From Anaerolineales bacterium (GTDB lineage: Bacteria > Chloroflexota > Anaerolineae > Anaerolineales > UBA11657), in assembly GCA_022450585.1 (NCBI GenBank), contig JAKUPR010000005.1:2141-66140 (forward strand): 64,000 nt of DNA. The letters are read 5' to 3'. The notes below the pieces were generated by a model. It ran no database searches, was not told where the DNA came from, and worked only from the letters and a program-made list of their open reading frames with translations. Below are positions 1 through 64,000 of this stretch, in pieces. Positions within the stretch are counted from its first letter, which is position 1. The number at the start of each line of letters is the position of its first letter. A program made the position numbers and the translations under genes.

Positions 1-1787
1 TCACTGACGTACGCGCTCATTCCTACCGAAATCTGCTGACCGAAATCGTCCTAGGTCGCTATAGGCCATTTGATCGCGGTCTCATTAAGGCCATGGATCA
101 CCTATTAGGTCCACAGGGTGCAGTTTTTGGACACTTCTTTGCATTGGCCACTTCCACGATTAATGCCACACTGTTAGCACAACTAGGACGAAGGTTATGT
201 TCATCTCGAGTTGGAATAATTGCTGGTTTACTGTTTGCGGCATATCCTCTTAGCTACCAGGCTGTACCACAGATTGCAGGCTTGGCTCATCCTATGGGCT
301 TGCTACTAGCACTAGTCGGCACTCACAGTTACCTCAAGTTTCGACATGGCGGACGATGGTGGTGGTTGGTGGGCACTTGTTTAGTCGTAGCAGTATCCCC
401 CTTAACGGTAGAGACAGGGGTAGTGACAGGGATATTAGTTGCATCAAGCGAGATTCATCTGTGCAGCAAAGAACGGCCAACACTACGGAACATAATCTTG
501 AAGCCACTAGCTCCGATAACGATAAGCCTTCTAGGCGGCATCTGGTTAATACGGATAACTGGAGTCCATTTTTCCCCAAATCACCTTGACCTCTGGAAAA
601 ACACAAACTATTTTCTCCAAGGAATGGCTTCTCCTGTTTCATCCGCAGCTCGCCACTTTACCGAGGCCGGACTGACTGAGTACGAGACGGTGTTTCTAGT
701 GAGTGCCACAACCATTCTTTTGCTACTACTTCCATTGGCACTAAATGCCGGTCGCAGACATATACTGCTTTACAGTTTGGCTTGGGTTATAGCTGGATCT
801 ATCGTGCCCTGGTGGACCCTTCCTTACGATTATGTGATGAACAGCCCTCGTGTTCTCTATTTGCCATCCGTCGGAATTGTTCTGATATGGGCCAATTTAA
901 TTGCAGAGGCCTGGACTCGTATCCAGCTGCGCTGGCTCTCCGGAGGTGCCCTTATTGCAATACTGTTCTTCGGTGTCTCCTTCATACGTAGCAATCTACG
1001 CCTCTACGAGATTGGCTTGCCTCCAATCTGGGGTCTGGCGCGCTCTGCAGCTGAGCGCCCCAATGATCATCTGCTGGTTGTCAACCTTCCAGGTTGGCTT
1101 TCTTGGCCCAATTTACATTACATAATTGGACACGAGGGGGCAATGCTCATGGCAATGGAAACTTCCTCTCAAGAGTTGGCGCGCTATAATGCATTCAGTG
1201 CAGCTGACGTCGTTTCCGCATCTTTCGGAAACATAATGGAACAAACGCCTTACTACGTAGGTGTATATGGTGAATCTCAGAACTGGGAAGGTTTGGCAAT
1301 GGCAATTCGCAGCGTCGACGACGTGTACCTGACAAACTATAATGGGGACAAACCGGCAACTCTAGAGCATGTCGGAGGAGTGAGCACGGACGATACAAAC
1401 GAATACGTGGCAAATTTCAATAATCGTGTCTGGCTCACAGGTGCACATGCCACTGTACAGGAAAACATAATTCAAATTGAGCTTGGCTGGTATTTGGTGA
1501 AAAAAACACAAGGTTATGATGCTTTCGTACATGCTATGAACTGTGACGGGACTGTACTGGGATTGAAGGATGGTCCCGCCCTAGGAAGGATGTACCCAAT
1601 TTGGCAATGGCAGCCGGGAGAAACGATAGTTGACCGACGTCAAATCCGGTTAGACCCTTCACAAGATGCTTCATGCTTTAGATTAGAGATCGGTCTGTTC
1701 AACCCAGAAACCAACGAGCGGATGCGTGTCCTTGATTCCCTAGGATCAGAGTACCTTAACCACATTGTCCCTGTACATACAAATTAG
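1..1787 (+). CDS. GT-C (GT39 / ArnT-PMT-like) membrane glycosyltransferase, 5' end cut by the window edge
   Basis: The reading frame is open from base 3, with no stop before the ATG at 93. The first residues align to roughly residue 140 of the paralog at 10925-13204, so the N-terminus lies left of the window. It has multiple hydrophobic helices. Its soluble C-terminal module (DGPALGRMYPIWQWQPGE...IGLFNPETNER) is shared with that paralog. Confidence 0.75.
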   Translation, partial: TDVRAHSYRNLLTEIVLGRYRPFDRGLIKAMDHLLGPQGAVFGHFFALATSTINATLLAQLGRRLCSSRVGIIAGLLFAAYPLSYQAVPQIAGLAHPMGLLLALVGTHSYLKFRHGGRWWWLVGTCLVVAVSPLTVETGVVTGILVASSEIHLCSKERPTLRNIILKPLAPITISLLGGIWLIRITGVHFSPNHLDLWKNTNYFLQGMASPVSSAARHFTEAGLTEYETVFLVSATTILLLLLPLALNAGRRHILLYSLAWVIAGSIVPWWTLPYDYVMNSPRVLYLPSVGIVLIWANLIAEAWTRIQLRWLSGGALIAILFFGVSFIRSNLRLYEIGLPPIWGLARSAAERPNDHLLVVNLPGWLSWPNLHYIIGHEGAMLMAMETSSQELARYNAFSAADVVSASFGNIMEQTPYYVGVYGESQNWEGLAMAIRSVDDVYLTNYNGDKPATLEHVGGVSTDDTNEYVANFNNRVWLTGAHATVQENIIQIELGWYLVKKTQGYDAFVHAMNCDGTVLGLKDGPALGRMYPIWQWQPGETIVDRRQIRLDPSQDASCFRLEIGLFNPETNERMRVLDSLGSEYLNHIVPVHTN

Positions 1788-1805
1788 GAGAATTTCAATT
1801 CACCA

Positions 1806-3137
1806 ATGAAGGAATTTAACGGATTTTATCTGCTGTCACTCGGATGCTCCAAGAACATGGTAGATAGCGAGAGCATGGCAACACTCCTAGGAAATGATGG
1901 TTTGTCCAGGACATCAGATCCCGAGAAAGCACAGACGTTGATTGTGAACACGTGTGGCTTTATAGGTCCAGCCCGCAAAGAGTCAGTGCAGGCACTTCAA
2001 GAATTAGCAGCTCGAAAGCAGTCCGGACAACAACTCATTGCTACAGGCTGCCTATCTCAGCGCTATGGCGCACAGCTTATCCGTGATGTGCCCACTATTG
2101 ACGGAATACTTGGTACACGACGCTGGATGGACATTGTTGAACTGACAAAAAGTCTGCAGCGCAGAAAATCTGCCAAACCTATTTTTCATTTACCCGAAAC
2201 TCCAACAGTGGGCCGAGATGAACACGGGGCCCCCCGTGTGGCTGCACTAGGAGGCAGTGCCTATCTGAAAATAGCCGACGGATGTCGCCGCCCCTGCTCA
2301 TTCTGCGCTATACCGCTCATCAAAGGCACTCATGTCAGCCGCACCCCTGAATCAATCATTGATGACGCCCAGCGACTTCAATCTTTAGGAGTACAAGAAC
2401 TGGTGCTAATCTCTCAGGATACCACGGACTACGGAAATGATTTGGGACAAAAAAATGGTCTGGTACAACTGTTGGAAAAACTAGTGAATGCTGTACCAGA
2501 CATTCCATGGATTCGCATCATGTATGCATATCCAGGTTATGTAACCGACGAACTCATAGAGGCCATGGCAGTCCATCCGCAAATATTACCCTATCTGGAT
2601 ATGCCGCTACAACACGGTAACCGGCAGACTTTGAAGCGCATGAAACGCCCTGCCAATCTCAATTGGGTGCACAGCACCATCCAGAAATTACGCTCTGCTA
2701 TGCCAGAGATATCCATCCGCTCCACTTTTATTGTGGGCTATCCAGGTGAGACAGAGGCCGAGTTCCAGACACTGCTGGACTTCGTTAACACACTAAAATT
2801 TGACCGAGTGGGTGCTTTTACATTTTCATTCGAACCAGGTACTGACAGCGAACCACTCGGGGATCCCATACCTCAACATGTCAAGGATGAACGCCTCGGT
2901 AAACTGATGGAGATGCAAGAATCCATATCACTCCAAAAAAATCATGAATTTGTTGGCCAAAGTCTTGACGTACTAATTGAAGGAGTAGGCGATGGTTTGA
3001 GCATAGGCCGCAGCTACCGCGACGCACCAGAAATTGACGGAGTCGTGATTATTGAAGATGAGCTGGAAGTGGGGAAAATCATAACGGTACGAATCACTGG
3101 CGCGATGTCGCACGACCTGACTGGCATCAGAGTATGA
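1806..3137 (+). CDS. rimO: Ribosomal protein S12 methylthiotransferase RimO (radical SAM MTTase)
   Basis: It has the N-terminal MTTase motif LSLGCSKNMVDSE, the radical-SAM motif CRRPCSFC (CxxxCxxC) and a C-terminal TRAM-like segment. Length is 443 aa. AGGAG lies about 15 nt upstream of the ATG. Confidence 0.9.
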   Translation: MKEFNGFYLLSLGCSKNMVDSESMATLLGNDGLSRTSDPEKAQTLIVNTCGFIGPARKESVQALQELAARKQSGQQLIATGCLSQRYGAQLIRDVPTIDGILGTRRWMDIVELTKSLQRRKSAKPIFHLPETPTVGRDEHGAPRVAALGGSAYLKIADGCRRPCSFCAIPLIKGTHVSRTPESIIDDAQRLQSLGVQELVLISQDTTDYGNDLGQKNGLVQLLEKLVNAVPDIPWIRIMYAYPGYVTDELIEAMAVHPQILPYLDMPLQHGNRQTLKRMKRPANLNWVHSTIQKLRSAMPEISIRSTFIVGYPGETEAEFQTLLDFVNTLKFDRVGAFTFSFEPGTDSEPLGDPIPQHVKDERLGKLMEMQESISLQKNHEFVGQSLDVLIEGVGDGLSIGRSYRDAPEIDGVVIIEDELEVGKIITVRITGAMSHDLTGIRV

Positions 3138-3200
3138 TCCCGCAGTAAACAGTGTGCAATCACACTCGCAATCAGGGATTTGCACAGCACTAGAAACTTG

Positions 3201-4118
3201 TCAAGCTTTCTCAGTATGACAAGAACATCCCCCTGAAGTATGTCGCTCACATGGTGATCCCGCTTTCGCCGCCAATGCTTCATACTCTTTCCACGGAACA
3301 ATATCTTCTCTACGCACATCGTGCTGCTGTCCCTCAACAACAACAGTAGCGATATCAGCAAGCGGTTTCAGACCAACAACTTTCCCTGCTCCGTGAGGGG
3401 TGCCAACGCGTTTCTTTATTTTTGGTAGATGTTTCCGAGCATCCACATATTGCTCATACTCATACTGTAGACAGCAACGCAGACGTCCGCACATGCCGCT
3501 AATGTCCTCGGGATTAAGAGATATCCCCTGCGCTTGAGCCATCTTGATAGTGACAGGACTGAATTCCGTCAAGAAGGTAGCACAGCACAGGTCACCACTA
3601 CAAGCACCGATTCCACCAAGCAGCTTAGCAAGATCACGAGGGCCAATCTTTACCATATCTACGCTACAATCAGGGAAAGTTTTGCGCAATCTAGAAAGCA
3701 TTCGCCCCACGCCACTGTACTCGTCTTCAGTAACAGTATAAAAAAAGCTCAATCGAGATCCATCAAAATTATATTCAGCTTGATGATACTTTATTCCGCT
3801 CGGTTTCAACTCAGTGGCAATGCGCTTGCAAGCAACAAATGCATCCGGATCCTTGGCCTCCCAAGTCTGCTTCAAAACTAAATCCCTTGGGGTCGCCAGT
3901 CGCAAAATCTTTTTTAATTTTGTGCCATCTTTCCGAGCTTTGGAACTGGCGGAAATTTTTGCCACTTCAGCCATCTGAATGCCACGCCTAGTTTTCACAA
4001 TCACGTGGTCTCCCACACCCAACCCCGAATGCTCGCTAGCATCAAAATGGTAAATTTTTCCAACCGACTTAAAGCGAACCTCCGCAACAATTTTATCTGC
4101 TACTTTTGCAGTGACCAC
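3201..4118 (-). CDS. ricT: PSP1-domain protein, RicT/YaaT family (Fe-S-binding regulatory protein)
   Basis: The PSP1 C-terminal domain pattern is present with Cys clusters GACSGDLCCATFL and CGRLRCCLQYE. There is an extra Cys/His tail, SPCERHTSGGCSCH. The GTG start lies 10 nt after the mrp stop, so the gene is probably co-transcribed. Confidence 0.8.
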   Translation of the reverse strand: MVTAKVADKIVAEVRFKSVGKIYHFDASEHSGLGVGDHVIVKTRRGIQMAEVAKISASSKARKDGTKLKKILRLATPRDLVLKQTWEAKDPDAFVACKRIATELKPSGIKYHQAEYNFDGSRLSFFYTVTEDEYSGVGRMLSRLRKTFPDCSVDMVKIGPRDLAKLLGGIGACSGDLCCATFLTEFSPVTIKMAQAQGISLNPEDISGMCGRLRCCLQYEYEQYVDARKHLPKIKKRVGTPHGAGKVVGLKPLADIATVVVEGQQHDVRREDIVPWKEYEALAAKAGSPCERHTSGGCSCHTEKA

Positions 4119-4128
4119 GTTAGCTAAA

Positions 4129-4950
4129 TTATCCGATCACTTCTATCGGAATGGATCCCACCTGATCCTTACCTGCTTGCGCTGCCACTTTCTCAGAGAC
4201 AGCAAAGGCAATACTCCTGAGTGCAGCTGCAGATGCAGAATTAGTACCCCCAACTACAATCGGTGTACCTTCATCGCCCCCCACTCGCACATCTGGGTCT
4301 AATGGAATCTGACCCAAAAATGGCACATTAGCATCCCCGGCCAACCGCTCACCTCCGCCCTGACCAAACACATCCACCCGTGATCCATCTGGCATGGCGA
4401 GATAACTCATGTTCTCCACAACCCCAAGTATCGGAACCTTGAGTTGCCGGAAAAGCTCCAGACCACGCCGTGCATCCGCAATAGATACGGCCTGTGGAAG
4501 CGTGACGATAACTCCCCCGGTCAAAGAGAGAGTTTGTGCCACACTCAGTTGCGCGTCACCTGTACCTGGAGGTAAATCGACAATTAAGTAATCTAAACGG
4601 CCCCAATCAACGTCTGCCACGAACTGGCGAATGGCCGAGTGTAACATAGGTCCGCGCCAAGCCAATGGCTGTTCTGCGCCAACAAGTAAACCCATGCTTA
4701 CTACTTTGACGCCATGCGCCTCTGCCGGTATGATCGTCTTGCCACGCGGCGGAGGCAACTTATCGACACCAAGCATAATATGACAATTAGGGCCATAAAC
4801 GTCTGCATCTAGTAAACCAACCGACAAACCACTTTGGGCCAACAAAATGGCTACATTGACTGCCACTGTGGATTTGCCAACACCACCTTTACCAGAGGCT
4901 ATAGCCACCGAGGACAAAAATTGCGAGGCAGATTCTCCCTCAGTACTCAC
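4129..4950 (-). CDS. mrp: Mrp/NBP35/ApbC-family P-loop ATPase lacking the family CxxC motif
   Basis: It has the deviant Walker A SGKGGVGKST, DLPPGTGD and VVENMS. The usual ENMS..CxxC..FG.GG region reads ENMSYLAMPDGSRVDVFGQGGG. The protein has only one Cys. The GTG start overlaps the upstream ORF stop (GTGA). Confidence 0.85.
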   Translation of the reverse strand: MSTEGESASQFLSSVAIASGKGGVGKSTVAVNVAILLAQSGLSVGLLDADVYGPNCHIMLGVDKLPPPRGKTIIPAEAHGVKVVSMGLLVGAEQPLAWRGPMLHSAIRQFVADVDWGRLDYLIVDLPPGTGDAQLSVAQTLSLTGGVIVTLPQAVSIADARRGLELFRQLKVPILGVVENMSYLAMPDGSRVDVFGQGGGERLAGDANVPFLGQIPLDPDVRVGGDEGTPIVVGGTNSASAAALRSIAFAVSEKVAAQAGKDQVGSIPIEVIG

Positions 4951-5324
4951 TCCTGTTCTACCTCGGTTATGGCATCAGACATTGAGCGTTTCTGGATTTT
5001 ATTTGACCCTCGACGCAAATAATCATCAACATCATCACGAGCTTCGTGGAACTCATCGGTCAAATCATCATCGCTACCTTTGTAACGACGGGTTACTTGC
5101 TGCGCACACGCAGTACAACCCAAACGCGCCCGATGTGAACCTGCATGACAAGTCATGCAGCCCGCATTTCTAATCATCATTAGGGAAAAACCATGCTCAT
5201 CTAATGAACCTTCCGGCTGCTCACATACTGAGTTCACTAGCTTGTCCCAACGCGCACCCCGCAAACCCTGGAGACATGGGATGACACGCGCAGGGAAAAG
5301 CAATTCCGCGTCAGGCTGATACAT
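4947..5324 (-). CDS. Hypothetical small Cys-rich protein (CxxC-x10-CxxC knuckle pair, acidic C-terminal tail)
   Basis: This 125-aa ORF has a 4-nt overlap with the mrp start. It contains CMTCH...CTAC plus two further Cys. I recognise no family. Confidence 0.6.
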   Translation of the reverse strand: MYQPDAELLFPARVIPCLQGLRGARWDKLVNSVCEQPEGSLDEHGFSLMMIRNAGCMTCHAGSHRARLGCTACAQQVTRRYKGSDDDLTDEFHEARDDVDDYLRRGSNKIQKRSMSDAITEVEQE

Positions 5325-5470
5325 TTGAGATTACAGGTTTTAACACCAGATTAGTAAGAATGTGATAACAACATTTGTCAAGTGTACTCCGAGGATTACG
5401 TGTACTCGGCCAAAAAGAGATTACTCCACCCCGATGCCGCGCTATTGTCAACATATATGCCCCAGTCCCA

Positions 5471-6124
5471 TCAAGACAAAGATGCTTTTTTTTCTGCGGC
5501 TATGCGTTTCTTTTCAGCCGCAGCTGCCTTACGAGCTGCTTTCTTAGCTTCTTCCTCAGCGCGAGCTTGCTCCTCGGATGCGTAGTCTGTCGGACAGATG
5601 CTCGCATAATACTCTACCGGCTTATCCAAACGGTCCTTATCAAAAATATGCGCTTCAGTACGATCGTAGGATGCTAGTTCATAATCATGATCCATTTTGA
5701 TTGCATCGAAAGGACAATACTCGGCACAATAGCCACAATTCATACAAATATCAATATCGATGAAGAACCTGGTGGGCTCTGGTATCGGACGGCCAGTGTC
5801 CGGATCTGAGGAGCGCTCAATCCAGATACACTGGGGCGGGCACACTTTCGCACATATACCACAAGATGTGCATCGATCTGTCCTACTGCCATCTTCGTGT
5901 TCATCGTACAGTAGAAACGGAATAAAGCGAAAGCGCTCTGGAACCGGAAGTTTTTCTTCCGGGTATTGTACAGTGAAGACACCGCGCCCCTTCGTACCTT
6001 GACGAACATTCAAGGCATCATCACTATAATAACGCTGCCCGAGGAAGCTCAGATCGTCCACAAAACTATCGATGAGGTGCTTTATAGTCACCCCCATGCC
6101 ACGTAGAATTCCAGTCCCGTACAT
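5471..6124 (-). CDS. nuoI: NADH-quinone oxidoreductase subunit I (2x[4Fe-4S] ferredoxin) with a Lys/Ala/Glu-rich C-terminal tail
   Basis: Two ferredoxin motifs are present, CTSCGICAKVCP and CMNCGYCAEYCP. The gene starts 12 nt downstream of nuoCD. A tail of about 45 aa (EEQARAEEEAKKAARKAAAAEKKRIAAEKK) extends beyond the usual NuoI end. Confidence 0.9.
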   Translation of the reverse strand: MYGTGILRGMGVTIKHLIDSFVDDLSFLGQRYYSDDALNVRQGTKGRGVFTVQYPEEKLPVPERFRFIPFLLYDEHEDGSRTDRCTSCGICAKVCPPQCIWIERSSDPDTGRPIPEPTRFFIDIDICMNCGYCAEYCPFDAIKMDHDYELASYDRTEAHIFDKDRLDKPVEYYASICPTDYASEEQARAEEEAKKAARKAAAAEKKRIAAEKKASLS

Positions 6125-6136
6125 ATATTTCAGCCC

Positions 6137-7915
6137 CTATCGGTCCACTTCGCCCAACACAATATCTATGCTTCCCAGAATCACCACCGCATCAGCCACC
6201 TTATGACCCTTGCACATTTCTCCAAGCACGGTCAGGTTAATAAAGGAAGGTGCACGCACATGATAGCGATATGGATTAGTCTTGCCCTTAGAAACCACGT
6301 AATAGCCAAGTTCACCTTTAGGGTTTTCCACGCGCCCATAAGATTCTCCCTTCGGAACACGCACATTGTATTGCGGTTTACCAGTAAAAATTTCGCCTTC
6401 CTCCGGAATTTCCCGCATCACCTGCTGGCAAATCTTGACACTCTCGCGCATTTCATCGATACGTACAACATAGCGATCATACACATCGCCATTTGAACGT
6501 GTACACACCTCGAAATCCAAACGATCATATATGCTATAAGGCTCGGCACGGCGCAAATCATATGGCACACCCGAAGCTCGTAATAGTGGTCCAGCTGTGC
6601 TATATGCAATTGCCTTATCTGCTGGGAGAACACCCACACCTATGCAACGACTACGCACGATTTCGTTGCCGGTCAAAAAGCGATCAAGCTCATCAATTGC
6701 CGCCGGCAGCCGCTCGTTAACCAAGTCTCCAATAAAATCCACAGTATTCTCATCACGCAGAGTATCTGGAAGATCTCTCGCCACACCACCAAAGCGCATG
6801 TAATTACACATCATGCGAGAACCAGCAGTGGCCTCAAATATGTCCAAAATCAGTTCACGGGCGCGAATGGCGTATAAGGCCGGAGTCTGGAACGCGCCCA
6901 GGTCGTTCAAGAGAAAGCCAATGGCCCACATATGATTGGACACACGAGTCAGTTCCGCCATCAGAACTCGGAGGTACTCCGCCCTCTCCGGGACATCCAC
7001 TCCCATCAGTTTCTCTACTGCAAGCGAATAACCAAGGTTGTTGCTCATAGAGCTCAGATAATCGAGGCGGTCTGTATACGGCATATTTTGCAGAAAAGTG
7101 TTGCGCTCGCCAATTTTCTCGTGATTGCGATGCAAATAACCCATCACCGGCTGCAAATCCGTAATCGTCTCCCCATCAAGCGCCACCACCATACGGAAGA
7201 CACCATGGGTAGATGGATGTTGGGGGCCCATGTTCACCACCAACGAATCTGTTTTCAGTTTTTTGCCATTGGAACCGGACTTGTTCAATCCAGCATACAG
7301 GCTGCTATCATCTTCTGGCGCCCAGTTGTCGATATCAAACTCATCAGGATAACTGACATTTTTCCCGAAACGATTTTCTGCCTCGCTACGCTTCACATCA
7401 CCACCCGGCCACCTGCTGTCGAATGGCTTGTTTTCCTCCTCAAAGTAAGCCTCTTGCCAATCCTTGCGGAGAGGATGGCCAGCGAATCCGTCCCACATAA
7501 GAATACGACGCAAGTTGGGATGGCCTTCAAACGACACCCCATACATATCAAAAATTTCTCTCTCCTGAAAATCTGCGCCTGGATAGACCGACACTAGCGA
7601 GGGTAGTATTGGATTTTCTCTATCAACCTGAACCTTGAAATTAAGAGCAGGTCCACCACTAGTTTGGTAAGCATGATATACAACCTCTATCTTACCTTCA
7701 TCGAAGTAATCCACTCCTGTAACCGAGGAAAGATAATCGTATCCTAGCTCATCTCGGAGCACGGTCGCCACATCCTTTAAGCTCTCAACCGATACGACGT
7801 AACCCTCGTAGCCATCGCGATCATCCGTACGCAGTGCATTGCCAAACCTTGCGACAATTGAGTCGGCAACTGGTACCTGTTCCGGTGCTACAACATTGCG
7901 TTCTTCTTCGGACAC
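6137..7915 (-). CDS. nuoCD: Fused NADH-quinone oxidoreductase subunit C/D
   Basis: The N-terminal half is NuoC-like ([16 protein letters not shown]). The C-terminal half is NuoD-like ([14 protein letters not shown] ... [12 protein letters not shown]). It has no hydrogenase-type Cys ligand motifs. Confidence 0.92.
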
Positions 7916-7919
7916 TTAT

Positions 7920-8561
7920 CTATGCCTCAAGCGTTTCTGCGGAATCACCCGGCTGGCCTGCTTGTTGTGCCAACAATGCGTGTTGGCGTGGATCCAGTAA
8001 ATCCGGACCGAGTACCGGAATCGGCACAGCCTCGCTAGCATTCTGACCATACCAACGCACTGCCTTTATCGACTGATTGTCAATTTTCTGCTGCAGCTTA
8101 ATCAGACCATGAAGCAATGCTTGCGGGGTGGGAGGACACCCAGGCACATATACATCCACAGGAACAAATTTATCAATACCAGAGACTACATTATATCCTT
8201 CCTTAAAAGGCCCGCCGCCGCTAGCACAAGCGCCCATAGCCATCACATACTTGGGCTCAGGCATCTGGTTGAACAAACGCACAATCTGCGGCACCATTTT
8301 CTTTGTCACCGTGCCGGAAACTATCATTAAATCCGCTTGACGCGGTGTAGCTCGGAAGACTTCCATGCCAAAACGAGCGATGTCGAAGCGGCTAGCAGCA
8401 GTGCAAATCATTTCGATCGCACAGCACGCCAACCCAAACACCATAGGCCATATAGATGAACGCCTACCCCAATTATAAATTCTGTCTAAGGATGTAATGG
8501 TGACAGCAGACTGCAGCTCATCCGGTACTGGAACATTCGGGTCATTCAATTCATTTTCCAT
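7920..8561 (-). CDS. nuoB: NADH-quinone oxidoreductase subunit B (N2 cluster subunit)
   Basis: Motifs [19 protein letters not shown] and VPGCPP are present. The stop lies 4 nt before the nuoCD start. The C-terminal extension is about 50 aa. Confidence 0.92.
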
Positions 8562-8770
8562 CAGGGAAAAACTCCTTGCATGCGTTTAGCTAGGCTATTG
8601 ATGGCGGTGTGGCTCCCAGTAGAAACAACTCCACCACCTTTATTCCGAGCCACTGAGTACATAAACCAGAAGCCGACGGAGCAAAAATTACAATTTTCAC
8701 AACCTAGGGAGAGATTATATGATTATGCCTATTCTTTGTCAAGAAATTGGACAACATTCTGCAAACCTGT

Positions 8771-8798
8771 TTGACAAAATCACCAATCAAGATACAAT
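8771..8798 (+). promoter_or_regulatory. Candidate sigma-70-type promoter for the SufR-like regulator (TTGACA-N16-TACAAT)
   Basis: TTGACA is at 8771-8776 and TACAAT at 8793-8798, about 70 nt upstream of the ATG at 8869. The -35 element is one arm of an 8-bp inverted repeat. Confidence 0.45.
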
Positions 8799-8868
8799 CA
8801 ACGAGTGGGAAAAGATACAATAAACCGGACGGAGTTTACTTAGTCTTAGTTGAGCAGATATATAAATC

Positions 8869-9507
8869 ATGCAAGACAAACGTCGTCAGATCCTCAATAT
8901 ACTGAAAGAGAAGGGGGCTGCAACCATTCAAAAGCTCAGTGCTGAGCTTGATGTTACTGGGGTAACTGTACGGCACCATCTAGATACACTACGAGATAAA
9001 GGCTTAGTGAGCGAACCGCAAGTTATTCATCGCAATTCTCCTGGACGCCCACAGTTTGAATATAGGCTTACTCCAAAAGCCAACGAGCACTTTCCCAAAC
9101 GTTTTCAAAGCATTTCTAACAATCTACTGCAGGAAATTAAGAGCCAAAGTGACGGGAACGAATTGTACCAAATTATGATGGGCGTTGCGCAAAGAGAAAT
9201 CGTAGATGCACCAAAGCGACGAATCAACAGTTCTTTTGAGGATCACATTGGTACAATTGTAGAATACCTAAATGGCAAGGGGTACCTAGCCAGTTGGGAA
9301 AAACACCCGGACGGCATCATGCTTCACACAAGCAATTGCCCTTTCGAGGGAGTGGCAGAGCAACACCCAGAAATGTGTCAAATGGATGAGTATATGCTCT
9401 CATCATTGCTCGGAGTAGCCCCAAGATGTGTGAGCCACATCGCTGAAGGTAGCAGCAGCTGCTCATATATAATCACTGATTCGGATATCGTGGCGAGCGA
9501 TACATGA
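8869..9507 (+). CDS. SufR-like winged-HTH transcriptional regulator with a C-terminal four-Cys (Fe-S sensing) domain
   Basis: The N-terminal DeoR/ArsR-type HTH reads RRQILNILKEKGAATIQKLSAELDVTGVTVRHHLDTLRDKGLV, followed by GRPQFEY. The C-terminal pattern is C-x12-C-x16-C-x10-C (SNCPFEGVAEQHPEMCQMDEYML...RCVSHIAEGSSSCSY). This resembles the four-Cys layout of cyanobacterial SufR. Confidence 0.65.
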   Translation: MQDKRRQILNILKEKGAATIQKLSAELDVTGVTVRHHLDTLRDKGLVSEPQVIHRNSPGRPQFEYRLTPKANEHFPKRFQSISNNLLQEIKSQSDGNELYQIMMGVAQREIVDAPKRRINSSFEDHIGTIVEYLNGKGYLASWEKHPDGIMLHTSNCPFEGVAEQHPEMCQMDEYMLSSLLGVAPRCVSHIAEGSSSCSYIITDSDIVASDT

Positions 9508-9554
9508 AGTCTTGGTAATACTCAGCATAGTTCTTCATACCAATATCTATTTTA

Positions 9555-9583
9555 TTGACGGACAATTCAGTTGATGCTAAAAT
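9555..9583 (+). promoter_or_regulatory. Candidate sigma-70-type promoter for the A-type carrier gene (TTGACG-N17-TAAAAT)
   Basis: TTGACG is at 9555-9560 and TAAAAT at 9578-9583. GGAG at 9616-9619 precedes the ATG at 9627. Confidence 0.5.
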
Positions 9584-9626
9584 ATGGCAGTGGGCAAAGT
9601 AAAGACACCTTAACCGGAGATCAATT

Positions 9627-10061
9627 ATGAGTACATTGGAAGCCGCTATCGATACAGCTGTAGAAACAATAGCTCCTGAAGAAATAACACTAACCTCAGG
9701 TGCACGTGATCACGTCACCAAGTTGCTGGATGAACGCAAAATGGCTGGTCATGGGCTACGTGTTTTTGTGTCTGGCGGTGGGTGTTCAGGTATGCAGTAC
9801 GGTATGGCACTAGAAGCAGAGCCACGTGAATTTGACACCATTGTTGAAAAAGAGGGCATTAAAGTCTTTGTCGATCCAACATCACTCATGTATATGCGCG
9901 GTGCCTCTATTGATTATGTAGATAGTCTTATGGGCGGCGGTTTCAGTATCGACAATCCACAAGCTGTTGCTAGCTGCGGGTGTGGACATTCATTCCGTAC
10001 AACCGATAACGAACCTGCTCCCACACCTGCGTCAGGTGGCTGTGGCAGCGGTTGCGGTTAA
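9627..10061 (+). CDS. HesB/IscA/SufA-family A-type Fe-S cluster carrier with an extra Cys-containing C-terminal tail
   Basis: Motifs LRVFVSGGGCSGMQYG and CGCGHSF supply the three conserved Cys. A tail of about 25 aa ends in GGCGSGCG. Confidence 0.88.
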   Translation: MSTLEAAIDTAVETIAPEEITLTSGARDHVTKLLDERKMAGHGLRVFVSGGGCSGMQYGMALEAEPREFDTIVEKEGIKVFVDPTSLMYMRGASIDYVDSLMGGGFSIDNPQAVASCGCGHSFRTTDNEPAPTPASGGCGSGCG

Positions 10062-10165
10062 GTTAGGACTAACCTTATAACCGCACCAAAATACTGTTTA
10101 AAGCTACCGGCGCACAGCCTTAAAACGACAGACAGCCTAATTACAGCTTTTCATTGATTTCGGTC

Positions 10166-10846
10166 TTAACTGCGCTGGCGCAGGATTGCAACAATACCGG
10201 AAATAATCCCCAAAGAAAATAGTCCGGCAATCAACACTATAGGTGGCAAAGCGCCTCCATCCTCATTAGGTGTCACAAAGGTCGGTTGTGCCACAGGGGG
10301 TGCCGGGGTGAAAGTCGGCAGCTGAGTCACCCGCAGCGTGTCCTCCGGCGAGAGAGTAAGTGCGGCAACGGGTAATGCTGGCAGGGTCGGCGTGGGTGGA
10401 AGATCTACTTCAGGGAGTTCATCCACAACCGCTTCTTGCACAACCACCAGAGGAGAGTACACCCAAGCATAATCATTCGTTCCTACAGGATATTCAATAG
10501 CAATCCATTCTCCAAAAGACGTGCGCCCTATCGCTCGTGCAAACTGACCGGCAACTAGAACTCCTACTTTTTCGTAATTCGTACCCGGACCGCTGCGTAC
10601 ATTCACTCGATCGGGAACGAGAATGGACGGCCCACTCACAGTGGGCGTAGGCACAAACGTTGCGGTAGCAGTTGCAGTCTTGACTGGTGTCTCTGTGGCC
10701 CCTATCTCCTGGGCTAATATACTTCTGTTTCCCTCAAAAGATGCAAACATAAAAAATACGAGCACGATTAAGACAAATACTTGACGCGCGGATGCCATCC
10801 GCTCTGCATCAGCAGCCCTGATACCCTGCTTACCTTCATCCATCAC
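10166..10846 (-). CDS. SH3b-domain membrane protein
   Basis: It has an N-terminal TM helix, a Thr/Pro linker and a bacterial SH3 pattern (VNVRSGPGTNYEKVGVLVAGQFARAIG...WIAIEY). A Pro-rich spacer and a C-terminal TM helix follow. Confidence 0.7.
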   Translation of the reverse strand: MMDEGKQGIRAADAERMASARQVFVLIVLVFFMFASFEGNRSILAQEIGATETPVKTATATATFVPTPTVSGPSILVPDRVNVRSGPGTNYEKVGVLVAGQFARAIGRTSFGEWIAIEYPVGTNDYAWVYSPLVVVQEAVVDELPEVDLPPTPTLPALPVAALTLSPEDTLRVTQLPTFTPAPPVAQPTFVTPNEDGGALPPIVLIAGLFSLGIISGIVAILRQRS

Positions 10847-10924
10847 GTACCTGATTGCTCACGTTTGATACCATAAATCCCAGTAGCGAAATTCACCTAA
10901 GTATACTGCGAGTATCGCAGGAAT

Positions 10925-13204
10925 TTATTCTCCAACCGTAACAGACAGAAGCGAAACGGCGCGGTCAGCCCACTCAGTACCATCAGTACCGTAAGCAGCT
11001 GCACGTATGCCAGTAACAGAATCATAAAGACCAACAATCACCCTGTAATCTCCGGGCGACAAACCACTGCTGCCGGCAAGAATACGCAAGTCGCTCACAA
11101 GATGGCCTGGTTCCCAGACGGATGTAGGCCAGTCACCTTGCACTGGAGGCCCGTCCGCTTGCGCAACTATTTTTTCATCACTATTCAACAGATGCATGAA
11201 AACTGTCCAATCGCCACTAATGCTTTCTTCCGCCTGCCAGAATAGAACAATTCGCGAGTCCTCTTCTACCTCAGACAACACTGTGTATCCAACAAGTGTA
11301 ATGCCAGAAGCAAAAGTGGATCCAATTTTTGTCTCCACAAATTCTTGCGCTGATCCTTTAGGCAGCAATCGACCAGCGTCTAACATTAACGAGTCAATTG
11401 CCGACTCATTGGCCCTAATCACCAACCGATCATTTAGAGACTCTTGCCAAAATGATACATCGATGTGCAACAGTGTAGGACCAGAGGATTGAGCAACGAG
11501 TGGGATAGAGTAATAATCAGCATACACTACCCCAGGAATCCAATCCCCGGTTGGGAGTAACCCGCCCCCGGGCCAAGTATCAAGCTTGCCAACGTTCTCC
11601 ATATTACGTCCATGCACATTCAACGCGAGGTTATAATCAGCATCTATCTCATCAATTCCACGCCAATATAATGTAACATTCATGGTGTCTCCCGGAAGAA
11701 ATGTGTCATCGGGGACAGAATAGCCGATGAGTTCAATCACAGAATCAAAAGTAGCATCCGTATTTATTATGTCAGAGGGTATGTCCATTTCCATCATGGG
11801 TAGTGGCGGGCTATATCGCGGAGCAATATATACAATCGCTACTGCTAGAGAAACAATGAAAAGCACAGCAGTCATAATCCAAGCAACTAGCTTCTCACGT
11901 GATTCTCCGCCCAGAACAACAACTCCAGCGGCTAGATATGTGCTCATGACGGCAACTGCACCGAGAGCGTGCCGACCCTGTAAAGCATGCTGACGCAGCG
12001 ACCAATATATATTTCCAACAATAGTAAGAGCAAGAAATAATATCATAAGGCCATGCGCTACGCGGACATCGTAATTGGAACCCATGTAACTGCGACCAGT
12101 TCGAAACAGTTTGACTACTCCACATATGGACAAAACCACAAACGTGTTAAAGAACACATAAACCCAGTTGCCAGGAAGAATATTGAACGCCCCAAACACA
12201 CCCCACAGCGAATACCACCAACCGCGCCACTCAAACATAAGATCAGATAAACTCACTGTGCCAACGCGTGTAAACCCATACACTTGAGCCATCATGGTAT
12301 CCCCTAAAATTTCGCCATAGAGAACCCAGTTCCGATAGAACCACCAACCAGTCATAATCACTACACAAAATCCCACAATCAGACTGTCACGCCAAAAACA
12401 CCGCCAGTTGCCTTCACGCTTGGCTTTCCACAATAGAAATACTGCTATAACAGGTACTAGCAATAGACCTGAAAGTTTAGTCAGAATGGCAAGGCCAAGG
12501 AGAATACCAAGTACCCACGGGAAAAACGCAGGTTTCAACACACGCTTCAGCGGGCGCTGCACACTAACACCGTCCTGCACGAATATCACCAACATGTACA
12601 TAATCAATGAACTAAGAAACCAGATGCCATTATCATTGTTCACCGACGCACTGATGAACACTACCATTGGATTGAAGGCCACAACCGCACCTGCCAACAA
12701 AGCTATAGCAGGGTGACCGGGAAAAAGAGACCGCGCCAACATGTAGGTGATAGCTACCGTACCACAACCAAGTCCAAGCGAAAGAAAGCGCAACAAATGT
12801 ACCGCCAGAGGCACACCCTGCACTGGGAATCCCTCGCTATAAGTACGCCTAAACATATTAACATTTGTAGACGTTCCCGGAACCCCCACCTGAGCAAAAG
12901 GATTGTAGGAGTAATACCCAGCAACGTCGTTGTCATCTACCCAGGATGTCAGTGCAGCTGCGAGTACATAATAAAGAGGCGGTTGGCTACCTTCCTGCCG
13001 ATAGGTAGTGAGATCGCCTAGGCGCTGTATAGGTAATCCGCGACCAGAAGTAATCTCACTGACGAAACCATAGTGCCAAGCCTCATCGGAAGCTTCGAAA
13101 ATTGGTGTCGATTGATCATAGATGAAACCGATTGCGAAAAAAGCCGGCAGTAGAATGCGCAGACTAAACCGAAGACGCATGGAAATGAGATAACTGACGC
13201 GCAT
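10925..13204 (-). CDS. GT-C (GT39 / ArnT-PMT-like) membrane glycosyltransferase with a duplicated C-terminal soluble module
   Basis: An acidic motif (ASDEAWHYG) sits in the first loop after TM1. There are about 12 or more hydrophobic helices. Two C-terminal repeats resemble the C-terminus of the ORF at 1-1787. Confidence 0.75.
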   Translation of the reverse strand: MRVSYLISMRLRFSLRILLPAFFAIGFIYDQSTPIFEASDEAWHYGFVSEITSGRGLPIQRLGDLTTYRQEGSQPPLYYVLAAALTSWVDDNDVAGYYSYNPFAQVGVPGTSTNVNMFRRTYSEGFPVQGVPLAVHLLRFLSLGLGCGTVAITYMLARSLFPGHPAIALLAGAVVAFNPMVVFISASVNNDNGIWFLSSLIMYMLVIFVQDGVSVQRPLKRVLKPAFFPWVLGILLGLAILTKLSGLLLVPVIAVFLLWKAKREGNWRCFWRDSLIVGFCVVIMTGWWFYRNWVLYGEILGDTMMAQVYGFTRVGTVSLSDLMFEWRGWWYSLWGVFGAFNILPGNWVYVFFNTFVVLSICGVVKLFRTGRSYMGSNYDVRVAHGLMILFLALTIVGNIYWSLRQHALQGRHALGAVAVMSTYLAAGVVVLGGESREKLVAWIMTAVLFIVSLAVAIVYIAPRYSPPLPMMEMDIPSDIINTDATFDSVIELIGYSVPDDTFLPGDTMNVTLYWRGIDEIDADYNLALNVHGRNMENVGKLDTWPGGGLLPTGDWIPGVVYADYYSIPLVAQSSGPTLLHIDVSFWQESLNDRLVIRANESAIDSLMLDAGRLLPKGSAQEFVETKIGSTFASGITLVGYTVLSEVEEDSRIVLFWQAEESISGDWTVFMHLLNSDEKIVAQADGPPVQGDWPTSVWEPGHLVSDLRILAGSSGLSPGDYRVIVGLYDSVTGIRAAAYGTDGTEWADRAVSLLSVTVGE

Positions 13205-13269
13205 TATATGCAGCGTACATTAGGATGCGAGCACCCCCAAATGCAACATCCCAGCAAGTATCCATTAAG

Positions 13270-14310
13270 TCAAGGCGTAGTACCAGGGAAGCAAGTTAGA
13301 GGATGGCCAGGATCCATGACCACGCGCACAGGAGTAGCCGGTGCAATCTGCATCGTGTGGCGCTGAAGACTATGGACAAAACGCCCAGACGGTAGGCGCA
13401 CGCGATACACATTAACCATGCCACGAAACTCTCGTGTAAGAACGATAGCATTTGATGATGGATCCGGAGTAATATGTACATCATCGGCTCGCACAGCTAC
13501 ATCAACATGGGTGCCGATACGCACTTCATTATTAGTCTGTAGCATCCCGATTTCAGTTTTTACACCCTCAGGCTGCACCTCTCCGGGCAGGAAATCAGTT
13601 TCACCCATAAATGCGGCCACAAAGCGAGTAGCTGGGTTCCCGAAAACATCATCAGGAGTTCCGACCTGCTCTATCTTACCCTGACTCTGCACCGCCACAC
13701 GATCACCCATAAAGAGTGCCTCCTCCTGATAATGGGTGACGAAAATAGCAGTAGTACCACTCATCCTGAGAATAGCTCGTACCTCATTGCGTACCTGAAC
13801 TCGCTGTTCAGAATCAAGATTGGAGAATGGCTCGTCGAGAAGCAACACATCCGGCTGTGGCCCTAGAGCACGGGCCAGAGCGACGCGCTGCTGCTCGCCA
13901 CCAGATAGTTCATTAGGCATGCGGTTCGCATGCTCACTTAGTCGCACTAATTGGAGCATGGCGCGAACATCATCATCTCGTCCAGGTCCTTGCAAACCAT
14001 AAGCTACGTTTGCCGCCACACTCAGATGTGGAAAGAGAGCATAATTCTGAAATACCATACCCACGCGGCGCATTTCCGGGGGCACTACCAACCCAGGGCC
14101 TGCCACCAAATCACCACCAATTGAAATCGAGCCTGAATCCGGGGGAATGACCCCAGTAATTAGCCGCAACAGAGTGGTCTTTCCGCAACCACTTGGACCG
14201 ATAAGGGCCATGATTTCTCCCTTACGAACCAACAGATTCAATCGCCTCAACGCGCCAGTGTCTTCAAAAGTTTTCACTAAACCATCGCACTTGACGGCTA
14301 TTTCATTCAT
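13270..14310 (-). CDS. ABC transporter ATP-binding protein, FbpC/PotA-like (Fe3+/polyamine type) with a TOBE-like C-terminus
   Basis: It has Walker A GPSGCGKTT, signature LSGGEQQRVALARAL and Walker B LLLDEPFS. It overlaps the permease gene by 8 nt. Confidence 0.88.
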   Translation of the reverse strand: MNEIAVKCDGLVKTFEDTGALRRLNLLVRKGEIMALIGPSGCGKTTLLRLITGVIPPDSGSISIGGDLVAGPGLVVPPEMRRVGMVFQNYALFPHLSVAANVAYGLQGPGRDDDVRAMLQLVRLSEHANRMPNELSGGEQQRVALARALGPQPDVLLLDEPFSNLDSEQRVQVRNEVRAILRMSGTTAIFVTHYQEEALFMGDRVAVQSQGKIEQVGTPDDVFGNPATRFVAAFMGETDFLPGEVQPEGVKTEIGMLQTNNEVRIGTHVDVAVRADDVHITPDPSSNAIVLTREFRGMVNVYRVRLPSGRFVHSLQRHTMQIAPATPVRVVMDPGHPLTCFPGTTP

Positions 14311-15940
14311 ATATCCTCTCCCGTTCCCGCATCACTAGCATGGCCATAGGCAGAGACGAAAGAATAATCAACAGAAGTGCCGGAGCCGCAGCACGAGCGA
14401 AAAAAGCCTCAGACACCGCCGACCAGACACTAGTTGACAGAGTGCGAAATCCTAGAGGCGAAAGTATCAAAGTTACCGGAAGTTCCTTCATAGCGGTAAG
14501 AAATACTAGTACCACCCCAGCGGCCATTCCAGGCCATGTAATCGGAAGCGTAATAGTCCGAAACACATCTAACGGACCTCTACCCAAAGTGCGCGCCGCA
14601 TGCTCTAAGCTGGGTGACAGCTGCAGCAGTGATGCACGAAGCGCACCTACCACCTCAGGCAAGAAAAGAATCACATAACCAAACAAGAGCAGTGCCATTG
14701 TTTGATATAGCGGTCGGGCGTAGTTTGCACCAAAAAAAACCAGAGCGAGTGCTACCACCATACCGGGTAAAGCAAATGCTGCATAGGATACTCTTTCCAA
14801 AATGCTGCTAGCGCGCCCCACATAACGAACACTCAATACGGCGACGGGGATAGCAGCCACAAGTGCCAACCCGGCTGCAGCACCAGATGTAAGAAGCGAA
14901 TTTAGAGCTGATACCCAAAGAGAGGATAAATCCACGCCTGCGCTGATTCCTCGTACTAACCATAAGAATAGTACACCGGCTGGCATAACTAGCGCAAGAG
15001 TAACTACGGCAAAACAGAAGCAAAATGACGGCCAGCGCCACAAACCCAATCTGACTGTAACCGCAGATCCAACACTGCCAACATCGCCTCCATGATAACT
15101 AGCTCTGCCACGGGTCCTAACATCTACAGCAAGAATTGTCATTGCAATTAACACCAAGACTAGGGCCAATATGGCCGCCATAGTTCGATCAAAGGAGGAT
15201 TGATACTGAAGAAAAATAGCACGCGTGAATGTACTATAACGCATGAGCGAAACCGCACCAAAATCACGTAACACATAAAGCGTTACTAACAGTCCCCCGG
15301 CCACCAAGCTGGGACGCAACTGTGGAAGAATAACCCTCCAAAAAGTGCCCCACGGACCACTACCCAAATTCCGCGCAGCCTCCTCCATTGCCGGGTTCAT
15401 TCGTAATAAAGCCGCCCGCGTACTAAGCAAAACATATGGATAGCTGAGCATTGTCAACACTAGAAATGCTCCAGGGAACCCATAGATATCTGGCAAACGC
15501 TGAACACCCAAAGGCTCTAGCCAATGCTGCAAAAGTCCGCGTGGTCCGAGCACTGAAATCATAAGATATGCGCCTACATAACTCGGCACAACCAATGGCA
15601 ACGGGGTGAGCACTGCCCACATACGCCGCATAGGCAAATCACTGCGAACGGTTAGCCATGCTAGAGGCACAGCCAAAAACCCACAACATAAGGTCACAGA
15701 AAATGCAAGCCATATGGTACGTCCAAGAATTCGCGCAGTCCGAACGCTAATCAACTCCTCCCAAGCAGCATCGCCTGCTCCTAACGCTCTTAGGAGCAAA
15801 TAAACGACCGGGATCAACAGCGCAATAGCAACCAGAGAACCAGCAACCCATAGGATGCCTGACCCTGAAACCCACCAAGATCCTATACGCGAGATAACTC
15901 TGCCAGAGTATCGCCTAGCCATATATGTTGAATCAAACAC
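14303..15940 (-). CDS. ABC transporter permease, duplicated two-domain FbpB/ThiP-like (iron(III)-type)
   Basis: The 545-aa protein has two internally repeated six-helix permease halves, each with an EAA-like loop (MEEAARNLG and LEHAARTLG). Confidence 0.85.
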   Translation of the reverse strand: MFDSTYMARRYSGRVISRIGSWWVSGSGILWVAGSLVAIALLIPVVYLLLRALGAGDAAWEELISVRTARILGRTIWLAFSVTLCCGFLAVPLAWLTVRSDLPMRRMWAVLTPLPLVVPSYVGAYLMISVLGPRGLLQHWLEPLGVQRLPDIYGFPGAFLVLTMLSYPYVLLSTRAALLRMNPAMEEAARNLGSGPWGTFWRVILPQLRPSLVAGGLLVTLYVLRDFGAVSLMRYSTFTRAIFLQYQSSFDRTMAAILALVLVLIAMTILAVDVRTRGRASYHGGDVGSVGSAVTVRLGLWRWPSFCFCFAVVTLALVMPAGVLFLWLVRGISAGVDLSSLWVSALNSLLTSGAAAGLALVAAIPVAVLSVRYVGRASSILERVSYAAFALPGMVVALALVFFGANYARPLYQTMALLLFGYVILFLPEVVGALRASLLQLSPSLEHAARTLGRGPLDVFRTITLPITWPGMAAGVVLVFLTAMKELPVTLILSPLGFRTLSTSVWSAVSEAFFARAAAPALLLIILSSLPMAMLVMRERERIYE

Positions 15941-15973
15941 ACACGCCGTTGCGCCCTTTAGAAAATATCACAT

Positions 15974-15993
15974 TCATGATTGATCAATAGTGA
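15974..15993. promoter_or_regulatory. Candidate operator: 20-bp imperfect palindrome TCAtgATTGATCAATagTGA upstream of the ABC importer
   Basis: The perfect 10-bp core ATTGATCAAT is at 15979-15988 with symmetric TCA/TGA flanks. A second AT-rich dyad, TGATAATacaATTATtg, follows at 16002-16018. Both lie in the 214-bp AT-rich gap before the permease start at 15940. Confidence 0.35.
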
Positions 15994-16075
15994 AAATTAT
16001 TTGATAATACAATTATTGGCACAACTTACTGACCCATTGTTACAATTGTGCGTCTTTCACAACAACAAGAATAAT

Positions 16076-16103
16076 ATTATATAAAATTCTCTATTTTAAT
16101 CAA
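16076..16103 (-). promoter_or_regulatory. Candidate promoter for the ABC importer operon (TTGATT-N16-TATAAT on the minus strand)
   Basis: On the minus strand TTGATT is at 16103-16098 and TATAAT at 16081-16076. The palindromes lie downstream of it. Confidence 0.4.
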
Positions 16104-16154
16104 GTTATGGATATAACTCAATCAGAGTAGGGAGTCAAGAAAAGTGTAAACAAC

Positions 16155-19100
16155 TTAGCTCTGCACCACGATGTTAACCACATCACTATGCGTTACATTG
16201 CCCGCTGCATCAACTGCGCGCAGATAGATACTATGCGTTCCCACACGATCTATAGTCCAACGTGTGGTAAACGGAGCGACAGTTTTTGTCTCCACCTTTC
16301 GCTCATCTACCCACACTTCCACATATTCAACGGAAAAATCATCGCTCACCTTGGGCTGAATCACTATGGACTCATCCTTCATTGTAAAAAGCTCTCCCGG
16401 CCATGGGGAAATTAGCCTGACATCGGGAGCTTGGTTGTCCACCGTTACCTGTACAGTCGCCATGTCAAAGCGCTGGTCACCGCGGACCACCAGCAGCTGC
16501 AATGTGTAAAGCCCGGCCAACCCGCTGGTATCCCATTCATCCAGCACTCCTTCCACCACTTGCTCACTACGATCATCTCCCAATTGTGACCATTGATCCG
16601 GATTCAAACCCTTACCAAATTGCAATCTATAATATTGGAAATCTTCACCGTGAGCTGCTCCCTCCACTGGAACCACACCGTTCACATATGAAAACGGTAT
16701 AGGCTTAGTCAAAACAACCGCCTCCGCATTGTCGATCTGCGCATACAATGTGTCATATTCCTGTGGCGGTTGCGGAACATTGGCAGAGATTATCCAGTCG
16801 GCTGCCTCCGGCGGGAGAACCTGATAGACTTGCTTCTGTACTAGCTCAGGTGGAGTATATACAGTGGCCAATCTACCTGTCTCGACATTAACGTCAAATG
16901 ACTGCCAGATATTATCATGAGAAACAGGCTCAGTCCCACTGACGAATACCTCGCGTACGCTCTCTTGACAATCATCGGTTAGCATCAGACCTGATGGGTA
17001 ACACACTGATACTTCATTAATACCCACAGGCCGATCCCAACCAACGGGCGGAAGCGAGAGGGTTCGAAGAGCATAGGTCATCACCGCGTTCCATATAGGA
17101 GCTGCCCCTTTGGAACCAGGAACTTCAACCATACCGCTAGAATCGCTATTTCCAACCCAGACACCTGTCACCAATTGAGGAGTGTAACCTACAGTCCAGC
17201 TGTCCACATAATCATTAGTGGTTCCTGTCTTTGCTGCTGCAGGACGGCCAATTTCGAGTGGGTTCGGATGCCCGAATGCAGGTATGCGAGCCCGCTCATC
17301 TGAAAGCACATGGTTCATGAGATACGCTAGTTCCATACTTAATACAGGCTGAGTGGTAGGACCAGAAAACTCGCATGATGCGTCACCATCTGGTCCGCAT
17401 AATGACAATACAGTTCCAGTATTATTTTCGATTCGCAGAATGGCAACCGGGTCTAAGTCTCGATAACCGCTGCGTGCCTGAGAATCCGAAACTGGCTGAC
17501 CGGCCATCACACCACTGTTAGCGAACACACCGAAAGCATAGGTCATATCCAGTAAAGTAACTTCTCCACCACCAAGTGTAAGCGCAGGACCATAAACACC
17601 CTTGTCTTCATCAAGAGTATTTATGCCCATGCTGTGTGCACTGCGAAGTACATTCTCCACACCTACCCAGGTCATCACTTGTACAGCTGGAACGTTCAGA
17701 GATTGCGACAGAGCAGTGCGAACACTCACAGGTCCATGAAAGCTACGGTCATAATTTTCCGGAACATAAGAGATCCCACTCTCAATTGGAAAGGCAGTAC
17801 GCACATCCAGTAACATTGTTGACGGTGTATATCCTTGCGAAAAAGCGGTCAGATAGGTGAATGGTTTAAATGCTGATCCCGGTTGACGTAGCCCAGAGAC
17901 AGCAACGTTAAAACTACCATCTATGGATTTATCCCAATAATCATAAGACCCTAACATGGAAAGAATCTCACCAGTGCGCGGGTCCAAAACCACCGCGGCC
18001 ACATTAGATACATTGCGATCTACCCCCACATCCTTTACACGTAGCGGGGGCAGATGAGCCGCAGATGCGCAGGAATTTCCATCAGAATCAAAATCGACAT
18101 AATCTGGGTCAGAACCCCCGAGGCGATTCACATGCGAGCGTGCCGCACACTCAACCTGATCTTGCAATCTAGCGTCCAGAGTAGTCACAATACGCAATCC
18201 ACCCCGGTGCACCATCGCAGCACCGAGCTGATCAAAGGCTTGATTGAGCACATAAAACACAAAATGAGGTGCGACAATGTTGAAGCGGCTGCTCGCCGGC
18301 TGTAGCCTTGAAAAAACATCATCCTCTAGAGCCATGACCGCGTCTACAGCAGTAACATAGCCTTGTTCCACCATCGCTTCCAGAACAAGCGCCTGGCGAT
18401 GTCGTGACTCTTCCGGTGCGTCAATCGGATTTAGGCCTGGGGATTGGGGGATAGCAGCCAACAATGCGCTCTCAGCAAGATTGAGTTCGGCAGCTGATTT
18501 GGCGAAATAGACCCTAGCAGCAGCATCTACACCGTATGCGAGATGACCATAAAAATTAGTATTCAAATACCACTCTAGTATTCTCTCCTTACTGTAGCGT
18601 TCAGTAGCCTCCCTCGCAATGAGTGACTCGCGCAACTTACGTACATAACTCGTTTCGGCTGCACTACTTGGCGCAATGATCACATTTTTTATAAGTTGTT
18701 GAGTAATGGTACTGCCACCCTGAATATGACCGGGACATTTCTCTGGCCTGAACACACATTCGGGACGACTCAGATTAGATCCGAAAGCGCGAAGTATTCC
18801 CATCACATCATATCCCGGATTCTGATAGAAGGTTTGGTCTTCTATCGATATGGTAGCATTTTGAAATCGCACTGGGATTTGCTCCAGAGCTAACCACTGG
18901 CGATCGCCTGCACGCGGGTCAATAACTTCATAAAGAAGATGTTGACCACTACGATCATATATTCTAGTAGTCTGGAAAAACTGATTATTCGAAAACTCAA
19001 AAGCCTGTCCGAGATACTCAGCACTGGGCAAATCACTGACAAGTTCACTGTACATTTCAAGCCCAAACATCGCTCCCACGGTGGTAATAGCCAACAGTGC

Positions 19101-19214
19101 TATTGCAGCTACCAACAACAATCCCACAAACCATTGCCTTAAGCTACGCAAACCGCTGCGGTTCCTGCGTCGGCGCGCGCGCCGCTCACGAATCAAATGG
19201 ATGGCGTTCGGCAT
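16155..19214 (-). CDS. Bifunctional class A penicillin-binding protein (PBP1A family) with C-terminal Ig-like domains
   Basis: GT51 motifs EDQTFYQNPGYD and GGSTITQQL are present. Transpeptidase motifs SAFKPF (SxxK), SLN and KTGTT are present. The protein has an N-terminal TM anchor and is 1019 aa. Confidence 0.9.
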   Translation of the reverse strand: MPNAIHLIRERRARRRRNRSGLRSLRQWFVGLLLVAAIALLAITTVGAMFGLEMYSELVSDLPSAEYLGQAFEFSNNQFFQTTRIYDRSGQHLLYEVIDPRAGDRQWLALEQIPVRFQNATISIEDQTFYQNPGYDVMGILRAFGSNLSRPECVFRPEKCPGHIQGGSTITQQLIKNVIIAPSSAAETSYVRKLRESLIAREATERYSKERILEWYLNTNFYGHLAYGVDAAARVYFAKSAAELNLAESALLAAIPQSPGLNPIDAPEESRHRQALVLEAMVEQGYVTAVDAVMALEDDVFSRLQPASSRFNIVAPHFVFYVLNQAFDQLGAAMVHRGGLRIVTTLDARLQDQVECAARSHVNRLGGSDPDYVDFDSDGNSCASAAHLPPLRVKDVGVDRNVSNVAAVVLDPRTGEILSMLGSYDYWDKSIDGSFNVAVSGLRQPGSAFKPFTYLTAFSQGYTPSTMLLDVRTAFPIESGISYVPENYDRSFHGPVSVRTALSQSLNVPAVQVMTWVGVENVLRSAHSMGINTLDEDKGVYGPALTLGGGEVTLLDMTYAFGVFANSGVMAGQPVSDSQARSGYRDLDPVAILRIENNTGTVLSLCGPDGDASCEFSGPTTQPVLSMELAYLMNHVLSDERARIPAFGHPNPLEIGRPAAAKTGTTNDYVDSWTVGYTPQLVTGVWVGNSDSSGMVEVPGSKGAAPIWNAVMTYALRTLSLPPVGWDRPVGINEVSVCYPSGLMLTDDCQESVREVFVSGTEPVSHDNIWQSFDVNVETGRLATVYTPPELVQKQVYQVLPPEAADWIISANVPQPPQEYDTLYAQIDNAEAVVLTKPIPFSYVNGVVPVEGAAHGEDFQYYRLQFGKGLNPDQWSQLGDDRSEQVVEGVLDEWDTSGLAGLYTLQLLVVRGDQRFDMATVQVTVDNQAPDVRLISPWPGELFTMKDESIVIQPKVSDDFSVEYVEVWVDERKVETKTVAPFTTRWTIDRVGTHSIYLRAVDAAGNVTHSDVVNIVVQS

Positions 19215-19254
19215 AGTCCAAAGTGTAATATTGAAATTTCAGAATCAGCCACAA

Positions 19255-20031
19255 TCATCGTAAATCCTTGTGAGGCGCAACTTTTTCCACTACCATAAAG
19301 TGAGAAAGACCAAGCCAACGAAGCGGAGTGTGCTCAAGAGATTGAAGAAAACTTCGCAACCAATACCCAGCTGTACCCCAACGCGCTACAACATTATCAT
19401 AACCACCATAAATCACCGTGTGAGATAGTATTCGAACATTCGCACCACCGAACAAATCATACAAATCACGTCGCAAGTATGCACGAACATGTGGTGCCAA
19501 ACGCTCGCGTAAACGAGAGGGAACATAATTAAGTAACGGTATGTTCCCAAAATAATAACGATTGCGCCAGTACATCCCATGAGTCTCAAATGGATAATAG
19601 CGGTTCGGAGCGAAGATTATGGCCCGTCCCCCTGGCTTACCCCGACTTTTTTCTGGGGCAGCAAGAACTCGCACAATCTCACGTGCTGCCGCAGCATCAT
19701 TGTTAACGTGTTCCAGAACCTCGTGAGAAATTACCCTATCAAAGCTACCATCTGCATATGGCAAACGCTCGCAGGATCCACAGGCCAGTGTATCAGGAGC
19801 AACCAACGAGTTGAGAAGGCGACTGAACTCTATGTCTAGACCGTATACATTAACACAATGCTTACGCAATTTTTGGATATACAAACCTAAACCACATCCA
19901 TCTATGAGAACTCGGTGCCCCTGTTGCACATCACCAGCCAGCAGCATCATCTGCAAACGCCTTTCTTGACCGGCACGCCACAGATAAGAGGGCTCACCTC
20001 GCAAAGCCGCCTCCGGCGAATGCACCTTCAT
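19255..20031 (-). CDS. Class I SAM-dependent methyltransferase
   Basis: Motifs VLIDGCGLGLY and YADGSFDRVISHEVLEHV are present. I moved the start to the ATG at 20031, which forms an ATGA overlap with the ubiE/menG stop. The track ORF runs to 20112. Confidence 0.75.
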   Translation of the reverse strand: MKVHSPEAALRGEPSYLWRAGQERRLQMMLLAGDVQQGHRVLIDGCGLGLYIQKLRKHCVNVYGLDIEFSRLLNSLVAPDTLACGSCERLPYADGSFDRVISHEVLEHVNNDAAAAREIVRVLAAPEKSRGKPGGRAIIFAPNRYYPFETHGMYWRNRYYFGNIPLLNYVPSRLRERLAPHVRAYLRRDLYDLFGGANVRILSHTVIYGGYDNVVARWGTAGYWLRSFLQSLEHTPLRWLGLSHFMVVEKVAPHKDLR

Positions 20032-20729
20032 TTGACACCCCAGTGCAGAGCCACAGCACCAAACATCATACGCTGGAACACCACATCGCGAAAACCAGAT
20101 GCGCGAATGCATTTCGCTAGATTCTCAGCAGACAAGAAGTCGTCAGTAGACATGGACAAATAAGTATATGCAGCTTTGTCTCCGGAAATTAGCTGACCCA
20201 GAAAGGGTATCACATAGTGCAAATGGAATTGCACCGCAGGACGTAGCCAGCTAAATACAGCAGGAGTGGTCTCCAGACAAACAACTTTTCCACCCGGGCG
20301 CAAAACACGCTGTTGCTCTCTAAACACTTGTTCCAAATCAATCACATTACGCACGAGAAAAGCAGAGCTAACAACATCGAAAGTGCATTCAGGGAACGGC
20401 AAACACGTCGCATCTGTGGAAAGCCATAGCACTCTTGAACCACCTGATCGCAATCGCCCCACACGGAGCATGCCCTCCGAGAAATCCGCTCCTACAGATA
20501 AAATCCCAGTCTGGACACGTAGTGCCTCTAGCGGTATATCACCGGTACCAGTTCCAAGATCAAGCATTAAACCTGATGCTGGTAGATTGGCCTTCTCCAA
20601 GAGTCGACGCCGCCATAGAACATCTTGTCCAACTGTCATGAGACGGTTAGTCAAGTCATAGCGCTTAGATATCCGGTCAAACATCTCGCGCAGATACTCA
20701 GCCCGATCTTGACCACTAAGATGTGTCAT
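20028..20729 (-). CDS. ubiE: Demethylmenaquinone/ubiquinone C-methyltransferase (UbiE/MenG family)
   Basis: It has the family N-terminal motif FDRISKRYDLTNRLMTVGQDVLWRR and the SAM motif LDLGTGTGD. Confidence 0.85.
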   Translation of the reverse strand: MTHLSGQDRAEYLREMFDRISKRYDLTNRLMTVGQDVLWRRRLLEKANLPASGLMLDLGTGTGDIPLEALRVQTGILSVGADFSEGMLRVGRLRSGGSRVLWLSTDATCLPFPECTFDVVSSAFLVRNVIDLEQVFREQQRVLRPGGKVVCLETTPAVFSWLRPAVQFHLHYVIPFLGQLISGDKAAYTYLSMSTDDFLSAENLAKCIRASGFRDVVFQRMMFGAVALHWGVK

Positions 20730-20734
20730 CAGAT

Positions 20735-22321
20735 TCAGGGCGACGGCCTTATAGCATTAATATCACCGGGAGCATCCCACGCCTCCAACCACACATCATC
20801 CTTGACCATCCAACCATCATATTCTCTCGAGGAAGATTTCACGATCCAACCATCAAGGTCTAGAGGAGCTCCAGGGTCATCGGCGGGAATCCATACACCA
20901 TTGTAGCGACGTGCAAAATGCAAATGGGTGGCGTTAGAGAAGCCACCTTCACATGACGGATGACCAATAATATCCCCAGTTTTGAGCACTCGTCCGCTTT
21001 CAACCCGTCCAGACGTGGCAATATGCATATAAAGAAGAGTCCATCCCGTTTGTTCTTGACCATCAGAGTCAAATTCCTGAACGACGGCCCCCTCAGCAGA
21101 ACGCACCACTGTTCCGTCAGCTGCAGCACGCACCCAGTTCGCAGCAGGCTGGCATCCTTTAGATATCGGAGCAAAATCAATAGCCGCCCAGGCACTACCA
21201 GAATCCCAACCACCGAGCGGGCCTCCAGTAAAATACCAAGTCTCTGATCTGTCCCATGGCCACACCAATCTCGGTTGTTCCAAATACGCCGGCAGTAGTG
21301 GCTCGTAGGCATACCCAAAAGCATTGCCGAACATGTCTGAATAAAGTCGGTCAAAGCCACCTGGGCTGACGATGGAGCGCCAATGTTCAGACGCATACGC
21401 CTGGCTGAAATAGAACTGCAATGCGACTGTCCCAGCGTTCAATCCCGGTGCAATACCTAGCTGAGTGCCATCTGCCAATTCAATAACCCTTAAAGACTCA
21501 TTACGCCATCCGTAAAAACCAGCGTTTAGTTTGTTGGCGACCCACGATAACTGCCGTAGCAATCCTTTGTATCCAGAATGAACGTAACCAAACGGATATG
21601 TCTCTGAGACCTCACCAGTCAATGATCCTAAAACCCACCCGGTGCGCTGCTCCAGCATTACAAGGAGTAGACGTGGATTGACCGAGTAGTTTTGCGACAC
21701 CCACTGTATTATCTCCTGTCCGCTACGAGTTGTCCCAAAGCGATCGGTCTCACGAAATTCAGAAAGATATCCACCCCACTTATCTATTGAATCGCCCAGG
21801 TTGAAACCTACCTGACCTGGACTATACACTAACTCGGAATCTGGGATAATCTTGTGGGAAGGAGCAACAGGAAGATAATATTCAGGGATGATTATATTCT
21901 GGCCGACACTGATTGTGTCTCTAGGAGCCAGTTCGTTAGCCTGCTGCAGAGCTTCCACCGAGACCTGATACACACTAGCAATGGCACTGATAGTATCACC
22001 ACGTTTCACCAAATGTATTTGCTGAACCGGTCGTGCCTGCGCTGGACGAGTTGCATCTGGAGTTGGAGTACCGGTCACAGCCACAGTGGCGTACACTATT
22101 TCTCGCTCTCCCCAAGGCATATAAGTACCAGGAAGTGTCTGCGATGACCTATCATTATTGCCAGCGACAGGCGTTACGTGTCCTTCCTTTAGAGAACCAT
22201 CTTGAACTGCCTGACGTACACATGCCAAGCTCACCACAAGCATCAGTGCGAACACAAGCACAGGAACAGACGGTTTGAAAATGATCTGGTGCTCTCCTGA
22301 GGGCAATCTCTTGGGAATCAT
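20735..22321 (-). CDS. LysM-domain M23 family metallopeptidase
   Basis: The LysM domain reads HLVKRGDTISAIASVYQVSVEALQQANEL. The C-terminal M23 HxH motif reads ATHLHFARR. There is an N-terminal TM or signal segment. Confidence 0.85.
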   Translation of the reverse strand: MIPKRLPSGEHQIIFKPSVPVLVFALMLVVSLACVRQAVQDGSLKEGHVTPVAGNNDRSSQTLPGTYMPWGEREIVYATVAVTGTPTPDATRPAQARPVQQIHLVKRGDTISAIASVYQVSVEALQQANELAPRDTISVGQNIIIPEYYLPVAPSHKIIPDSELVYSPGQVGFNLGDSIDKWGGYLSEFRETDRFGTTRSGQEIIQWVSQNYSVNPRLLLVMLEQRTGWVLGSLTGEVSETYPFGYVHSGYKGLLRQLSWVANKLNAGFYGWRNESLRVIELADGTQLGIAPGLNAGTVALQFYFSQAYASEHWRSIVSPGGFDRLYSDMFGNAFGYAYEPLLPAYLEQPRLVWPWDRSETWYFTGGPLGGWDSGSAWAAIDFAPISKGCQPAANWVRAAADGTVVRSAEGAVVQEFDSDGQEQTGWTLLYMHIATSGRVESGRVLKTGDIIGHPSCEGGFSNATHLHFARRYNGVWIPADDPGAPLDLDGWIVKSSSREYDGWMVKDDVWLEAWDAPGDINAIRPSP

Positions 22322-22451
22322 CTCGGCAAATTCTACAGCATTTTCAGGTGTATAATGCGCTTAAGCATACCCAATTTGCCTAGACGGCATGCTTCTATCT
22401 AGCTAGACCGTGTACATAGCTCACCCCAACCGGAAAATCACAAACTTATCA

Positions 22452-23603
22452 ATGGCAAAGTGGATAATCCACTGGGCAGGAATTGCTTTAGCTACACTCA
22501 CAGCATCAGCCTGCAATCCTAGAAACATAGAGCGGGCAGTCACGTTACGTCCACCTGCGGTGCAATACGTAACGCCTACTCTGACACCAACAGTAACACC
22601 AAGCAGTACCGTCACACCAACCGCTAGTAATACTTACACTCCCTCTCCAACTACCACTCACACTCCCACAAGTACCTTCACCTCTACATTTACACCAACC
22701 GCCACGTTCACTCCCACTCCTTTCCCCACCCGTGTGCCTGGAGCAACTTATACTCCAGTATCAATATATGGTTCTCTCAGTATGATTCCACAGGAACACT
22801 TCTGGATGCATCGTCCCATTCCATCAGAAAATCAGGATTTCATAGAGCCTACATACCGTTACGGATCGACGCAGGGTGGCACATTGCGACCGCATCATGG
22901 TGTCGACTTCGCCAACGACCGAGGCACCCCGGTTTTATCCACCAATGCTGGGATGGTGGTCTTCGCAGGTACCGATTCCACTACAAAACTAGGTCCAGAA
23001 CCCGGTTTCTACGGAAGAGCAGTTGTAGTGCAATTGCAACAAGCATTTTTACATCAGCCCGTTTATGTGCTTTATGGACATCTGGACAATATCACAGTTT
23101 CCGTTGGACAGAATCTGATACGGGGAGAACCACTGGGAACGGTAGGTGGGAGTGGCATTGCTAGAGGCGGAAGTCACCTTCACCTTGAAGTTCGTGTCGG
23201 TCACAACGATTACCGTGCGACACGCAATCCTGAGTTATGGCTACAACCATACCCAGGATGGGGTACACTTGCCGGAAGGGTAACTGACAGCCATGGAAAT
23301 TTAGTGCCGATGGCCGACATCACTATTCAGGCTAAGGAACTTAGTGAAGCAGCAAACAAACCATTTCGACGTTACCTGACAACCTATGTAACTGAAACTA
23401 TAAACCCGGATGAAATCCTCGGCGAGAACTTTACTGTATCCGATTTACCAGCTGGAAGATACAGAATCAGCGTGAACACCGGCAACAAGATACGGTCTCA
23501 AGAAATAGATATACTTCCTAGCAGATTGGCCTGGTTAGAATTTAGGGATGTGCCTCCTCTCACAACCGCAAATCCCACCATGATTGGAACGAGTGTACCG
23601 TAG
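22452..23603 (+). CDS. M23 family metallopeptidase lipoprotein with a Thr/Pro linker and a C-terminal carboxypeptidase-regulatory-like domain
   Basis: The lipobox signal is MAKWIIHWAGIALATLTASAC. M23 motifs HHGVDFAN and GSHLHLEVR are present, followed by GRVTDSHGNLVPMADITIQ. The track ORF starts at a GTG at 22410. Confidence 0.85.
   Translation: MAKWIIHWAGIALATLTASACNPRNIERAVTLRPPAVQYVTPTLTPTVTPSSTVTPTASNTYTPSPTTTHTPTSTFTSTFTPTATFTPTPFPTRVPGATYTPVSIYGSLSMIPQEHFWMHRPIPSENQDFIEPTYRYGSTQGGTLRPHHGVDFANDRGTPVLSTNAGMVVFAGTDSTTKLGPEPGFYGRAVVVQLQQAFLHQPVYVLYGHLDNITVSVGQNLIRGEPLGTVGGSGIARGGSHLHLEVRVGHNDYRATRNPELWLQPYPGWGTLAGRVTDSHGNLVPMADITIQAKELSEAANKPFRRYLTTYVTETINPDEILGENFTVSDLPAGRYRISVNTGNKIRSQEIDILPSRLAWLEFRDVPPLTTANPTMIGTSVP
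22572..22757 (+). repeat. Low-complexity Thr/Pro/Ser linker-coding region
   Basis: It translates to TPTLTPTVTPSSTVTPTASNTYTPSPTTTHTPTSTFTSTFTPTATFTPTP. The underlying DNA is ACN/CCN-rich and repetitive. Confidence 0.8.
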
Positions 23604-24700
23604 TGACTTTTTTCAAACGGATGTTTCCGTTCAGCTTAAACATCTATGCACTAACTATTGCTCTAACCATGAACGCCTGCCAAGGTTCGAAGGAATCCGC
23701 GAATCTTCCACTAACTCTGGCAAATGATCTAGTAACTATCACCAGTGCCACTCTGCCTCCTCCGCTTCCTCTTAGCGCGAGAACCACAACTACAACAACC
23801 GCGACATCTACGACCAACACGCCCACAAGCACACATACCAGCACGCCCACACCAACGATTACATTCACACCATCTCCAACCGCAACGCGAACACCTATAG
23901 TCCCCAAAGCAAATCCCGAGGCACTACCATTACCTAATCCGGATGTTATCATCGAAAAACATTTTCTTTTTAGAAGACCAGTAGGGCAAGAAGGAAATAA
24001 TTACCCATCATCAAAATACCGATACGGTATGACCTGGGACGGATTGCTTGCACCCCACCGTGGCGTTGACCTAGCGAATGAAACAGGTACTCCAATTGTG
24101 GCCATAGACCAGGGAACAGTATATTACGCCGGTGATGACAGCACACAGAACTTTGCTTTTATCAATAATTTTTATGGAAACATGATAATCTTGCATCTGA
24201 ATCAGCAATGGCAGGGGCATTCTCTCTTCGCTTTATACGCGCACCTCAGCAGTATAGATGTGGATATTGGTCAAACCGTCGACTCAGGCGAGAAAATCGG
24301 CGCCATAGGAGAATCTGGCGCGGCCATGGCTCCACATCTGCATCTTGAGATTCGCATAGACGAACCAGACAATTACTTAATGGTGCGAAACCCCGAACTA
24401 TGGTACGCGCCCTTTCCTAGCACCGGAGTTCTAGCAGGACGCATCTTAGATCACCATGGCCGCTTCATTCCGGGACAACTTGTGGTAATAAGATGCCCCG
24501 ACGGTGGACGCCGCTCAGTAGAGACTTACTGGAATCAACGCACTCATCCAGACGACATTATCAGTGAAAATTTCGTCTTCAGCGACATTCCGGAGATGGT
24601 GTGTCAGGTAGAGACTGAGATACAGGGTGTCTTACACAGTCAGAGTGTACAGATTATTGCTCAGGAAATAGCATTTGTGATATTGCGGCAATCAGGCTGA
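23603..24700 (+). CDS. M23 family metallopeptidase lipoprotein, paralog of the preceding gene
   Basis: The architecture matches the upstream gene: lipobox LTMNAC, a Thr-rich linker, HRGVDLAN, APHLHLEIR and GRILDHHGRFIPG. The GTG at 23603 overlaps the upstream stop. An ATG at 23621 is an alternative start. Confidence 0.85.
   Translation: MTFFKRMFPFSLNIYALTIALTMNACQGSKESANLPLTLANDLVTITSATLPPPLPLSARTTTTTTATSTTNTPTSTHTSTPTPTITFTPSPTATRTPIVPKANPEALPLPNPDVIIEKHFLFRRPVGQEGNNYPSSKYRYGMTWDGLLAPHRGVDLANETGTPIVAIDQGTVYYAGDDSTQNFAFINNFYGNMIILHLNQQWQGHSLFALYAHLSSIDVDIGQTVDSGEKIGAIGESGAAMAPHLHLEIRIDEPDNYLMVRNPELWYAPFPSTGVLAGRILDHHGRFIPGQLVVIRCPDGGRRSVETYWNQRTHPDDIISENFVFSDIPEMVCQVETEIQGVLHSQSVQIIAQEIAFVILRQSG
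23783..23896 (+). repeat. Low-complexity Thr/Pro linker-coding region
   Basis: It translates to TTTTTTATSTTNTPTSTHTSTPTPTITFTPSPTATRTP. Confidence 0.8.
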
Positions 24701-25689
24701 TGCAATACAGTCCAATTCCCACACTAAATCATGGCGACAAAATATCGCATATATCTGTGAAGAACTTCCTCCAACCAACAATACAACTAATGGTCAGACT
24801 TGTTCTTACTTTAACAATATACGGCTGCATACCCCAAGGGCTACCGGGGAATATGGACAAAGAGATGGCAGAGCCCACGCCAACACTTTTTGGTACAGCG
24901 GTGAAAACACCTACCATAGCTATGCAGACGTTAACTCCAGAGACCACATCGATACCCAACGTATGTGTCTTCCCTGTCGATCTAGATGAAAGCGGTATTT
25001 TTTCAGAGGCGGCCCTGTACCGCATTCATTGGAAAATCGGAGGTGATACTCTAATTTTGGATACACGTGGAGGTCCACTTACCTTACAAGCACCCGTAAA
25101 CATGGTGGCAGGGGAACGACAACTGATCATTGCTCATCAGGGCGAGATACCTGCAACACTGCAATTGCCCACCGCACTGGATTCGGGAGGGACGATGCTA
25201 TTTGACACCGGCAGCGGAGCAACTGAAATACGGGATTCGAACAATTTCGTACACAGCCAGATCATCCATGATCCGCGCGATGACATCGATGGAGTAAAAG
25301 CATCCCTAGACATTATTAGCGTAGAACGAAAGATAGCTGCAGGCGGTGGATTCGTCATAAGGCTGACGACAGCCACAGAAGACGACGGAAATTACCCTTG
25401 GGCATTTGAGAATATAGAGCTGCTGCTAGGCAAGGAACGCTATGCACGACGGATACTACAAAGCGGAAAAGTTATTAAACTTTTCTATGACGCCGAAGGT
25501 AATTACAGTGTATGGGAAGGTACCCTGATAAAACAGGCCAATACACTCACCTGGGCCATGGATGAAGGAGTAGGGCTGCCCTTCGGCGCGCGTAGCGCCA
25601 CTAGCGCTACGCGCGCCGATAGTACTGGGATTTTCCGTTCAGAGATCATGCAAGAACTTTGGCAAGCTGCGGTAAGTAGCTGTGGTTAA
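24700..25689 (+). CDS. Hypothetical lipoprotein coupled to the M23 pair
   Basis: A TGATG overlap links it to the upstream stop. A lipobox-like LTIYGC follows a hydrophobic segment. I recognise no family motif. Confidence 0.65.
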   Translation: MQYSPIPTLNHGDKISHISVKNFLQPTIQLMVRLVLTLTIYGCIPQGLPGNMDKEMAEPTPTLFGTAVKTPTIAMQTLTPETTSIPNVCVFPVDLDESGIFSEAALYRIHWKIGGDTLILDTRGGPLTLQAPVNMVAGERQLIIAHQGEIPATLQLPTALDSGGTMLFDTGSGATEIRDSNNFVHSQIIHDPRDDIDGVKASLDIISVERKIAAGGGFVIRLTTATEDDGNYPWAFENIELLLGKERYARRILQSGKVIKLFYDAEGNYSVWEGTLIKQANTLTWAMDEGVGLPFGARSATSATRADSTGIFRSEIMQELWQAAVSSCG

Positions 25690-25814
25690 AAGACTAACCA
25701 AACTGACTGTTCTTGGGGAAGAGAAGCATACCCAATGCTTGCGACAACACCATGCTTCCTATTACCACAAACCTAGATTACAATTACTTTGCCAATCATT
25801 ACAGAACATCCCAA

Positions 25815-26900
25815 ATGAGTATTATCACTAGCACCAACCGCAACTTCTTTTATCTCGTGGTTTTGTTGGCTTGTTTCTTTACCTACATGACCATACGCCC
25901 ATATCTTGCCTCTATCGTTCTGAGTCTACTAGCTGCGATTATGTACCGACCACTGTACGTGCGCTGCTTACGATGGTGTCGGGGACGAAAGGCAGCGGCC
26001 ATGCTGTTGACCATGATAGCCATGACCATAAGTCTTTTGGCCCCACTGGCTCTAGTGGCCAATGTCACGATAAGACAGGCACTACAATTCACATATGATC
26101 TCAGCAATCTGGTAGCCGGCGGAAGCGTCACATTACGTCAAGTAGTCATGCAGACCAACAATCTGTTAGAGTCTATACCACTGTTGGACTATGAAATCAC
26201 GGAAGCAGGCTTAATAAAAAGCGTACAACAAATTTCAGGACCAGTGAGTTCATACTTAGCTAACAGTGCGCTTGCAATTGGCAGCACTTCGATTCAATTA
26301 ATAACACAAGTGATAGTTTTCGTATCCGTGCTCATCACCGTATTACCTATCACGCCAAGAGTATTGCAAATCGCCAAAGATCTCAGTCCACTCGATGATG
26401 CACTCGACCACAGATATATTCAACGGATTACAGCAATGGCGCGCGCAATGGTACGAGGAGTATTCGTCATAGCACTAGCCCAAGGTGTGGCTGCTGGCAT
26501 ATTCCTAGCCATTGGAGGCGTACCTTATGTAGCTTTCTGGACTTTGCTTTGCATCGCGTTCGCATTCTTGCCACTTGGTGTGAACGTGATTACTGTGCCA
26601 GCCGGAATAGTTTTGATAGCTTTTGGCAGTGTGTGGCAAGGCCTGCTAGTAATAATAGGTGGGCTACTAGTAGTCAGCAACATCGACACGATTCTCCGGC
26701 CACTGCTCGTACCAAAAGAAGCCAACATTAATTCAGCTCTGGTGCTCATAGGTGCACTTGGGGGTCTCCACCTGTTTGGATTCCTTGGCGTGATATACGG
26801 ACCAGTAGTGATGATTTTTTTGGTAACTACTGTGGAAATATATCTGGAGCATTACCGCTACGGAGAAACTGAAGCCGCGACAGAAGTTCCAGTGAACTAG
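25815..26900 (+). CDS. AI-2E family transporter (PerM/UPF0118)
   Basis: It is a polytopic membrane protein with the family C-terminal pattern (VPYVAFWTLLCIAFAFLP...NIDTILRPLLV). I chose the start at ATG 25815, giving 361 aa. The track ORF starts at 25713. Confidence 0.8.
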   Translation: MSIITSTNRNFFYLVVLLACFFTYMTIRPYLASIVLSLLAAIMYRPLYVRCLRWCRGRKAAAMLLTMIAMTISLLAPLALVANVTIRQALQFTYDLSNLVAGGSVTLRQVVMQTNNLLESIPLLDYEITEAGLIKSVQQISGPVSSYLANSALAIGSTSIQLITQVIVFVSVLITVLPITPRVLQIAKDLSPLDDALDHRYIQRITAMARAMVRGVFVIALAQGVAAGIFLAIGGVPYVAFWTLLCIAFAFLPLGVNVITVPAGIVLIAFGSVWQGLLVIIGGLLVVSNIDTILRPLLVPKEANINSALVLIGALGGLHLFGFLGVIYGPVVMIFLVTTVEIYLEHYRYGETEAATEVPVN

Positions 26901-26975
26901 TGAAATCAGAGAGGATGCCGAATTCGATCATCATCACCTCGTTTTGATGGACAACTAATCTCGCACAGAGCCACG

Positions 26976-28406
26976 ATGACCAGCATAATATCAAGAAGAC
27001 GTGTTAACCAAGCACTAGCTAGCATACTGATGACAACAGCACTGTTGGCGACGCCACAGGCGCCAGCGCTCGCAGTGCAACAGGAAGAACATGTGGTGCA
27101 GCCGGGCGAAACACTCTCGGGAATCGCCGGCTTATACGGCACCAGTGTTGCGGCCCTGGCCGCTTCCAACGGGATTACAAATGCAGACATCATTTGGGTA
27201 GGACAGCCCATTAAGATTCCCGGCCGGGCAGCAACCAATTCAGTTGTTACCAGTCAATCACAAAATGCCGTCAACCTTAGAATTGCCGTAGATAACTTTC
27301 TGCAACAGCCATTCATTCAGCGTACAATTGGGGAGCGAGTCTATTACTCGTTCACCCCAGTGAAACCCGGGCAGCCTCGCCTATACTGGTTCCAATCCAT
27401 CAGAAACCACGGCCATGAAAATCTGTCCGCACTTGCCTACGCCAGCCTCGATCGATGTAAAGAAGCACAGGGAATGCTACATGCCTTTTACCACGCCCAG
27501 AACGCGGATGGGGGGTTCCCTTATATCGTTACTGCTGAGACCGGAGCGGGTATAACCACGAAGGAAAACATCACTCTACCGGTACTGGCTTGGCAGGCGC
27601 TACAGATTTACAATTACTGCGGTGACGCAAATTTTCTCCGTACATCACTAGATGCCGGTGCGCGCAACGATGATTGGTGGTGGCTGCACTCCGACCGACG
27701 CGACCATGGCAGTTGTCAGGGACTCTTCTTTTGGAAGGAGTTGTGGGAAACAGTGCGAGACGACGCCACACTGGCGACATGGACAGCCACAGGCGGCGCC
27801 GAGAATCAATGTGCAGTGGACCTAAACGCATACCTTGTAGCCAATGCCCGCGCACTGGCCACAATCGCCCGAGAACTGGGGGATAGCCGCGCTGCACTAT
27901 TCGATAATCGCGCAACTGAACTAAGTGAACTGATGAATAAGATGATGTGGAACGCGGAAGACAGCTTCTATTATGGAGTTGCACGCCGGGGTGGTCAGGT
28001 GCTCATACGCGACATCGGTGGATTGATGCCACTCTACGCGGGTGTGCCATCGTCCGATCAGGCCGCCGCACTGGTAACCCGACATATGCAAGCAGGAGGA
28101 GATTTCCACTCTGGCTTCGGACTTCCCTCTTTAGGTAAATCGGAGCCGGGTTATGGCAGCGCACTGCGTTGGCAAGGTGGAATGTGGCCTTCGCTAACGA
28201 TGATGATAGTCAAAGGTTTAGCAGATTATGGTTACTTAGAGACCGCGCAGCATATCACACGCCCGCTCGTGGAGAAAATCGGTGCTGGACCAGGACACTT
28301 CTGGGAATTTTACGATTCAGAAACCGGGTTGCCTAGCCATGATCAGAATTATATCTGGGCCGCCACTGTCCTGCCCATGGCTGAGTTTGCCGGATTGCAG
28401 CCCTAA
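26976..28406 (+). CDS. Secreted LysM-domain glycoside hydrolase, (alpha/alpha)6-barrel GH63/MGH1-like
   Basis: The signal peptide has SRRR (possibly Tat). The LysM domain reads HVVQPGETLSGIAGLYGTSVAALAASNGI. The C-terminal region has trehalase/GH63-like motifs (GGMWPSLTMMIVKGLADYGY). The family call is from memory and has not been searched. Confidence 0.55.
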   Translation: MTSIISRRRVNQALASILMTTALLATPQAPALAVQQEEHVVQPGETLSGIAGLYGTSVAALAASNGITNADIIWVGQPIKIPGRAATNSVVTSQSQNAVNLRIAVDNFLQQPFIQRTIGERVYYSFTPVKPGQPRLYWFQSIRNHGHENLSALAYASLDRCKEAQGMLHAFYHAQNADGGFPYIVTAETGAGITTKENITLPVLAWQALQIYNYCGDANFLRTSLDAGARNDDWWWLHSDRRDHGSCQGLFFWKELWETVRDDATLATWTATGGAENQCAVDLNAYLVANARALATIARELGDSRAALFDNRATELSELMNKMMWNAEDSFYYGVARRGGQVLIRDIGGLMPLYAGVPSSDQAAALVTRHMQAGGDFHSGFGLPSLGKSEPGYGSALRWQGGMWPSLTMMIVKGLADYGYLETAQHITRPLVEKIGAGPGHFWEFYDSETGLPSHDQNYIWAATVLPMAEFAGLQP

Positions 28407-28480
28407 TCTAAGGTATATCATTTTTGATTTAGTCTGCAGATATCACCAAGAATAACATTCAAGTATCAGTCTATCTTCAA

Positions 28481-29722
28481 TTAACAACACCATACCAACT
28501 GCCCATGACCTAGGGCAGGAGCCAACAAAAGTGCTTCACCATCTCGAAGCAAATACACTCCGCCGAGTCGCAGTATTGCCAGATCACCGCCCACTGGAGA
28601 CCACGCGGGCCATGGGCTGTCAAGACGGAGACGTGTAAGCTGCACCGGATCACCTCCAATGGTGGGGACCTTCCATATCTCCCAACGCCAGCCATGAGCT
28701 GATGCTTTTCGAACCCCTAGTAGGATATCTAACCATGAAAGACCGCCAAATTTGTTGGCCATAGGCATTGCCGACGCCGCGAAAGCAATCTCGGATCCAT
28801 CAGGTGATATTTGAGGCCCAGAAATCGCACCGAAAATATTGTTTGGCACCACCTGACGCGGATTCGATCCATCTGGTTCAGAAACCCACAGACCGCGCGC
28901 GTACGTTTCAAGATCATAACTCACGTAAGTCAAAAGGGATCCATCTACTGACATAGAAGGTTGTCCAGCGTAAGGTATCAATATTTCTGGAATGCCATTA
29001 CCCTGAACCTGCAAACGATTCAGGCTCATCGAGAATCCAATGTAGTTGCCAACATCATCCAGAGAATCCTCCTGATGCGAATAGTAAACCCACTTTCCAT
29101 CTGGAGACCAATAGGGACTGGTAAAGGTTTGCTCTGCGTTGCGTTGGAGAAAGACGCTCAGGTTATCACCACAATCATTTGCATCGTTTATACAAGATTT
29201 ATCAGTTATATATAGGCCAGTACGGCCAATCTGTGGTCGACCGTCAGATGGCGGTGGCGCATAAGCAAGTACTAATTGGTCCCCATAGGGAGAATTTGTT
29301 AAACCGGAAAGATAACTACCTTTTGGTGGCTCCCAGAGCTGAGTCAATTTCCCGTCAGTCATATTGATTTGCCACAAACCCGTCGCCTGAGTAAACATGA
29401 TCTTACCGCTAAGACCGAGCGTGTCGACAATAACTGGAGTAGCCACTAAAGTGGATGTCGGCGTAAGGTCCGTTAATTCAATCTTGGCATCAGAAACCAC
29501 GCCAGTGCTCTTGGTCTGAGTGACCGCAAGATTCGTACGGGGCAGCATAGGGGTAAGCACCAACTCATCCGTATCCCCATTAATATCGGTTGAATTGTCA
29601 AACTGCGCTGCGCTGGTACTAGCACCGGATACAGTGGGATTAGGAATATTCTGTGAGACGGTAATGGAACAGGCACACAGCGAAATTGCGGCTGCAACAA
29701 AAATAGTTGCCCGCTGTATCAT
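28481..29722 (-). CDS. TolB-like (PD40/WD40-like) beta-propeller lipoprotein
   Basis: Repeats YWSPDGKWVYYS, SVDGSLLTYVS, ISPDGSEIAFA and WSPVGGDLAI are present. The lipobox signal is MIQRATIFVAAAISLCAC. I set the start at 29722, directly after the copCD-fusion stop. The track ORF starts at 29767. Confidence 0.8.
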   Translation of the reverse strand: MIQRATIFVAAAISLCACSITVSQNIPNPTVSGASTSAAQFDNSTDINGDTDELVLTPMLPRTNLAVTQTKSTGVVSDAKIELTDLTPTSTLVATPVIVDTLGLSGKIMFTQATGLWQINMTDGKLTQLWEPPKGSYLSGLTNSPYGDQLVLAYAPPPSDGRPQIGRTGLYITDKSCINDANDCGDNLSVFLQRNAEQTFTSPYWSPDGKWVYYSHQEDSLDDVGNYIGFSMSLNRLQVQGNGIPEILIPYAGQPSMSVDGSLLTYVSYDLETYARGLWVSEPDGSNPRQVVPNNIFGAISGPQISPDGSEIAFAASAMPMANKFGGLSWLDILLGVRKASAHGWRWEIWKVPTIGGDPVQLTRLRLDSPWPAWSPVGGDLAILRLGGVYLLRDGEALLLAPALGHGQLVWCC

Positions 29723-29724
29723 TG

Positions 29725-31905
29725 TTACTCCGGCACCAGTGTTCGAATATAGTTTAGTAAATGCCATCGGTCTTTTTCAGAAATAACATCTCCGAATCCA
29801 GTCATAACTGAATCGGGGTATCCATCCGTAATCCACTCCATTATCCGACCGTCAGTGTGGACGCCAACAACCATATGGTCCTGCAAATTAGCAGGTGGCG
29901 GATTAAGAGTAATGCCAACTGGCCCATCTCCAAGACCAAGAGGACCATGGCACACCAGGCAGTTGCGCTCATATATTTCTTGGCCCTGACTCAGAGATGA
30001 CAAATCCGGTGCAATTGGGTTCACCACTTGAGAGGGTATCAGGCTGCCAGACAACACAAATACTCCAGTTCCAACAGATATCAGCGCACCCGATGGAAGA
30101 AAACCAAATGCAATTTGCGATAAGCGTCCCTTAATCACACCTCGAAGCACCAAAGCATAAAGCAATCCTAACACCATCAAGGTAAATGCCGCAAAGCGAG
30201 CAAATCCTGGGCGTGTTGCAGCAGCACCAGCTTGTTGCCCTAGAGTAGAAACTTGCAAATTAAAGTTTGTATACGCATCGTACCTCTCAGAACGGCGTAC
30301 GACTATTTGAGCTTGCCATTCTCCGGGCAAGCTCAAATAGCTTCCTTGCAGAATATAGTGACCGTCACCTTGATTGTTTAATGAAGCATTAGTTTGCCCT
30401 ATCTCAGCAGATAGAGGAGTAAAACGCACCAATACTTCATCGGCGTCAGTGACTGATTTTCCCGACATATCCGACAGATGAACATCAAACTGATTCACGC
30501 CAACATATCCGGGCAAGATAGAGAATCGAACAGTGAGATTCTCAACATGACTCTGTAAAACCATCTGTCTGGAAAACGTTCTCACTGGTGGAATTGTGGC
30601 AAGATTCCCTGCGGCAGCAAGCACGCAGACACCCAATATCGCCTCTGTCGTCACAACTCGCCTCAGGTACAGCACCATCCGTTTATTAAAATCTATCTTT
30701 AGCTTCGGTCTGATTACCAATAAATTTACCGCTGCCAACATGAGTACTGGGATTATCACCCCTAGCTTGATGAGCATACTATTTCCATATGGACTACTAA
30801 ACAACGCTTCCATAGATCCGACAGTCAATGATGCATTGTAGACACCAGTAATAAACAATGTACACACTGTAATCAATCCAATGTTAGAAAAGCGCGGAAC
30901 AAGGTCTGCTAGCAACTGCACACGTGTGTCTACTCTTACATCTCGCAGTGACCAAATTACAACTGCGAGATGTAACAAACCACCAATCCATAAACTTGCG
31001 GCCAAAACATGCAATACATTGGATAAAATGGGCAACAAGGATGATGATGCTGACAGATGAGAATTAAGACTAAGAGTAACTACAAGACTGCAGAGTGCGA
31101 CTGGTCGTGCGTAATCCAACCAACGCCATGAGTTGATGTGCGAGAGAATCACAGTTACTACTAAAACAAGTCTAAGCAACCATAACAAGCCATAACGCGT
31201 ACCAAAAAGCATCTCACCTAACCCAGCGTCGAAGATAACTTTGGTAAAATCAAGACCAGTTGCGGAAGAAACATGCCACAGCAGACTAGCAATACTGGCC
31301 CCAATGAACAGAGCAATACCAGACATTTGCACGGTTCGTAACAACCCTACTATTAATACTGGGTTCGCTTCGCTGAATTTTTGCGCAACAGGCATCCACA
31401 CGTAAGCTACAAAAAGGGATCCCCCGATTACAATTGCTATCCCGAGCAATGAAAGCCATCTCGGAATCACTTCACCAGGAGTAGCCGCAACGGTCCCAAA
31501 ACTAGCCTCCACAGAGGAAGCAAGCACTTCTGGATCTACATCTCCAACTGAGAACGGAAATGTCCCGAACGTAACATGTCCGTCCACAACCGAGAGAGCC
31601 TTCCATGAGACAGTGTATACCCCATCCCCAAGCGACCGCAGACCAACATGTATATGTGTGGGGTCGCTCGGATTTACATTAGTGACGCCATCATCTACTT
31701 GAAAACCGTTCTGATCAAGTACCTTAATCTCAGTGAAGCTGCTTTCAAGTGGCTCGGTAAGCCATATCTCAATCTGAACAGGAGGTTTTTCGAGCACAGC
31801 ATTGGGATGAGGATCTGAACGCACAAACAAACCATGAGCACTTGCCGGCATAGCACACACAAGCAGCATGATTACAACTACGACAATAATCTGGATGCTT
31901 TTCAA
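29725..31905 (-). CDS. CopC-CopD-YtkA-like-cytochrome c fusion protein (YcnJ-like copper handling membrane protein with C-terminal mono-haem domain)
   Basis: The signal peptide is predicted to be cleaved at SA|H. The CopC domain reads HGLFVRSDPHPNAVLEKPPVQIEIWLTEPLE. A multi-helix CopD-like core follows, then an Ig-like YtkA/FixH-like segment and two more helices. The C-terminal class I cytochrome c has CLVCH at 29947-29961 and a distal Met region, DSVMTGF. Confidence 0.8.
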   Translation of the reverse strand: MKSIQIIVVVVIMLLVCAMPASAHGLFVRSDPHPNAVLEKPPVQIEIWLTEPLESSFTEIKVLDQNGFQVDDGVTNVNPSDPTHIHVGLRSLGDGVYTVSWKALSVVDGHVTFGTFPFSVGDVDPEVLASSVEASFGTVAATPGEVIPRWLSLLGIAIVIGGSLFVAYVWMPVAQKFSEANPVLIVGLLRTVQMSGIALFIGASIASLLWHVSSATGLDFTKVIFDAGLGEMLFGTRYGLLWLLRLVLVVTVILSHINSWRWLDYARPVALCSLVVTLSLNSHLSASSSLLPILSNVLHVLAASLWIGGLLHLAVVIWSLRDVRVDTRVQLLADLVPRFSNIGLITVCTLFITGVYNASLTVGSMEALFSSPYGNSMLIKLGVIIPVLMLAAVNLLVIRPKLKIDFNKRMVLYLRRVVTTEAILGVCVLAAAGNLATIPPVRTFSRQMVLQSHVENLTVRFSILPGYVGVNQFDVHLSDMSGKSVTDADEVLVRFTPLSAEIGQTNASLNNQGDGHYILQGSYLSLPGEWQAQIVVRRSERYDAYTNFNLQVSTLGQQAGAAATRPGFARFAAFTLMVLGLLYALVLRGVIKGRLSQIAFGFLPSGALISVGTGVFVLSGSLIPSQVVNPIAPDLSSLSQGQEIYERNCLVCHGPLGLGDGPVGITLNPPPANLQDHMVVGVHTDGRIMEWITDGYPDSVMTGFGDVISEKDRWHLLNYIRTLVPE

Positions 31906-31974
31906 GGTAACAAATTAGTGATAGTTAATGACAGACTATCTATCTCATCAGCATTACTTATACAAGACGTCCGC

Positions 31975-32439
31975 TTATTCGTACATCTCGACTGTTACTG
32001 AAGATCCGTCCTCCAATTCCTCGTGAGTACCAGTTGCCAGATAGACAGATATTTCATGTCCACCAGGATCCACTCCTTGCAGTACATAGCTGGTATCACC
32101 ACCCTTTATCATCCCCCATGACTTGCCATCAACGTAGACATGCCAATGATTCTCAGACTCTGTTAGATCAAAATTGTCTACTTCAACTTCCACAATTACA
32201 TTCTGCGTTGATATCCGATCACCCTCTCCGGGAGAGAGGATTCTTATAACAGCACCTGCATTGGGGACCCTCAGATTGTGATCTTGCTCTTCCTCACCAT
32301 GATGATGCTCTTCTTCGGAACCTTGAGTATGAATCTTTTCCGTATCTAGCATCTGAGAAGATGTGCACGCCGATACAAGCACTAATATCACAAGCATGAT
32401 GCCACTGATAATTATCGATCGTATGTATCCAAGTAACAT
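31975..32439 (-). CDS. Secreted His/Glu-rich lipoprotein, DUF4399-like putative metal-binding protein
   Basis: The lipobox is LVSAC. A His-rich stretch reads SEEEHHHGEEEQDHN and an Ig-like domain contains NHWHVYVDG. GGAGG lies 9 nt upstream of the ATG. Confidence 0.65.
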   Translation of the reverse strand: MLLGYIRSIIISGIMLVILVLVSACTSSQMLDTEKIHTQGSEEEHHHGEEEQDHNLRVPNAGAVIRILSPGEGDRISTQNVIVEVEVDNFDLTESENHWHVYVDGKSWGMIKGGDTSYVLQGVDPGGHEISVYLATGTHEELEDGSSVTVEMYE

Positions 32440-32573
32440 ATTGATTGTCCTCCAAAAGATATTATTTCCTCACTCAAACTTAACCTACATAGACGGTCCC
32501 GACGTCATCATAGATGCATCCCCTTAAACAAAAACCGCGATTGATACCAGATTACTGATGAGCCGAGATGTTT

Positions 32574-33275
32574 TCATGATTGTCGACGAAAATAGATAAA
32601 TACCAAACCGCCGATAGCCAACAAACTCAAAATGGAGCTCGCAGCCACCAGAACATAAGTCTTCCGAATCCGATTCTCAAGATCAACAATGAAAAGTTGC
32701 AGTTCTCGAGGAGTCGGCTGTGTCTCTGGAAACTGGAGAACCTTGCCCGGTAGTACTTCCTCAGGCGCTACTGTCTTATCCACTTTTGTGTTGCCAATAA
32801 GACCGGTCACTTGCACTTCGTACTGACCCTGCACAGTTGGATAGATTTCAGCTTCGTATACGCCTGATACATCCGTGGGAGTCAGATTACCCAAGAACGT
32901 GCGTCCGGCATATTTGATTGTGATCTCAAGAGAGGTGGCTTGACCATTAACAGGAACACCATCCTCACTGACCGAAACTGTTATCCCGTTACGCTCGCCC
33001 ACTATCACAGGCTCATTGACCCACCCGACTACCACATGATACGGACCCTCTTCAAAAGAAACGTGAGCCAGCGAAGGCATCACCGACAAGCATGTGCACA
33101 TTACGGTAATAACAATTGCCACAAAGAAACGCCTTAACTTTTGCCAAGGAACACAAATACCCACACGAGACAGAGACTCCGAAACACTATTGTCTCCGTC
33201 CTGGACGCAAATTTCCAGGCTTGTGCTGTGCGCAGGAGCTCTAGCATTCACCGTACAATTACGCGGAACAAGCAT
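32574..33275 (-). CDS. Secreted Ig-like protein with a predicted mature N-terminal His and a C-terminal TM anchor (YcnI-like topology)
   Basis: The signal peptide ends SLA|HVSFEEGPYH. The C-terminal helix is VLVAASSILSLLAIGGLVFIY. The true start may be the GTG at 33164, just before the signal peptide. Similarity to DUF1775/YcnI rests on topology and the N-terminal His only. Confidence 0.55.
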   Translation of the reverse strand: MLVPRNCTVNARAPAHSTSLEICVQDGDNSVSESLSRVGICVPWQKLRRFFVAIVITVMCTCLSVMPSLAHVSFEEGPYHVVVGWVNEPVIVGERNGITVSVSEDGVPVNGQATSLEITIKYAGRTFLGNLTPTDVSGVYEAEIYPTVQGQYEVQVTGLIGNTKVDKTVAPEEVLPGKVLQFPETQPTPRELQLFIVDLENRIRKTYVLVAASSILSLLAIGGLVFIYFRRQS

Positions 33276-33667
33276 TATATTTCCCTGATTTCTCGAACAG
33301 ATCCTTGAAGTAAGTCAAATGAGCCCATTAAAATCATGATTCAAATAATGCATTCAACTAGGAATTACATCGTTTAGCAAACAGAACGTATATTACACCA
33401 ACGGAAATTATAATGGACATAGACACTGCACAGCAAGGAAAAATATGAAGAAAGATATGATATGTATCCTGCAGTCACGCCAATCCTTTTGCAATAACAT
33501 TCCTCCACAATTTTTTGGAATGAAATCTAATCGGAGTGTCACAAAAACATATACGAATGTCATCGACTGTTAGATTATTTAACATATAATAATTGTGGTC
33601 AGCATCACATTTGTTTTAGTAATATATCGTCACAATAAGGGGACATGGCTTTACTAGAGGTTTTATC

Positions 33668-36600
33668 ATGCGACACCAAAAATTAATTATCTTGTTTTCA
33701 CTGCTTATTACTGCCTGCTCAGGGAGCCAAAATACGCCCACTGCTGAGCTCAATAGAGCACAAGATGCCACCCAGAAAGTTGAAGGATCCAACCCGACAC
33801 AACCGATCCCTGAAACCCAGAAAGTTGAAGGATCCAACCCGACACAGCAAGCCCCTACATTCAATCCAAAAGCATACGACGTCCAGTGTGCCGACAACAT
33901 ATTGGGGATGGAAGTAACAGACCAGATTTTCCCGGAATTATGTGCAGAAGAATGCCGGAATCCTACAGAGGTAGAACTAGAGCAAATCGAAGCTTGCCGC
34001 AGTGGCGTGCCATTAGGATCCCATGATGATGGAGGGCAGGAGGCTCCAGTTTATTCTCAGAGAGAATGCGCACGAGATTCCCGCGGCATGGCAGTAGGAC
34101 CAGACTGCAACGTACCTCCCACCCCCCTTCCAGCCGGAGTTGTGATTGCTGAACTACTCGACGCCCAACCACCTCAGCCTAATCACGAATTTCCAGAAAC
34201 CTATGAGTGTGAAATTGTTGATGAATTTGGGAAGTGTGCGGAGTTGCGCTGGGAAGCTGTTTCTGACCTCCTAGCAGGCGAATTCACTGCCATCGAGATT
34301 GCACCTACCAACTCGGACATCCTATATGCCGGAGTCGATTCCAATGACATGTCCATCTACAAGAGCGTAGACGCTGGTGCAACTTGGCAGCTATTTGATG
34401 TCACGGGGCATACGGGCGGAGTCGCAATCAATCCGGTAGATCCCAACATTGTGCTCTATACAAACCTGGAGGCGCCTATCCGTCGAACTGCAGATGGTGG
34501 TTGGAGATGGGAATCTGTATTAAGTGTCATTACAGATACCGGTGCAACGCCATGGACGGCTATAGCTTTTTCTCCTGATGATCCTAATATCGCTTATACA
34601 GCAAATGTTCCAGGTCCATCTCGCGGCGGCTTTTATCCTCCTGAACCTGCAAATATTTACGTCAGCAACAATGCCGGTCTTGGGTGGAGCCTTGTCGGAA
34701 CATGCGAGTGCGGAGCTATCAAGCGCCTAGTGGTGCAACCAAATAATTCTGATGTAGTTTGGGCAGCAGGAGATGGTGGCGTCCGGGTAAGCCGAGATGG
34801 GGGACAAAAGTGGAGCGAAGATCTGCTACAGGACATTGCTTTACGTCCAGAAGGCGCTACGGAATCTTCGTCTATGGGCCTAGCATTACATCACGGTGAC
34901 CCGTCGATCATCCTTGCTGCTACAAGAGAGGTTGGTATGTTCCGCAGCACAGACGGTGGAAAAACATGGAGCGCAACCAATGATGGCATTGATACCAAGA
35001 GACTCCATCATGTCGTATTTGCGCCCAGTCAGCCTGACATAGCATATGTTGCAACACATCAAGGTGTCTATCGTAGCGACGACGCCGGTCAGAGTTGGAC
35101 GCCTACCAGTCAGACCATGACATATCCATTTGTCACTGCCATTGCAGTGGATCCAAATAATGCAGACATCGCCTATGTTGGCACCGCTAGTGAAGTCTAT
35201 ACCAGTCATACATCTCACTTTAATCCGGGTCTCCATGAAGGAGAAGGACTGTACAAGACAAATGACGGAGGAAAAACATGGTCCAGAAGTGACAAAGGTA
35301 TTTACGAGGCCAAGGTTGCTCAAATGGGCACACATCCGCTCATACCTTTCAACCTGTGGGCAGGCGGAGAGTCCGGCAGAGGAGCTTTTTTTACTCCTGA
35401 TGGGGGTGAAAGTTGGCTATTTTCACCTTTTCAAGGAGCACACTACCCGATGGTATTTGCGTTCTCACAAACATTTCCCACACTGCAATACCTAACCGCC
35501 TGGACTCATTTCGGCGAGCTAAGCAAAAGCACAGACGGGGGTTCAAGTTGGTTTCTGTTAACTTCCAAAATCGAGTCAGGGATTAGTGAAGAAACAAGAT
35601 CCCTCGGATTGATCCTTGACGAGGAGGCAAAATTCCATTTACATGGTTTGGCCATTGCGCCTTCTGATCCAGATATAATTTATGTTGGATCAGTGCACGA
35701 CTCTGTGTACCCCGATGTTGGGTTCACTCTATTCGGAGCTCACCTCTTCAAGTCGATAAACGGTGGTGAGAGTTTCATAGAAATGAGTAATGGTTTCCCG
35801 ATAGAAACGCGCACCGCTATCAATGCGATTGTCGTTCATCCCGACAATTCTGACATTGCCTACGCCATGACCACTAGACATGAATCAGAAACTGCTATCG
35901 GGATTTACAAAACCATTAATGGAGCTAGATCATGGACGGCCGTGAACGAAGGCATAGACCCGCAAACAAATGACCTCCAAATAGATCCTCTATCTCCAGA
36001 CACTCTTTACGCCGCCACTGAAGCAGGAGTCTACAAAACCACTGATGGTGCTAACACGTGGAAACACCACTCGGAAGGAATACCTGCAGAACCAGTAATC
36101 GACCTTGCTTTAGACCCAATCAACCCGCTCATGCTATACGCAATTACGCCTGAGCATGTTTATCGTACCAAAAATGGTGGAGACCATTGGTACCAAGTTG
36201 ACCTAGGTCTACCGCTCGACGACAGCAGTGACGCAGTAACATCAGGAAAGTCACCCAGTATTGACCTTGGAGAATCCGAAGGCCATCGTGTGTACGGAGG
36301 TTATTTTGCACAGGACCGAACCCTAGAAATCGATGCCACCGGTCGGTTGCTTTACGTGGTGGTTAAGACGAGTAGACACGAACGCTCAGTCAGGCATGTA
36401 TACCGAGCGATATTGGGCTCATTATTACCAGTGAGTTACCAGTTCGAGCTACAAGGGGAAAAGATATTAGTGCAATCTACTTCAAATGTTTACGAAATGA
36501 TATACGAGAACCAATTGCAGAAAATACGTTTCACTGTTGCCGGTCCAAGTGGCACAAACGGTCGAACCACAATAACCATTCCAGACAAATTTCTTGACGG

Positions 36601-36715
36601 AAAATCAAGAGTACTAGTAGATGGACATCAGGTGCCGGCTAGCCACGATGGGAGTGACATCACTTTTGAGTACACTCATATAGGTCGCAGTACTGTGATA
36701 ATATCAAATGAATAG
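33668..36715 (+). CDS. Large BNR/Asp-box repeat (sialidase/GH74/Vps10-like beta-propeller) lipoprotein
   Basis: The lipobox is LLITAC. About 12 SxDxGxTW-type Asp-boxes are present (SVDAGATW, SRDGGQKW, STDGGKTW, SDDAGQSW, TNDGGKTW, TPDGGESW, STDGGSSW, TTDGANTW, TKNGGDHW and others). The N-terminal region is Cys-rich. Confidence 0.85.
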   Translation: MRHQKLIILFSLLITACSGSQNTPTAELNRAQDATQKVEGSNPTQPIPETQKVEGSNPTQQAPTFNPKAYDVQCADNILGMEVTDQIFPELCAEECRNPTEVELEQIEACRSGVPLGSHDDGGQEAPVYSQRECARDSRGMAVGPDCNVPPTPLPAGVVIAELLDAQPPQPNHEFPETYECEIVDEFGKCAELRWEAVSDLLAGEFTAIEIAPTNSDILYAGVDSNDMSIYKSVDAGATWQLFDVTGHTGGVAINPVDPNIVLYTNLEAPIRRTADGGWRWESVLSVITDTGATPWTAIAFSPDDPNIAYTANVPGPSRGGFYPPEPANIYVSNNAGLGWSLVGTCECGAIKRLVVQPNNSDVVWAAGDGGVRVSRDGGQKWSEDLLQDIALRPEGATESSSMGLALHHGDPSIILAATREVGMFRSTDGGKTWSATNDGIDTKRLHHVVFAPSQPDIAYVATHQGVYRSDDAGQSWTPTSQTMTYPFVTAIAVDPNNADIAYVGTASEVYTSHTSHFNPGLHEGEGLYKTNDGGKTWSRSDKGIYEAKVAQMGTHPLIPFNLWAGGESGRGAFFTPDGGESWLFSPFQGAHYPMVFAFSQTFPTLQYLTAWTHFGELSKSTDGGSSWFLLTSKIESGISEETRSLGLILDEEAKFHLHGLAIAPSDPDIIYVGSVHDSVYPDVGFTLFGAHLFKSINGGESFIEMSNGFPIETRTAINAIVVHPDNSDIAYAMTTRHESETAIGIYKTINGARSWTAVNEGIDPQTNDLQIDPLSPDTLYAATEAGVYKTTDGANTWKHHSEGIPAEPVIDLALDPINPLMLYAITPEHVYRTKNGGDHWYQVDLGLPLDDSSDAVTSGKSPSIDLGESEGHRVYGGYFAQDRTLEIDATGRLLYVVVKTSRHERSVRHVYRAILGSLLPVSYQFELQGEKILVQSTSNVYEMIYENQLQKIRFTVAGPSGTNGRTTITIPDKFLDGKSRVLVDGHQVPASHDGSDITFEYTHIGRSTVIISNE
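33771..33846 (+). repeat. Perfect 31-bp direct repeat with 45-bp period inside the BNR lipoprotein gene
   Basis: The sequence cccagaaagttgaaggatccaacccgacaca occurs at 33771-33801 and again at 33816-33846. It encodes TQKVEGSNPTQ twice. Confidence 0.95.
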
Positions 36716-36772
36716 AGCTCTCACGATTTTGACAATAATGCTCCGTGCACTCCGACTAGAGTAAGGTGTCCA

Positions 36773-37810
36773 ATGAAGATCTACCGACTGGCATTGATTG
36801 GTTTTGGAAATGTGGGCCAAGGACTTGCCCACATTCTTGTGGAGAGAGGTAACTGGCTCGCAGATCGATTCGGCGTCGGTTTCCAGATTGTGGCCGTCAG
36901 CGATCTACACAAAGGAAGCTGTTACGATCCGAACGGGCTGTCAACTTCCGATTTGTTAGCAACCATCCGAGAGAATGATAGCCTCACCGCCGTAACCGCA
37001 CCGCACCGCGATTGGGACGCACTGCGCACCATCAACGAAAGCAACTCGGACATCGTAGTCGAAATCAGTTACACCGATCTAAAAACCGGGGAGCCAGCCC
37101 TTACTCACGTCCACGCAGCTCTGCAGGCTGGCAAACACGTAGTCACTACCAATAAGGGTCCAACCGCTCTACGCTTCCCTGAGCTGCTTGTCCTGGCGCG
37201 CAAGAACAAGGTAGAAATGGGTGTGGAAGGTACAGTCATGAGCGGTACACCCGCTCTGAGAATGGGTATGGAGATGCTGGCCGGAGCCAAGGTAACGAGC
37301 GTGCAAGGTATTTTGAACGGGACGACCAATTACATTTTGACGCAAATGGAAAATGGAGCAGATTACGATGAGGCACTCGCCGAGGCACAGCAGAAAGGTT
37401 ATGCAGAAGCTGACCCAAGCGGAGATGTAGACGGACATGACGCCGCTGGCAAAGTAGTCATTCTAGCAAATCTACTCATGGAATTGCCGCTGACCATGGA
37501 GGATGTTAGTTGCGAGGGCATAACACGGTTGACTAGCAATGATATCAAATCCGCATCTGCAGCCGGAGAACGGTGGAAACTAATTGGCACAGTTAAAAAG
37601 GCGACTACGGGAGTCACCGCCTCTGTGGAGCCCCGACGTATTCCACTCAGTCATCCCTTAGCTTCAATTGCAGGTGCGACCAACGCAATCACATATAGCA
37701 CCGATCTTCTCGGTGATGTGACACTAGTAGGACCAGGTGCAGGCCGGATTGAGACTGGCTACGCCCTGCTAGAGGACATGCTGGCCATTCACCGCAATCA
37801 CAGTACATAA
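36773..37810 (+). CDS. hom: Homoserine dehydrogenase (short form without an ACT domain)
   Basis: It has the Rossmann motif LIGFGNVGQG plus GILNGTTNYIL, AQQKGYAEADPSGDVDGHDAAGKVVILAN and GPGAG. Confidence 0.85.
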   Translation: MKIYRLALIGFGNVGQGLAHILVERGNWLADRFGVGFQIVAVSDLHKGSCYDPNGLSTSDLLATIRENDSLTAVTAPHRDWDALRTINESNSDIVVEISYTDLKTGEPALTHVHAALQAGKHVVTTNKGPTALRFPELLVLARKNKVEMGVEGTVMSGTPALRMGMEMLAGAKVTSVQGILNGTTNYILTQMENGADYDEALAEAQQKGYAEADPSGDVDGHDAAGKVVILANLLMELPLTMEDVSCEGITRLTSNDIKSASAAGERWKLIGTVKKATTGVTASVEPRRIPLSHPLASIAGATNAITYSTDLLGDVTLVGPGAGRIETGYALLEDMLAIHRNHST

Positions 37811-37860
37811 GAGGCAGCAATTACTAATAGCAATGCTCTGAAAATGTTGTGGCTATAATC

Positions 37861-37893
37861 AAAAAAGCCCCTCGGAAACCGAGGGGCTTTTTT
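37861..37893. terminator. Bidirectional rho-independent terminator between convergent hom and acnA
   Basis: The sequence is AAAAAA-GCCCCTCGG-aaa-CCGAGGGGC-TTTTTT. A 9-bp GC-rich stem is flanked by A6 and T6 tracts. Confidence 0.9.
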
Positions 37894-37916
37894 GATATTT
37901 GATTGCTGAACAGCTA

Positions 37917-40628
37917 TTATTCCTTTTCCAACAAACTACGCAGCACAGTCTGTAGTATACCCCCATTACGATAGTATTCGACCTCCACGGGCGTATCAAC
38001 GCGCGCCTTAACAGTGAAATCCAGCACGCTGCCATTCGAGACGGAAGCCCGCACATTGATAGACTGCTGAGCCTGCAAATCAATGGGTACACGTATATCA
38101 AAGATTTCGTATCCGGTGAGACCCAACGACTTCCACGTCTCGCCATCTTCAAATTGAAGCGGTAAAATGCCCATACCCACGAGGTTGCAACGGTGAATGC
38201 GCTCAAAACTAGATGCAATCACAGCTCTTACACCGAGTAGCTGCGCACCTTTCGCGGCCCAATCTCGAGAAGACCCAGCACCATATTCCACGCCAGCTAC
38301 GACGATTAACGGTGTATTCTGCGCTCTATATATTTGCGACGCATCGAAAATAGTCATTTCTTCAGGTGTGTCTCCATTGCAAAAACACAGCGTGAAACCA
38401 CCCTCCACACCAGGAACAAGTTGATTTTGCAGACGGATATTAGCGAAGGTACCCCGCATCATCACACGATCATTTCCGCGCCGTGTCCCGTAGCTGTTGA
38501 AATCCTCCGGCGCGACACCACACGACAAAAGGTATTGCCCTGCGGGTGAATCGGGGGAAAATTTGCCCGCAGGAGAGATATGGTCGGTAGTAATTGTGTC
38601 ACCCAAAAGCGCTAATACACGTGCACCACGAATCGATTCAATCTGCGACGATTTAGATGCAATACCGACGAAGAAAGGTGGCTCCTGAATATAGGTAGAG
38701 CTTTCATCCCACTCGTACAGATTACTTCCCGAGCTGGCAACCTGGTTCCAAGCCTCGCTTCCCTCGAACACATTCGCGTACTTGTCCACATAATGCTCGG
38801 TCTTGACCGCAGCAGAGATTGCAGCTGTCACCTCTGCCTGCGTAGGCCAGATATCCCGCAAGAACACCGGATTACCATCGCTGGTAGTTCCCAGAGGGTC
38901 CTCATCCATGTCTATGTCAACTGTACCCGCCAGTGCATAAGCAACGACCAGAGGCGGAGATGCAAGATAATTGGCCTTGATGTGTGAGTGTATACGACCC
39001 TCAAAATTACGGTTTCCGGAAAGCACGGCGGCAGCGACTAAATCGCCGCTCTCAATCGCGCTGTTCACCTCCGGCGCAAGCGGGCCACTGTTTCCAATAC
39101 ATGTCGTGCAACCGTAGCCAACAGTGTGAAAACCCAATTGCTCTAGATACGGAGTAAGCCCAGCGGCATTCATATACTCGGTCACGACGCGCGATCCTGG
39201 CGCTAAGCTGGTTTTTACATATGGTTGAACCGTGAGTCCCTTTTCAACGGCTTTCCGTGCCAACAAACCAGCCCCAAGCATCACACTAGGATTGGAAGTA
39301 TTAGTACAGGAAGTGATGGCGGCAATGACCACAGATCCATGGCATAGCTCGGCATCTCCTGCCACTGCCACGTTATGGAGAGCTGCGTCTTCTAGGGCAA
39401 AGCCACGTTGCTCCAGAGGTGCAGTCAACGTAGACTGAAATGTAGTTTTCATATCTTTCAGTAAAACGCGATCCTGCGGACGTTTGGGACCCGCCATGCT
39501 GGGCCTGACCATGCCAAGGTCAAGTTCCAGTGTGGCACTGAACTCAGGATCCGGCGTGTCGGGGTTGCAGAATAGGCCCTGTTCTTTGGTGTAACGTTCC
39601 ACCAAATCAGCGTTGCGACCAGTTCGACGCAGGAAGCTTAAAGTCTCATCATCAACTGGAAAGAATCCCATCGTCGCGCCGTATTCGGGTGCCATATTAG
39701 CAATTGTTGCACGATCAGGTAGGCTCATGCTGCTAAGAGCGGGCCCGAAAAACTCTACGAACTTGCCCACCACACCGTGAGCACGAAGTTGTTCCACAAT
39801 TGTCAATGCCAAATCCGTAGCAGTAGCACCTTCAGATAGCGCACCAACAAGTTTAAAGCCGACCACTTCGGGTGTGAGCATATATAGCGGTTGGCCAAGC
39901 ATGACCGCTTCTGCTTCAATCCCCCCTACTCCCCAGCCAAGCACGCCTAATCCATTAATCATAGTGGTATGCGAATCAGTTCCAACCAAGGTATCTGGGT
40001 ATACGATTAGATCGCCGTCAATTTCCCGCGCAACCACCACGCTAGCAAGATATTCCAAGTTCACTTGATGAATGATGCCAGTAGCTGGTGGAACCACACG
40101 AAGATTGTCAAATGCTTGACTGGCCCAAGCTAGAAAGGCGTAGCGTTCTCCATTCCTTACAAATTCTTGTTCGGCATTTCGCGTAATCGCAAGACCATCA
40201 CCAAAATAATCTACTTGCACAGAGTGATCAATGACAATATCAACCGGCACTAGAGGATTGATTCTAACTGGGTCACCGCCCATTCGGTGTACGGAAGAAC
40301 GTAAAGCCGCAAGGTCTACCACAGCTGGAAGACCAGTAAAATCCTGCATAATAACCCGGCCAGGCTTAAATGGAAGCTCTGCCGGCGCGGATGCATGTGC
40401 ATCCCAATTGGCAAGACGCAGGACATCATCTGCAGTGACTTCAAAGCCATCCTCAGTACGCAACAGAGCTTCCAGAAGCACACGAATCGAAAATGGCAAT
40501 CGGGAGATATCCCCAACACCTTGTTTTTCCAAGGCATCCAGGCGATATAGTACAGCACTCCCAGAGTCCGTCTTGAAAGTATCTTTTGTATTGAAAGAAT
40601 CAGTGCTTTTCACGCTAGTTTCTATCAC
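37917..40628 (-). CDS. acnA: Aconitate hydratase A
   Basis: The 903-aa protein carries aconitase family motifs throughout, including [12 protein letters not shown], the Cys ligand regions SCTNTSNP and [11 protein letters not shown], and the swivel domain. Confidence 0.95.
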
Positions 40629-40808
40629 CTAAATATCAGTAAGTCGGATTGGTACAAATATGACTCCCTAGACATAGTCACGGTTGCGGATTATATCATC
40701 ACACGAGTTAGTCACGGTAGACAATCAGTGCAAACAGACGAAGGGTACAAGAATTGGCCCGTGACCAATGCCAACATTGATGGTTTTGATCATATTAGAA
40801 CGTGTACG

Positions 40809-41840
40809 CTATCTAACCCCTGCGCTTGCCCGCAAACGATCGCCATATTGTTGTTGATAATACTCCTTAAATGCTCCGCTCTTGATATCCCTCCACCACC
40901 ATTCATTTTCCCTATACCAAGATACGGTTTTCTCAAACGCATCTTCAAATGAGTGGACAGGATGCCATCCGAGAGAGTGCAACAAAGTGCAGTCAAGAGC
41001 ATAGCGACGGTCGTGACCAGGGCGGTCTTGTACCGACACAATGAGACTCTCAGGCTTATGCATCAATTCCAAGATTAGTTTCGTGACAATTATGTTGGTA
41101 CGTTCATTGCCGCCACCGAGGTTATAAACTTGGCCGGCCTGTCCCTCATGCAGTACCACATCAATACCTGAACAATGGTCTTCTACATAAAGCCAATCTC
41201 GCACCTGCGTACCGTCCCCATAGAGAGGTAAAGGATGGTCATCGATTGCATTAGTGATAAACAGAGATGCGATTTTTTCCGGATATTGATAAGGCCCAAA
41301 GGTGTTGCTGCCACGTGTTACCACGGTGTTCAACCCATAAGTCTCATGATAGGCACGAACAAGCAACTCCGCACCAGCTTTGCTCGCAGCATAAGGACTA
41401 TTTGGTTCCAGAGAGTCACCCTCTTTAAACATCCCCTTCTCAATGCTACCGTACACCTCATCTGTACTTACTTGATGCAGCCGCTCAATACTATGTTTGC
41501 GGGCAGCATCCAACAGAACACATGTCCCCACCACATCAGTCTGAACAAAAGCATCAGGGTCAATTATCGAGCGATCAACGTGACTCTCAGCAGCAAAGTT
41601 GACAATAGAATCTATGCTATGGTCAACCATAACTTTGTCAACCTCCTCACGATCAGAAATGTCACCTCTCACAAAAAAATAGCGCGGGTCATCGCCTAAA
41701 TCACGCAGATTGTCCATATTCCCAGCATATGTCAATTTGTCATACACTATGCAGTTGTATTGTGGATATTTGCGAAGCAAGTAACGCACGAAGTTGGAGC
41801 CAATGAAGCCCGCACCGCCGGTAACAAGGATGTTCTTCAT
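40809..41840 (-). CDS. rfbB: dTDP-glucose 4,6-dehydratase
   Basis: Motifs MKNILVTGGAGFIGSNFVRYLL, YAASKAGAELL (YxxxK) and TDEVYG are present. I set the start at the ATG at 41840, which forms an ATGA overlap with the upstream stop. The track uses a TTG at 41849. Confidence 0.92.
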   Translation of the reverse strand: MKNILVTGGAGFIGSNFVRYLLRKYPQYNCIVYDKLTYAGNMDNLRDLGDDPRYFFVRGDISDREEVDKVMVDHSIDSIVNFAAESHVDRSIIDPDAFVQTDVVGTCVLLDAARKHSIERLHQVSTDEVYGSIEKGMFKEGDSLEPNSPYAASKAGAELLVRAYHETYGLNTVVTRGSNTFGPYQYPEKIASLFITNAIDDHPLPLYGDGTQVRDWLYVEDHCSGIDVVLHEGQAGQVYNLGGGNERTNIIVTKLILELMHKPESLIVSVQDRPGHDRRYALDCTLLHSLGWHPVHSFEDAFEKTVSWYRENEWWWRDIKSGAFKEYYQQQYGDRLRASAGVR

Positions 41841-42910
41841 GGCAACCAAAAATTACTATAATCGCCCAAGTTCATTTTTAGCGCCTTGGGCTTGCGCAAA
41901 GTACGTCCTACCTCAGCATTGCGCCCAATCATGCTGTCGACTATCCGTGTTGACACTCCAGAAATCTGAGATCCCTCAAGAACAATGGAGTGTTCAATTT
42001 CACAGTTTGTAAGCACGCAATCATGATAAATAGAAGTATAGGGACCTACATAGGCATTCTCTATAATCGTGTTCTTACCGATAATGCTCGGGCCACGCAC
42101 AGTACTGTTGCGAATTTGGACACCCGGCTGCAGGGTTACTCGTCGCCCCACTTCCGAATCGGATGCTACCTCAGCACTCGCATCTACACCCGGATTCATC
42201 TCATCCAACACATGGGCATTCGCACTTAGCATATCTAGTGGCTTGCCGGTATCAATCCACCAACCACGGTGTACATAAGCGCGCACTCCATACCCATGAG
42301 TGACCAGCCATTGGATAGCGTCGGTAATCTCAAGTTCACCTCGACGCGAAGGTTCTATTCCACTGACAGCATCGAAAACACTGGCATCAAACATGTAAAT
42401 CCCCACCAGTGCGAGGTCCGACTGCGGGTCCGATGGTTTCTCTATCAATTGCTTTATAGAGCCATCTTCATTGAGCTCAGCCACACCAAAATGCTGCGGA
42501 TCAGGAACACGAGTAAGAACAATTTGGCTGTTCCACTCCGAATGAGCGAATTGCTCTATTAATGTACTGATTCCACCCTCAATCACATTGTCACCCAGAA
42601 ACATGACGAATCGATCTTCGCCAAGATAATCCTGCGAGATTTTGACTGCGTGTGCCAGCCCCGCCGGACTCTCCTGTGGAATGAACGTAACTCGAACACC
42701 CCAACGGCTGCCATCTCCCACGGCGGCACGTATTTCGGCATCGGTGTCACCGGTAACGACTCCAATTTCAGATATACCGGCATCCCGTATAGCACGAATC
42801 ACACGGAAAAGCACAGGCTCATTCGCAACGGGAATCAGTTGTTTAGCTCGAGTATAGGTTAGCGGATAGAGGCGGGTGCCTTTGCCTCCGGAGAGGATAA
42901 GGCCTTTCAT
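41837..42910 (-). CDS. Glucose-1-phosphate thymidylyltransferase, long form with a C-terminal left-handed beta-helix
   Basis: The N-terminus reads MKGLILSGGKGTRLYPLTYTRAKQLIPV. Length is 357 aa, and the C-terminal part has hexapeptide-like repeats. Confidence 0.85.
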   Translation of the reverse strand: MKGLILSGGKGTRLYPLTYTRAKQLIPVANEPVLFRVIRAIRDAGISEIGVVTGDTDAEIRAAVGDGSRWGVRVTFIPQESPAGLAHAVKISQDYLGEDRFVMFLGDNVIEGGISTLIEQFAHSEWNSQIVLTRVPDPQHFGVAELNEDGSIKQLIEKPSDPQSDLALVGIYMFDASVFDAVSGIEPSRRGELEITDAIQWLVTHGYGVRAYVHRGWWIDTGKPLDMLSANAHVLDEMNPGVDASAEVASDSEVGRRVTLQPGVQIRNSTVRGPSIIGKNTIIENAYVGPYTSIYHDCVLTNCEIEHSIVLEGSQISGVSTRIVDSMIGRNAEVGRTLRKPKALKMNLGDYSNFWLP

Positions 42911-43563
42911 CAGTAGGTGGAAATACTCGAATCCACCGGTGCATTGTTGAGTACCGCTCCAATCACACGAGCGCGTACTCGCTCGAGTATCTCCCTTGCT
43001 CGTTCTACATGATCACGACGCGTCTCCCCAGCGTTTATCACCAGCAGTACCCCGTCCATTTTCGTAGCAAGAAGAGCAGCATCTGTCACAGCCAACACTG
43101 GAGGCGCATCGAACAGTATGAATTCAGCCTGAGTCCTTAATTGTGCGATCAAATCTTCCATCTGTCGAGATCCTAACAAATCAGCTGGGTTTTCTGGGCG
43201 CGGTCCGGACGGGAGCACAGATAAGTTGTCTACCCCAACATTAGCGACACGGAGTTCATCCCCAGACTCAAGTACCGTGCCTAGACCAACATCATTAGAA
43301 ATACCCCAGATCTTATGCTGACTCGGATGACGTAGATCGCAATCAACTAGCAATGTGCTACGACCGCTTTGTGCGATCGTCACCGCCAAATTTGCCGCCA
43401 AAGTAGCCTTGCTTCCAGAATTAGATTCAGGCGCGGGCATAGTCACCAACAACGCACTCAACTTTTCGACAGCGTCGTTAAAAATAATGTTCGTGCGCAA
43501 AGCACGATAAGCTTCAGCAGCTGCTGCGCTCGCATCAGAAATGGTAATCAGTTTTTCAGTCAT
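42910..43563 (-). CDS. CpsD/CapB-type BY-kinase-like ATPase with a disrupted Walker A and no C-terminal Tyr cluster
   Basis: It has EAYRALRTNI, Walker A' LLVDCDLR and Walker B ILFDAPPV. The P-loop reads APESNSGSKAT instead of GxxGKS/T. The C-terminus (NNAPVDSSISTY) has a single Tyr. Confidence 0.75.
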   Translation of the reverse strand: MTEKLITISDASAAAAEAYRALRTNIIFNDAVEKLSALLVTMPAPESNSGSKATLAANLAVTIAQSGRSTLLVDCDLRHPSQHKIWGISNDVGLGTVLESGDELRVANVGVDNLSVLPSGPRPENPADLLGSRQMEDLIAQLRTQAEFILFDAPPVLAVTDAALLATKMDGVLLVINAGETRRDHVERAREILERVRARVIGAVLNNAPVDSSISTY

Positions 43564-43566
43564 AGG

Positions 43567-44244
43567 TCACTTCCTGCGAAGACTTGCTTCGCCATCATGG
43601 GCTGGGATCGCTCCCAGCACCGACATCCCGAGAATGCCCTCCACGTCTTTACGGTTGCGCACCATACCCGCATCCATATATTCCAGCACGAGAACTACAG
43701 CCGCCCCAATCAATAGTCCCATCACCGCACCAGCAGCACTGTTAATTGCCCTTCGTGGGCGGTCCAGCTCATAACGAGGATGATCCAAAATGATAGCGGT
43801 CACTCGGTCCTCGCGCCGTTGCTTCTGATTCTCATCATTACGCCACTGAACCAGCAACTGCGCCCAGTGCCGAGCTATGTCATTTGCAAGATCACCGCTC
43901 TGATTTTCAACCTCGATACGTATCAGGAAGCGCTGTGCTTCAGCCGCAATATGCACATCCCCACGCAGTGTTTCGGGAAGCATATCCAACTGCAGTACGT
44001 CAATTACCTCAGTAGCACTATTTTCTGTATCCAAGAAAGCTACATAAGAATCGAGCAAAAGTTTCGCGCTCTGAGTAAGTCCAAAATCAGTACGTGCCGG
44101 CTGTACAAGAACGTCAACTGTAGATTGGTACACTGGCGTTTGCACCACACTAAAGAGAAGAGCACTACCAGCTGTAAGAACAGCTGAAAGCATCATAACC
44201 CATCCACGTCTCCAGAAAATACGAAAATACTCTATGATCAACAT
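43567..44244 (-). CDS. Wzz/CapA/YveK-type polysaccharide co-polymerase (BY-kinase transmembrane modulator)
   Basis: N- and C-terminal TM helices flank a periplasmic domain. The N-terminal pattern is PVYQSTVDVLV. The cytoplasmic tail reads ILGMSVLGAIP. Confidence 0.8.
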   Translation of the reverse strand: MLIIEYFRIFWRRGWVMMLSAVLTAGSALLFSVVQTPVYQSTVDVLVQPARTDFGLTQSAKLLLDSYVAFLDTENSATEVIDVLQLDMLPETLRGDVHIAAEAQRFLIRIEVENQSGDLANDIARHWAQLLVQWRNDENQKQRREDRVTAIILDHPRYELDRPRRAINSAAGAVMGLLIGAAVVLVLEYMDAGMVRNRKDVEGILGMSVLGAIPAHDGEASLRRK

Positions 44245-44344
44245 TTGGATGACTGTCCCATTAAACTACACATATGTCATGCCCACCACACAGAAATTCC
44301 ATCCTAACCACAGCTCAGAACCCGATTTTACCACAGCGGAGTAA

Positions 44345-45043
44345 TCAACTTCGTTCACGCGGAATCTCACCAATAACATTCAATCCCAACAGTTCCACTT
44401 CCGATCGGCTTCTTGTAAAAGGATCTAAATAATGAGCCGCAAAAACCAATAACACGCCAACCACCAAGCCGGTGGCAACCCTCAGTAGGAGATTAACGCG
44501 AGCACCTAGATCCGGTGAAGCTAACGTGACGTCAGCTTCATCTAGTGCCACCACGATAGCATTTCGCCCACCAAGTTGTGGAAATGCGGCTGCATTCTGA
44601 TTCTGCATCACGGCAGTGGAAGCCAACGCTAATTCACGCACATACTCTGGGGAAGATGCACCGAGATAAAGCACTAGTTCGCTGCGTTCGTAGTCACTGC
44701 TTATCGCAGCACTCACGGCTGTTGCCGACAATCGCACGTCCCTGGTTTCCATTTCTCGGCTAACCGCACCGGCGAACGCTCCTGTTTCAGCCCAATCGGA
44801 AAGTCCAGCAACGATATATTCAGAGGTCAGCCAAGAAAAATAATCAGGGTCGAAATAAGTTCCCGATGACCCGCCAGCCATATCCTCGTTAGGAGGCAAA
44901 CTCGCAGATAGATGAATAGCAGCCACATACCTGGTGGAAGGCGGCTGATAAGTAGCCAAGCCAACAGCAATAATAATCACAGCTGGGGTCAGCAGTAGCA
45001 GCCACCACCTTCTTACTGCGACGAAATATTCTCTGAATTCCAT
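44345..45043 (-). CDS. Second CapA/Wzz-like two-TM protein
   Basis: The topology matches the previous gene, with TM helices at both ends and the tail LLGLNVIGEIPRE. The sequence is divergent. Confidence 0.65.
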   Translation of the reverse strand: MEFREYFVAVRRWWLLLLTPAVIIIAVGLATYQPPSTRYVAAIHLSASLPPNEDMAGGSSGTYFDPDYFSWLTSEYIVAGLSDWAETGAFAGAVSREMETRDVRLSATAVSAAISSDYERSELVLYLGASSPEYVRELALASTAVMQNQNAAAFPQLGGRNAIVVALDEADVTLASPDLGARVNLLLRVATGLVVGVLLVFAAHYLDPFTRSRSEVELLGLNVIGEIPRERS

Positions 45044-46128
45044 ACCTTCCCTATCAAGTTATACAATTTCGACTCAAACCGGCTGCGGTCAAATCGCAGG
45101 GCTTCTGCACGAATATTATTTGCATCAAATTGATCACCCTTAAACCCATGCAGTGCGTCAGAAAGAGCATTGACCGATTGTTCCTCGAACAAGATGCCAG
45201 TGACTCCATCTCGCACATAATCTAGTGCACCGCCAGCCGCATAAGCGATCACCGGTCGCCCAGCCGCCATAGCCTGGACAGGAGCAATGCCAAAATCCTC
45301 TCTACCGGGAAAAACAAAGGCCCGGCAGCGCTCCATTAATTCCGGCAAATCACTATCCGGCACGCGCCCGACAAACTCAACAGTCGGTCCCGAGAGCGCT
45401 TCCAACCTCGGGCGATCGCGGCCAGTTCCAGCAACAATGAGCCGAAGACCTAACCTCGTACACGCCTGTACCGCCAAATCTATCCTTTTATACGGGATTA
45501 AGCGCGATACGACAAGGAAGTACTCACCCTTTTGCGAATTTGGGCGGAATCGTCCCGTATCTACGGGTGGGTAAATAATACCGGAATCGCGCCCATAGAA
45601 CCGTTTTATTCGCCGCTGCACGGCCGACGATATAGATACGAAATAGTCGACCTCATCGGCTGCGCCACGATCCCAACGCTGCAGCCAATGCACAAACGGG
45701 CCTATCAGAGTATGAAGAGCTGGGTGAAATCTCTCCCGCTTAAGGTAATTATCCAGATCCCAGACATAGCGCGTGGGAGTTAGGCAATAGCAAATGTGCT
45801 TGGCTCCAGTCGGTTTCCGTATCCCGTGGCAGAATCCACTCTTATTGGACAGAATAAGATCATATCCAGAAAAATCAAATCCGCGAAAGGCAAAAGGAAA
45901 CACTATGAAGTAAGGCTGATGTTGTCGATGGACGCTGGGGAGCCGGTCTACCCAGGAGACACGTATGTCTCGCTCACGAAATTCTGCACTCACACTGTCA
46001 GGGGAATAAATACTAGTGTAAATCGGAGCCTGAGGAAACATTTTTACGAGTACTGCTAGCACGTCCTCAGCACCACCGCTCTGATTGAGCCAATCGTGAA
46101 CAAGGGCAACTTTCATAGCATCCCGCAA
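45013..46128 (-). CDS. Glycosyltransferase family 4
   Basis: Motifs MKVALVHDWLNQSGGAEDVL and the C-terminal EX7E region EDFGIAPVQAMAAGRPVIA are present. The probable start is the ATG at 46116. Confidence 0.85.
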   Translation of the reverse strand: MRDAMKVALVHDWLNQSGGAEDVLAVLVKMFPQAPIYTSIYSPDSVSAEFRERDIRVSWVDRLPSVHRQHQPYFIVFPFAFRGFDFSGYDLILSNKSGFCHGIRKPTGAKHICYCLTPTRYVWDLDNYLKRERFHPALHTLIGPFVHWLQRWDRGAADEVDYFVSISSAVQRRIKRFYGRDSGIIYPPVDTGRFRPNSQKGEYFLVVSRLIPYKRIDLAVQACTRLGLRLIVAGTGRDRPRLEALSGPTVEFVGRVPDSDLPELMERCRAFVFPGREDFGIAPVQAMAAGRPVIAYAAGGALDYVRDGVTGILFEEQSVNALSDALHGFKGDQFDANNIRAEALRFDRSRFESKLYNLIGKVWNSENISSQ

Positions 46129-46788
46129 TTAGACCATAGGTCTCGGGGAACGAAGCAACGCAGCGAGGGGCCGAAAACTACGGCGGTGTACTGGTGTAGG
46201 CGTGAGACGCATTATGGCTGCACGATGCTCTCGTGTTCCATAACCCTTATGCGCACTAAACCCATAGCCTGGGTATTGCTTTGCCAATTCACACATCAAG
46301 CGATCGCGGTAAACTTTTGCCACAATAGATGCGGCCGCAATAGAAAGAGAGATGGAGTCACCAAAATACATGCTCTCTTGCGACATCTTGAGTTCCAGGT
46401 GAAGATCAACTGCATCAACCAACAAGTATTGCGGAGATACATCCAATCCAGATACCGCACGACTCATCGCCGCACGTGTGGCTGCCATCAACCCAAGTGA
46501 ATCCACCTCTTCTGGGTTGGCGAACCCCACGCTCACGGAAGTAGCTACGGTCGATATTAATTCACTCAGTAAGTCGCGTTTTCGAGATGACAACTTCTTT
46601 GAATCCTGTACCTCACCAAGACGTCTACGAAGCCAGCGAGGCCGGCGATGCGGGAGCACCACAGCAGCAGCCGCAACAGGCCCAGCCCATGCTCCCCGTC
46701 CAACTTCATCGACACCAGCGATAAACTGTATTCCTTCCTTCCAAATACCAGTCTCAAGCTTCAAGTGCGGACGCTTGGGAATTCTCAT
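46129..46788 (-). CDS. rnhB: Ribonuclease HII
   Basis: Motifs GVDEVGRGAWAGPVAAAAV and DSKKLS are present. I set the start at the ATG at 46788, just after the upstream GT2 stop. The track ORF starts at 46818. Confidence 0.88.
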   Translation of the reverse strand: MRIPKRPHLKLETGIWKEGIQFIAGVDEVGRGAWAGPVAAAAVVLPHRRPRWLRRRLGEVQDSKKLSSRKRDLLSELISTVATSVSVGFANPEEVDSLGLMAATRAAMSRAVSGLDVSPQYLLVDAVDLHLELKMSQESMYFGDSISLSIAAASIVAKVYRDRLMCELAKQYPGYGFSAHKGYGTREHRAAIMRLTPTPVHRRSFRPLAALLRSPRPMV

Positions 46789-46792
46789 ATGA

Positions 46793-47575
46793 TTAGCGCG
46801 TCCTGGTATATTTGCCATCTAGCCAATTTCTCCGCAGAGCAAGGATGTCCAACAACATACCCAAAGAATCCTGCATCATTCGCACTCGCGTCTCTCGATG
46901 AAAATGCCAATCTACCGGCACCTCCACAATACGATATTCTCGTTTCCGGGCAATATAAAGGACTTCCACATCAAAACTCATCCCATCCAACTTTTGGACA
47001 GAAAACAAGTCCAAAGCAGCTTGTGCCGTAAAGCATTTGAACCCACATTGTGTGTCCTCAAAATCCGGTAGCGCAAATAGCTTGACCAAATTGCTGAACA
47101 CACGCCCACGTATATGCGTAAAGACAGGTTCATGGAACCTAACAGCACCTGACACCTCACGGGAGCCAATGGCAACATCGAAATCAGTCGATTGTGGTGG
47201 TAGGAAGCGCACGAGCTGTTCAATAGACATCGAAAGATCGGCGTCACACATGAAGCGAAATTCCCCTTTTGCAGCCAACATACCACGACGCACCGCTCGC
47301 CCCTTGCCGCGAATCTTCTCCTGCAATAGACTCACATGTTGATGCCCTTTCCCGTAGGATCGTACAACCTGCGCAGTCTCATCTACGCTGGCATTTTCTA
47401 CCACTAGTACCTCCACAGAATAACTTTGTGAGCTAATAAAGGCGTCAATAGCTCGCAGCGTGTCAGGCAACCGTTGTGCTTCGTTGTGCGCCGGAATAAT
47501 TATAGACAGATATGTCACTTTTCTAGATTCATCAAATTGATGTGAGGATACTGTCAAGGTATTCAGCGGATACAC
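46793..47575 (-). CDS. Glycosyltransferase family 2, polyprenyl-phosphate hexosyltransferase-like (Alg5/Dpm1-like)
   Basis: Motifs LSIIIPAHNEAQRLPDTL, VVENASVDET and CDADLS are present. The start is uncertain. A GTG at 47518 would remove the 44-nt overlap with the upstream gene. Confidence 0.8.
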   Translation of the reverse strand: MYPLNTLTVSSHQFDESRKVTYLSIIIPAHNEAQRLPDTLRAIDAFISSQSYSVEVLVVENASVDETAQVVRSYGKGHQHVSLLQEKIRGKGRAVRRGMLAAKGEFRFMCDADLSMSIEQLVRFLPPQSTDFDVAIGSREVSGAVRFHEPVFTHIRGRVFSNLVKLFALPDFEDTQCGFKCFTAQAALDLFSVQKLDGMSFDVEVLYIARKREYRIVEVPVDWHFHRETRVRMMQDSLGMLLDILALRRNWLDGKYTRTR

Positions 47576-48479
47576 TGCGCGTTGCCTGCACTATGCGCCG
47601 CTGCCTCAGTAAACGGGGCAGCGCCCACAAGCCTGCAATCTGGCCGCGCAACCGAGCCCGAGCAGCCCTACCACGCCAAGAACAGAGCGCCTTCCAAGCA
47701 AGGCGTAGCTGCCGCCACAATATTCTGTGCCAGTGGCACCTCCACACGCTGGCAGGAACATCTTTGACTAACACATATATTGTATTGCGCCCGTCGTGGA
47801 AGCTGGCGGTCTCACCTCCGCCCGTAGCTGAAAGGTGATGGTACACCACAGCACTTGGAGCATAAAGGGCTCTCCAGCCCTGTAGCTGAGCGCGCCAGGC
47901 CAAATCAACGTCCTCACATGAGAAAAAGAAGTCTTCGTCAAGCATTCCGACCTGCTGCAACATCCCCCGCCGATAGGCAGCAGCTCCGCCACACGCAGAG
48001 AAAACATATCCCTCATCATACTGCCCGGAATCTTTTTGCCATACTCCCCGGTTGGCAGGCACACCATCAGTACAAAAAAGATCCCCGGCTGTGTGAAATG
48101 TGTCTCGCTGGTCAAAAAGCAGTAATTTTGAAGCAATCATACCGACATCAGGATATCGATTGAAAGCAGCTACAATCTCTACTAGCCAATCTGGTGCAGC
48201 TTCCGTATCGTTATTCAATAAGACAACAATCGCTCCCTGCGCAACACGAATGCCAGCGTTGCATGCACCCGTAAATCCTCGGTTGCTCTCAAGAGCCAAC
48301 ACCCTCACCTCAGGATAATCACTTTGGAGCATCTCAGACGATCCATCAGTGCTGAAGTTGTCCGCCACAATGACCTCAAAGTACCGAAAACTCTGCCTTC
48401 GGAGTGCATCCAAGCAAGTAGGCAAATGACCTATGCCATTCCAATTAGGTATTACAACAGATAGCACAACTTGTTCCAC
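47532..48479 (-). CDS. Glycosyltransferase family 2 (rhamnosyltransferase-like)
   Basis: Motifs LSVVIPNWNGIGHLPTCLDAL, VIVADNFSTDGS, NNDTE and CEDVDLAWR are present. Confidence 0.82.
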   Translation of the reverse strand: MEQVVLSVVIPNWNGIGHLPTCLDALRRQSFRYFEVIVADNFSTDGSSEMLQSDYPEVRVLALESNRGFTGACNAGIRVAQGAIVVLLNNDTEAAPDWLVEIVAAFNRYPDVGMIASKLLLFDQRDTFHTAGDLFCTDGVPANRGVWQKDSGQYDEGYVFSACGGAAAYRRGMLQQVGMLDEDFFFSCEDVDLAWRAQLQGWRALYAPSAVVYHHLSATGGGETASFHDGRNTIYVLVKDVPASVWRCHWHRILWRQLRLAWKALCSWRGRAARARLRGQIAGLWALPRLLRQRRIVQATRSVSAEYLDSILTSI

Positions 48480-48500
48480 GGTTTCTTACGCTCGTCAGCC

Positions 48501-49328
48501 TTAGCTGAGAAATTCCTCTAGCGCCTCCTCCCAAGATCTAAGGCAGATTCCCAACGCAAGGGCGGCCTGGTTTTGCAAAACTCCATTTCGTGGTGGTGCA
48601 GATGCACGCTCATAATCCTCCAGCAAAATCGGACTGATGGGCACAGAGCTGTGTCCAGTGAAGTCTAGAACTTTGCGCGCTAAACCATAGCGCGACGTAT
48701 GTCCATGGTTAACCAGATGATATATTCCATAGGGCGCAATTTCAATGAGCTCCAGAATCGCGCACGCCAAGTCAACAGCATATGTAGGAACTCCGAGCTC
48801 ATCTGTCACCACTGAGAGAGAATCACCACTTTCCGCAATACTCCGAACAATATGCACAAAATTGGAACCACCCGCGGCGTACATCCACGAGGTACGCACA
48901 ATGTAGTATCGGTCTAGCAACTCCATAGTATGTCTCTCTGCAGCCAATTTTGTATGCCCATAAACATTTATTGGGGATGGATTGTCCGTCTCCACGTATG
49001 GTGCAGGGCTGCAACCATCAAAAACCTCATTCGTGCTCACCAAAACCATGATTACTCCATGCGCCGCGCAAACCTCCGCAACATTGCGCGTACCGATTTC
49101 ATTTACCAGTCGCGCCTTGTCAGGATCGCGCGCGCACCCATCTACATTGGTAAAAGCAGCACAGTGTATAACTACTTCTGGTTCTGCGTGCTTGATAGAA
49201 CTACTTACTTGTTCAAGGCGAGTAATATCAAAGTCAGGTAAATCTTTCCCTGTGACATTAACATCGGGGAGCATGCTACTAATCGTAGATCCTAACTGTC
49301 CCAGTATGCCAGTGATAAAAAATCGCAT
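48501..49328 (-). CDS. rfbD: dTDP-4-dehydrorhamnose reductase
   Basis: The N-terminus reads MRFFITGILGQLGS, followed by YGHTKLAAE (YxxxK). Length is 275 aa, which fits the RmlD family. Confidence 0.85.
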   Translation of the reverse strand: MRFFITGILGQLGSTISSMLPDVNVTGKDLPDFDITRLEQVSSSIKHAEPEVVIHCAAFTNVDGCARDPDKARLVNEIGTRNVAEVCAAHGVIMVLVSTNEVFDGCSPAPYVETDNPSPINVYGHTKLAAERHTMELLDRYYIVRTSWMYAAGGSNFVHIVRSIAESGDSLSVVTDELGVPTYAVDLACAILELIEIAPYGIYHLVNHGHTSRYGLARKVLDFTGHSSVPISPILLEDYERASAPPRNGVLQNQAALALGICLRSWEEALEEFLS

Positions 49329-49386
49329 GTACCGTTTTTAGTTACACTTTATTAAGCATGATTGTGCACGGGTAAGTTCACTCTGA

Positions 49387-50151
49387 TTATACTCTTTCAA
49401 AATCCCCCGAGAGGTAATCATTTAGTGTCGCGATGCTGCGGACAATTGCACTCTTACGAAATCTTTCTAGAGTTCCTGGTTCCATCCTAGAGATAATTTG
49501 ATTTTGAATCGAATCTTCAGAACACAATAAATTTTCGAACTCTTCAGGTTTACGTCCCATCCGCTCAGCGAAGACATCAACAGTCCGAACTACCGCTCCA
49601 GGAGAGCACTGGTCCGCTAGAAGGTCACGCCAAAGAATTAGATGTTTGCTTTCCACGAACGGCAACCAGTACACAGACCGATTAGCCAATAGTAAGCCCT
49701 CCATATCAACTGAGAGTCGCACATAATCACGCTGATCCAAATACGCACGCAAAACATTGTGTAAAAACAAACGTTCTGAAAAATCTTTCCAAGACGCCCT
49801 GCTCCCGAAAATAGGATGGAAAATCTCACGTATCCACATCTGGTCAAGCATCAAATGGATAGAATAACCAGCGATGAAGGATGACCGCCGAGCGGGCAGC
49901 ATTGCACCATTGGCAAGTTCCGGGTATTTTGCGAACATCACTTGCTGCGCCGAGAAGAGATTTGGGCCGTCAATCGAGAAGAAATGAGTTTCTTCACGTG
50001 CCTGTCCAGAAACTGTCTGCACATCTGGCGCTGTGTTACCAAAAAGAAAAGCGGATCGCTCAGTCAACAGAAAATCACGTATATCAGCATGCAACCTTTT
50101 GTCGCAAAGTATGTCTTGTGCCAGAACCAAATGATAGAAAGGCGTTGGCAT
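49387..50151 (-). CDS. Hypothetical protein, possibly a zinc-dependent phospholipase C-like fold
   Basis: The N-terminal pattern is FYHLVLAQDIL...FLFGNTAPDV...THFF. The family assignment is from memory and is weak. Confidence 0.4.
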   Translation of the reverse strand: MPTPFYHLVLAQDILCDKRLHADIRDFLLTERSAFLFGNTAPDVQTVSGQAREETHFFSIDGPNLFSAQQVMFAKYPELANGAMLPARRSSFIAGYSIHLMLDQMWIREIFHPIFGSRASWKDFSERLFLHNVLRAYLDQRDYVRLSVDMEGLLLANRSVYWLPFVESKHLILWRDLLADQCSPGAVVRTVDVFAERMGRKPEEFENLLCSEDSIQNQIISRMEPGTLERFRKSAIVRSIATLNDYLSGDFERV

Positions 50152-50351
50152 AGATAATGCTACAAACTCAGTTGATTACTATTATTCTTCGGAAGAACAG
50201 TATGTTTTCGATGCCTGAACTACCAATTGATAGGTTAGAATAAAGCTGATGTCAACAAAACAACTCGGTTTCTCATGGGCAGTATAGCACAATGCATTTG
50301 ACTTACTCGCGCCCTGATTGCAAGAATATCGTGCCCGCCATCGGTATCGGG

Positions 50352-51650
50352 ATGAAAGCACTAATGCTAGCAGCTGTTTTCTGTATTTCAGCATGTGCGA
50401 ATCTGAGCAATAGTGACGAAAGTGGCATTAAGGTACCCCAGAGCCCACTGCTGGGAGCAGTGGAACGCAAATCCGGATTGATTGCATTCATTAGCAGCGA
50501 CGGCAACATCTATACCATGAATCAAGCGGGGCAAGACCTAACGCAAATCACCACAGATGCAACCTTCGGTGACGGCCAACTGCATTATTACAGCCACGTC
50601 ACCTGGTCGCCTGATGGAAGCCAAATTGCCTATGTAAGTTACAGTGGATCCAACCCGCAGGACGTAGAGGCCCAGCTTTATGTAAGCCAAAGCAACGGTG
50701 CAAATGCACGCGAGATTTTTGCAAGTGACCGAATGATTCCACGTTTTCTCTACTGGGCACCGAACAGTAATTCGCTCGCGTTCCTATCAGCCCAAAAAGG
50801 CTCCAATAGTCAAATTCTACGACTATCCAAACTAGATGGAACAGAATCGCAGGTATTGGATTCCGGTCAACCACTGTTCTGGTCCTGGACACCGTCGAGT
50901 AAACGCATGTTAATCCATGGAAACGGGTCCGGACCTGGTTCGCGGTTGGCATATCTATGGCTAGGAGATACCATCATAGAAGACGGTCTTCAGGTACATC
51001 CGGCCTCTTTTCAAGCACCAGATTTCTCGCCGGATGGCAACCACATAATTTTCGCTGGAATCACAGATGATGGAAATAGTGCTCTGATTACGCTTGAACG
51101 TACCACTGGACTCCAGAACATCATAGCAGAATATCAAGGCACAGTCTCATTCCAGTGGTCTCCCATAGACGACCACATAGCTTTCACTTCCAGCCAAGAT
51201 GACACTCTCACAACACAAAATCAGAGACCATTGACAGTAATGAGAAACCAAACGTCTCCAATACAGCTGCTCAGCACTGGTGAGAACGTCATTGGTTTCT
51301 TCTGGTCACCAGACGGAACCAAAATTGCCTACTTTCAGGGAGCTGTGAGCCAAGGGGGAGAAATACGAACGATGGGACAGTTCACACACCTAGAGTTACA
51401 CGTCATCAAAATTCCCCAAGGCGAAAGTAAATTACTCTTTTCTTTCGTCCCCTCTGAGCAATTTGCGACATTGCTGCCGTACATCGACCAGTACCAACGC
51501 ACACTGACTATCTGGTCGCCTGATAGTCAGTACCTAGCAATATCAGGTTACACACAGCAAGGGCCCGCAATCGTAGTGGCACAGGCAGAAGGTGACTTCG
51601 AGCCTCGCGTACTAGAGCCGGGTATTCTAGCCGTCTGGTCATGGAAATAG
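50352..51650 (+). CDS. TolB-like (PD40) beta-propeller lipoprotein
   Basis: The lipobox signal is MKALMLAAVFCISAC. Repeats WSPDGSQIAYVS, FSPDGNHIIFAG, WSPDGTKIAYF and WSPDSQYLAISG are present. The track ORF starts at 50292. Confidence 0.82.
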   Translation: MKALMLAAVFCISACANLSNSDESGIKVPQSPLLGAVERKSGLIAFISSDGNIYTMNQAGQDLTQITTDATFGDGQLHYYSHVTWSPDGSQIAYVSYSGSNPQDVEAQLYVSQSNGANAREIFASDRMIPRFLYWAPNSNSLAFLSAQKGSNSQILRLSKLDGTESQVLDSGQPLFWSWTPSSKRMLIHGNGSGPGSRLAYLWLGDTIIEDGLQVHPASFQAPDFSPDGNHIIFAGITDDGNSALITLERTTGLQNIIAEYQGTVSFQWSPIDDHIAFTSSQDDTLTTQNQRPLTVMRNQTSPIQLLSTGENVIGFFWSPDGTKIAYFQGAVSQGGEIRTMGQFTHLELHVIKIPQGESKLLFSFVPSEQFATLLPYIDQYQRTLTIWSPDSQYLAISGYTQQGPAIVVAQAEGDFEPRVLEPGILAVWSWK

Positions 51651-51685
51651 CAATTTCCACTAACCATAGGCCAATTACTATCAAA

Positions 51686-52240
51686 TTATAGCTTGGGCAG
51701 GACGATGGATTGCTGACGCTGATACTTCCCTTGCTTATCAGCATAGGATATTTCACACTCATCGGCAGCCTCGAAGAACAAAACCTGCGCAATACCCTCA
51801 TTGGCATAAATTTTAGCCGGTAAAGGTGTGGTGTTGGAAATCTCCAACGTCACGTAACCCTCCCATTCAGGCTCAAATGGGGTGACATTTACAATAATTC
51901 CACATCGTGCGTATGTGCTTTTTCCCACGCAGATAGTCAAGACATTGCGAGGAATGCGAAAATATTCCACAGTACGCGCCAAAGCAAAGGAATTAGGCGG
52001 TATGACGCAGACATCCCCCTTAAAATCCACCATTGAGCGAGGGTCAAAATCTTTCGGGTCCACCACCGCGGAATGAACGTTGGTAAAGATCTTGAACTCC
52101 TCGGCAACGCGGATATCGTACCCATAAGATGAGACGCCATACGAAATTGCTCCGCTGCGCACTTGGGTAGCTTGGAATGGCTCTATCATTCCATAGTCAC
52201 GCGCCATTTGTATTATCCAGTGGTCGGGTTTGATACTCAT
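51686..52240 (-). CDS. dcd: dCTP deaminase
   Basis: The N-terminus [22 protein letters not shown] and the 184-aa length are typical of Dcd. Confidence 0.9.
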
Positions 52241-52301
52241 CAGAGATTACTCCTGTTTAAGTTTTATATCGTTGCAGCTCGACAAAATTACATCACCTGC
52301 T

Positions 52302-53945
52302 TCACATTGCCTTGGGGGCATCAACACCTAGCAATTCCAGAGTGCGGGCTAATCCGAAGCGTGCTGCTCGCACAAGCTTAAGGCGCGCAAGGCTAAGAGC
52401 TTTATTATCCACATCCACAACTCGGCAATCCCTGTAAAACCCGTGAAAGCTACCGGCAAGATCACGCGCGTAGGCCGTCAAATGATGTGGTTCCAGTTCA
52501 CGCACCGCTCGATCAATAGTATCAGACAATTCGAGCAACCGTCGGATTAGCAAATGCTCAGCCGGGTGACACAACAGATCTACATCTCCCGAATCACCAA
52601 GGAATCCTTCCGATTGCGCTTTTTCAATAACCCTACAAATGCGTGCATGAGCATATTGAACATAATAGACGGGGTTCTTCTCCGACTGCTCCCGTGCCAG
52701 ATCAAGATCGAAGTCCAGGTGACTTCCGGCAGCACGCATTAGCATGAAAAAACGCACAACATCTGGACCTACATCTTCAAGAAGTTCGTCAAGGGTCACA
52801 AAATTTCCAGAACGTTTGCTCATACGGTTCCCCTTAATGGTCACAAACTGGTTCATGAGCATTTTAATACCGGAACCATCATAGCCCATAGCCTCCACTC
52901 CACGGATAACATCTGGAAATGCATCCTTATGGTCAGCACCTAGTACATCCACCACAAGATCAAATCCACGCTGTAGCTTGTTACAATGATAGGCGATATC
53001 CGGCAAACGGTATGTTGGCTCGCCCCCAGATTTGACTATGACGCGGTCATCTCTACCTCCCAGAGAAGTAGCAGCAAACCATAAAGCACCATCACGCTCA
53101 TAAGCAAAACCTTTATCACGTAGTACCTCCACCACTTTATCCACTGAGCCGTCGTCGTAGAGAGAGTACTCATTAAAAAACACATCCATCTGTATGCCCA
53201 AAATTTTCATGGTATCGCGTTGATTTCCGGCAATAGCATCTTCAGCCTTGGTCTTGAAAAACTCCCAATCCGCATCAACGATACTCTCTCCATGTTCCAC
53301 GTACAACCCACGCCCCAATTCCACCAAGTATGCACCATGATAGTGGTCTTCTGCCAATTCCACTGACTGGCCAAGCGCCTGCAAATAGCGCAGCCGGAGC
53401 GATTCCCCCAATCTACGCATCTGCTGGCCAGCATTGTTGTAATAAAATTCACGCGTTACCTGATATCCGACTGCCGCCAGTAAATTTGAGACAGAGTCGC
53501 CAACTACCCCTCCACGTCCATGACCCACAGTCAGAGGTCCCGTAGGATTGGCGCTGATAAATTCAACCTGCGCACTTTTTCCATCCCCGTACTGCAAATC
53601 CGCGTACGCAGAGCCCAATCCCAAAATCACCTCTATTTGAGATGCCAACCAGTCTCCATTCAAACGAATGTTCAAGAAACCTGGTGCCGATACCGAAGTA
53701 TCCCCAAGCAACACACTGTCAGGCAAGTACTTTTCTATTTGACCAGCGATTTCCAAAGGATTTTGTTGCATTGGTTTCGCTAGCTGAAGGGGCAGCGCAC
53801 AGGAGTAGTCTCCCCACTCAGACCTTGTAGGATGACTAAGATGTGCATGCTCAGGTAGAGTACATCCAGAGAGCACGCCCGCCCGCTGGGCAGCTTGCGC
53901 ACCCTCCAAAATCAACTGCCCAAGACTTGCAGAAAGAACTCGCAT
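52302..53945 (-). CDS. argS: Arginine--tRNA ligase
   Basis: The HIGH region reads SANPTGPLTVGHGRG and the KMSKS-like region reads RMSKRSG. A C-terminal DALR anticodon-binding domain is present. Length is 547 aa. Confidence 0.95.
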   Translation of the reverse strand: MRVLSASLGQLILEGAQAAQRAGVLSGCTLPEHAHLSHPTRSEWGDYSCALPLQLAKPMQQNPLEIAGQIEKYLPDSVLLGDTSVSAPGFLNIRLNGDWLASQIEVILGLGSAYADLQYGDGKSAQVEFISANPTGPLTVGHGRGGVVGDSVSNLLAAVGYQVTREFYYNNAGQQMRRLGESLRLRYLQALGQSVELAEDHYHGAYLVELGRGLYVEHGESIVDADWEFFKTKAEDAIAGNQRDTMKILGIQMDVFFNEYSLYDDGSVDKVVEVLRDKGFAYERDGALWFAATSLGGRDDRVIVKSGGEPTYRLPDIAYHCNKLQRGFDLVVDVLGADHKDAFPDVIRGVEAMGYDGSGIKMLMNQFVTIKGNRMSKRSGNFVTLDELLEDVGPDVVRFFMLMRAAGSHLDFDLDLAREQSEKNPVYYVQYAHARICRVIEKAQSEGFLGDSGDVDLLCHPAEHLLIRRLLELSDTIDRAVRELEPHHLTAYARDLAGSFHGFYRDCRVVDVDNKALSLARLKLVRAARFGLARTLELLGVDAPKAM

Positions 53946-54106
53946 AGAGTTTACCGCGGCGGCAATTCTAACATATGCCCCTAGAATCTAAGCACATACG
54001 ACTCCGGAAACATAAGAATACGTAAGAACCAACCATGTCAAAACCATGACCACTCAGTTATCATCTTTCACTAGTACTCAAGAATTAAGAGCGATTGTCC
54101 GGAAAA

Positions 54107-56017
54107 CTAACCGGACTTCACAACTTGCCATTCTCCTTCATCTGTCTGCTGACATGCGTAACTTGGTGAGCGCTTCGAGTCACGAGAATACAGTTCATAA
54201 ATTTGTACCGGTTGACTCAAGCCTGTGGCTTGTCGACTGTATACATTAGAGACTTGCATCCACACTGGAACATCGGTCAAATCCAGTGGGATCCCAGCAT
54301 TCTCAATATAGCGAAAACCGCGATCATACCATTCATCCCAGCTTAGTCCCTGCTCATACTCTGTGGCAAGACACTGAATAAGATCAGACCGGAGCCAGTA
54401 CTTATAATCATTCCAAGTGATATTTATACGTTCGCCTCGATCTGCCAATTTGTTCAGCGCTAACATATCATGGCATTCCGGCAATGGGAAGCCCTCCAGA
54501 TCGCATATTCCACTGTGGTGGATTTTATACCGCACCGTCCGTTTGAAATCTTGTTCGAGAGTAGAGTATCCGATTAGAGCGATACACATACACGCGATCA
54601 TTACACCCCGGAACCACATATGTGAATTACTTGTTTGAAATACATATTCAGACGCAAAGGCAATTGCAGGAATCAGGGCCAAAAGAGCCGGAAGTAGGAA
54701 CCTGGGTGCAAAATAAGATACTTGAGCGAGAGCCGAGACTGTCACTGCAATAATAATAACAAAGGTGAAGCTCATAAGGTTTTTATTTTGTCTCCACTCC
54801 CTGACCGGCACAAGCAATACTAGGGGACCAAGGGCAATGAACAAGCCAGAAATGTTTCCGTATTGAAATGCGTAATCACCATATGCCAGAGCCAATGGAT
54901 AACTCATCAATATAAGCCACACACTCTTGGGCGCGTGCCAGGATCCTTGCGAGCGATAAACAGCACCTATATCAGACTCGAGAAACAAAAACGGTGCAAA
55001 CGGCTCGCCGAAGAACACAAAATTCTTAATAGCTTGTGGCACCACCGGCAACAAAGCAGATACAAAAAAAACCAGACACAAGAAAAATAATGATCTTGAG
55101 TAACGAACGTTGAAGTAGAGAATCGCCACTACAGGCAGGCCAACCGCTAACACGTAGGTTGCTTTTGCGACCACAGAGAATCCAGTGAGCAGCCCCACAA
55201 GAATTACCACTGGAACTAGCGCCTTACTTCTCTGCACTTGCACAGCCCAATACAGAGCAGCAATACCCATAGCCACCGCAAATAAATCAACCTTACCATC
55301 AATCAGATAGAAGGTCACCGAAGTAGATGACAACACCATGACCACAGCCACCCACTTTCCCATACGCCCCACACCCAGAAGACCACACATGGATACTAAG
55401 ATAGCGATCATACTTATAGTAGTCACCCAGACAAAAAGTAGGGCAGCCTGCTCACCAGCCAGCTTGAGTAATGCTGCGTGGTGCATTTCGCCTATAAACC
55501 CAGAAACACCGTGTGTGTACTCGTGTCCACCAATAAGTGCCAGTCTCCCGGATTCAGCCATAACTTTGGGCAATGCCATATAGAAAAATATGCCATCACC
55601 GGCTCCAAATCTAACCGGAAGGATAGCATTGAAAACCCCTAGCAGGACCAAAACAAATAGCGTCAGCACAGCTAAAAAACCGACAGATATTTGAAGACCA
55701 GAAAGATGATTCCACACTTGAATCCATAGCCGACGAAATGTATCTACTATTTCTCTGCGCACAACGGCTGCGCCCAGAAGCAGAAACAATACTATCAATC
55801 CAACGACGAGAGGCAAAGAGAATTCTCCTGCCAGACCTAGCACCAACCATATACTTGCTAGCAATCCCTCCCCAACTAGCAACGTAGTGGCTAGGAACGC
55901 AGCAGCCGAAAAATTGCGCCATTGCTCTCTCCCAACACCAATTACAGTCAGAAGAGATGCTCCTGCAGCCGAACAGGCAGCTATGTAAACCAGACAAACA
56001 CCCACTGATGTAATCAT
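54107..56017 (-). CDS. Large polytopic membrane protein with a C-terminal soluble domain (possible GT-C glycosyltransferase or polymerase)
   Basis: About 13 or more hydrophobic helices are followed by a soluble tail of about 150 aa. I recognise no diagnostic motif. The function is inferred from its position in the glycan cluster. Confidence 0.6.
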   Translation of the reverse strand: MITSVGVCLVYIAACSAAGASLLTVIGVGREQWRNFSAAAFLATTLLVGEGLLASIWLVLGLAGEFSLPLVVGLIVLFLLLGAAVVRREIVDTFRRLWIQVWNHLSGLQISVGFLAVLTLFVLVLLGVFNAILPVRFGAGDGIFFYMALPKVMAESGRLALIGGHEYTHGVSGFIGEMHHAALLKLAGEQAALLFVWVTTISMIAILVSMCGLLGVGRMGKWVAVVMVLSSTSVTFYLIDGKVDLFAVAMGIAALYWAVQVQRSKALVPVVILVGLLTGFSVVAKATYVLAVGLPVVAILYFNVRYSRSLFFLCLVFFVSALLPVVPQAIKNFVFFGEPFAPFLFLESDIGAVYRSQGSWHAPKSVWLILMSYPLALAYGDYAFQYGNISGLFIALGPLVLLVPVREWRQNKNLMSFTFVIIIAVTVSALAQVSYFAPRFLLPALLALIPAIAFASEYVFQTSNSHMWFRGVMIACMCIALIGYSTLEQDFKRTVRYKIHHSGICDLEGFPLPECHDMLALNKLADRGERINITWNDYKYWLRSDLIQCLATEYEQGLSWDEWYDRGFRYIENAGIPLDLTDVPVWMQVSNVYSRQATGLSQPVQIYELYSRDSKRSPSYACQQTDEGEWQVVKSG

Positions 56018-56038
56018 CTAAGAATTACTAGTATGGGA

Positions 56039-56209
56039 TCAGAAACCGATCCGCCATTGAAGCAGCTTGAGTAATTCAGCCGGCGGCCAAAAACCCCAAG
56101 ATGTCAACACATTGGTAAACGGCGCATATATGTTAACCCGCATCCGGAATGAGACGGCTGCAAACATCCAAGCGATTAGGAATATTCGGAATATCCGCCA
56201 AGAGAACAT
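56039..56209 (-). CDS. Candidate small membrane protein, 56 aa, below the ORF-track cutoff
   Basis: My hand translation is MFSWRIFRIFLIAWMFAAVSFRMRVNIYAPFTNVLTSWGFWPPAELLKLLQWRIGF. Its ATG directly abuts the DUF5989 stop (TAAATG). Its stop lies 21 nt before the next gene. It has one hydrophobic helix and is Trp/Arg-rich. Confidence 0.35.
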   Translation of the reverse strand: MFSWRIFRIFLIAWMFAAVSFRMRVNIYAPFTNVLTSWGFWPPAELLKLLQWRIGF

Positions 56210-56392
56210 TTAGAACAATGTGTAAATGAACGGGCCGACTCCAGAGGCCGAAGCGAAAACCAACAAAAGTCCGAAAACTAGGAGAACAGCCACCATAGGT
56301 ATCATCCACCACAGTTTTCGCTGCCAAAGAAAAGACAGCACTTCACCGAAAACCCCCAAATTTACAGCCATTGTCCGTAAAAAAGTTTTCAT
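56210..56392 (-). CDS. DUF5989-family small membrane protein
   Basis: The 60-aa protein has the family pattern RKLWWMIPMVAVLLVFGLLLVFAS...GPFIYTLF. GGAGG lies 7 nt upstream of the ATG. Confidence 0.8.
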   Translation of the reverse strand: MKTFLRTMAVNLGVFGEVLSFLWQRKLWWMIPMVAVLLVFGLLLVFASASGVGPFIYTLF

Positions 56393-56456
56393 TGACAGCC
56401 TCCAATCATATTATCCGCATGAAACAGTAAATTGAACACGGCAATTTCATTTGCCG

Positions 56457-57845
56457 CTAGGACGCCTTAGCAATGCGCTCGGCCAAAGCAATCGCGCGCT
56501 CCATACACTGGTCGCTATCGATGTAGCGATACTCGCCTGTCCGACCGAGAACATCCAAATTGGGTTGCTCTCGAATGAACTGTAGTACATTATCCAAATG
56601 CTCGCGGAAGCCATAATAGCGGATTGGGTACGCATGCGCAGCTCGCACAACAAACGACTTTGTAATATCTTCCCCTGATATGATTCCATCTTGATCCAGA
56701 TGCGGCAATGACAATTCTAAGAGCTCTTGCTCGCTCATCTTCCACAGTTTGTCTCCACTATGGCAAGAAAACTCAACAGCCAACATGTTTTCTCCAGGCG
56801 GGGAAAGAGTATCACAAAATTTGTCCATCTCCGCAAGACGATGGTAAGGACGACCCAAGTAGTAAATATACGAAGTATCCAGTAAATCCCTCTTTGACGT
56901 AACCACATAAAGCACTATCAAGCCAAGGTATCCTAGTCGATCTGCGCTTGCTTGAACATTGGATGAAACACCAGGGGATATCATTTTGACTAGGTTCGGT
57001 ATAGGTATTGTGGAAATAACATGATCAGCTTCCATTTTAACTACTTGGCCGTTTTGAAGTACCGTAACAACGTAACCACCAGCGACAGATCTAAGCTGCG
57101 TTACCCTAGAATTGAGGTGGATAATCCCCCCCTGGTTCAGCACACGCTCAGCTATTGCCTCAGCAATCAAACCATATCCCCGAGTTGGATAACGCAATGG
57201 TAGTACAAGCTCTCGCTCTGTAAGAGACCGTGCCTTTCCACTCACTCTCCGCACGAGCATCATCTTCAAACTTTTCATGAAATTTAGCCTAGTACTGGTG
57301 GGTAGAATCTCTGGAGAGAGACGCTCACAGGCTAGCTTCCAAAACCCTTCAGTATATGGACGAAAGAAAATTTTAGCCAGATGGCTACCAAAATTAGCCG
57401 CCGCCCATTCCCCAAAGTGAGGACTTTGTTCATGCATTCCTAGTATTTTCTGTGCTATCCGCTTTAGCTGTGCCCATACAAAAGTAAACACGGAAGCGAT
57501 AGAATCACCCGGCGAGAAATTCAGCAACACATTTTTCGCGCTTAGGGGATAGTCTAAGAAGCGCCCCTGAATGTGTAGCTGTGCACTACGCTCAAAACTG
57601 ACCACATCGTCAGCCAAGAGGTCTGTGATGCGTTCAACAATCTCTTGTTTCTGAGTGATAAAGAAATGTGGCCCAAAATCAAGGCAGTACTTACCTTCAT
57701 CAGCGCGAATAGTACCGGCCAGACCACCAATGTGACCCTGAGATTCACAAATTATCGTCTGGAATCCAAGTTCATGTAGTCGCCAAGCAACCGACAATCC
57801 GGAGATACCAGCACCCAATACTATAATCCGTTTTTTGTTATCCAA
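56457..57845 (-). CDS. FAD/NAD(P)-binding oxidoreductase (amine oxidase / UDP-galactopyranose mutase-like superfamily)
   Basis: The N-terminal dinucleotide-binding motif is IIVLGAGISGLSVAWRL...ESQGHIGG. Length is 462 aa. Confidence 0.75.
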   Translation of the reverse strand: MDNKKRIIVLGAGISGLSVAWRLHELGFQTIICESQGHIGGLAGTIRADEGKYCLDFGPHFFITQKQEIVERITDLLADDVVSFERSAQLHIQGRFLDYPLSAKNVLLNFSPGDSIASVFTFVWAQLKRIAQKILGMHEQSPHFGEWAAANFGSHLAKIFFRPYTEGFWKLACERLSPEILPTSTRLNFMKSLKMMLVRRVSGKARSLTERELVLPLRYPTRGYGLIAEAIAERVLNQGGIIHLNSRVTQLRSVAGGYVVTVLQNGQVVKMEADHVISTIPIPNLVKMISPGVSSNVQASADRLGYLGLIVLYVVTSKRDLLDTSYIYYLGRPYHRLAEMDKFCDTLSPPGENMLAVEFSCHSGDKLWKMSEQELLELSLPHLDQDGIISGEDITKSFVVRAAHAYPIRYYGFREHLDNVLQFIREQPNLDVLGRTGEYRYIDSDQCMERAIALAERIAKAS

Positions 57846-57879
57846 TCTGGAGATTCACCTAGAAACTAATTTAGTAGTA

Positions 57880-58617
57880 TTAGAAAACCATCAATACATT
57901 CTTATAATTTGCGTTTACCGTGAATTGCGTTGGCAACGTGGTCACCTTAATTCCTAACTCCACACCCAGAGATTCCCAGAATCCGTCGGGTATTTGTAAG
58001 TAGCTGTGGCCACGCTGCTTAACCTTTCGATAACGAGCGTCAGCAAGCCATATTTTACAAAGTAAACCAATTACGTCAACAACCATACCTTCCCGTAGCA
58101 CGAAAGCTAGTGACTTGAGTATATCTTGAATCGTTCTGCCTTTGTGACCGATGTCTCCTATAATCATCTTTGATCCCGAGACGGATATTTGCTGCATGCC
58201 ACGGACAAACGCAGTTACATGGTCCAGGTCGGCAAAGTAATGCACCACGCTAAAGCAGATAATTTTAGTGAAACCCGAACCTAAGGTGGAGATGTCACTC
58301 ATGTCCGGTTTTACCTGCCTAACAATTACATTTGATTTTGAAGCGAACTTGAGGTTACACACACTGACATAATAATCGGACATGTCAGCACACACTACCG
58401 AGCCCACATTGTTGGCCACGTTTTCTGCAAAGTGGCCAACACCACAACCAAAATCAAGTACTTTGTCATCCTGACAGTAACCCATTAAATCAGAACTGAG
58501 GCGCACAAACGTGTCCATCTGTTTCCTCCAGAGGCTGGAGTGAGACCACGTGTTGTCGCTATTCCAGTACTCAACCCAGACGTTTTTATGCCCAGTAGAA
58601 CCTGCAGTATCACTCAT
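57880..58617 (-). CDS. Class I SAM-dependent methyltransferase
   Basis: The SAM motif is VLDFGCGVGHF. I set the start at the ATG at 58617, which forms an ATGA overlap with the upstream stop. The track ORF starts at 58647. Confidence 0.75.
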   Translation of the reverse strand: MSDTAGSTGHKNVWVEYWNSDNTWSHSSLWRKQMDTFVRLSSDLMGYCQDDKVLDFGCGVGHFAENVANNVGSVVCADMSDYYVSVCNLKFASKSNVIVRQVKPDMSDISTLGSGFTKIICFSVVHYFADLDHVTAFVRGMQQISVSGSKMIIGDIGHKGRTIQDILKSLAFVLREGMVVDVIGLLCKIWLADARYRKVKQRGHSYLQIPDGFWESLGVELGIKVTTLPTQFTVNANYKNVLMVF

Positions 58618-59564
58618 AGTTTCTTCGCTTTCAGTCCACTTAACCACTCAACTGTTTCTCGGATACCTGAATTAAGATTGCCACGATAAGAGAAACCTAG
58701 GGCTCGAATCTTGCTGTCATCAACATGATATGACACCTGATTGAGAAGCCGTGTCCTAGTGTATTCTATCTCCGCGGCCGGAAAGTTGCTGCGTACCTCG
58801 TTTATTATCTGATCGATTGTGGAATTCAGGGTAACCACATTATAAATCTGCCCAGTCGTTTCTGGACGACTCAGAACAAATTCAATAGCCGCCACGCCAT
58901 CCTCCAATGCAAGATAAGGGCGCACTAGGTCAACTGCTTCTGACCACACCGTGAACGATCTCCCGGTAGCGGCATAGAAGATAAATTTGTTTACTGCAGT
59001 GTGAAAACGCATGCCAATACTTGGACCAAAAATAGTTCCCAGACGCAGGATCACGCCCCGGATATCGCCTCTCTCAGTTGCAGAAATAACTTCTTCCTCG
59101 GCAGCCAATTTACTGGTAGCGTATGGGCTTTGTGGCTTAAGGTCGCTTCGATCGCAATCCTCTCGCGCAATACCACTCACAGGGCCATACACGCTGGTAG
59201 TGGAAGGGAAAACCAGAGACTTTACACCATGCTGAATACATGATTGAAGCACATTCTTAGTCCCTCCAAGATTCACGGATTGCACCTGCTCTGAGATATC
59301 GAAGCTCCCTTCTGCATTGGTGATTGCCGCTAAATGCACCACAGAATCCACATCGCTCATAGCCCGGGAGAGATCATTAGAATCCAAGATATCGCCCTTT
59401 ACGAACGTGTATTCTAGGTTTTTCGGTAGGTCAAATAAGGATGCATAACGCTGTGTGCTTAGATTATCTAGAATAGTGATTGCTCGGATCCTAGAATTGT
59501 CCGACAAATAACGTATGAGCTGAGAACCAATATGTCCAAGGCCACCAGTAACTAGAACGTGCAT
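58614..59564 (-). CDS. NAD-dependent sugar epimerase/dehydratase (extended SDR)
   Basis: Motifs MHVLVTGGLGHIGSQLIRYL and YATSKLAAE (YxxxK) are present. Confidence 0.85.
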   Translation of the reverse strand: MHVLVTGGLGHIGSQLIRYLSDNSRIRAITILDNLSTQRYASLFDLPKNLEYTFVKGDILDSNDLSRAMSDVDSVVHLAAITNAEGSFDISEQVQSVNLGGTKNVLQSCIQHGVKSLVFPSTTSVYGPVSGIAREDCDRSDLKPQSPYATSKLAAEEEVISATERGDIRGVILRLGTIFGPSIGMRFHTAVNKFIFYAATGRSFTVWSEAVDLVRPYLALEDGVAAIEFVLSRPETTGQIYNVVTLNSTIDQIINEVRSNFPAAEIEYTRTRLLNQVSYHVDDSKIRALGFSYRGNLNSGIRETVEWLSGLKAKKL

Positions 59565-59570
59565 AAAAAC

Positions 59571-60614
59571 TTATTCATTATTATGATAATAGCGTACTGT
59601 CTCCTGCATCCCCTCATCCAAACTGACTAACGCTTGCCAACCTAAATCAGATTGAATCTGCGAACTATCGATAATGACGTCGCCAACATCGATCCGTTTG
59701 CGATCATCGGGCCAAACAACTTGCGTAACACTTCCAGTACCACTAGCAGCCACTATTCTCTGAGCAAGATCCCTAACACTAACAGACCGTTCATTGCCTG
59801 CAAACCAAACACGCCCTCGTAAATCTGTCTGAGCCGCTAGCGCAAGAGCTGTGATCGCATCTTGCACATAAAGCACGCTGCGCAACTGGTCCCCATCACC
59901 AAATATAGTAAGACACTGGTCATCCAGAGCAAGGCCAAAAAAGAAATTAATAAAACCGAAATCCGGGCTGTTTATATTCGCACGAGGACCATATACATTA
60001 GGAAGACGTACTGAATTTACTGCCATGTCATATGCCCTAGCATAAATAAGGCAATAATACTCTGCTGCAGCCTTGTTAGCTGAGTAGATGTCCACAGGAG
60101 CAACCGGATGACCCTCAGTGATGGGTTCCATGATCATAGGACCAATTTGCGTGCTGGTACCTACATAAACCATCTGCGCTGCGGGCTGAAACCTACGCAG
60201 TGCCTCTAGAACATTAAGGGTGCCTATACAATTCACAGAAACATCCCGTTGCGGGTCACGCATTGAATACGGGTGGGAAGTATGCGCAGCACAGTGGAAG
60301 AGATATGAGGCATTTTGCACTACTGAGGCCATTACGTCGAATTCGCAAATGTCTGCAGAAACCAATTCTACACAATCATCAATGCCATTCAAATTGGCAA
60401 TGTCACCCCCAGAGCGAGGGTCAAGCGAATCGACAATGGTAACATCAGCACCGCCCCCAACAAGGGAGTGTGCCAGATTACTGCCAATGAAACCTAATCC
60501 TCCTGTTACAACGACACGTTTTCCCGCGAATACCTCAAAGATCTTGCTGCTCACCAATACTCTCCTTAAGACCCTCATGATAGAACTGAATGGTCTTCCG
60601 CAAACCATCTGCAA
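59571..60614 (-). CDS. NAD-dependent sugar epimerase/dehydratase (extended SDR)
   Basis: Motifs VVVTGGLGFIGSNLAHSL and YSANKAAAE are present. The start is uncertain. In-frame TTG or GTG codons at 60557 and 60554 would reduce the 80-nt overlap with the upstream gene. Confidence 0.82.
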   Translation of the reverse strand: MQMVCGRPFSSIMRVLRRVLVSSKIFEVFAGKRVVVTGGLGFIGSNLAHSLVGGGADVTIVDSLDPRSGGDIANLNGIDDCVELVSADICEFDVMASVVQNASYLFHCAAHTSHPYSMRDPQRDVSVNCIGTLNVLEALRRFQPAAQMVYVGTSTQIGPMIMEPITEGHPVAPVDIYSANKAAAEYYCLIYARAYDMAVNSVRLPNVYGPRANINSPDFGFINFFFGLALDDQCLTIFGDGDQLRSVLYVQDAITALALAAQTDLRGRVWFAGNERSVSVRDLAQRIVAASGTGSVTQVVWPDDRKRIDVGDVIIDSSQIQSDLGWQALVSLDEGMQETVRYYHNNE

Positions 60615-61557
60615 AACTTACTCGGGGAAACCAGCCCGTTTCCATACGCAATTTTCTATTGTCAGCTATGAAATCACCAACATCCATCTTCTCCTCATCA
60701 CTTGGAAATGGTACTCTTTGGATTTCAGACTTTACTCCAACCACATCATGTACTGCATCCACAATCTGGGCTACCATCTCTTGAAACTGCAGCCCAATAC
60801 CTGACCCGAACACATAGGCTCTCCCAACCGCGCGCGGTGATGACGCAACTAGCAACAGTGCATCCACTACATTCTGCACATATGAGTAGTCTCGCACAAA
60901 ATCTCCTGGCTCGTAAATGGTCAACGGGCTACCGGTCATCGCACGCCACAGCATAAAATTAAGTATGCCCCTTCGCGGATTGTTCACCTGTTGGCGTTCT
61001 CCAAACACATTCGCAAGACGCAGCATACTAGTTTTCAGACCATAGTTCTGATGATATACGTATAGGTACTTCTCGCAGGTAAGCTTATGGGCGTCGTACA
61101 GAGTAAGTGGCCAATCCGGATGATTCTCCGCTACCGGCACTGCGGCGACACGACCCGCTTGCGTAACTGTGCCAGGAACGACTATGGAAGCGCTAGGACA
61201 CAACAAACGACAAGCTTCCAACAGCGCCAACGTAACACCACAATTATCCTGCAAATCCTGCAGCGGAGATTCCATAGAGTGCAGGTGACTGGTCTGAGCA
61301 GCAAGATGAAAGACGTAATCATGCCCCGGAAGGATATTTCTCAAGGAGGCAACGGAAGAAGTCGAAGTGCTCAAATCAACTCTTTTCACACTGAGGAGCT
61401 TCTTCACAGATAAAATATTCTCCTCTTTTTTCATTGAGCGCGTCAACACAGTAACGTTACAACCCATAGAGAGACAGCGCAATGCCAAATTACTCCCGAT
61501 GAAACCTAGTCCACCAGTAATGAGTACACGGCTCCCCTTAATTGCCGAAAAATCCAT
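60535..61557 (-). CDS. NAD-dependent sugar epimerase/dehydratase (extended SDR)
   Basis: Motifs VLITGGLGFIGSNLALR and YDAHKLTCE are present. Confidence 0.85.
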   Translation of the reverse strand: MDFSAIKGSRVLITGGLGFIGSNLALRCLSMGCNVTVLTRSMKKEENILSVKKLLSVKRVDLSTSTSSVASLRNILPGHDYVFHLAAQTSHLHSMESPLQDLQDNCGVTLALLEACRLLCPSASIVVPGTVTQAGRVAAVPVAENHPDWPLTLYDAHKLTCEKYLYVYHQNYGLKTSMLRLANVFGERQQVNNPRRGILNFMLWRAMTGSPLTIYEPGDFVRDYSYVQNVVDALLLVASSPRAVGRAYVFGSGIGLQFQEMVAQIVDAVHDVVGVKSEIQRVPFPSDEEKMDVGDFIADNRKLRMETGWFPRVSFADGLRKTIQFYHEGLKESIGEQQDL

Positions 61558-61583
61558 AAACTTCAGATCTCACCTGCTCCGTT

Positions 61584-62822
61584 TCATATAATACGCGCCA
61601 TGGGAATATGAGTAATAAAGCGACCACCATGTTCTCGGAAAACATGCTCCTTAATAGATATTTCATTCAAATGATTCCATGCGAGCAGGAAAGCATAATC
61701 TGGGTAATCTGCAGCAAAACGATCAATCGATACTACCGGTATATGGGTACCAGGGGTAAAAAGACCTTCTTTCGAAGGTGTATTGTCGCAGACAAATTCC
61801 AACAAATCGGGTCCAATACCACAGTAGTTAAGAATAACCGTACCCTTTGAAGAAGCAGCGTAACCAACCAGTCGAGCGCCTTCTCCCTGTAAGCTCCCCA
61901 ATAAATCTCTTAGCGAGTCTCGCGATTGCTCGACGCGTGCTGCAAAGGCTGAATAGGTATCCAGGGAATCCAGACCATGTTCATTTTCCAGAGTAAGTTG
62001 AGATCTCACCGATGGCTCTTCACGACGACTGCATGCCACCTTGCAACCATACACGCGCATTGACCCCCCGTGCACTGCAATCGGATCAACACGGAAGATA
62101 CGTAAACCATGCTTTTCAAATAAACGCTTTAATGACGAGACAGAAAAGTAATATACGTGCTCGTCATAAATCTGATCATAGGCCAGCTGCGCCATGATTT
62201 CTAGCCAGTAGGGATCCTCAAAAACAAATACGCCTTCCTCATCCAGCAGTGCCTCTAGGGCACGAGCTACGCCGTTCAGGTCCGGAATATGACAGAGAAC
62301 ATTCGCGCCAACCACCAGCTGCGCCGGTCCATGCTCAGCACGCAGAGTACCCGCTAATTCCACGTTGAAGAACTCTGAAATCACATTTAGTCCTTTATCT
62401 CGGGCAGCAGCAGCCACGTTGGCGGATGGCTCAATGCCAATAGCATTTGCATTATGACTGACAAGTTTTTGTAACAGGATTCCGTCGTTGGCGCCGATTT
62501 CCACAATTGGCAATGAAGCATCGTACAAAATCTCTTCGCCAATGATTGTTGACAATTCAGAGAAGTGCTCATCCATCACCTGCGAGATTGAAGAAAAATA
62601 AGCATAGTTGCCATGGAAAAGCATGTCTGGTTCAACAACTTCCATCAATTGAACCATCCGACACGAAACACAAAACCCGCACCGCAGTCTAAAGGTATAT
62701 TCCGGTTCCGAGAGTTGTGCATGCGTGAGAAAAGAGTTGGCAATAGGCATTTTCCCTAAGTCAAGGAACGGATGCAAAGACATACCGTCGCAGATACGGC
62801 ATCTTATTGACAATGTAGACAT
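61584..62822 (-). CDS. NDP-hexose C-methyltransferase (TylCIII/NovU-like: Zn-ribbon + SAM MTase + C-methyltransferase C-terminal domain)
   Basis: The N-terminal motif is CRICDGMSLHPFLDLGKMPIANSF, with a second Cys pair, CGFCVSC. The SAM motif is VEIGANDG. Length is 412 aa. Confidence 0.8.
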   Translation of the reverse strand: MSTLSIRCRICDGMSLHPFLDLGKMPIANSFLTHAQLSEPEYTFRLRCGFCVSCRMVQLMEVVEPDMLFHGNYAYFSSISQVMDEHFSELSTIIGEEILYDASLPIVEIGANDGILLQKLVSHNANAIGIEPSANVAAAARDKGLNVISEFFNVELAGTLRAEHGPAQLVVGANVLCHIPDLNGVARALEALLDEEGVFVFEDPYWLEIMAQLAYDQIYDEHVYYFSVSSLKRLFEKHGLRIFRVDPIAVHGGSMRVYGCKVACSRREEPSVRSQLTLENEHGLDSLDTYSAFAARVEQSRDSLRDLLGSLQGEGARLVGYAASSKGTVILNYCGIGPDLLEFVCDNTPSKEGLFTPGTHIPVVSIDRFAADYPDYAFLLAWNHLNEISIKEHVFREHGGRFITHIPMARII

Positions 62823-62935
62823 ATTAATCCTTTCATCTTACCTTTTCTGAAGATCGGCAAATTAGCTCACACATTGCCACTAGGCCAACACAAAATCAGA
62901 GATATAATCAGTTTGCCGCATGTGTGCATCACTTT

Positions 62936-64000
62936 TCAATTTTTCAGGTTCTCCCACTCCTGAATATGTCTCGCTACCCTATCCACAGCGGCGAGAGACA
63001 ATTCCGGATATATAGGCAAGCTTAGAATTTCTCCCGCTACATAATCGGTATGGGTTAGATCCCCGAAGGTATGTACCCGCCCAGCATAAGCAGGTTGCCT
63101 ATGTACCGGCACTGGATAATGAACAGCGCTGCCTATACCATAGTCACTCAGATAATCACCGAGTATATCGCGCTGCACGGTTCTAATCACAAACTGATGA
63201 TACACATGTTGAGCATTGAAGCGTATGATCGGGAGACAAATCTGTGCCTGATTCAGTAGTTCCTCATAGCGCCGCGCGAGCAACGCGCGTCGCTCATTAT
63301 CAGAATTCAGATGATGCAATTTTGCACGCAGGATGGCAGCCTGTAAAGAATCAAGACGACTGTTGAATCCTGGAATTTCACTGACATGCCTTTTACGCCA
63401 TCCATACTCACGCAATTCACGTACCCTTGCCAATAAATTCGCGTCGGAACTCACAACTGCTCCGCCATCACCCAATGCGCCAAGATTCTTGGTGGGATAG
63501 AAACTAAAAGCAGCTATATGACCCCATGTCCCCACACTACGCCCATCAATTTTAGCGCCATGAGCCTGGGCACAATCTTCAACAACGTAGACTCCGTGCT
63601 TTTGTGATATCTCGCAAATAGCAGGCATGTCGGCCGGGTGGCCGTATAAATGCACCGGTACCACAGCACGCGGACGCCCAACAGGATGGTCTCGCAGGGC
63701 TTCCTGTAAACTAGAGCAATCCATAGTATAACTTTTCGGGTCAATGTCAAGAAGAACAGGGGTTGCCCCAGTCAGTTCAATGGCCGCCATAGTAGCCACC
63801 GCCGTATGTGATACAGTGAATACTAGGTCACCAACGCCTACACCACAGGCGCGCAGGGCCATTTCGAGAGCATCTGTACCCGATGCTACAGCAACTGTAT
63901 GCGCAGCGCCCACAAAATCGGCGAACTCACGCTCAAAGAACTCCACTTCTTCCCCTAATATGTATTGTCCGCTTTCCAGTACTCGCTGGACTGCCATATC
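62936..64000 (-). CDS. DegT/DnrJ/EryC1/StrS-family sugar aminotransferase, N-terminus beyond the window edge
   Basis: Motifs VLESGQYILGEEVEFFEREFADF and FSFYPTKNLGALGDGGAV (PLP-Lys region) are present. The frame stays open through base 64000. Confidence 0.88.
   Translation of the reverse strand, partial: DMAVQRVLESGQYILGEEVEFFEREFADFVGAAHTVAVASGTDALEMALRACGVGVGDLVFTVSHTAVATMAAIELTGATPVLLDIDPKSYTMDCSSLQEALRDHPVGRPRAVVPVHLYGHPADMPAICEISQKHGVYVVEDCAQAHGAKIDGRSVGTWGHIAAFSFYPTKNLGALGDGGAVVSSDANLLARVRELREYGWRKRHVSEIPGFNSRLDSLQAAILRAKLHHLNSDNERRALLARRYEELLNQAQICLPIIRFNAQHVYHQFVIRTVQRDILGDYLSDYGIGSAVHYPVPVHRQPAYAGRVHTFGDLTHTDYVAGEILSLPIYPELSLAAVDRVARHIQEWENLKN

What the first reader, a model, noticed from the sequence alone, without database searches (positions are those of the whole stretch)
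4129..5324. Mrp/NBP35-family ATPase without its CxxC cluster ligands, translationally coupled to a small CxxC-x10-CxxC protein
The 273-aa ATPase has the family hallmarks SGKGGVGKST, DLPPGTGD and VENMS. ApbC/Mrp, Nbp35/Cfd1 and Ind1 carry a CxxC pair after ENMS that ligates the bridging [4Fe-4S] cluster. Here that region reads ENMSYLAMPDGSRVDVFGQGGG (4351-4416), and the whole protein has only one Cys. The upstream 125-aa ORF overlaps the ATPase start by 4 nt (GTGA). It carries CMTCH-x10-CTAC (5106-5159), two more Cys and an acidic tail. One reading is a split scaffold in which the cluster ligands are supplied in trans. Another is a Mrp paralog repurposed away from Fe-S chemistry.
Basis: partly seen in the sequence, partly recalled or inferred. 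Interest (0 to 1): 0.55.

Follow-up and report, generated by a model that had tools for sequence, protein, structure and literature searches.

The report
Cysteine-less Mrp ATPase with four-cysteine partner
In a marine Anaerolineales genome, an Mrp-type ATPase without its usual iron-sulfur-binding cysteines sits behind an uncharacterised small four-cysteine protein, in an operon with three complex I subunits, and this layout recurs across Anaerolineae, pointing to a lineage-specific helper module for iron-sulfur proteins.

Summary
The 273-aa Mrp/NBP35 ATPase (4129-4950, -) has AMPDG where ApbC, Cfd1 and archaeal Mrp have CxxC, and it has one non-conserved Cys. The 125-aa ORF (4947-5324, -) overlaps it by GTGA and carries CMTCH-x10-CTAC.

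The interpretation needs revision.
- Loss of CxxC is not special to this gene. All 120 nearest homolog clusters lack it, as do all 59 Mrp genes found next to a small-ORF homolog. Most keep an N-terminal DUF59 domain with one conserved Cys (TTPACP); the window's marine clade has lost that domain.
- The small ORF is a real gene (dN/dS about 0.15). It has 263 clusters at 50% identity and about 472 GTDB matches; all 80 loci fetched are Chloroflexota, mostly Anaerolineae. C56, C59, C70 and C73 are invariant. It has no Pfam or NCBIfam family. The AlphaFold model is confident (pLDDT 93.6), all-helical and matches no PDB fold.
- It is tied at least as tightly to nuoI as to mrp. The usual order is nuoB-nuoCD-nuoI-small-mrp-ricT (58 of 71 informative species).

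Best reading, by inference only: an accessory module for Fe-S maturation of the complex I Q-module, comparable in role to Ind1. Ligand supply in trans is not excluded and not shown.

The parts
4129..4950 (-). Mrp/NBP35-family P-loop ATPase, 273 aa, with no DUF59 domain and no CxxC (NCBI MCH2539151.1)
   Evidence: PF10609 scores 302 bits against a cutoff of 27. It falls below the NCBIfam equivalog cutoffs for ApbC (243 vs 348) and MrpORP (276 vs 450). The exact sequence is on record from an Anaerolineales MAG.
4351..4416 (-). ENMSYLAMPDGSRVDVFGQGGG, the position where canonical Mrp proteins carry the cluster-bridging CxxC
   Evidence: Coordinates checked. Aligned to CxxC in 8zkc, 2ph1, 3kb1 and 6g2g, and in the Nostoc, haloarchaeal and Azospirillum proteins.
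4947..5324 (-). Small 125-aa all-helical protein of an uncharacterised four-Cys family (NCBI MCH2539152.1, 'hypothetical protein')
   Evidence: Homologs. Invariant C56, C59, G69, C70 and C73 (A3). AF2 pLDDT 93.6 and pTM 0.82. No PDB fold match. No recurring Pfam family. dN/dS 0.14-0.17.
5106..5159 (-). CMTCH-x10-CTAC, the invariant CxxC-x10-CxxC motif
   Evidence: In the model, the first CxxC lies in a short turn after helix 41-54 and the second at the N-terminus of helix 70-79.
4947..4950 (-). GTGA overlap of the small ORF's stop codon and the ATPase's start codon
   Evidence: The overlap is absent from the two relatives checked, L003 and L005.
5471..6124 (-). nuoI (2x[4Fe-4S] subunit) with a Lys/Ala/Glu-rich C-terminal tail, 146 nt upstream of the small ORF
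   Evidence: It lies directly upstream of the small ORF in 67 of 71 informative species loci.
6137..7915 (-). Fused nuoC/nuoD
7920..8561 (-). nuoB (carrier of cluster N2), first gene of the operon
3201..4118 (-). ricT/yaaT (PSP1 domain, Fe-S-containing RicT family), 10 nt downstream of the ATPase
   Evidence: NF041131 scores 179 bits against a cutoff of 70. It lies within 2.6 kb downstream in 30 of 59 loci that have at least 3 kb of downstream sequence.
8714..8742 (-). Perfect TTGACA-17-TATAAT promoter-like site upstream of nuoB. No promoter-like or terminator-like site was called on the minus strand between nuoI and the small ORF.
   Evidence: consensus scan only.
8869..9507 (+). Divergent SufR-like ArsR-type regulator with a C-x12-C-x16-C-x10-C tail
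   Evidence: SufR_cyano aligns end to end at 68.5 bits, below its cutoff of 178.8. Sequence.
9627..10061 (+). A-type Fe-S carrier (IscA/SufA/ErpA family)
   Evidence: TIGR00049 scores 123.5 bits against a cutoff of 58.8.

Best explanation
The two genes are the fourth and fifth genes of a conserved Anaerolineae operon, nuoB-nuoCD-nuoI-small-mrp-ricT. The ATPase belongs to a large Chloroflexota clade of Mrp proteins that have lost the cluster-bridging CxxC. The window's marine lineage has also lost the N-terminal DUF59 domain, which holds the only conserved Cys in that clade. The small protein is a compact helical protein of a previously undescribed family whose four invariant cysteines most likely hold a metal. 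The proposed mechanism is inferred, not shown. The ATP-bound Mrp dimer and the small protein would act together as a dedicated accessory module for inserting the [4Fe-4S] clusters of NuoB and NuoI (the complex I Q-module), the role Ind1/NUBPL plays in mitochondria. The small protein would act either as a Zn-stabilised adaptor between ATPase and client or as the holder of the transient cluster. Its very conserved but weakly structured N-terminal peptide (YQxDxExLFPxR) is the likeliest docking element.
For: Shown: family membership of the ATPase with intact Walker A and B motifs; absence of CxxC in the window, in all 120 nearest homolog clusters and in all 59 syntenic Mrp genes; DUF59 with TTPACP in about 87 of 91 long relatives and in 44 of 59 syntenic ones, absent from the window; a conserved small-ORF family with four invariant Cys; a confident all-helical model. 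Synteny in 80 GTDB species loci: nuoI-small-mrp 58, nuoI-small without mrp 9, small-mrp without nuoI 2, neither 2. A further small/DUF59-Mrp neighbourhood without nuo genes is seen. Gaps along the operon are short: 4, 12, 146, -4 and 10 nt. A perfect promoter-like site lies before nuoB, and no terminator-like site was called before the small ORF. The neighbourhood is Fe-S themed throughout: a SufR-like regulator, an A-type carrier, RicT and RimO here, and IscX before nuoB in L007 and L090. In one locus without nuo or mrp, the small ORF is followed by another 2x[4Fe-4S]+CCG protein (L088). From the literature: Ind1/NUBPL is an Mrp-family factor for the Fe-S subunits of complex I (PMC7980591, PMC2805927).
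Against: No interaction, metal content or phenotype data exist, so the functional link rests on gene order alone. The 80 loci are those most similar to the window among 472 matches, so synteny in the wider family is unsampled. At least three species carry the small gene with neither nuo nor mrp nearby (L001, L086, L088). The other nuo genes are not in the 64-kb window, and it is not established that NuoB/CD/I need a dedicated factor. A CxxC-x10-CxxC motif is more typical of structural zinc than of Fe-S (own knowledge), which fits the adaptor version but not the cluster-holding version. It is unknown whether these genomes also encode a canonical CxxC Mrp elsewhere.
Confidence: 0.42

Rival explanations
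1. The small protein is a lineage-specific supernumerary subunit of the complex I peripheral arm: a metal-stabilised accessory protein bound near NuoI, as Zn-binding NDUFS6 is in mitochondria or Nqo15/16 in Thermus. The Mrp gene downstream works independently of it.
For: The link to nuoI is the tightest of all (67 of 71 informative loci) and survives loss of the adjacent mrp (L007, L017, L019, L040, L044, L066, L077, L090). The protein is small, compact and confidently folded. NDUFS6 and Nqo15/16 as precedents are own knowledge.
Against: The small gene also occurs next to mrp without nuo genes (L030, L056, and the P0053 locus) and alone (L001, L086, L088). It has no Pfam hit to zf-CHCC/NDUFS6 and no similarity to any chain of a solved complex I in the PDB fold search.
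Confidence: 0.2
2. One reading: the Mrp dimer has lost its own ligands, and the small protein's CxxC pairs ligate the transient [4Fe-4S] cluster in trans, giving a two-component Fe-S carrier.
For: Every Mrp found next to the small gene lacks CxxC (59 of 59). In a subset the whole hairpin is deleted (ENMSGEFFGEGGG). Some relatives have no Cys at all (P0070, P0080, P0088, P0095). The four Cys of the small protein are invariant. In the DUF59-less clade the motif changes from CLTCHADSYRAM to CMTCHAGSHRARL. Trans-ligation has a precedent in RicA/RicF/RicT (own knowledge).
Against: CxxC loss is far more widespread than the small gene's known range: plastid HCF101, which still binds a [4Fe-4S] cluster through other Cys (PMC2805927), and Tk HypB. 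Most partner Mrp proteins retain the DUF59 Cys. The motif change in the DUF59-less clade is confounded with phylogeny. The motif spacing and its helix-N-terminus placement look like a structural Zn site. No structural or biochemical test was possible.
Confidence: 0.15
3. The gene order is conserved without a shared function. The Mrp is the clade's general Fe-S or other housekeeping ATPase, and the small protein does something unrelated.
For: The order varies at the edges. ricT is near in only 30 of 59 loci and the SufR/IscA pair in about 13-17 of 51. Unrelated genes (DinB, an ABC ATPase, IF3, LytR) follow the small gene where mrp is missing. The sample is phylogenetically narrow.
Against: The three-way adjacency survives down to 45-50% identity of the small protein and about 51% identity of the ATPase (tblastn identities), across taxa labelled Anaerolineales, Ardenticatenia, Aggregatilineales and Chloroflexia. 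The gaps are short and all genes share one strand. All partners are Fe-S related.
Confidence: 0.13
4. The small protein is a partner of RicT: a functional analogue of the small helical RicA/RicF proteins that share Fe-S clusters with RicT in Bacillus.
For: ricT lies within 2.6 kb downstream in 30 of 59 loci and directly follows the small gene in two Anaerolinea loci that lack mrp there (L066, L077). The small protein is helical and Cys-bearing.
Against: No Com_YlbF Pfam hit in any of 56 members. RicA (2pih) appears only at E 7.4 and TM 0.28. The link to ricT is weaker than the links to nuoI or mrp.
Confidence: 0.07

Closest known systems
ApbC/Mrp of Salmonella and E. coli (bacterial Fe-S carrier ATPase)
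   Same: Same P-loop family (PF10609). It is the best solved-structure match (8zkc, 217 bits), with about 48-50% identity to the plasmid-borne Azospirillum ApbC and Nostoc Mrp. The deviant Walker A, the DxPPGTGD motif and the ENMS motif are shared.
   Different: No CxxC, so the bridging [4Fe-4S] site is missing. No N-terminal domain. The score is below NCBI's ApbC equivalog cutoff (243 vs 348).
HCF101, the plastid class I FSC-NTPase
   Same: A DUF59-bearing Mrp-family protein that the literature reports to lack the CXXC motif. The only widely conserved Cys (Cys128) lies in DUF59, as in the Anaerolineae relatives (TTPACP) (PMC2805927).
   Different: The window protein has lost DUF59 and has no DUF971 domain or HCF101-specific Cys. 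HCF101 works without a known small partner. No direct sequence comparison with HCF101 was made here.
Ind1/NUBPL (mitochondrial complex I Fe-S assembly factor)
   Same: An Mrp-family ATPase functionally tied to the Fe-S subunits of complex I. Here the tie is conserved adjacency to nuoB, nuoCD and nuoI (PMC7980591).
   Different: Ind1 keeps CxxC and binds the cluster itself. No four-Cys partner is known for it. The role proposed here is inferred from synteny only.
Mrp/MinD-type HypB with HypA of Thermococcus kodakarensis (3vx3, 5aun)
   Same: A CxxC-less Mrp homolog. It works with a small CxxC...CxxC zinc protein to load a metal cofactor into [NiFe]-hydrogenase, the evolutionary relative of NuoD/NuoB (own knowledge).
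   Different: The ATPase here is much closer to ApbC (217 vs 121 bits). The small protein has no HypA Pfam hit and an all-helical fold. NuoD has the normal complex I sequence, and no hyp genes are nearby.
RicA/RicF/RicT complex of Bacillus subtilis
   Same: A precedent for small helical proteins contributing Cys ligands in trans to a shared [4Fe-4S] cluster (own knowledge). A ricT gene sits directly downstream.
   Different: No sequence or fold similarity to RicA or RicF. The link to ricT is the weakest of the three.

Membership tests
Mrp/NBP35 ATP-binding family (PF10609) | [quoted passage not shown] | tested here: met
   SGKGGVGKST is present. PF10609 scores 302 bits against a cutoff of 27.1 over profile positions 5-245 of 246.
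Mrp/NBP35 ATP-binding family (PF10609) | Conserved CXXC motif that ligates the bridging [4Fe-4S] cluster, named as one of the two main family signatures in PMC6345978 | tested here: not met
   AMPDG stands at the aligned position. The whole protein has one non-conserved Cys.
ApbC equivalog (NCBIfam NF008669) | Score above the curated whole-protein cutoff | tested here: not met
   243 bits against a cutoff of 348. MrpORP (NF041136) scores 276 against 450.
HCF101 / class I FSC-NTPase | N-terminal DUF59 (PF01883) with a conserved Cys | tested here: not met
   Absent from the 273-aa window protein. Present in most relatives: 91 of the 120 are at least 340 aa long, and about 87 Cys fall in the TTPACP motif.
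HCF101 / class I FSC-NTPase | Absence of the C-terminal CXXC motif | tested here: met
   for the window. The statement about HCF101 comes from PMC2805927.
HCF101 / class I FSC-NTPase | C-terminal DUF971 domain (named as an HCF101 hallmark in PMC7980591) | tested here: not met
   The Pfam scan of the 273-aa protein at E <= 0.1 lists no DUF971, and PF10609 covers residues 14-251.
Ind1/NUBPL | Required for assembly of the Fe-S subunits of complex I | not testable with these tools
   Only synteny with nuoB, nuoCD and nuoI is available (58 of 71 loci).
Mrp/MinD-type HypB with HypA | The ATPase is closest to the HypB clade, the partner is a HypA (PF01155), and hyp or hydrogenase genes are nearby | tested here: not met
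   3vx3 scores 121 bits against 217 for 8zkc. No HypA hit in the window protein or in 56 family members. The neighbours are nuo genes.
FdhE (a name JGI gives one homolog) | NCBIfam TIGR01562 above its cutoff | tested here: not met
   12.5 bits against a cutoff of 187.65, E 0.081.
RicA/RicF (Com_YlbF, PF06133) | Pfam match or fold match to YmcA/YlbF | tested here: not met
   No hit in 56 members at E <= 1. 2pih matches at E 7.4 and TM 0.28.
c-type cytochrome (CxxCH) | Conserved His after CxxC, plus an export signal | tested here: not met
   The window reads CMTCH, but across the family the residue after CxxC is H, N, E, D, Q or T. The N-terminus is not hydrophobic. The PDB profile hit to cytochrome c555 is built from three weak repeats.

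The most novel reading that the evidence does not exclude
The small four-Cys protein and the cysteine-less Mrp dimer form a two-component Fe-S cluster carrier. The ATPase supplies nucleotide-driven dimerisation and the small protein supplies all the cluster ligands. The carrier is dedicated to loading the [4Fe-4S] clusters of NuoB and NuoI. This would be a bacterial, split counterpart of Ind1 built on a previously undescribed protein fold.
Probability: 0.13. Interest if true: 0.75.

Novelty: new variant of a known kind. Interest (0 to 1): 0.5.

Why it matters
How [4Fe-4S] clusters reach bacterial complex I, and what Mrp-family ATPases do with ATP, are both poorly understood. A whole clade of Mrp proteins cannot bind a cluster in the canonical way, yet stays genetically welded to the Fe-S subunits of complex I and to a new four-Cys protein. 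That gives a natural system for separating the ATPase function from the ligand function. It also shows that current annotation of such proteins as 'iron-sulfur cluster carrier protein ApbC' in Chloroflexota MAGs is not justified by the family's own defining motif. Finally, it adds an uncharacterised protein family, with about 263 clusters at 50% identity, a confident predicted fold and no PDB counterpart, that could be registered and tested.

Tried and rejected
1. HypA-like Zn protein paired with an Mrp-type HypB. Rejected as homology: no HypA Pfam hit, an all-helical model and no fold match. Kept only as a functional analogy.

2. Small ORF as a detached or divergent DUF59. Rejected: most loci keep a full DUF59-Mrp directly after the small gene (gaps of 235-470 nt to the P-loop; TTPACP present). 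There is no PF01883 hit in the family apart from a frameshift artefact.

3. Domain fusions as Rosetta-stone evidence. The longer 'fusion' proteins P0324, P0299 and P0305 are frameshifted read-throughs, not real fusions.

4. c-type haem motif CMTCH. The His is not conserved.

5. Complex prediction with a fused chain and block-diagonal alignment. The first MAFFT alignment misplaced the small homologs (A4).

6. Search for CxxC-less Mrp outside Chloroflexota among plasmid records. The three hits inspected (Nostoc, Halomicrococcus, Azospirillum) all keep CxxC, so this gave only positive controls.

7. The search for related loci with the most diverse alignment failed for lack of a conserved stretch. 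It was rerun with A2.

8. Literature searches for this synteny or for the small family found nothing relevant.

9. No other nuo gene and no second Mrp-like gene were found in the parts of the window examined.
Full report
**1. The observation**

ORF 4129-4950 on the minus strand encodes a 273-aa protein with ASGKGGVGKST, DLPPGTGD and VENMS. It matches Pfam PF10609, the NUBPL/Mrp P-loop NTPase family, at 302 bits.

The segment ENMSYLAMPDGSRVDVFGQGGG occupies 4351-4416, and the protein's only Cys is C56 in GPNCHIM. Pairwise alignments to solved family members place AMPDG opposite the CxxC of 8zkc, 2ph1, 3kb1 and Cfd1. A multiple alignment with Mrp/ApbC genes from Nostoc, a haloarchaeon and Azospirillum shows CGDC, CPDC and CPNC in the same columns (A6).

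The upstream ORF 4947-5324 encodes 125 aa. It carries CMTCH-x10-CTAC at 5159-5106, two further Cys, and a charged tail. Its TGA stop overlaps the GTG start of the ATPase as GTGA.

**2. The ATPase belongs to a large CxxC-less clade**

A search of 5.8 billion proteins returned 8000 hits. All 120 best clusters, down to about 63% identity, lack CxxC and read ENMSYLELPDGxRMDxFGxGGG.

Of these 120, 91 are at least 340 aa long and carry an N-terminal DUF59 (PF01883). Their single Cys is almost always the DUF59 motif TTPACP (about 87 cases). A few have no Cys at all; in P0088 the DUF59 Cys is replaced by His.

The sources name these proteins 'Mrp/NBP35 family ATP-binding protein' or 'ApbC' from Anaerolineae or Chloroflexota MAGs. 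The window protein itself is MCH2539151.1 from an Anaerolineales MAG. By NCBI's own cutoffs it is neither an ApbC nor an MrpORP equivalog.

The window's close marine relatives (264-277 aa) have lost DUF59, and a Cys at GPNCH appears in that clade only.

The literature names CXXC as one of the two main signatures of the family (PMC6345978). It also records that plastid HCF101, a DUF59-bearing class I member, lacks CXXC yet binds a [4Fe-4S] cluster through other cysteines (PMC2805927). The Mrp/MinD-type HypB of T. kodakarensis also has no CxxC at this position. Absence of CxxC is therefore real but not unprecedented.

**3. The small ORF is a real gene of an undescribed family**

- It has 55 homolog clusters at 90% identity.
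- A profile search of 1.84 billion representatives gave 263 clusters at 50% identity, almost all free-standing proteins of about 110 aa.
- A scan of GTDB species genomes gave 472 confirmed matches. The best 80 are all Chloroflexota, mostly Anaerolineae.
- dN/dS against the nearest relatives is 0.14-0.17.
- Across 56 diverse members the invariant positions are L18, C56, C59, G69, C70 and C73, with F10, P11 and W26 nearly invariant (A3). Closer members share YQxDxExLFPxRVIP and FSLMMxR.

No Pfam or NCBIfam family matches it, either for the window protein or recurrently among the 56 members. The 'FdhE' name given by one source is not supported (12.5 bits against a cutoff of 187.65). The CxxCH in the window is not a haem motif, because the His is not conserved.

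AlphaFold2 with the diverse alignment gives pLDDT 93.6 and pTM 0.82. The model is all-helical: helices 12-18, 24-34, 41-54, 64-68, 70-79 and 85-120. The first CxxC lies in a turn and the second at a helix N-terminus. Apparent longer 'fusions' are frameshift artefacts.

**4. Genomic context**

In the window the order on the minus strand is nuoB (7920-8561), nuoCD (6137-7915), nuoI (5471-6124), small ORF, mrp, ricT (3201-4118). The gaps are 4, 12, 146, -4 and 10 nt.

A perfect TTGACA-17-TATAAT site lies before nuoB, and no terminator-like site was called before the small ORF. Divergently transcribed are a SufR-like regulator and an A-type Fe-S carrier. RimO converges from the other side.

Among 80 GTDB species loci, scored by tblastn with the window's proteins:

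| Arrangement | Loci |
|---|---|
| nuoI-small-mrp | 58 |
| nuoI-small, no adjacent mrp | 9 |
| small-mrp, no nuoI | 2 |
| neither | 2 |
| too short to score | 9 |

- ricT lies within 2.6 kb downstream in 30 of 59 loci with enough sequence. The SufR/IscA pair lies upstream in roughly a quarter to a third.
- All 59 adjacent Mrp genes lack CxxC, and 44 keep the DUF59 Cys. They fall into two subtypes: one keeps the hairpin (LPDG) and the other has deleted it entirely (ENMSGEFFGEGGG).
- Metagenomic contigs agree. IscX precedes nuoB in two of them.
- In one locus with neither nuo nor mrp, the small gene is followed by a Fer4+CCG Fe-S protein.
- Where mrp is missing, the genes that follow are unrelated: DinB, an ABC ATPase, LytR, IF3.

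**5. Interpretation**

The small gene is functionally linked, by conserved order, both to the Fe-S subunits of the complex I Q-module and to a CxxC-less Mrp. The link to nuoI is slightly the stronger.

The most economical reading is a lineage-specific accessory module for Fe-S insertion into NuoB and NuoI, analogous in role to mitochondrial Ind1/NUBPL. The small protein would be a metal-binding adaptor or a cluster holder.

It is not favoured over a structural-zinc adaptor or a supernumerary complex I subunit, for three reasons:
- The loss of CxxC is clade-wide.
- The partnership also occurs with Mrp proteins that still carry the DUF59 Cys, so it does not depend on the complete loss of Cys seen here.
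- The spacing and placement of the motif resemble a structural Zn site (inference from general knowledge).

Nothing here demonstrates interaction or metal binding.

**6. Limits**

- The 80 loci are the matches closest to the window, so synteny in the more divergent part of the family is barely sampled.
- Whole-genome content could not be examined. This leaves open whether there is a second, CxxC-type Mrp, a stand-alone DUF59 protein, or the remaining nuo genes elsewhere.
- No direct alignment with HCF101, SalA or actinobacterial Mrp was possible. Placement in 'class I' rests on domain architecture and the literature statement.

**7. Verdict**

The ATPase is a new variant within a known family and belongs to a known kind of CxxC-less lineage. 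The small protein is an uncharacterised family with a confident, unmatched predicted fold and strong synteny. Interest is moderate (0.5). It would rise substantially if the pair were shown to share a cluster or to be needed for complex I maturation.

Noticed in passing
window 5471-8561 (-): nuoB, the fused nuoCD and nuoI form a cluster without any other nuo gene nearby. Ten ORFs tested at 51.7-64 kb are unrelated genes, and the rest of the window was not scanned for nuo genes. NuoI carries a Lys/Ala/Glu-rich C-terminal tail of about 40 residues.
   Followed up: partly
window 8562-8868: The intergenic region between nuoB and the SufR-like gene holds a perfect TTGACA-17-TATAAT site on the minus strand (8742-8714). 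A divergent site matching 11 of 12 positions lies on the plus strand (8771-8798).
   Followed up: no
window 8869-9507 (+) and 9627-10061 (+): A SufR-like ArsR-type regulator aligns end to end with SufR_cyano but scores below its cutoff; it has a C-x12-C-x16-C-x10-C tail. It is followed by an A-type Fe-S carrier with an extra C-terminal GGCGSGCG.
   Followed up: partly
L018, L020-L023, L025, L027-L030 and other loci (Mrp genes): A subset of Anaerolineae Mrp proteins has deleted the whole hairpin that normally carries CxxC, reading ENMSGEFFGEGGG. The canonical bridging site is therefore physically absent, not merely mutated.
   Followed up: partly
P0088 (360 aa, named ApbC by NCBI), and also P0070, P0080, P0095: These are Mrp homologs with no cysteine at all. 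In P0088 the DUF59 motif TTPACP reads LSPAHP. The 'iron-sulfur cluster carrier protein ApbC' annotation looks unsafe for this clade.
   Followed up: partly
L088 6001-8482: In a species where the small gene has neither nuo nor mrp nearby, it is followed within about 15 nt by a 704-aa protein with a 4Fe-4S dicluster domain and CCG domains (HdrD/GlpC-like). This is another Fe-S client-like neighbour.
   Followed up: no
L066 4600-5816 and L077 6001-7202: In two Anaerolinea loci the small gene is followed directly by ricT (gap about 36 nt), with no mrp between them, and then by a PIG-L deacetylase gene.
   Followed up: no
window 3201-4118 (-): The RicT homolog carries the GMCGRLRCCLQYE motif and an extra Cys-rich C-terminus (SPCERHTSGGCSCH).
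   Followed up: no
window 56457-63997 (-): A run of sugar-nucleotide modification genes: a DegT/EryC1 aminotransferase, a C-methyltransferase with a zinc-binding domain, three NAD-dependent epimerases/dehydratases, a SAM methyltransferase and an amine oxidase. It is probably a deoxysugar or surface-glycan cluster.
   Followed up: no
window 4909-4950 (-): Some gene callers start the ATPase at the GTG of codon 15, giving 259-aa cluster members. That start would remove the overlap with the small ORF. The N-terminal extension of about 14 residues has a consistent length in relatives, which favours the longer form.
   Followed up: partly
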